The position numbers and the translations under genes are program-made. Shown here one piece after another: positions 1-14,119 of a stretch of DNA of 14,119 nucleotides. The DNA comes from Pirellulales bacterium. Its GTDB lineage: Bacteria; Planctomycetota; Planctomycetia; Pirellulales; JAICIG01. Numbering within the stretch: the stretch's first letter is position 1; the number at the start of each line of letters is the position of its first letter. The notes under the pieces were generated by a model. The model saw nothing but the letters and a program-made list of their open reading frames with translations, was not told the DNA's origin and searched no databases. The DNA is taken from positions 1 to 14,119 of the forward strand of contig DATLQY010000933.1 in assembly GCA_035534975.1 (NCBI GenBank), in the 5' to 3' direction.

Positions 1-267
1 GCGAATCGAACAAAGCCAGTCGCATACCACGACGGTTGGTTTCCGAAGTCGCGATTTGGTGGTCCCCTCCCGGTTCCAGGGCAACATGACTTTGTTCGGC
101 GGAAGAGGATCGTCAATTCTCGTGGAACCGACGACCACGGCAAACGGCTCGTCATCTTTGATTTCCTCCGTGGAAGTAAGCACGACCGCGGGGCGTCTCT
201 TCGTGGTCTTTCCGTCGGGGCTTGTCAAAAGTGCCCAGACGACACGGCCTTGCACGATCGCCGGCAT
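1..267 (-). CDS. PemK/MazF-family toxin (mRNA interferase-like), 3' end truncated by the window edge (89 codons visible)
   Basis: Manual minus-strand translation starting at ATG 267-265 gives MPAIVQGRVVWALLTSPDGKTTKRRPAVVLTSTEEIKDDEPFAVVVGSTRIDDPLPPNKVMLPWNREGTTKSRLRKPTVVVCDWLCSIR. GRVVWALLTSPDGKTTKRRPAVVLT aligns with the E. coli MazF N-terminus GDLIWVDFDPTKGSEQAGHRPAVVLS. PTVVVCDWLCSI matches the Kid/PemK VVRCDQPRTID region. An in-frame stop lies at 301-303, so 267 is the first ATG. No stop occurs before the window edge, which is why the ORF track does not list it. Confidence 0.8.
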   Translation of the reverse strand, partial: MPAIVQGRVVWALLTSPDGKTTKRRPAVVLTSTEEIKDDEPFAVVVGSTRIDDPLPPNKVMLPWNREGTTKSRLRKPTVVVCDWLCSIR

Positions 268-281
268 CGCTTCGCCCCCAT

Positions 282-884
282 TCAAAACGGCGACTCTTCT
301 TCATGTTCGAACCATTCCGGCGGCGGAGCTCGCTTGGCTGCCAAAGCCAACAGCCGCGCGTTTGAAGGAACGATGCGCTTAAGTTCCTCGACGGCCGCCG
401 CGTCTTCCAAATGGGCTTCGACGACCAATGCGGCCTCGACGGTCGGTTTTGCTTCCGCAATCGGACCATCGTAGGCTTTGGAGGCTGCAGCCTTGACGAA
501 GAATGGCAAAGCCAGCGTCTCGGTCCCATCAACGATCAGGTGGAACTGGTACGCGCCCAGTTCCCGAAATCCTACCATCAGGTTCGTCACGATGCTCGTC
601 CCGGCCGGCCCTTCGGGATTTAGACTGCTTCGTTTCGCGTTCAACTCCAAGTCCTCGCTCATGGGCAAGCGCTCACCATTGGGCGTCGTCAGTTCGACCC
701 GAAACTTGTGTCCGGTGCTCGGTTCGCCTGGCCGCAGGAGCAACCGGGCCACTAAAGCCAGCGGAGGCCCGACGAAGGGCAACGACGTCGCCTCCAGCCC
801 GTCGACGTCCGCTCCAAAAATGCAAAGCCGTCCGTCCTGAAGTTGACCGGCGGTGTTCGCCAAGAATGCGTAGGACAGTTCCAT
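282..884 (-). CDS. Hypothetical 200-aa protein, translationally coupled to the downstream MazF-like gene; candidate non-canonical antitoxin partner
   Basis: ORF of 200 aa with ordinary, non-R/P-biased composition. GGAGG lies 5 nt upstream of ATG 884. Its stop at 282-284 is 14 nt from the MazF-like start. The acidic C-terminal tail is PPEWFEHEEESPF. I recognise no domain. Confidence 0.6.
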   Translation of the reverse strand: MELSYAFLANTAGQLQDGRLCIFGADVDGLEATSLPFVGPPLALVARLLLRPGEPSTGHKFRVELTTPNGERLPMSEDLELNAKRSSLNPEGPAGTSIVTNLMVGFRELGAYQFHLIVDGTETLALPFFVKAAASKAYDGPIAEAKPTVEAALVVEAHLEDAAAVEELKRIVPSNARLLALAAKRAPPPEWFEHEEESPF

Positions 885-944
885 GATTTCCTCCCGGTAT
901 TCGACTTGCCTGGTGCCCTCGCCGAATTTGCGACGGTATGATCA

Positions 945-995
945 ACCTCATTATACGGCACGCGACGGGAAATGAGACATTTTCTCATGAGAAAG
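945..995 (-). promoter_or_regulatory. Candidate promoter for the 282..884 / MazF-like operon, with a palindromic operator
   Basis: Plus strand 950-955 reads attata, which is a perfect TATAAT on the minus strand, about 66 nt upstream of ATG 884. A 14-bp perfect palindrome tttctcatgagaaa at 981-994 overlaps the expected -35 region. An adjacent aatgagaca half-site lies at 971-979. Confidence 0.35.
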
Positions 996-1080
996 TGGTT
1001 GCCGCAGGTGCGAGAGCGCAAGCGATGCACCGGCTAGATATACTTCACGCGGCCACGAATGAGACACTTGCTTCAAGTGG

Positions 1081-1204
1081 GACGGCCTTCCTAGTTGGAC
1101 AGCGCCACTTTAGAAGCTAGGTAATATGAATCGACGTAAGTCGTTTCCTGATGGTGCCGACATTTTGCCCATTGAGACAAGTGGCGCTGTCCAACTAGGC
1201 CGTC
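1081..1204. repeat. Large inverted repeat: perfect 21-bp arms (1090-1110 and 1179-1199) around a 68-bp AT-richer spacer
   Basis: cctagttggacagcgccactt (1090-1110) is the reverse complement of aagtggcgctgtccaactagg (1179-1199). The extended arm is imperfect (gacggcc, with a 4-nt indel). The spacer contains cgacGTAAgtcg (1132-1143), a 4-bp stem with a GNRA loop. The nearby palindrome ggcctaggaaggcc lies at 1231-1244. Confidence 0.6.
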
Positions 1205-1256
1205 TGCCTAAAGGAGTTGGCGGCGCGGACGGCCTAGGAAGGCCATCCCACGACTG

Positions 1257-1341
1257 GCCGCGTGCAGTATAGCGACCGGGGCATCGCTTAGGCTCTGCCC
1301 CAGCCACCGTGAATGTCTCATTCTCGGCCGCGTGCAGTATC
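1257..1341. repeat. 15-bp direct repeat ggccgcgtgcagtat (1257-1271 and 1327-1341) flanking a hairpin ggggca...tgcccc (1277-1300)
   Basis: Both exact copies are read directly from the sequence. The hairpin between them is ggggcatcgcttaggctctgcccc. The third TGAGACA motif lies inverted at 1311-1320 (gaatgtctca). Confidence 0.55.
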
Positions 1342-1353
1342 AGCGCATGGTTG

Positions 1354-3582
1354 CTAATTCGCGGCGCCGCTCAAGGCCTTCTTGGCCTGCTGCTTGATCT
1401 TCTTGGCTTCCGTGGCATCGACATTCCAGCCGCGCGGCGGCCCGGGACAATGGACGACCTTGAACTGCAAAGTCACATTTTCGTCATTCGACGCCACGGC
1501 CCCAAATTGATCCAACGACCAGATGGCCAGGGGGCCATCGACGACGTGCGAGATCAAGTTGGGACGTGCCAGCAGCACGCCGCGATTGAACAACCCTTTT
1601 TCTCCCTCGAGCACCAACTCGATCGCGTCGCCTGGCCGCCAATCGAACGCCAGTCGGCCGTTCGCGTCGTCCTTCAGGTAGTCATGCTCGCTCTCGTATT
1701 CCTGGTTTTCGCCTGCCGCGAGCGTCCAGTCGTGCGCCGGCGTACTGGCCTGCGCGCGTCCCGACGCGCCCACGGTAATGACGCGGGTCGTACCGAGGCC
1801 GGCCTCGCGCGCCGCGTAGCCGCGTTCGATCCGTAGCGTCCACGGCGTGCCGGTTTGCGCCGCCTGGTACCAGCCCTTGAGCACCTTCTGTACGACTTCG
1901 TCCGGCTCATTGCGGATCACCACATCGGGGTCGGCGCCCGGCGCCGCGCAATTCACCCACACGCCTGCCGCCGTCCGCAACGCTTCGAGCCGTAGATTCG
2001 CGCGGCCGAGCCAGTCCTCCCAAGGCTCGCGACTCGCCGAGTCGCACAGCCGCTTCAACTCGGCGTCGGCGGACAGCCAGGGCTTGGCGCGCCGGCGCAG
2101 CGCTTCGATGCTCGCCCGCCACTCTTTGATCCGCGCGGCGACCGCCGGCTCCTTGATCAGCCACGATTCATAGAGTCTCGTGACATCGTTCGCCTGGTAC
2201 GGGTGCTTGACCGTGACTTTTTCCTCCCAGGCATTCCTGGCTTTCCTGCCGTCCTCAGCCGCGGCCTGGTCGGCGCTCTGCATGCCGGCACCGCTCGCCG
2301 GCGGCGGCACGCCCGCCACCTGTTGATTCAGTTCCGCCAGGGCGGCTCGGATCTCCCGCAGCTCTTCGTTTTTCTCGTTCACGATCGCTTCATCGAGCTG
2401 GCGTTCCATCTCGGTAATTCGGTTCGCTTGCGAGACGTTCGTCGCCTTGGCCTTGGCCAATTGGTCGCCGACTTCGATGCCCTTCCGCCTGGCGTCGGCC
2501 AGTTCCGTCGCCTGGCGCCGTACGAGGACCGAGAGGTAGACGCTCAAAGTACACGAGACCATCGCTACCGCGAGCGCCGCCGCCAGCCGGCGGATCTGGG
2601 CGCCGCGGCGCGCCGCATCCCATGACTTCAGTCGCCGCAATACGTCGCTCGCGTCGGAAGGCGACGCTTGAGATTGCCAAGTCCCTTTTGGCCCCAGCCG
2701 GCCGAAACCCGATGGGCCGGGCGCCGGTTGACCCAGGAGCAGTGCTACGACGGTGATGAACCGCCGAACGGGATTCGTCTGGTCGATCAACTCGCCCAGA
2801 CGCCTGGGGCGGTGCCGCCGCGCCAATCGCATTCGTAGCACCGGTTCGATTCTTGCCCAGAATTCGTCGACCGAACTCGCCCCGTCAGCATGTTCCAACA
2901 ACTCTTGGCGCCCCCCCAGGGCCAATTCACACGCGGAGAGGGCCAACCCTCGCAGGTCTTCCATTGGGCTCAAGGTTGCGGCGGGTTCGAGCACACCCAG
3001 CGACCGATAGACGCGCGATTCCGGATCTTCGACGCGGTGCCCCGACCAGGCGGCCAGCGCGCCCGCTACGGGACCATCGAGCCACACGGTCACGTCGTCC
3101 TTCTGATCATCGGATTCTTCGACGTAGATATTGCACGGCCGAACGTCGCCGTGGACGAGGTGGCGAGCATGCATTTCGGCGAGGCCCGCGAGCACTTGCT
3201 CGACGATCGACAGCCAGGCCGCTGGTCCGAAGGCGTCGCTTCGCTCGGCCATGAGCTTGGAAAGCGCTTCGTCGTGCCGATGTCCAACCAAGAACATGCC
3301 GCTCGGCGTCGTCGAGCCGGTCTCGACGGGCAGCGAAACGTGAAGAAGTTGAAGCCCGACGCGTTCGGCAAGCCAGGCTTCCAATCGCGGCTTCCAGCCA
3401 GGCCAATCGTCCCAGCCGTCGCTGGTCGAGGCCGGCGGCAGGAACTGTACCAGCCGTTTTTTCGCGGCACCGTTCCGTGAGTCGGTGGCCTCGAACTCGT
3501 CGCCGAGACAACCAGCGCCGCGTCGCGCGCGATCGAGCTTCAGCCCGGCCGGCAGCAGCTTCTGGTACTCGGTCATCTCCAT
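1354..3582 (-). CDS. Membrane-anchored Hanks-type Ser/Thr protein kinase (non-RD, HGD catalytic loop) with coiled-coil and a ~350-aa extracytoplasmic C-terminal domain of unknown function
   Basis: 742-aa ORF. The N-terminus has a G-loop-like GAGCLG, a candidate beta3 Lys in AAKKR, and the catalytic loop HGDVRPCN (canonical HRDLKPxN). One TM helix (LAAALAVAMVSCTLSVYLSVLV) is followed by an EELREIRAALAELNQQ coiled coil, then an unrecognised C-terminal domain. Confidence 0.8.
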   Translation of the reverse strand: MEMTEYQKLLPAGLKLDRARRGAGCLGDEFEATDSRNGAAKKRLVQFLPPASTSDGWDDWPGWKPRLEAWLAERVGLQLLHVSLPVETGSTTPSGMFLVGHRHDEALSKLMAERSDAFGPAAWLSIVEQVLAGLAEMHARHLVHGDVRPCNIYVEESDDQKDDVTVWLDGPVAGALAAWSGHRVEDPESRVYRSLGVLEPAATLSPMEDLRGLALSACELALGGRQELLEHADGASSVDEFWARIEPVLRMRLARRHRPRRLGELIDQTNPVRRFITVVALLLGQPAPGPSGFGRLGPKGTWQSQASPSDASDVLRRLKSWDAARRGAQIRRLAAALAVAMVSCTLSVYLSVLVRRQATELADARRKGIEVGDQLAKAKATNVSQANRITEMERQLDEAIVNEKNEELREIRAALAELNQQVAGVPPPASGAGMQSADQAAAEDGRKARNAWEEKVTVKHPYQANDVTRLYESWLIKEPAVAARIKEWRASIEALRRRAKPWLSADAELKRLCDSASREPWEDWLGRANLRLEALRTAAGVWVNCAAPGADPDVVIRNEPDEVVQKVLKGWYQAAQTGTPWTLRIERGYAAREAGLGTTRVITVGASGRAQASTPAHDWTLAAGENQEYESEHDYLKDDANGRLAFDWRPGDAIELVLEGEKGLFNRGVLLARPNLISHVVDGPLAIWSLDQFGAVASNDENVTLQFKVVHCPGPPRGWNVDATEAKKIKQQAKKALSGAAN

Positions 3583-3625
3583 GGGCTTACCTTAGGGACG
3601 AACTGGGAGGCAAAACCCGATCTCT

Positions 3626-3717
3626 TCTGTACGGAACGCCCTCCGTGGCGTTCCGCGGAAGGCCAACGAGTGCCGTGTACCCATTCGAGGAACGCCACGG
3701 AGGGCGTTCCCTACAGA
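3626..3717. repeat. Twin 22-bp hairpin elements in inverted orientation (3633-3654 and 3689-3710), with complementary loops
   Basis: ggaacgcc-ctccgt-ggcgttcc (3633-3654) and ggaacgcc-acggag-ggcgttcc (3689-3710). The second is the exact reverse complement of the first, including the loop. The flanks extend the inverted repeat to 29 bp with one mismatch (tctgtac versus tctgtag). It lies between the lipase gene end (3756) and the kinase start (3582). Confidence 0.6.
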
Positions 3718-3755
3718 CACCATTGCCCCGGCAATCGCCTCCAAGCGGGTGGTCG

Positions 3756-5015
3756 TCATTTCTCAGGCACATTCCAGCCTAGCGTTTCAAGCACCCATTG
3801 GAACAAATCCGCATCTTCGGGACGTTCGCCGGGTAAGGCCAGTAACTTGGTGTGGTTCAAATCGAAGATTCGCTCGCCGTCGGAGCCTTTCAGCCGGGCG
3901 CTGGCGACGGCCACCGCCCCGTCGCCGCGTCCGTCGCGCAGCTCGTCGCTGGCCAGCGCATCCAGCACCACCTGGCGGAATTCCTCGGGGACCTTCCGGC
4001 GGCGAAAGAAGTCAGTCAACTCGCGTTCGATCGCGGCGCGTTGTTCCTCCGCCAGAAAACTACGGCGGCCGATCGCCACATAGTACCGCACGCCCGCCGG
4101 GCGCCGCCCGGCCTCCAGCTCCTCGAGGAACTCGCTTCCAGGCCGCAGGTCTCTGGCGGCCTCGCCCAAGCCGTCGCGCAGGTTTTCGCCGCTGAACAGG
4201 GTGCCTGCGGGCAAAGCGCGTACCAGTTCGATCGACTCCTGGGCGCCGGCCAGGCGGGTGCCATGGTTGGGTGTGCCGAGCATGAACAGATCGGTGACGC
4301 ACGTCGGAGCATGGTCGGCGACCTCCAGCGCGTACCTCGCGACCAGCCCTCCCATGCTGTGGGCGACGATCACGAGCTTGAGCCGCTCGTACCGCTTGCA
4401 CAGGTCGCCCAATTCGCTCCTCAACCGGTCGCCGCTCCAGGCAATCGGACCGTCGTTCGGATAATCGAACAAGAGGGCCTGAACCTCCGTGTCGACACAG
4501 GCCTTGGCGAAGGGTTTCAAGTCGGCCGCGTCGGCTTCCAGGCCGTGGACCAGCAGCATGGTCCGGCGGTCGGGGTCGAAGCCGTCGGGCAGGTGAAGCC
4601 CTTTTTCGTCGGGCCACTCGCTTAGCGGGAGGTGCAGCAGTTTTTCGAGACGTTTCCGCAAGCGGCGCCGCACGCGGTCGTCTTCGCGGTTGGGCACTCC
4701 GATAATCAGCTTGTCGTCGTCGATCGAGACCCTGATGAGTCCGGCTTCGCCGGCCAGGACCAACGCCGCGCGTTCCAGCGTGGTCAGCTCGATCTTGCGG
4801 TCGCGGATGCGTTCGAGCGGATAGTGCGCGTGTAGTTTGCGGTTGCACTCGGCGCAGAATTCGCGAGGCGAGAAATAACGCCCTTCCTGAAGCGGAATCG
4901 TCAGGTCGATGAATTCATCGGCATTGGCCGGTGCGCGACTGAAGATCGAGACCGCGACGACGGCGAGGCAGGCGACGAGACGCAAGGGTCGAGTTCTTGG
5001 GGATGCGGCGATCAT
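3756..5015 (-). CDS. Secreted alpha/beta-hydrolase (lipase class 2 / PGAP1-like esterase family) with a ~150-aa N-terminal domain of unknown function
   Basis: The nucleophile elbow AHSMGG matches that of Bacillus LipA (AHSMGG). LGTPNHGT resembles the GTPHHG motif of PGAP1/DUF676-type hydrolases, and an LLVHGL oxyanion region is present. The ORF track begins at 5108, but the internal ATG at 5015 starts a clear Sec signal peptide (MIAASPRTRPLRLVACLAVVAVSIFSRAPANA), so 5015 is preferred. Confidence 0.8.
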   Translation of the reverse strand: MIAASPRTRPLRLVACLAVVAVSIFSRAPANADEFIDLTIPLQEGRYFSPREFCAECNRKLHAHYPLERIRDRKIELTTLERAALVLAGEAGLIRVSIDDDKLIIGVPNREDDRVRRRLRKRLEKLLHLPLSEWPDEKGLHLPDGFDPDRRTMLLVHGLEADAADLKPFAKACVDTEVQALLFDYPNDGPIAWSGDRLRSELGDLCKRYERLKLVIVAHSMGGLVARYALEVADHAPTCVTDLFMLGTPNHGTRLAGAQESIELVRALPAGTLFSGENLRDGLGEAARDLRPGSEFLEELEAGRRPAGVRYYVAIGRRSFLAEEQRAAIERELTDFFRRRKVPEEFRQVVLDALASDELRDGRGDGAVAVASARLKGSDGERIFDLNHTKLLALPGERPEDADLFQWVLETLGWNVPEK

Positions 5016-5050
5016 CGAATATGGAATCGGCTCGCGCACCGGCGAGGTAC

Positions 5051-5293
5051 TCAGTTTCCCGTGCCATGATCGAGTCGCGCCAGCGCGTCGCGTCGAACCT
5101 CGGACCAAGGTGTCGTTTGCGCCGTCCCAGCGTCGAGTTCGGCGGTGCGACGTTGAATCTCACGAGCCCATTCGTCGGAAAATGGCGATTCGGCTTCGGG
5201 GGGCACCGAATCCCAGAGCTCCTCGATCAAACGCAGGCGATCCTGCTCGGGCAATCGTTTCGCGGCGGACAAAACGGAAATAAAGTCACCCAT
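5051..5293 (-). CDS. TIGR02574-family putative addiction-module antitoxin component (80 aa)
   Basis: From internal ATG 5293 the protein is MGDFISVLSAAKRLPEQDRLRLIEELWDSVPPEAESPFSDEWAREIQRRTAELDAGTAQTTPWSEVRRDALARLDHGTGN. It has the family's LxxEERxxLxxxLWDSL...EWxxEIxRRxxELDxGxxxxIPWEEV pattern. The 159-aa ORF in the track has an N-terminal extension that translates the intergenic IR/DR element and is not credible. Confidence 0.65.
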   Translation of the reverse strand: MGDFISVLSAAKRLPEQDRLRLIEELWDSVPPEAESPFSDEWAREIQRRTAELDAGTAQTTPWSEVRRDALARLDHGTGN

Positions 5294-5401
5294 CTCGATA
5301 CCATTGGTTGGATCGGACCATCGCGACCCTTGTGCTCGACGGGTACAATCCGCGAACCGTCCGTAATTCCACCACATCGCACTCCGCCGGTCAAGCGGAT
5401 T

Positions 5402-5455
5402 CGAGATTCGGAAGTGTCCTAACAGTGTGGTGGTTGGGACACTTCCCGAGATTCG
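5402..5455. repeat. 10-bp perfect inverted repeat (ggaagtgtcc 5410-5419 and ggacacttcc 5437-5446) with a 17-nt loop, flanked by 9-bp direct repeats cgagattcg (5402-5410 and 5447-5455)
   Basis: Read directly from the sequence. It lies in the divergent intergenic region between the antitoxin-like gene (start 5293, minus strand) and the secreted-protein gene (start 5565, plus strand). Confidence 0.5.
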
Positions 5456-5564
5456 TCCCCACTGCCGAAACCGGCCCACCTTTGGCCGGGTAATATGGAC
5501 TGTACGGACAATCTCCCCGCGCCGCCCCACGCCTCCATTTTAGCCGCCAACGGACTTTCCAACG

Positions 5565-7346
5565 ATGAAAAACTCTCTGAATGTGCCGTCGCCACTGTCT
5601 CGGCTCTCGTTATTGGCCGCCTGCCTCGTGGTGTGTACGCTGTTTACTCTCCCAAACGGGCTTGTGGCCGCCGACCCGATGAAATTGGCCCCCGAGTCGG
5701 CCGTTTTGTTCGTTGAGCTGGCCCGCCCGGAAACGATTCTCGACCCTGCTCTCGATCCCGCGACCCGGGACCTGTTCAAAGGGGTCGACGCCTACCGGAA
5801 GTACCTCGAATCGCCCCAGTACGCGCAGCTCCTGATGGTCAAGCCGGTCGTCGAAGCTCGGCTCGGCACGTCGTGGCAGGCGGCCGCGCGCGACATCCTG
5901 GGCGGCGGCGTCTATCTGGCCGTCGACGCCGCCAACTCATCGGCGCTGCTTTTCGTCCGCGGCCGCAAGCCGGAATTACTGACCAGGCTCAACGACCTGC
6001 TGATCGAGTTGATCGAGGGCGACGCCAAGAACAATGGCCGGCCTTCGCCCGTCAAGTCCGAGGAGCACCATGGCGTTCGGGGCTGGACATTCGGCGGGGA
6101 GGAAGCCCACACGATCATCGACGACCTTTTGGTCATCAGCAATAAGTCCGACGCCCTGAAGGGGGTGATCGACCGCTGGCGCGACCCCGACGCCAAGGGG
6201 TTGGCGAGCGTGGCTGCATTCCAGCAGGCGCGTGGCGAACAGCTCGCGGGCGCCGTCGCCTGGCTTTGGACTGATCTGGCCGCGGTGCGCAAAGTGCCGA
6301 ACGTCGAAGCGGCGTTGGCCAAACGCTCGACCAATCCCTTGGGCGAACTGCTGATCGGAGGCGTAATCGACGCGGCCCGAGACGCACCTTTCACCACCGC
6401 CAGCCTGCGGCTCGACGGCGGACACATTCGTTTGCGGGCAGAGCTTCCACGTGACGCCTCGAAAACGGCCGCCTCACGAGCCTGGTTCTTCGCCGCGCAG
6501 GCAGACCAGGGAGCGCCTGCCGCTTTGTCGCCCAAAGGGACGATCGGCACGCTGACCGCTTTCCGCGACCTGGCCGGCCTTTGGTTGGCGCGCGACGAGT
6601 TGTTCGACGAAAAAACAGTGGCCGGCTTCGCCCAGGCCGATACGCAATTGGGGCTGTTCTTCTCGGGCCTCGACTTTGGGCCCGAAGTGCTCGGCGAGTT
6701 GCTGCCCGGCTTTCAGTTCATCGTCGCCAGGCAGGAATTCAGCGCGGAGGAACCGGTGCCGGCCCTCAAGCTGCCTGCGATGGCGCTGGTATTGAGTACC
6801 AAACACCCCGAAGAATTCGCCGGTCAACTGTTGCTGGCGTACCAGAAAATCGTCGGACTGACGAACATCGTCGGCGGACAGCAAGGACAACCACAGTTGA
6901 TGCTTTCGACCGAAGAATGCCAGGGGGCGACGATCAACAAGGCCGTCTACATGAAGCCTCCCAAGGGGACCGCCAAGGACAAGGCGCCTACCAACTACAA
7001 TTTCAGCCCGGCGTGCGCCCGCGTTGGCGAGCACTTCATCTACGGCTCGACGGTTGGCATCGTCCGGCAGCTCATCGAGCGGCTGACGCATGGGACGATG
7101 CCCGCGACCGACGGCAACATTTCGCTGGCGCTCGAATCAGGGCCTTTGGCGGCGATTTTGGAGGACAATCGTGAGCTGCTGATTACCCAGAACATGCTCT
7201 CCGAAGGTCGCAGCCGCCAGGAAGCCGAGCAGGCAATCGCAACCTGGTTCCAAATCGTGCGGCTGCTTGACCGCGCCCAGGTTCGGCTGGTGGCCGACGC
7301 GAAGGTGGTCTCGCTGGAGCTTTCGGCGGAGATCGCGCCGCGCTAG
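5565..7346 (+). CDS. Secreted protein of unknown function (593 aa) with an N-terminal Sec signal peptide
   Basis: Long ORF with balanced composition. The signal peptide is MKNSLNVPSPLSRLSLLAACLVVCTLFTLPNGLVAADP. I recognise no catalytic motifs. Confidence 0.75.
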   Translation: MKNSLNVPSPLSRLSLLAACLVVCTLFTLPNGLVAADPMKLAPESAVLFVELARPETILDPALDPATRDLFKGVDAYRKYLESPQYAQLLMVKPVVEARLGTSWQAAARDILGGGVYLAVDAANSSALLFVRGRKPELLTRLNDLLIELIEGDAKNNGRPSPVKSEEHHGVRGWTFGGEEAHTIIDDLLVISNKSDALKGVIDRWRDPDAKGLASVAAFQQARGEQLAGAVAWLWTDLAAVRKVPNVEAALAKRSTNPLGELLIGGVIDAARDAPFTTASLRLDGGHIRLRAELPRDASKTAASRAWFFAAQADQGAPAALSPKGTIGTLTAFRDLAGLWLARDELFDEKTVAGFAQADTQLGLFFSGLDFGPEVLGELLPGFQFIVARQEFSAEEPVPALKLPAMALVLSTKHPEEFAGQLLLAYQKIVGLTNIVGGQQGQPQLMLSTEECQGATINKAVYMKPPKGTAKDKAPTNYNFSPACARVGEHFIYGSTVGIVRQLIERLTHGTMPATDGNISLALESGPLAAILEDNRELLITQNMLSEGRSRQEAEQAIATWFQIVRLLDRAQVRLVADAKVVSLELSAEIAPR

Positions 7347-7360
7347 GCAAACATATACTC

Positions 7361-7415
7361 GTTCCCACGCTCTGCGTGGGAACGGCTCTTCGGCCGCTCT
7401 GCGGCCACGTTTTTC
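7361..7415. terminator. Bidirectional intrinsic terminator between convergent genes, made of a REP-like hairpin plus a second hairpin and a T-run
   Basis: Hairpin 1 is gttcccacgc-tct-gcgtgggaac (7361-7383, 10-bp stem). Hairpin 2 is ggccgc-tct-gcggcc (7392-7406). It is followed by acgttttt (7407-7414), which overlaps the UbiD stop at 7414-7416. On the minus strand, hairpin 1 is followed by gagtatatgttt. Confidence 0.5.
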
Positions 7416-9276
7416 ATAGAATCCCATGCAGCGCACCGCCGGGCGCGGCCAACGCGTCGACCCGGCGGCTAATGGCGGGGTCATCGACCAAGGGGGGCGC
7501 GTGGTGCGGCTTGGAACGCGCGTCGATGACGAGACTGCCGTGACATCCCCAATGTTTCTCATCGACGAAACTTCCGATCCCATACACGTCGGCCGCCGGG
7601 TTCGATCGGGTAAACGTGACCCAGAGAAAATTGTTCAGCGTGCGCGCGGCGAACTCGCTGTCGTCCACGACCACCGCCAATGGGAATCCATGAATCGCGT
7701 CATCATTTCCGTAACTTTCGCAAAACCGCTGGACCACCCGGTCGCGGCCGGCCGCGTCGGCCGAAAAGGGCGGACCGGTCAGAACCAGCACGCCGGGCAG
7801 CGCGACGCGCGGCTCGCGAAACCCCTCGGCCAACCGAGGTCCGTTCGGCGGAACGACGGCCAGCTCGCGCCGTGGCGGCCCCACCGCGGCGATGACCACC
7901 TTCGAGCCTTCGTTCAACGCGCCGCCGGAGTAGTCGAGCGTGTCGATCGTCGTCCTGGTCTGAAAGTGCAGGTCGCGGCACCAATCGACGCGCTGGAGCA
8001 CGTGCCGAAAAAAGGCGGGAATGTCGTGGATGTCGAGGCCGGGGTGGTCTTCCTGGGCCACGATCCAAAGGTACTTGGCCAGCGACATTTGTCCTTGCCC
8101 GAGGATCGCGTTGGCCTGCGTCAGCAGTTCCTGCGGCCGCCGGCGCTCGGCGTAGGGCACGTATCGCTCGCTGCCGATCGCCAATAGCAAAGGATGTACG
8201 CCGGCCGCGTCGACCGCATGCACCGCCCGGACGCCATGCACGACCGTCGGAATCACCGGTCCTGTCAGCTCGTGAACGAATTGCCCGAACGCCGTATCTT
8301 CCTGCGGCGGTCGGCCAACAACGGTGAAAGGCCAAATGGCGCCGGCACGATGGTACACGTGCTCCACCCGCAACACGGGAAAGTCGTGCGCCAACGAATA
8401 GTAGCCCAGGTGATCGCCAAACGGGCCTTCGGGAAGCTGTCTCTCGCCATCCACATGGCCCGTAATGCAGAAGTCGGCCTCGGAGTGAATCGGCGACAAG
8501 CCGGGCCGCTCGATCAACGGCACCCGCCGGCCGCCCAGCGCTCCGGCGAAGGCGATTTCGGGGAGCCCTTCGGGTAACGGCATCACGGCGGCCACGGCCA
8601 TCGCCGGGGGTCCGCCGACGAAAATGCTTACCGGCAGCCGATCGCCCCTCCCGATCGCCTCGGCGTGGTGTACGCCGATGCCTCGATGAATTTGGTAGTG
8701 AAGGCCGACATCCTCATTGGGCCGGTACTGATTGCCCGACAATTGCACGCGGTACATCCCCAGGTTCGAGTGCCGCCAGCCGGGCTTCTCCGCGCTTTCG
8801 GTATAGACCTGGGGCAGCGTGATGAAGGGTCCACCGTCGTTGGGCCAGCAGGTGACCCGCGGCAACTGGTCGATCGCGATTTCATTTGCCAGCACCGGCC
8901 CGCTCGAAACGCGCCGCGGTCGAGCGTGCGTCGCCGCGCGCAGGGCGCCCAGGAACCGCCACGGGCGGCGGCCCAGGTTGCCCGGATCGACCTTCAGCTC
9001 GACGAGCCGCCGCACATCGTCAAGCGTGTCGCGGAACAGATAGCGCAGGCGCTCGATCGAGCCGAACACGTTGCTGACCAGCGGAAAAGCACAGCCTTTG
9101 GGGCGCGTGTAAAGGACCGCCGGACCGCCTGCGGCGTACACGCGCCGCTGGATCTCGGCGACCTCCAGGTAGGGATCGACCGGCGCATCGAGCCGCACCA
9201 AATGGCCGGCGGCGGCCAGATCGTCGAGGCATGCTTTGAGTGTACGGTAGCCCATGCGTAGATTGTCATTGGTCAT
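7414..9276 (-). CDS. UbiD-family decarboxylase (prenylated-FMN-dependent 4-hydroxybenzoate-decarboxylase / menaquinone-biosynthesis decarboxylase family)
   Basis: 620-aa ORF. The N-terminus MGYRTLKACLDDLAAAGHLVRLDAPVDPYLEVAEI parallels the E. coli UbiD N-terminus ([33 protein letters not shown]). Conserved UbiD-like blocks run throughout. The start may be ATG 9276 (MTNDNLRMGY) or ATG 9255 (MGYRTLK). Confidence 0.85.
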   Translation of the reverse strand: MTNDNLRMGYRTLKACLDDLAAAGHLVRLDAPVDPYLEVAEIQRRVYAAGGPAVLYTRPKGCAFPLVSNVFGSIERLRYLFRDTLDDVRRLVELKVDPGNLGRRPWRFLGALRAATHARPRRVSSGPVLANEIAIDQLPRVTCWPNDGGPFITLPQVYTESAEKPGWRHSNLGMYRVQLSGNQYRPNEDVGLHYQIHRGIGVHHAEAIGRGDRLPVSIFVGGPPAMAVAAVMPLPEGLPEIAFAGALGGRRVPLIERPGLSPIHSEADFCITGHVDGERQLPEGPFGDHLGYYSLAHDFPVLRVEHVYHRAGAIWPFTVVGRPPQEDTAFGQFVHELTGPVIPTVVHGVRAVHAVDAAGVHPLLLAIGSERYVPYAERRRPQELLTQANAILGQGQMSLAKYLWIVAQEDHPGLDIHDIPAFFRHVLQRVDWCRDLHFQTRTTIDTLDYSGGALNEGSKVVIAAVGPPRRELAVVPPNGPRLAEGFREPRVALPGVLVLTGPPFSADAAGRDRVVQRFCESYGNDDAIHGFPLAVVVDDSEFAARTLNNFLWVTFTRSNPAADVYGIGSFVDEKHWGCHGSLVIDARSKPHHAPPLVDDPAISRRVDALAAPGGALHGIL

Positions 9277-9294
9277 TGGTCATTGGTCATTGGT
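9267..9294. repeat. Heptanucleotide tandem repeat (CATTGGT)x4, reading (ACCAATG)x4 on the minus strand, overlapping the first codons and start of the UbiD-family gene
   Basis: Units lie at 9267-9273, 9274-9280, 9281-9287 and 9288-9294, preceded by the degenerate unit gattgt. An inverted partial copy (caaatga)x2 lies at 9371-9384. Confidence 0.7.
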
Positions 9295-9428
9295 TACTTG
9301 TAATCGGCCCTCCGTCAAAAGCCAATGCGTCTGCGACGTTACCACGCCAGGAGTGGGAACGAGGACTCGGCAAATGACAAATGACTAATCTGCAACTCGT
9401 TCGGGGCACCCGCGCGGCGGGGCAACTC

Positions 9429-9452
9429 GCTCCCACGCTCTGCGTGGGAACG
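9429..9452. repeat. Second copy of the REP-like hairpin cccacgc-tct-gcgtggg (same element as 7361-7383)
   Basis: actcgctcccacgctctgcgtgggaacgcctc (9425-9456) versus actcgttcccacgctctgcgtgggaacggctc (7356-7387). Partial copies appear as caactcgttc (9394-9403) and gggaacgagg (9354-9363, 9542-9551). Confidence 0.6.
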
Positions 9453-9576
9453 CCTCCCCGGACGCTCCGCGTCCCCGATCCAACGCAGAGAGTCGGAGTA
9501 CCAACCGCGGACGTCGCGCGGCGTCAGAAACGTTCCCCGGCGGGAACGAGGTTCATGGAAACCTGCGAATAACCAT

Positions 9577-9605
9577 TTGACAACCCGCACACGGTCCCCC
9601 ATGAT
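9577..9605 (+). promoter_or_regulatory. Candidate sigma70-type promoter for the NfeD-like/flotillin operon
   Basis: Perfect TTGACA at 9577-9582, a 17-nt spacer, and catgat (4/6 match to TATAAT) at 9600-9605. The ~95-nt leader contains a G/C hairpin ccccc-atgatgac-ggggg (9595-9616) followed by tcgttttt (9623-9630). Confidence 0.3.
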
Positions 9606-9703
9606 GACGGGGGGTCGGGCGGTCGTTTTTCCGCAAGATTCGCATTTCTTTGGCGAAGACCAATTCAGATTCGGTCGTCCAGCGAATATCGGAGTCGCCG
9701 ATC

Positions 9704-10324
9704 ATGACTACGTTCTATGTTGTTTGCGCTGTTTTGGGCGGGACCGTTCTTGCTTGCCAGTTTGTGATGACGCTCTTGGGTCTGGACCACGCTGACGTGC
9801 CGGATGACGTTCCCCATGATTTCGGCCATGACCTTGCTCACGGCGGTCAGGATTCCGCCCACGACGCGCATTCGGACCATAACCAGTCGTGGTTTTTCGG
9901 GGTATTGACGTTCCGTACAGTGGTGGCGGCATTGACGTTTTTCGGCATTGCCGGACTTGCAGGCACGTCGGCCGATTGGCCTACGCCCTGGACTTTGGTG
10001 GTCAGCACGGGGGCCGGCGCGGGGGCCATGTTCGGCGTACATTGGATGATGCAGGCATTGCACAAGCTCCGTGCTGACGGCACGGTTCGTATCCAACGCG
10101 CGGTGGGCCGGCCGGCCAGCGTTTACCTGCGTATTCCGTCGCGGAAGAGCGGCGTCGGCAAAGTACAAGTGAACGTGCAGAACCGCACGATGGAATATGA
10201 GGCCATGACTTCCCAGGAGGAGGAACTCCCCGTCGGAGCGCGGGTCGTGGTGGTCGACGTCGTCGGACCTGAAACCGTCGAAGTCGAATTGGCGCCCGAC
10301 CATGAAAGGACCTCCCATGTCTAA
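9704..10324 (+). CDS. NfeD-like membrane protein (YqiJ/DUF1449-like), the usual partner of SPFH/flotillin proteins
   Basis: GGAG lies 9 nt upstream of ATG 9704. The N-terminal TM helix is followed by a His/Asp-rich loop (HDFGHDLAHGGQDSAHDAHSDH), further TM helices, and a C-terminal OB-fold-like soluble domain. The gene immediately precedes and overlaps a flotillin-like gene, which is the classic yqiJK / yuaF-floT arrangement. The ORF track starts at 9650, but the N-terminus from 9704 is more credible. Confidence 0.75.
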   Translation: MTTFYVVCAVLGGTVLACQFVMTLLGLDHADVPDDVPHDFGHDLAHGGQDSAHDAHSDHNQSWFFGVLTFRTVVAALTFFGIAGLAGTSADWPTPWTLVVSTGAGAGAMFGVHWMMQALHKLRADGTVRIQRAVGRPASVYLRIPSRKSGVGKVQVNVQNRTMEYEAMTSQEEELPVGARVVVVDVVGPETVEVELAPDHERTSHV

Positions 10325-11951
10325 TTTCTGCCTCTTGGGTGACGCTTTATTGGGCCAGATCGGTTCACCGGGCTTGTGGTGGGGCGCGGCCTTAGTCGCA
10401 GCGGTGGTCATTGCCTTCATGTTCGCCGTGCAGTTGGCGACGCGTTACAAACGTTGCCCAAGCAACCGCGTGCTGGTGATCTATGGCAAGGCGGGCGCCA
10501 CTGGCGATACGTCAAAGTGCATCCACGGCGGCGCCGCGATGGTTTGGCCCCTGATCCAGGACTACGCCTGGCTCAGTCTGGAACCGATCCAAATCGAGAT
10601 TCCGCTTCGAGGCGCGCTATCTGCTGAAAACATTCGAGTCAATGTTCCCAGCGTGTTCACGGTGGCTGTCGGCACCAGCCCCGAGGTGATGACCAACGCG
10701 GCCATCCGCCTGCTGGGCCTGAACACCCCACAGGTCAAGCAACAAGCCGAGGAAATCATCTTCGGCCAGATGCGGCAGGTGATCGCCTCGATGCGGATCG
10801 AAGACATCAACCGCGACCGCGAGACGTTCCTCGAACACGTCCAGCGCTCTTTGGAGCCGGAGTTGAAGAAGGTCGGGCTGGTGCTGATCAACGTCAACAT
10901 CACCGACATCACCGACGAGTCGGGGTATATCGACGCGATCGGCCAAAAGGCCGCGTCGCAGGCCATCCAACAGGCCCGCGGCGACGTGGCGGAACAGTTG
11001 AAGTTGGGTGAAACCCGCGTTGCCGAGGCCGAACGCGACAAGGTCGTGCAGGTCGCCGAGGCGACCAAGCACCGCGAGATCGGCACCCGCGACGCGCAGC
11101 GCGAGCAGGCCGTGCGGATCGCCGATCTGCAGAAGGCGCAAGCCATCGGAGAACAGACCGCGGCGTTCGAACGTGAAGCACAGGTCAAGGACGCCGAGCG
11201 GACGATGCGCATCAGGCTGGCCGACGCCAACGCCAAGGCGATCACCGGCGAGAACGAAGCCCAGGCCGAAATCGCCGCATCGCAGGCCGCCTTGCTGGTC
11301 AAGAAGGCCGACGCCTACGCCATAGGTGAGACTCGCAAGCGCGAGGCCGAAGCCTCCGTGTTGGAGGCCCAGAACCGGGCGATGGCCAAGGCCGCGCTGG
11401 CCGAGGCCGAGCGTGTCGAGGCCGAACGCCGAGCCGCGGTGGAAGCCCCGGCCAAGGCCGAGAAGGCCAAGCTCATCGTGCAGGCCGAGGCCGAGGCCGA
11501 AAAGCGCCGCATCGAGGCCGAAGGCGAGGCGAAAGCCATCTTCGTCAAGCTCGAGGCTGAGGCGCGCGGACAGTTCGAGATCCTGGCCAAGAAGGGCGAA
11601 GGTCTGCGCGAGATCATCTCGGCCTGCGGCGGCGCCAAGGAAGCCTTCCAACTACTGATGCTCGAGCACCTCGACCACCTGGCCCAGGTCTCGGCCCACG
11701 CCATTTCGAACATCAAGTTCGACAAGGTGGTGGTCTGGGAGAACGGCGGGCACAACGGCACCACGAACACCGCCAGCTTCCTGCAAGGCATGGCACGCAC
11801 GTTGCCGCCCATGATGCAGGTGCTCAAGGACATCGGCGGAGTCGAGTTGCCCGATTCGTTGGTTAAGCTCGGCCAGTCCGAGGGAGCGCCCGGCGAGTCG
11901 GCCAACGGTGTGCATGCCAAGGACGAGAACCAGCCCGCGGCCGTCTCCTGA
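10317..11951 (+). CDS. Flotillin-like SPFH/band-7 domain protein (YqiK/FloT-like) with a long Ala/Glu-rich coiled-coil region
   Basis: An N-terminal TM helix is followed by an SPFH domain (VLVIYGKAG...IQIEIPLRGALSAENIRVNV...) and about 200 aa of EA/KA-rich repeats, typical of bacterial flotillins. AAAGGA lies 6 nt upstream of ATG 10317, and the gene overlaps the upstream gene's stop by 8 nt. An alternative start is at 10302. Confidence 0.85.
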   Translation: MSNFCLLGDALLGQIGSPGLWWGAALVAAVVIAFMFAVQLATRYKRCPSNRVLVIYGKAGATGDTSKCIHGGAAMVWPLIQDYAWLSLEPIQIEIPLRGALSAENIRVNVPSVFTVAVGTSPEVMTNAAIRLLGLNTPQVKQQAEEIIFGQMRQVIASMRIEDINRDRETFLEHVQRSLEPELKKVGLVLINVNITDITDESGYIDAIGQKAASQAIQQARGDVAEQLKLGETRVAEAERDKVVQVAEATKHREIGTRDAQREQAVRIADLQKAQAIGEQTAAFEREAQVKDAERTMRIRLADANAKAITGENEAQAEIAASQAALLVKKADAYAIGETRKREAEASVLEAQNRAMAKAALAEAERVEAERRAAVEAPAKAEKAKLIVQAEAEAEKRRIEAEGEAKAIFVKLEAEARGQFEILAKKGEGLREIISACGGAKEAFQLLMLEHLDHLAQVSAHAISNIKFDKVVVWENGGHNGTTNTASFLQGMARTLPPMMQVLKDIGGVELPDSLVKLGQSEGAPGESANGVHAKDENQPAAVS

Positions 11952-11960
11952 GGCCGTAAT

Positions 11961-12986
11961 TCATTCCCTCTCAATGTCCAATATCCTCTTGTACCGCGCT
12001 ACTTCCGCCGCCTTGTGACCTTGACCGACGCGACTGTAATCCACGCGGAGGTTTTCCAGCATGCGCACCAGCGTGGCGCGTTTCGGACAAGGGACGATGT
12101 ACTGCTCGAGATTGATCCGCCCGTTGGCGAGGCGGATCGCCTGGGCAAGCGTTTCGCGCGGGACGACGCGCGCGCCGTTGTACGGGTCGAATATGATGTC
12201 GCCGCGGTCGAAGCCCGCGGGCGCGCGTGAGCCGTCGTACATGACCATGTAACGGTGGTTGGGGAGAGTCAGCCCGACGATGGGCACGCGCAGCCGTTCG
12301 GCCACCGCGACGACCACGTGCGAAAGCGTGATCGGCAAACCACGCTTCGTGCGAAGCGCCAACTCCAGCGAGCTGTTATCGGGGCTCTCGCCGACCATCA
12401 CTCCTTTGAAACCTTCGTCGCCGAAGAGTGCGGCGCGCAGCGCCTCGACGACTTGCGCGGGATCGGCCTTCGCCGGATCGACGTCGTCGCCCAGTTGCTG
12501 GCGGACGGCGGAAGCCAAGGCGTCGAGTTGCCCGCTCAGCTCTTCGCGCCGCACGAGCGGATTGCCGATCCGGGCGACCAGCCACATCCCCTGGTCCAAG
12601 TCGATCTTGAAGTCGACCTCTTGCGCCGCGAGTCGCTCGAAATCGGCCGACAAGGCGGCTTGCGAGATCCGGTCGGCGATCCTGATGACGCGGAAGCTGA
12701 CTTCGTGCGACGCGCCTTCTCGCCGCGTGCGCAGCGCGGGCAAGGCCGGCGCGCCGATTTCGAGCAACCGCCGCTCGGCCGCTGCGCGCACGCTGAAATG
12801 GTCGTCGTCCAAGGCCGTGATCGCGCGTTCGATGCGGTCGGCCTGTACGAAATGCTCGGCATGTCCATGCAGATCGTCCGTCGATACCGGCCCAGTTGCC
12901 GTCGCCGGCTCGGCGGCCAAGGCCGCGCCGATTTCCAGCACCGCGACGAACCATGACAGCGCGAGCATGGTTTTGACCCTCGACAT
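11961..12986 (-). CDS. Secreted transglutaminase-like superfamily protein (SirB1/UPF0162-like core) with N-terminal HEAT-like repeats
   Basis: The signal peptide is MLALSWFVAVLEIGAALAAEP. The core GLPITLSHVVVAVAERLRVPIVGLTLPNHRYMVMYDGS matches the UPF0162/SirB1 signature G.PI.L..V...A.RLG.P..GV..P.HF. Confidence 0.7.
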   Translation of the reverse strand: MSRVKTMLALSWFVAVLEIGAALAAEPATATGPVSTDDLHGHAEHFVQADRIERAITALDDDHFSVRAAAERRLLEIGAPALPALRTRREGASHEVSFRVIRIADRISQAALSADFERLAAQEVDFKIDLDQGMWLVARIGNPLVRREELSGQLDALASAVRQQLGDDVDPAKADPAQVVEALRAALFGDEGFKGVMVGESPDNSSLELALRTKRGLPITLSHVVVAVAERLRVPIVGLTLPNHRYMVMYDGSRAPAGFDRGDIIFDPYNGARVVPRETLAQAIRLANGRINLEQYIVPCPKRATLVRMLENLRVDYSRVGQGHKAAEVARYKRILDIERE

Positions 12987-12990
12987 CCGT

Positions 12991-13044
12991 GGGGCAGGTT
13001 TCTAACCTGCCATAAAACGGTATGGCAGGTTGAAAACCTGCCCC
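12991..13044 (-). terminator. Twin hairpins (ggcaggtt-N3-aacctgcc, two copies), a putative intrinsic terminator / intercistronic structure downstream of the DUF3500-like gene
   Basis: Hairpin A is ggggcaggtt-tct-aacctgcc (12991-13011). Hairpin B is ggcaggtt-gaa-aacctgcccc (13024-13044). On the minus strand, hairpin B is followed by ataccgTTTTat. The outer gggg/cccc could also close a 54-nt cruciform. Confidence 0.4.
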
Positions 13045-13054
13045 ACGTTCGAAA

Positions 13055-14059
13055 CTACGCCGTCTTCGGCTTGGCGATGTTCACGTAGGTGTGGACGTGC
13101 GGCGAGCCGCGGAAGTGCCAGACGAAGCCCGGCCCTTCAAGACGCCAGATGTCCCACTCGTGGTCGTTGCCCAAATCGCCCGTCTGGTAGAAGGCGGCGT
13201 GCAGCTTTTCAAGGCCCCCCTCGGCCTTGAGCACGGCCAGCGCTTCGTCGACGTCTTCCTGGCGATAGGGGGCCAGGATCACCTTGATCACCTCCTCGAC
13301 CAGGCCCCTCTGGTCGCCGGACAGCTCGCCCACGGCGATGCCTGGGAACTTGCCCGCCGCCCCCTGCACATCCACCTGGTCCTCGCGTGGTGCCTGGGTC
13401 AGCAGGGCCTTTTCACGCTGCTTGCCATCGAGCGCCGCGAATACCTCGTTGGCCTTCCTGGTCTGGTAGTAGAAAACATTGCCGGGCAGCCCCTTCGTGC
13501 CGTCGCCTTCGCCGTGGCCATAGATGATCGGCCCGCCAAAGGCCGCGTTTTCGACGCTGTCGCCGTCGGCGCGGATCGTGAGATGGCGGCCGGTCATTTC
13601 GAATTCGAACCCGCCGCTGCCCGGCTCGCCGAAAAGGGCCACATGGTACTGGCTGACGCCGCCGTCGTCGTCATCCATCTGCTTGAGGAACCGCTCGTAG
13701 CCGTCGGGGCTGGTCACGCCGCGGAAAATCTCGTCGATCGTGACTTGCTGCTCCTTGGTGAAGAAGTCGCCGATCTTCGGTTCGGTGATCGCCCAGTTGG
13801 CGTTGATCTTGTGCCGTAACGGGTGGTCGAAGGGAAAGCAAATCGCCTTCCGCTGATCGGCCGAGAGCGATTCGTACAAACGCTTGGCGGAGGTTTCGGC
13901 CGCGCTGGCCGAAGTGGGCGACGCCGCGGCCGGACGCAAACTCGCGGCCAAAGGCGCCACGCTCGCCGCCACCGCCGCCGTGCCGAGAGAACGCACGAAC
14001 TCCCGCCGGGTCCAACCGCTTTCACATTCCGGACAAATCACCTTTCGGTTCTCGTTCAT
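13055..14059 (-). CDS. TAT-secreted protein of unknown function, DUF3500-like (334 aa)
   Basis: AAGGAG lies about 9 nt upstream of ATG 14059. A twin-arginine motif (TRREFVRSLGTAAVAASVA) sits after a CPEC motif. The C-terminal HEWDIWRLEGPGFVWHFRGSPHVHTY resembles the conserved C-terminus of DUF3500 proteins. The DUF3500 assignment is from memory and has not been searched. The ORF track start at 14098 adds 13 aa before a better-supported start. Confidence 0.75.
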   Translation of the reverse strand: MNENRKVICPECESGWTRREFVRSLGTAAVAASVAPLAASLRPAAASPTSASAAETSAKRLYESLSADQRKAICFPFDHPLRHKINANWAITEPKIGDFFTKEQQVTIDEIFRGVTSPDGYERFLKQMDDDDGGVSQYHVALFGEPGSGGFEFEMTGRHLTIRADGDSVENAAFGGPIIYGHGEGDGTKGLPGNVFYYQTRKANEVFAALDGKQREKALLTQAPREDQVDVQGAAGKFPGIAVGELSGDQRGLVEEVIKVILAPYRQEDVDEALAVLKAEGGLEKLHAAFYQTGDLGNDHEWDIWRLEGPGFVWHFRGSPHVHTYVNIAKPKTA

Positions 14060-14119
14060 CGCCAACACTCCTTTCACTCCGGGAATGATCAGACTCACGT
14101 GCCCGTAGTTTACACTCCG

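Follow-up and report, generated by a model that had tools for sequence, protein, structure and literature searches.

A MazF-type toxin gene preceded by a fusion of DUF6941 and an antitoxin-like tail in a Pirellulales bacterium: a candidate fused form of a tripartite toxin-antitoxin family

A MazF/PemK-like toxin gene that directly follows the gene for a 200-aa protein, with no small antitoxin gene in between, raises the question of which part of the locus neutralizes the toxin and of what the N-terminal part of the unusually large partner does. This arrangement is present in a Pirellulales bacterium (GenBank assembly GCA_035534975.1, contig DATLQY010000933.1), and the window in the present study is the whole stretch of 14,119 nucleotides that was analyzed. 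We consider, with a probability of approximately 0.6, that the region is a fused member of a tripartite toxin-antitoxin (TA) family that is associated with DUF6941 and has not previously been described. The features of the two genes are as follows.

1 to 267, minus strand: first 89 of the 118 codons of the toxin gene (MazF/PemK family), with the start codon ATG at 265-267; cut by the window edge.
268 to 281, minus strand: intergenic spacer of 14 nt (coding strand, ATGGGGGCGAAGCG), within which a G-rich stretch resembles a Shine-Dalgarno sequence of the toxin gene.
282 to 884, minus strand: 200-aa open reading frame (ORF) including the stop codon, from the ORF list; fusion of DUF6941 and an antitoxin-like tail.
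285 to 416, minus strand: antitoxin-like tail, residues 157-200, with two helices and PPPEWFEHEEESPF; proposed MazF-neutralizing segment.
417 to 488, minus strand: linker, residues 133-156, predicted to be disordered (AF2 pLDDT about 51-85) and variable in length.
489 to 884, minus strand: DUF6941 domain, residues 1-132, a predicted Ig/FN3-like beta-sandwich.
890 to 895, minus strand: Shine-Dalgarno sequence GGGAGG of the 200-aa ORF, separated from its ATG by 5 nt and conserved in the paralog.

Regarding the downstream gene, its sequence indicates that it encodes a protein of the MazF/PemK family, as was proposed in the first-pass annotation. The translation of 1-267 on the minus strand is free of stop codons and reads MPAIVQGRVVWALLTSPDGKTTKRRPAVVL...PTVVVCDWLCSIR before running off the window end; the truncation was correctly noted, but the missing part, which was previously estimated at approximately 20 residues, amounts to 29, as revealed by the full 118-aa protein taken from identical contigs (L002:10618-10971). 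The 89-aa fragment scored 23.3 bits against Pfam PemK (PF02452), the gathering cut-off of which is 23.1 bits, and the full protein scored 36.1 bits (E=8e-9, model positions 2-103 of 109). Among the structures in the PDB, MazF6 was matched at E=2e-4 (1.9e-4) with the single sequence and at 6.6e-9 with a 6-sequence profile, and this profile also matched further solved MazF chains at about 2e-4 and MazF7 at 1e-3. KRRPAVVL of the toxin is aligned to KRRPVLVI of MazF6, with a GST motif downstream, and this alignment provides a putative assignment of the catalytic loop Arg and the downstream Ser/Thr. The toxin gene is uncalled in the NCBI record of the source metagenome-assembled genome (MAG).

The gap between the two genes is exactly 14 nt (268-281), and a small gene of the MazE/PemI type, which had been described as missing between the toxin and the 200-aa ORF, is thus impossible at this position; the same spacing is present in a paralogous copy of the pair (L006, 5513 to 5528). 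The sole Pfam match of the 200-aa protein is DUF6941 (PF22091; 64.7 bits, E=1.3e-17), which spans residues 5-131 and model positions 2-125 of 125 with a cut-off of 27 bits. No match to AbrB, RHH, or HTH was obtained for this protein in Pfam or NCBIfam, these searches giving DUF6941 only, and the previous observation that it has no AbrB/RHH-type antitoxin motif is upheld. NCBIfam and PADLOC had no match for either protein of the pair. The structure was predicted using an alignment-based AF2 model with a mean pLDDT of 90 (the single-sequence AF2 model gave a pLDDT of 46). DUF6941 has a generic Ig-like fold, and the fold alone is silent on function; Foldseek matches of the domain to UNC119 and PDE6D, with a TM of about 0.3, were discarded as too weak to be meaningful.

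The C-terminal part of the 200-aa protein, the helices of which are predicted at a pLDDT of 87-91, ends in the acidic EWFEHEEESPF that had been pointed out in the first-pass annotation, and the protein has a net charge of about -5 for the domain and -6 for the tail. The C-terminus of MazE is likewise acidic and Trp-containing. The tail is 40% identical (E=3e-7) to the C-terminus of a stand-alone 86-aa protein at another locus (L008), and its core motif is common to 15 other tails and small proteins; searches of Pfam and the PDB with the tail alone and with a 16-sequence tail profile returned noise only and no known family. Since the tail is conserved and its type varies across toxin subgroups, it is reasonably likely, on sequence grounds, to act as the neutralizer of MazF. 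The earlier view that the partner is non-canonical and has an additional N-terminal domain is retained, with DUF6941 (residues 1-132) as this domain and the acidic tail as the likely neutralizing part.

In relatives of this locus, the sandwich and the tail are encoded by separate, translationally coupled genes directly upstream of a MazF-like toxin gene, in tight operons with the order of DUF6941, a small tail-bearing protein, and the toxin. At L008, a DUF6941 protein of 142 aa is followed by the gene for the 86-aa protein with an overlap of 8 nt and, after a gap of 9 nt, by a 112-aa PemK; a separate DUF6941 gene, a gene for a 74-95-aa protein, and a toxin gene are arranged in the same manner at L008, L012, L015, and L026, and the toxins of L012/L028 (PemK, 9e-7), L015, and L026 (PemK, 3e-6) are MazF-like. 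The "PP.EW + acidic" tail of the window is present in the small proteins of L008 and L026, a related RSxGQASA tail in L015, and a divergent tail in L012. In most relatives, DUF6941 has a gene of its own, and this gene order is conserved, with tight coupling, in split loci from several phyla. The first-pass annotation had named a conserved small antitoxin gene at homologous loci, with the 200-aa protein unlinked, as an argument against the pairing; such a small gene was found, but DUF6941 stays linked to it. This small gene is the counterpart of the C-terminus of the 200-aa protein.

More fused modules were identified in unrelated contexts (L043, L044/L045, L048, and L049/L050), with toxin genes located 4-22 nt downstream of the fused gene and matched by the toxin profile at E=1e-24 to 6e-32. 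The recurrence of the fused gene and the toxin in different genomic surroundings (L043, L044, L048, and L050) lends weight to the candidate TA pairing that had been proposed, and we regard it as highly probable that the two genes form a MazF-type TA pair. There are at least six fused lineages beyond the window, which carry two tail types and are scattered in the family tree, and the interleaving of fused among unfused forms in a neighbor-joining ordering, itself a rough distance tree, suggests the repeated fusion or fission of the DUF6941 and tail genes. Short, hydrophilic linkers characterize the fused relatives, and the N-terminal regions of the split small proteins (40-66 aa) are longer and more hydrophobic than these linkers (Mann-Whitney P of about 0.004, n=5 vs 12, with boundaries set by eye and phylogeny uncorrected). 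The patterns used to sample the loci came from the clade to which the window belongs (a 5-sequence alignment), which biases the linkage frequencies, and three contigs (P0003, P0009, and P0065) end just past the gene and contribute nothing on downstream genes. Considering these relatives, the 200-aa gene is quite likely to be a fused version of genes one and two in a tripartite module.

The fusion is retained in the paralog, the linker of which differs by an insertion of 7 residues and a deletion of 3, and both ORFs are intact in both copies. The dN/dS values against the paralog were 0.20 for the fusion gene, 0.16 for the toxin gene, and 0.15 for the tail, and the fusion gene and toxin gene are, as judged from this sequence comparison, under purifying selection. 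The duplicate is a larger segment that also includes a truncated copy of the kinase-like gene located upstream, together with the 5' end of the gene located downstream, and its flanking genes are truncated; the presence of the paralog in the same MAG as a mobile two-gene cassette was, thus, ruled out in favor of a larger segmental duplication. The neighborhoods resemble those of housekeeping genes and not a defense island.

The region upstream of the 200-aa ORF contains the following elements.

950 to 955, minus strand: TATAAT (-10-like), 65 nt upstream of the ATG, at the junction of the repeat element.
952 to 1340, unstranded: imperfect long inverted repeat filling the intergenic region (inverted repeats I1-I7).
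981 to 994, unstranded: perfect 14-bp palindrome TTTCTCATGAGAAA, of putative function, 2 nt upstream of the presumed -35 hexamer.

The perfect TATAAT reported in the first-pass annotation was located at 950-955 on the minus strand, and transcription probably starts downstream of it. The paralog has TACAAT at the corresponding position, and -10-like boxes precede the DUF6941 start by up to about 100 nt at L012 and L015 (TATAAT) and at L022 (TACAAT). A sigma-70 scan of 1-1500 gave no promoter and no full match; with a 17-nt spacer, the -35 hexamer corresponds to 973-978 (GTCTCA), with 3 of 6 matches. The palindrome, which had been placed over the -35 region, is perfect at 981-994, but lies just upstream of this hexamer. 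The window has four 14-bp palindromes vs 1.4 expected, and the rarity of the palindrome corresponded to a P of about 0.03 in the shuffled 469-nt intergenic region and 0.085 in the 150 nt upstream; it is only marginally unusual. In the paralogous copy, the palindrome is missing and only the -10 element and 5'UTR persist, and upstream palindromes were not a consistent feature among related loci.

The TATAAT and palindrome are both located at one end, in one arm, of a 390-nt hairpin-forming repeat with a predicted energy of -208 kcal/mol (z=-14.3). This element contains three copies of a 27-30-nt unit bearing the AATGAGACA box, which occurs 3 times vs 0.04 expected, and the half-site ATGAGA(A/C)A of the palindrome recurs inside the repeat units. 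The repeat element is not present in the paralog, a search of Rfam over 1-1500 returned nothing meaningful, and the element is probably context rather than part of the TA module.

These upstream elements bear directly on the possibility that the locus is an ordinary two-component type II TA system, in which DUF6941 is a DNA-binding and dimerization domain and the complex represses its own transcription via the palindrome at 981-994. The succession of a folded N-terminal domain, a linker, and a neutralizing tail mirrors that of canonical antitoxins, and the proximity of the palindrome to the presumed -35, the recurrence of its half-site, and the excess of the AATGAGACA box are all in keeping with an operator; nevertheless, the copies of the motif belong to the hairpin repeat, no promoter was called by the sigma-70 scan, and the palindrome is neither retained in the paralog nor consistent across related loci. 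Moreover, DUF6941 domains are acidic, with a median pI of 5.0 and a net charge of -6 in 159 sequences, and are encoded separately in most relatives, the 200-aa protein gives no HTH, RHH, or AbrB signal, and we regard autorepression of this type as quite unlikely. An autoregulating DNA-binding domain is common, not obligatory, in type II antitoxins. The classic autorepression layout claimed in the first-pass annotation is not supported, given that there is no recognizable DNA-binding domain, the palindrome is not in the paralog, and the elements reside inside the 390-nt repeat. A DNA-binding role for DUF6941 was also considered in its own right and appears unlikely from its acidic charge and Ig-like fold. 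A different role for the domain, that of a trigger sensor like CmdC of CmdTAC, is unlikely as well; on binding a phage or stress ligand, it would then release the tail or expose it for degradation, and the locus would be an abortive-infection module. DUF6941 is the invariant partner of several toxin types, which would be expected of a dedicated third component, its conserved polar constellation (D28, E54, H59, and D119) could form a ligand or metal site, and there is a precedent for a third component of a TA system that senses a capsid protein (PMC11618068). The adjacent 742-aa kinase-like protein also has weak matches to PD-T4-6 of PADLOC, but these are limited to the catalytic loop, and the absence of PADLOC matches for the pair itself, the housekeeping-like neighborhoods, and the lack of a relative in PLSDB plasmids (tblastn) and viral contigs (scan) argue against such a module.

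The overlapping stop and start codons of split loci, at which a single indel would fuse the frames, and the frameshifts seen in some long-read assemblies (L009 and L015) raise the further suspicion that the linkage is incidental or that the fusion is a frameshift artifact reading DUF6941 into a small antitoxin gene. This is highly implausible and has already been largely refuted: an identical 200-aa protein is encoded in 5 independent assemblies or contigs, the paralog keeps the fusion with another linker length and a dN/dS of 0.2, and the further fused lineages and conserved tight gene order of split loci speak against it. It is also improbable that decay or domestication has left the pair as a remnant, with an inactive MazF-like protein and no TA behavior. 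The Pfam PemK score is modest, the toxin relatives of L015 and L026 carry a His where the loop Arg stands, and the locus lies in a duplicated, partly decayed chromosomal segment; however, RRPAVVL and GST are kept in alignment with MazF6, tight gene coupling is conserved, and the two ORFs, intact in both paralogs, show the purifying selection described above.

Under the preferred reading of a fused member of a tripartite TA family, the locus would be a two-gene MazF-type operon, in which the antitoxin gene unites genes one and two of a three-gene module. The tail would occupy the RNA-binding groove of the MazF dimer in the manner of the MazE C-terminus, and DUF6941 would be a generic folded partner that holds an otherwise disordered antitoxin peptide, covalently in the window and non-covalently in split systems via the hydrophobic N-terminal segment of the small protein. 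In doing so, DUF6941 may stabilize or oligomerize the antitoxin peptide and, thereby, control its availability. Such a function would parallel that of the SecB-like chaperone of toxin-antitoxin-chaperone (TAC) systems, and we tentatively suggest that DUF6941 is a chaperone or scaffold-like accessory. Its elevation to a new tripartite TA class, with DUF6941 as an Ig-fold, TAC-like third component that is promiscuous, sometimes fused, and a chaperone, scaffold, or trigger sensor, is more speculative; its partners would then be the antitoxins of MazF, GNAT, BrnT, and possibly HEPN, HicA, and PIN toxins, and the Ig domain would govern a disordered peptide, the toxin being freed when the domain is titrated or disengaged.

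Relatives of DUF6941 form 531 clusters at 50% identity (E<=1e-3), and an association with MazF-like toxins was found at at least 11 distinct loci. Two loci (L013 and L025) have GNAT-like third genes that share 29% identity (E=2e-12), with sub-threshold matches to GNAT. At L019, a BrnT-like gene is followed by a CopG antitoxin gene, the product of which has a C-terminal extension of roughly 70 aa, and then by DUF6941 with a TAATG stop/start overlap, and weak HEPN-like and HicB-like matches are located beside DUF6941 at L020 and L022, respectively. These non-MazF associations comprise one or two loci apiece, several of them on sub-threshold matches. As about a dozen distinct loci, mostly of Elusimicrobiota, Omnitrophota, and Gemmatimonadales types, have no toxin gene near DUF6941, this domain has, or also has, a TA-independent role. 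Neither DUF6941 nor PF22091 appears in the papers of the literature searched, which also contained nothing matching on tripartite or Ig-like antitoxins.

The window resembles MazEF and PemIK (Kis-Kid) in its MazF/PemK toxin, upstream antitoxin gene, and short gap, and differs from them in that the antitoxin has an acidic, Ig-like DUF6941 in place of an AbrB/SpoVT or RHH domain, its tail corresponds to none of the known MazE or PemI families, and relatives divide the antitoxin function between two genes. TAC systems include the HigBA-SecB-like system of M. tuberculosis and CmdTAC (PMC9098466; PMC11618068). As in these systems, DUF6941 may be a constant third component beside different TA families, an association that is firm with MazF-like toxins and thin elsewhere. 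The antitoxins also have an additional segment, located at the N terminus in split MazF-type modules and at the C terminus in the CopG antitoxin of L019, where the order of toxin, antitoxin, and third gene is also that of TAC. In contrast to the third component of TAC, DUF6941 is not SecB-like, but an Ig-like beta-sandwich of an unrelated fold; its gene mostly opens the operon and recurs as a fusion with the antitoxin gene. We know of no fusion of the third component to the antitoxin in TAC systems.

PanA (DUF4065) of Panacea, a hyperpromiscuous antitoxin domain, accompanies many unrelated toxin domains and came to light through gene neighborhoods (PMC8832971). DUF6941 is also a single uncharacterized domain beside several toxin types; however, PanA is an alpha-helical neutralizing antitoxin domain, whereas the variable tail or small protein appears to be toxin-specific here and DUF6941 is constant. 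TA types with a third gene are also known, namely, omega-epsilon-zeta, paaR-paaA-parE, and pasABC (PMC8832971). Similar to these, the first gene of the three in the split loci is neither the toxin nor the direct antitoxin. In those modules, this gene encodes an RHH or HTH DNA-binding regulator or, in the case of PasC, a small helper. DUF6941 differs in being acidic, Ig-like, and without a DNA-binding signature.

Since its antitoxin has no known domain, MazF modules like that of the window escape detection methods based on antitoxins. To our knowledge, the dedicated third component of TA systems that has been well studied so far is SecB-like, namely, the chaperone found in TAC and CmdTAC. If the present interpretation is correct, it would provide the first functional context for DUF6941, a family of about 530 clusters at 50% identity, and would imply that accessory-dependent antitoxins evolved more than once, in this case with an Ig fold and in split and fused forms. 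The coexistence of both forms represents a natural experiment on the role of the accessory, and the locus adds to the scant knowledge of TA biology in Planctomycetota.

The 200-aa protein encoded upstream of the toxin gene is probably a fusion of the first two genes of a three-gene module (rough probability, 0.8), because the 86-aa product of the second gene of such a module aligns with its residues 157-200 (40% identity, E=3e-7). This three-gene operon, seen on three contigs, includes P0005, a toxin relative with 44% identity, and runs from DUF6941 (142 aa) to the 86-aa protein (8-nt overlap; C-terminal end ...SLKRLAEKHPPSAEWFEGEEDRPF) and, after a 9-nt gap, PemK. The window contains the following features.

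Features of the module and its upstream region
1-267, minus strand: 5' part of the toxin gene, 89 stop-free residues (MPAIVQGRVVWALLTSPDGKTTKRRPAVVL...PTVVVCDWLCSIR), open at the window edge
282-884, minus strand: 200-aa ORF, from the ORF list
5 nt ahead of the ATG of the 200-aa ORF, minus strand: Shine-Dalgarno sequence GGGAGG, read from the sequence
950-955, minus strand: TATAAT, present in the sequence
981-994: palindrome, present in the sequence
952-1340: long imperfect inverted repeat spanning the entire intergenic region from the 742-aa gene to the toxin-antitoxin operon
1354-3582, minus strand: 742-aa protein with a kinase catalytic-loop signature only

Regarding the toxin, the first-pass annotation had proposed a PemK/MazF fold and a start 14 nt past the end of the 200-aa ORF, and both points held. 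The ATG of the stop-free frame lies at that spacing, and the C-terminus absent from the window was recovered from contigs carrying the identical 200-aa protein, giving a full length of 118 aa. Membership of the MazF/PemK family is supported by the Pfam PemK_toxin score (36.1 bits, E=8e-9, for the full protein and 23.3 bits for the window fragment by itself; cut-off, 23.1 bits), by an end-to-end alignment with Mycobacterium tuberculosis MazF6 (E=2e-4), in which KRRPAVVL is aligned with KRRPVLVI, and by a profile of six related toxins that matched MazF6 (E=6.6e-9), other solved MazF chains and MazF7. The toxin side is thus predicted to be an ordinary MazF-family protein. On the ENA and JGI contigs, the intact 118-aa ORF (L001:10603-11022, the counterpart of window 1-267 with its continuation past the edge) is annotated as a gene. 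In the NCBI record of MAG GCA_035531595.1 it is not, and the interval that separates the 200-aa gene from its next listed neighbor holds zero genes; annotation may therefore miss modules of this type. A MazF-like subgroup with the motif PGGHP.TGL (L026:684-1067, L015:4725-5120 and L048:3051-3440) has a His residue where the window toxin has its loop Arg (PHPAMVL vs RRPAVVL); its Pfam PemK scores are poor or absent, and its active site may be divergent.

The antitoxin side is new. An exact-sequence lookup placed the identical 200-aa protein on five independent contigs, one of which is in Pirellulales MAG GCA_035531595.1. Residues 5-131 matched DUF6941 (PF22091, 64.7 bits), the sole match across Pfam, NCBIfam and PADLOC, and the last 69 residues searched separately gave zero matches, which bears out the earlier observation that recognizable AbrB/RHH antitoxin motifs are lacking. 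DUF6941/PF22091 was not mentioned in the literature searched. The AlphaFold2 model, based on a 145-sequence alignment, was confident (mean pLDDT 90), with residues 1-132 all beta-strand, 133-160 disordered and 162-196 helical; the predicted DUF6941 fold is neither SecB-like nor RHH, AbrB or HTH. The family is acidic throughout (median pI 5.0, net charge -6), and conserves M1, A6, A9, A12, G24, D28, P36, E54, H59, G70, G110 and D119.

An exhaustive HMMER search found 531 DUF6941 clusters, the majority 135-148 aa long and a minority of 167-200 aa. Proteins of this minority bear a tail of either of two related types: type (a), L..LA...PP.EW(F/Y/L) and then acidic residues, or type (b), SWDELD..AMSP..L..IA.Y.RSTGQASA. 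Further modules were found in both forms.

Split three-gene modules with MazF-like toxins
L012/L028: PemK, 9e-7
L015 (Actinomycetota MAG): small protein bears tail type (b)
L026: PemK, 3e-6
L027: truncated where the contig stops

Fused two-gene modules, amid unrelated neighborhoods
L043: adjoins chemotaxis genes
L044/L045: adjoin sigma factor and PSCyt genes
L049/L050: fused module
L048: tail type (b)
L009: tail type (b); toxin frameshifted, long-read assembly

In the fused modules, the toxin starts 4-22 nt after the fusion gene, and all toxins match the family profile (E=1e-24 to 6e-32, Z set to 1e6), with three of the four intact ones passing or nearly passing Pfam PemK. Across these loci, one domain architecture recurs with MazF-like toxins, its split and fused forms correspond to each other, and the genes are tightly coupled. 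Since fused forms are interspersed with unfused ones in a rough neighbor-joining ordering, repeated fusion or fission of the DUF6941 and tail genes is suggested. Frameshifts in long-read-style assemblies break the DUF6941 gene at L015:4001-4434 and the toxin gene at L009:4013-4541, and are either sequencing errors or real pseudogenes.

A second toxin-antitoxin copy in the same MAG (L006, L011 and L023) was considered as a sign of cassette mobility, and this was rejected because the duplication is segmental and extends beyond the pair, including a truncated copy of the 742-aa kinase-like upstream gene (L011:2976-4133; 63% identity across residues 214-514) and approximately 300 nt of the downstream gene. 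The toxin-antitoxin pair remained intact during the decay of these flanking genes, and both genes are under purifying selection between the paralogs (dN/dS 0.20 for the fusion gene, 0.16 for the toxin and 0.15 for the tail). Plasmid and viral homologs were not found in the collections searched. The 742-aa protein gave Pkinase and Kdo matches under the cut-off and a PADLOC PD-T4-6 match (1e-9, residues 103-160), and its middle part is coiled-coil-like; 3' of the toxin, contig L002 encodes a 473-aa unknown protein, an FHA-domain protein and an ABC transporter.

DUF6941 also has other neighbors. On L019:3235-4417 (uncultured Planctomycetia MAG), a BrnT-like gene (E=5e-5, under the Pfam cut-off) is followed by a CopG_antitoxin gene (169 aa, above the cut-off, with a C-terminal extension of ~70 aa) and DUF6941, coupled to the latter by a TAATG stop/start overlap; this gene order is that of toxin-antitoxin-chaperone (TAC) systems. 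On L013 and L025, DUF6941 precedes a small protein and a ~185-aa protein; the ~185-aa proteins of the two loci are 29% identical to each other (E=2e-12) and give sub-threshold GNAT matches. Weak resemblances to HEPN (L020 third gene; PDB E=0.03) and HicB (L022 second gene; E=0.3 and 0.8) were noted, and VapBC and PIN genes lie in looser linkage on L029 and L040. Zero toxin genes were found within ~1 kb downstream of DUF6941 at approximately 12 loci, mostly of an Elusimicrobiota/Omnitrophota-type clade. This distinct clade, MELDFAFLADAA...GKLFV.GGAFDT (L014, L016-L018, L021 and L030-L042; mostly Elusimicrobiota and Omnitrophota MAGs, L021 being Gemmatimonadales), has no toxin gene nearby, so that DUF6941 also occurs in a setting unrelated to toxin-antitoxin systems.

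The first-pass annotation had also envisaged an operator-bearing promoter with a classic autorepression layout. The TATAAT and the palindrome are real; however, the -35 is poor (GTCTCA), a scan upstream of the 200-aa ORF found no sigma-70 promoter, and the palindrome is marginally unusual at most. Classic autorepression is not supported because the antitoxin is acidic and Ig-like; moreover, both elements lie within one arm of the 952-1340 repeat, which resembles a MITE or some other kind of repeat element (predicted folding -208 kcal/mol, z=-14.3; nested arms and three copies of a 27-30-nt unit that includes AATGAGACA; zero Rfam matches). The paralogous locus lacks the entire element and the palindrome, and keeps TACAAT and a near-identical 5'UTR. 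Upstream palindromes were no common feature of the related loci compared. On L012, L015 and L022, boxes resembling a -10 (TATAAT or TACAAT) precede the DUF6941 start by no more than ~100 nt, which fits DUF6941 as the putative first gene of the operon. From the toxin-antitoxin operon to ~1310, the sequence of the NCBI MAG contig (L001/L010) and that of the window are identical; beyond this point the contig is entirely different, with KdpD and histidine-kinase genes in place of the 742-aa gene. Since the break point (window ~1311; L001:9450-9600) falls inside the outer repeat arm, it reflects either a rearrangement or an assembly chimera at the repeat.

Considering that DUF6941 is constant and its partner segment (gene 2 or the tail) differs between toxin types, the tail would be a toxin-specific neutralizer and DUF6941 a generic partner. 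Compared with the linkers of fused forms (median 26.5 aa; maximum 9-residue hydropathy -0.3), the N-terminal regions of the split-module small proteins are longer and more hydrophobic (46 aa; 2.1), with a Mann-Whitney P of ~0.004 in a small, non-independent sample, which fits a docking segment that may be dispensable after covalent joining. Taken together, this comparison and the presumed specificity of the tail suggest that DUF6941 may hold, stabilize or oligomerize a disordered antitoxin peptide, a role analogous to that of SecB-like chaperones in TAC systems (PMC9098466); alternatively, it may be a trigger sensor, as is CmdC (PMC11618068). Known kinds of third genes at toxin-antitoxin loci have been listed (PMC8832971). 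The module of the window may be classed as a tripartite, TAC-like toxin-antitoxin system of type II.

What the first reader, a model, noticed from the sequence alone, without database searches (positions are those of the whole stretch)
885..1353. AT-richer, repeat-dense 470-bp noncoding island: three TGAGACA(T/C)T motifs, a 21-bp inverted repeat with a structured 68-nt spacer, and 15-bp direct repeats
In a ~67% GC genome, this island between the kinase gene's 3' end and the TA-like operon's 5' end is markedly AT-richer. It holds (i) TGAGACAtt at 973-981, TGAGACAct at 1059-1067 and an inverted copy at 1312-1320; (ii) a perfect 21-bp inverted repeat (1090-1110 / 1179-1199) whose spacer carries a GNRA-capped mini-hairpin cgacGTAAgtcg; (iii) the palindrome ggcctaggaaggcc (1231-1244); and (iv) exact 15-bp direct repeats ggccgcgtgcagtat 70 bp apart around another hairpin. 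This density of symmetric elements does not look like a simple promoter plus terminator. It could be a structured sRNA, a relic of a miniature inverted-repeat element, or an array of binding sites for a regulator, possibly the TA antitoxin.
Basis: seen in the sequence. Interest (0 to 1): 0.55.

Follow-up and report, generated by a model that had tools for sequence, protein, structure and literature searches.

The report
Three nested miniature transposons (MITEs)
The repeat-dense island is three small non-coding transposon relics inserted one inside another between two genes of a Pirellulales (Planctomycetota) bacterium; this is an ordinary kind of selfish-DNA scar, not a dedicated regulatory RNA or operator array.

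Summary
The motifs are real, apart from one-base coordinate slips, but they are not independent. Window 954-1339 is a stack of three nested MITEs that together fold as one ~400-nt hairpin (z -10.7 / -12.4).

- **M1 (954-1038 + 1272-1339, 155 bp).** It belongs to a ~152-bp palindromic MITE family. That family has at least 70 hit stretches, with 166 termini in 517 kb, in the host MAG GCA_035531595.1.
- **M2 (1041-1090 + 1199-1269, 125 bp).** It has the same type of terminal inverted repeat (TIR). It sits in the loop TA of M1 with a perfect TA/TA duplication.
- **M3 (1095-1194, 100 bp).** It has unrelated TIRs (TTGGACAGCGCCACTT) and sits in a CTAG of M2, with CTAG on both sides.

The M1/M2 TIR (TACnnCACGCGnnnnnnAATGAGACA) bounds full-length IS630-family elements in other planctomycete MAGs. 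Of 69 paired elements, 49 have TA on both flanks. The M3 TIR bounds an IS701-family element and occurs in more than 118 metagenome contigs.

Rfam finds nothing, and a paralogous DUF6941-PemK locus lacks the island.

The sRNA and operator options are not supported. This is a new member of a known kind, of low interest.

The parts
952..953 (.). TA target-site duplication, left copy, of outer MITE M1
   Evidence: Sequence cat|TA|TACGGC. TA flanks both ends in 49 of 69 paired elements of this TIR type.
954..1038 (+). M1 left arm (IS630-type MITE).
   Evidence: Matches 64 loci at 75-80% identity. Reconstructed M1 (155 bp) is 85-88% identical to canonical 152-bp copies.
1039..1040 (.). TA duplication, left copy, of M2. 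It is the TA of the M1 loop, ctagaTAgcga.
   Evidence: The consensus loop of 44 family copies reads CCGGCTAGATAGCGACCGG. The window reads ctagaTA[TAC...GTA]TAgcga.
1041..1090 (+). M2 left arm.
   Evidence: The TIR is identical in type to that of the IS630-family IS in L045.
1091..1094 (.). CTAG, left flank of M3 (target-site duplication, or TA within CTAG)
   Evidence: CTAG is on both sides of M3. The full-length IS701-family element L159 is flanked the same way.
1095..1194 (+). M3, a 100-bp IS701-type MITE. The TIRs are TTGGACAGCGCCACTT (1095-1110) and its complement (1179-1194).
   Evidence: The 21-mer is found in more than 118 metagenome contigs, with unrelated sequence before it and divergent interiors after it. 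100-bp relatives are L123, L163, L181, L190 and L199, with 75% mean column identity and a conserved CGTAAGTC.
1195..1198 (.). CTAG, right flank of M3
1199..1269 (+). M2 right arm.
   Evidence: Removing M3 plus one CTAG gives a 125-bp hairpin of -79.3 kcal/mol in which ggccttcctagg pairs with cctaggaaggcc.
1270..1271 (.). TA duplication, right copy, of M2
   Evidence: Sequence GCAGTA|TA|gcga.
1272..1339 (+). M1 right arm. The TIR is 1314-1339 (reverse complement TACTGCACGCGGCCGAGAATGAGACA). It contains the inverted TGAGACA copy and the second 15-bp direct repeat.
   Evidence: Region 1271-1340 matches 85 loci, at up to 98.6% identity.
1340..1341 (.). Right flank of M1, TC (a degenerate copy of the TA duplication)
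   Evidence: One-sided TA flanks are the commonest exception in the census.
950..956 (-). GTATAAT created at the junction of the M1 end (GTA), the TA duplication and flanking AT. It lies 65 nt upstream of the DUF6941 ATG and is a -10-like box by inference only.
   Evidence: Sequence. The paralogous locus L006 has TACAAT at the homologous place. The promoter scan found no full sigma-70 match.
1354..3582 (-). Upstream co-directional gene, a 742-aa ORF with sub-threshold kinase hits. Its stop codon is 12 nt from the flanking TC dinucleotide at the M1 right end.
282..884 (-). Downstream gene, a DUF6941 protein (200 aa). It is followed by a PemK/MazF-like ORF (1-267, cut by the window end).

Best explanation
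The island is a stack of three non-autonomous DNA transposons (MITEs), each inserted inside the previous one. It sits in what was originally a spacer of about 83 nt between the 742-aa kinase-like gene and the DUF6941-PemK gene pair.

Inferred order of events:
1. M1, a ~152-bp almost fully palindromic MITE with 26-27-bp IS630-type TIRs, inserted at a TA 67 nt upstream of the DUF6941 start codon.
2. M2, a 125-bp hairpin MITE with the same TIR type, inserted at the TA in the loop of M1.
3. M3, a 100-bp MITE with IS701-type TIRs, inserted at the CTAG (CCTAGG) in the left arm of M2.

Each element is itself a hairpin, and each insertion hit the loop or stem of the one before. The sum therefore reads as one giant imperfect palindrome, dense in direct and inverted repeats and slightly AT-richer than the genome.

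What is shown: the boundaries, the duplications, the copy number, and the link of each TIR type to a transposase family. What is inferred: mobilisation in trans by IS630- and IS701-family transposases that recognise the TIRs, and any effect on the neighbouring genes (a hairpin in a read-through transcript, or a junction-made -10 box).
For: (1) The 26-27-nt unit occurs at 954, 1041 and 1339 (reverse strand), with a truncated copy at 1269 (reverse strand).

Seventy are from the MAG that carries this locus. The rest are from other Planctomycetota: Pirellulales, Planctomycetaceae, Gemmataceae, Schlesneria and Kuenenia.

(3) Homology starts sharply at (T)ATAC with unrelated upstream flanks. There are 69 paired elements with a modal length of 152 bp, and 49 have TA on both sides.

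(4) Full-length elements carry the same TIRs and TA duplications. L045 3685-4839 encodes a 368-aa protein with HTH and DDE_3 domains that scores 198.7 bits against NCBIfam transpos_IS630 (cut-off 100). L016 is a 1541-bp element with a transposase 52% identical over its C-terminal 216 residues.

(5) Excising M2 restores the family's consensus loop CTAGATAGCGA. Excising M3 restores a perfect mirror of M2's other arm. Reconstructed M1 is 85-88% identical to canonical copies.

(6) The M3 terminus occurs in more than 118 metagenome contigs, many at contig ends. It bounds the full-length element L159 1083-2750, which scores 214 bits against transpos_IS701 and has CTAG on both flanks. 100-bp relatives of M3 have unrelated flanks.

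(7) A Logan assembly contig breaks inside the M1 TIR.

(8) The paralogous DUF6941-PemK locus lacks the island.
Against: - No IS630- or IS701-family transposase was found in the 517 kb of the host MAG that I fetched, so current mobility in this genome is not shown.
- The interior of M2 has no other copy in the fetched DNA and is only 55-65% identical to the compared MITEs that carry the same TIR type, including the 139-bp subfamily. Its family status rests on its TIRs and the TA/TA duplication.
- The right flank of M1 is TC, not TA.
- M1's two arms have diverged unequally (98.6% against 75-80% identity to other copies), which a single simple insertion does not explain.
- No true empty site at this exact locus was recovered.
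Confidence: 0.93

Rival explanations
1. A MITE stack that has been co-opted. The 400-nt hairpin would act in RNA, as a terminator, insulator or RNase III target between the kinase-like gene and the DUF6941-PemK pair. Alternatively, the M1 junction (GTATAAT, 950-956 on the - strand) would serve as the promoter of the downstream pair.
For: - Both flanking genes are on the same strand, so a read-through transcript would contain the hairpin.
- Without the stack the genes would be about 83 nt apart.
- The junction forms GTATAAT where the paralogue has TACAAT.
- Bacterial MITEs are reported to be transcribed and to alter the mRNA stability of neighbouring genes (PMC3733652, background section).
Against: - The scans found no sigma-70-like promoter or intrinsic terminator.
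- There is no transcript data.
- Covariation among 44 copies is essentially limited to one TIR pair.
- By eye, from the flank listing, flanks that would form TATAAT at other copies look no commoner than chance. This was not formally counted.
Confidence: 0.12
2. A dedicated structured non-coding RNA (sRNA or cis-regulatory leader) specific to this locus.
For: Very stable predicted fold (z -10.7 / -12.4). Intergenic position.
Against: - No Rfam family matches.
- The fold is equally good on both strands, with 8 and 11 G-U pairs, as expected for a DNA palindrome.
- Every helix is accounted for by the arms of elements that occur at dozens of unrelated loci.
- The paralogous locus lacks it.
Confidence: 0.03
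3. An array of operator sites for a regulator, for example the antitoxin of the DUF6941-PemK pair, with TGAGACA as the recognition motif.
For: Repeated motifs lie upstream of a TA-like pair. One motif copy lies near the putative -10 box.
Against: - The motif is the inner part of a transposon TIR found at least 166 times in 517 kb of the host genome, next to unrelated genes.
- The second DUF6941-PemK locus in the same MAG has no intact copy of the motif upstream, only a degenerate TIR trace.
- The fourth TGAGACA (1172-1178) is a chance resemblance inside M3. Other members of the M3 family read ATTGTGAAAAG there.
Confidence: 0.02
4. A cluster of REP/REPIN elements mobilised by a RAYT (IS200/IS605-like tyrosine transposase).
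For: High-copy intergenic palindromes that occur as inverted pairs forming hairpins.
Against: - There is no GTAG or CGTC tag.
- The units are 26-27-nt non-palindromic termini, not 20-40-nt palindromes.
- Target-site duplications are present.
- The same termini bound DDE-transposase IS elements.
- No RAYT-like ORF appears among the ten window ORFs scanned.
Confidence: 0.01

Closest known systems
IS630-family MITEs, e.g. Nezha of cyanobacteria (listed among bacterial MITEs in PMC3733652). The IS630-Tc1-mariner group has the classical TA duplication (PMC7386202).
   Same: - Small (125-155 bp) non-coding elements with TIRs of about 26 bp and a TA target-site duplication.
- High copy number.
- TIRs shared with full-length elements that encode an HTH + DDE_3 IS630-family transposase.
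   Different: - The sequence family was not found in the literature I could search.
- It occurs in Planctomycetota, and the TIR is conserved across several orders.
- M1 is palindromic over nearly its whole length, not only at the TIRs.
- No cognate transposase was seen in the sampled part of the host genome.
Correia / NEMIS elements of Neisseria (own knowledge for the details; NEMIS is listed as a MITE in PMC3733652)
   Same: - Elements of about 100-155 bp with TIRs of about 26 bp.
- TA duplication.
- Hundreds of intergenic copies.
- They fold into strong hairpins in transcripts and can create promoters at their junctions.
   Different: - The sequence is unrelated.
- Here a cognate IS630-family transposase type is identified.
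- No functional data exist for the planctomycete family.
IS701-family insertion sequences (NCBIfam NF033540) and MITEs derived from them
   Same: M3 has the same termini (TTGGACAGCGCCACTT) and the same CTAG flanks as the full-length IS701-family element in L159. It also keeps the subterminal CGTAAGTC motif seen near the ends of full-length copies.
   Different: - M3 is 100 bp long and non-coding.
- I could not verify the family's canonical duplication length in the literature. My data cannot separate a 4-bp CTAG duplication from a TA duplication within CTAG.
REP / REPIN elements with RAYT transposases (PMC3733652)
   Same: High-copy extragenic palindromes that form hairpins.
   Different: No GTAG or CGTC tag. 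Target-site duplications are present. The elements are linked to DDE transposases, not to RAYT.

Membership tests
[quoted passage not shown] | Small size (about 70-300 bp) and no coding capacity | tested here: met
   M1 is 155 bp, M2 125 bp and M3 100 bp after reconstruction. The only ORFs inside are 60 and 65 aa, and they span element junctions. Definition from PMC3733652.
[quoted passage not shown] | Terminal inverted repeats of 15-30 bp | tested here: met
   M1 has 26-nt TIRs at 954-979 and 1314-1339. M2 has 1041-1066 and a truncated 1255-1269. M3 has 16-nt perfect TIRs at 1095-1110 and 1179-1194.
[quoted passage not shown] | Multiple dispersed copies with unrelated flanks | tested here: met
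   M1 type: at least 70 stretches and 166 termini in the host MAG. M3 type: more than 118 metagenome contigs and five 100-bp relatives. The interior of M2 has no second copy in the fetched DNA.
[quoted passage not shown] | Target-site duplication | tested here: met
   M2 has TA/TA, M3 has CTAG/CTAG and M1 has TA/TC. In the census, 49 of 69 paired elements have TA/TA.
[quoted passage not shown] | TIRs shared with an autonomous IS whose transposase could mobilise it | tested here: met
   L045 and L016 (IS630 family) and L159 (IS701 family) carry the same termini. None of these is in the host MAG.
[quoted passage not shown] | Empty versus filled site polymorphism, or observed transposition | tested here: inconclusive
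   Internal 'empty sites' exist. The canonical M1 loop without M2 is seen in 44 copies, and the uninterrupted CCTAGG is present in M2's other arm. No orthologous locus without M1 was recovered: all five assemblies carry it, and the paralogue L006 is too rearranged to serve.
IS630 family (M1, M2) | TA dinucleotide target and duplication | tested here: met
   The family property is taken from PMC7386202.
IS630 family (M1, M2) | Cognate transposase with HTH + DDE_3, matching NCBIfam transpos_IS630 | tested here: met
   L045 ORF: DDE_3 at 7.9e-22 and transpos_IS630 at 198.7 bits against a cut-off of 100.
IS701 family (M3) | Termini identical to those of an element encoding an IS701-family transposase | tested here: met
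   L159: transpos_IS701 at 214.1 bits against a cut-off of 150, and DDE_5 at 9.6e-50. The ORF is frameshifted.
IS701 family (M3) | 4-bp target-site duplication (own recollection of the ISfinder summary) | tested here: inconclusive
   CTAG lies on both flanks in the window and in L159. The search pattern itself contained CCTAG, so the length of the duplication (4 bp, or TA within CTAG) cannot be resolved. Literature look-ups failed.
REP/REPIN-RAYT | 20-40-bp palindromic unit with a GTAG or CGTC tag, no duplication, and an associated RAYT gene | tested here: not met
   No tag is present, duplications are present, and the termini are linked to DDE transposases. Definition from PMC3733652.
Known structured RNA family (Rfam) | Match to a covariance model at gathering score | tested here: not met
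   0 hits at gathering threshold over the whole window. The best E-value-mode hits are miRNA models at 19 bits against 67-77 needed.

The most novel reading that the evidence does not exclude
The MITE stack may not be inert. Its insertion would have split a former kinase-DUF6941-PemK co-transcription unit. The 400-nt hairpin would now insulate or process the transcript, and the M1 junction (GTATAAT) would supply a new promoter for the toxin-antitoxin-like pair. In addition, recombination between dispersed M1 copies would produce real genome rearrangements such as the alternative KdpD junction seen in the NCBI MAG (L001).
Probability: 0.12. Interest if true: 0.4.

Novelty: new member of a known kind. 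Interest (0 to 1): 0.2.

Why it matters
The main value is for annotation. It explains a puzzling repeat-dense island as three nested MITEs. It also gives consensus termini for two abundant mobile-element families in Planctomycetota: IS630-type TACTTCACGCGGCCnnnAATGAGACA and IS701-type TTGGACAGCGCCACTT. These termini can be used to mask repeats, to explain contig breaks and possible chimeric joins in planctomycete MAGs, and to avoid calling such hairpins as sRNAs or operators. A possible effect on expression of the adjacent DUF6941-PemK pair is of secondary interest and untested.

Tried and rejected
- **Rfam, gathering and permissive modes:** nothing meaningful.
- **tRNA/tmRNA scan:** none found.
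- **Sigma-70 promoter and intrinsic-terminator scans of 700-1600:** none found.
- **Strand asymmetry of G-U pairs as a sign of a transcribed structured RNA:** 8 against 11, so no asymmetry.
- **Covariation among 44 distinct M1 copies:** 94.7% of cells are paired against 94.1% in shuffles. The double changes come essentially from one TIR position that marks subfamilies, so this is not evidence for a selected RNA structure.
- **Search for other copies of M2's interior and for a transposase in 517 kb of host-MAG stretches:** none found.
- **Contig look-up for P0001, the 99%-identical DUF6941 protein:** not on record.
- **Literature check of the IS701 duplication length and the FEMS IS review:** not retrievable.
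- **Literature on planctomycete MITEs:** nothing specific.
- **REP/RAYT, CRISPR-like array and integron attC readings:** rejected on anatomy (non-palindromic termini, target-site duplications, DDE transposases).
- **The fourth TGAGACA at 1172-1178:** judged a chance resemblance inside M3.

Full report
**Observation**

The island lies between the stop codon of a 742-aa ORF (1354-3582, - strand; only sub-threshold kinase hits) and the ATG of a DUF6941 gene (282-884, -). That gene is followed by a PemK/MazF-like ORF cut by the window end.

- TGAGACAct is at 1060-1068.
- The 15-mers are at 1256-1270 and 1326-1340.
- 'ggcctaggaaggcc' is a 5-bp stem with a 4-nt loop rather than a palindrome.
- The island is 56.3% GC against 63.8% for the rest of the window.

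The motifs exceed chance. Region 940-1353 folds at about -210 kcal/mol on either strand, with z-scores of -10.7 and -12.4.

**The motifs are parts of larger units**

The repeat finder showed that TGAGACA and the 15-mer belong to one unit of about 27 nt, ATACnnCACGCGGCCnnnGAATGAGACA. It is present at 953-981 (+), 1040-1068 (+) and 1312-1340 (-), and in truncated form at 1256-1270 (-). The inverted repeats are strictly nested around a centre near 1150.

**The unit is the terminus of a high-copy mobile element**

- The identical locus occurs in three ENA assemblies and one JGI assembly. It also occurs in the Pirellulales MAG GCA_035531595.1.
- A second contig of that MAG carries a solo copy of the unit between unrelated genes.
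Seventy are from this same MAG. The rest are from other Planctomycetota: Pirellulales, Planctomycetaceae, Gemmataceae, Schlesneria and Kuenenia. There are also three contigs of a 'Calditrichaceae' bin, plus a 'Chitinophaga' bin contig whose repeat and ~150 nt of flanking sequence are identical to a Kuenenia contig.
- In all copies similarity begins sharply at (T)ATAC, and the upstream flanks are unrelated.
- Pairing termini gave 69 elements with a modal length of 152 bp. Forty-nine have TA on both flanks, and nearly all the others have TA on one flank.
- The 517 kb of host stretches hold 166 termini.
- A Logan contig of the kinase-like gene ends inside the TIR, a typical assembly break at a repeat.

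**The cognate transposase type**

In a Gemmataceae MAG (L045) the same termini, with TA duplications, bound a 1155-bp element that interrupts a glycosyltransferase-like ORF. It encodes a 368-aa protein with HTH_23/29/32 and DDE_3 domains, and it scores 198.7 bits against NCBIfam transpos_IS630 (cut-off 100). A Pirellulales MAG (L016) has a 1541-bp element with a transposase 52% identical over its C-terminal 216 residues. A TA duplication is the classical signature of the IS630-Tc1-mariner group (PMC7386202). No transposase was found in the fetched host stretches.

**Decomposition of the island**

The consensus of 44 distinct host copies reads ...GATGCCCCGGCTAGATAGCGACCGGGGCATC.... The window reads ...ccggctagaTA[TACTTCACG...GCAGTA]TAgcgaccgg.... 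A second element (M2, 1041-1269) with the same TIR type therefore sits in the loop TA of the outer element (M1, 954-1038 + 1272-1339), with a perfect TA/TA duplication.

The sequence ggccttc-CTAG-[TTGGACAGCGCCACTT...AAGTGGCGCTGTCCAA]-CTAG-gccgtc becomes ggccttcCTAGgccgtc when the element and one CTAG are removed. That is exactly the mirror of M2's other arm (ggcctaggaaggcc, 1231-1244).

The reconstructed elements are:
- M2: a 125-nt hairpin of -79.3 kcal/mol.
- M1: 155 bp, 85-88% identical to canonical copies.

**The third element**

The boundary is sharp, the interiors are diverse, and many hits lie at contig ends.

In L159 the same termini, with CTAG on both sides, bound a ~1.67-kb element. 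Its frameshifted ORF scores 214 bits against NCBIfam transpos_IS701 (cut-off 150) and matches Pfam DDE_5.

Five 100-bp relatives of M3 with unrelated flanks align at 75% mean column identity. The same motif is subterminal in full-length copies.

**Every listed feature is accounted for**

|---|---|
| Three TGAGACA motifs | Inner parts of three IS630-type TIRs. The fourth TIR is truncated. The extra TGAGACA at 1172 is a chance match inside M3. |
| 15-bp direct repeats | Outer ends of the right TIRs of M2 and M1 |
| 21-bp inverted repeat | M3 TIRs plus CTAG |
| Structured spacer | Interior of M3 |
| ggcctaggaaggcc | The uninterrupted mirror of M3's target site |
| Lower GC and giant hairpin | Follow from stacking palindromic elements |

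**Rival readings**

- *Dedicated sRNA.* No Rfam family matches. There is no strand asymmetry in G-U pairs. Covariation among copies comes essentially from one TIR position that marks subfamilies. A dedicated sRNA is therefore unlikely.
- *Antitoxin operator array.* This is contradicted by the dispersed copies, and by the paralogous DUF6941 (79% identical)-PemK locus in the same MAG, which lacks the island.
- *REP/RAYT.* This fails on the tag, the unit shape, the duplications and the transposase type (definition in PMC3733652).

**What remains inferred**

- Without the stack, the kinase-like stop codon and the DUF6941 ATG would be about 83 nt apart on the same strand.
- The insertion places a 400-nt hairpin in any read-through transcript.
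- The M1 end (GTA), the TA duplication and flanking AT create GTATAAT 65 nt upstream of the ATG, where the paralogue has TACAAT.
- Whether either matters is untested, and the scans give no support.

**Unexplained**

- The right arm of M1 is 98.6% identical to other copies, but the left arm is only 75-80% identical.
- The NCBI MAG contig (L001) is identical up to the inner part of that right arm. It then continues with a deleted TIR variant and a different neighbour, a divergent KdpD/Usp gene.
- Recombination between M1 copies, or an assembly chimera, could explain both observations. I cannot tell which.

**Verdict**

This is an ordinary though neatly layered case of nested MITEs from two IS families. 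I found no published description of these planctomycete families in the searchable literature. It is therefore a new member of a known kind, of low general interest.

Noticed in passing
L001:9541-9600 (NCBI MAG GCA_035531595.1, contig DATKSN010000086), corresponding to window ~1311-1340: The MAG contig is 100% identical to the window from the DUF6941 side up to the inner part of M1's right arm. It then reads ...gatgaTA|TACTTCACG|GTGGCTGGGG, a TIR with a 23-nt internal deletion between two TTCACG repeats. After that it continues into a divergent KdpD/Usp gene instead of the kinase-like gene. This is either MITE-mediated rearrangement or an assembly chimera at a repeat. The deleted variant is unique among the 234 fetched loci.
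   Followed up: partly
L006:8874-10884 (same MAG, contig DATKSN010000149): This is a paralogous segment: a fragment homologous to the middle of the 742-aa gene, then DUF6941 (79% identical), then PemK. Homology to the kinase-like gene stops exactly at a degenerate solo IS630-type TIR (aatgtttcgttcccggccgcatgaagtg, ~9722-9750). That suggests an IS/MITE-adjacent deletion. Upstream homology to the window runs up to a TACAAT box.
   Followed up: partly
window 1-267 and 282-884 (- strand); L006:9900-10884: A DUF6941 protein is paired directly upstream of a PemK/MazF-like toxin ORF, with a 14-nt gap, in two paralogous loci. DUF6941 may be the antitoxin partner of this toxin. Homologues are very few: 3 hits among 5.8 billion clusters.
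   Followed up: no
window 953-1039 versus 1271-1340: The two arms of M1 have aged very differently. The right arm is up to 98.6% identical to other genomic copies, the left arm only 75-80%. Gene conversion or recombination of the right arm is possible. This is unexplained.
   Followed up: no
host-MAG loci, e.g. L008:~210-290, L062, L097, L109 flank; metagenome loci L124, L138, L140, L206, L221: A further palindromic module (...CCCGMAGCGCAAGCRAG...CTYGCTTGCGCTKCGGG...) recurs 47 times in the host stretches. It forms the interior of MITEs with either the IS630-type or the IS701-type termini. It is either a shared hairpin cargo or yet another nested element family. It is not present in the window.
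   Followed up: no
L044 (bin labelled Chitinophaga) and L105 (Candidatus Kuenenia); L022, L024, L051 ('Calditrichaceae MAG_33'): L044 and L105 are identical across the repeat and ~150 nt of flanking sequence, so the Chitinophaga-labelled contig is probably mis-binned. Three copies of a 139-141-bp MITE with the planctomycete TIR in a Calditrichaceae bin suggest either mis-binning or horizontal spread.
   Followed up: no
L045:3162-6028: The full-length IS630-family element (3685-4839) interrupts a glycosyltransferase-like ORF. The reading frame continues on both sides of the insertion.
   Followed up: partly
L019:~3030-3058 and L052:~690-730: Short tandem heptamer repeats (gtcattt)n lie immediately next to M1 copies at two unrelated host loci.
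   Followed up: no
L234:2303-2345; L011, L040, L058, L075, L107, L112 (CAYSCH01 contig ends); many of L113-L230: Contigs very often end within or just after these TIRs. These two element families are a recurrent cause of fragmentation in planctomycete metagenome assemblies.
   Followed up: partly
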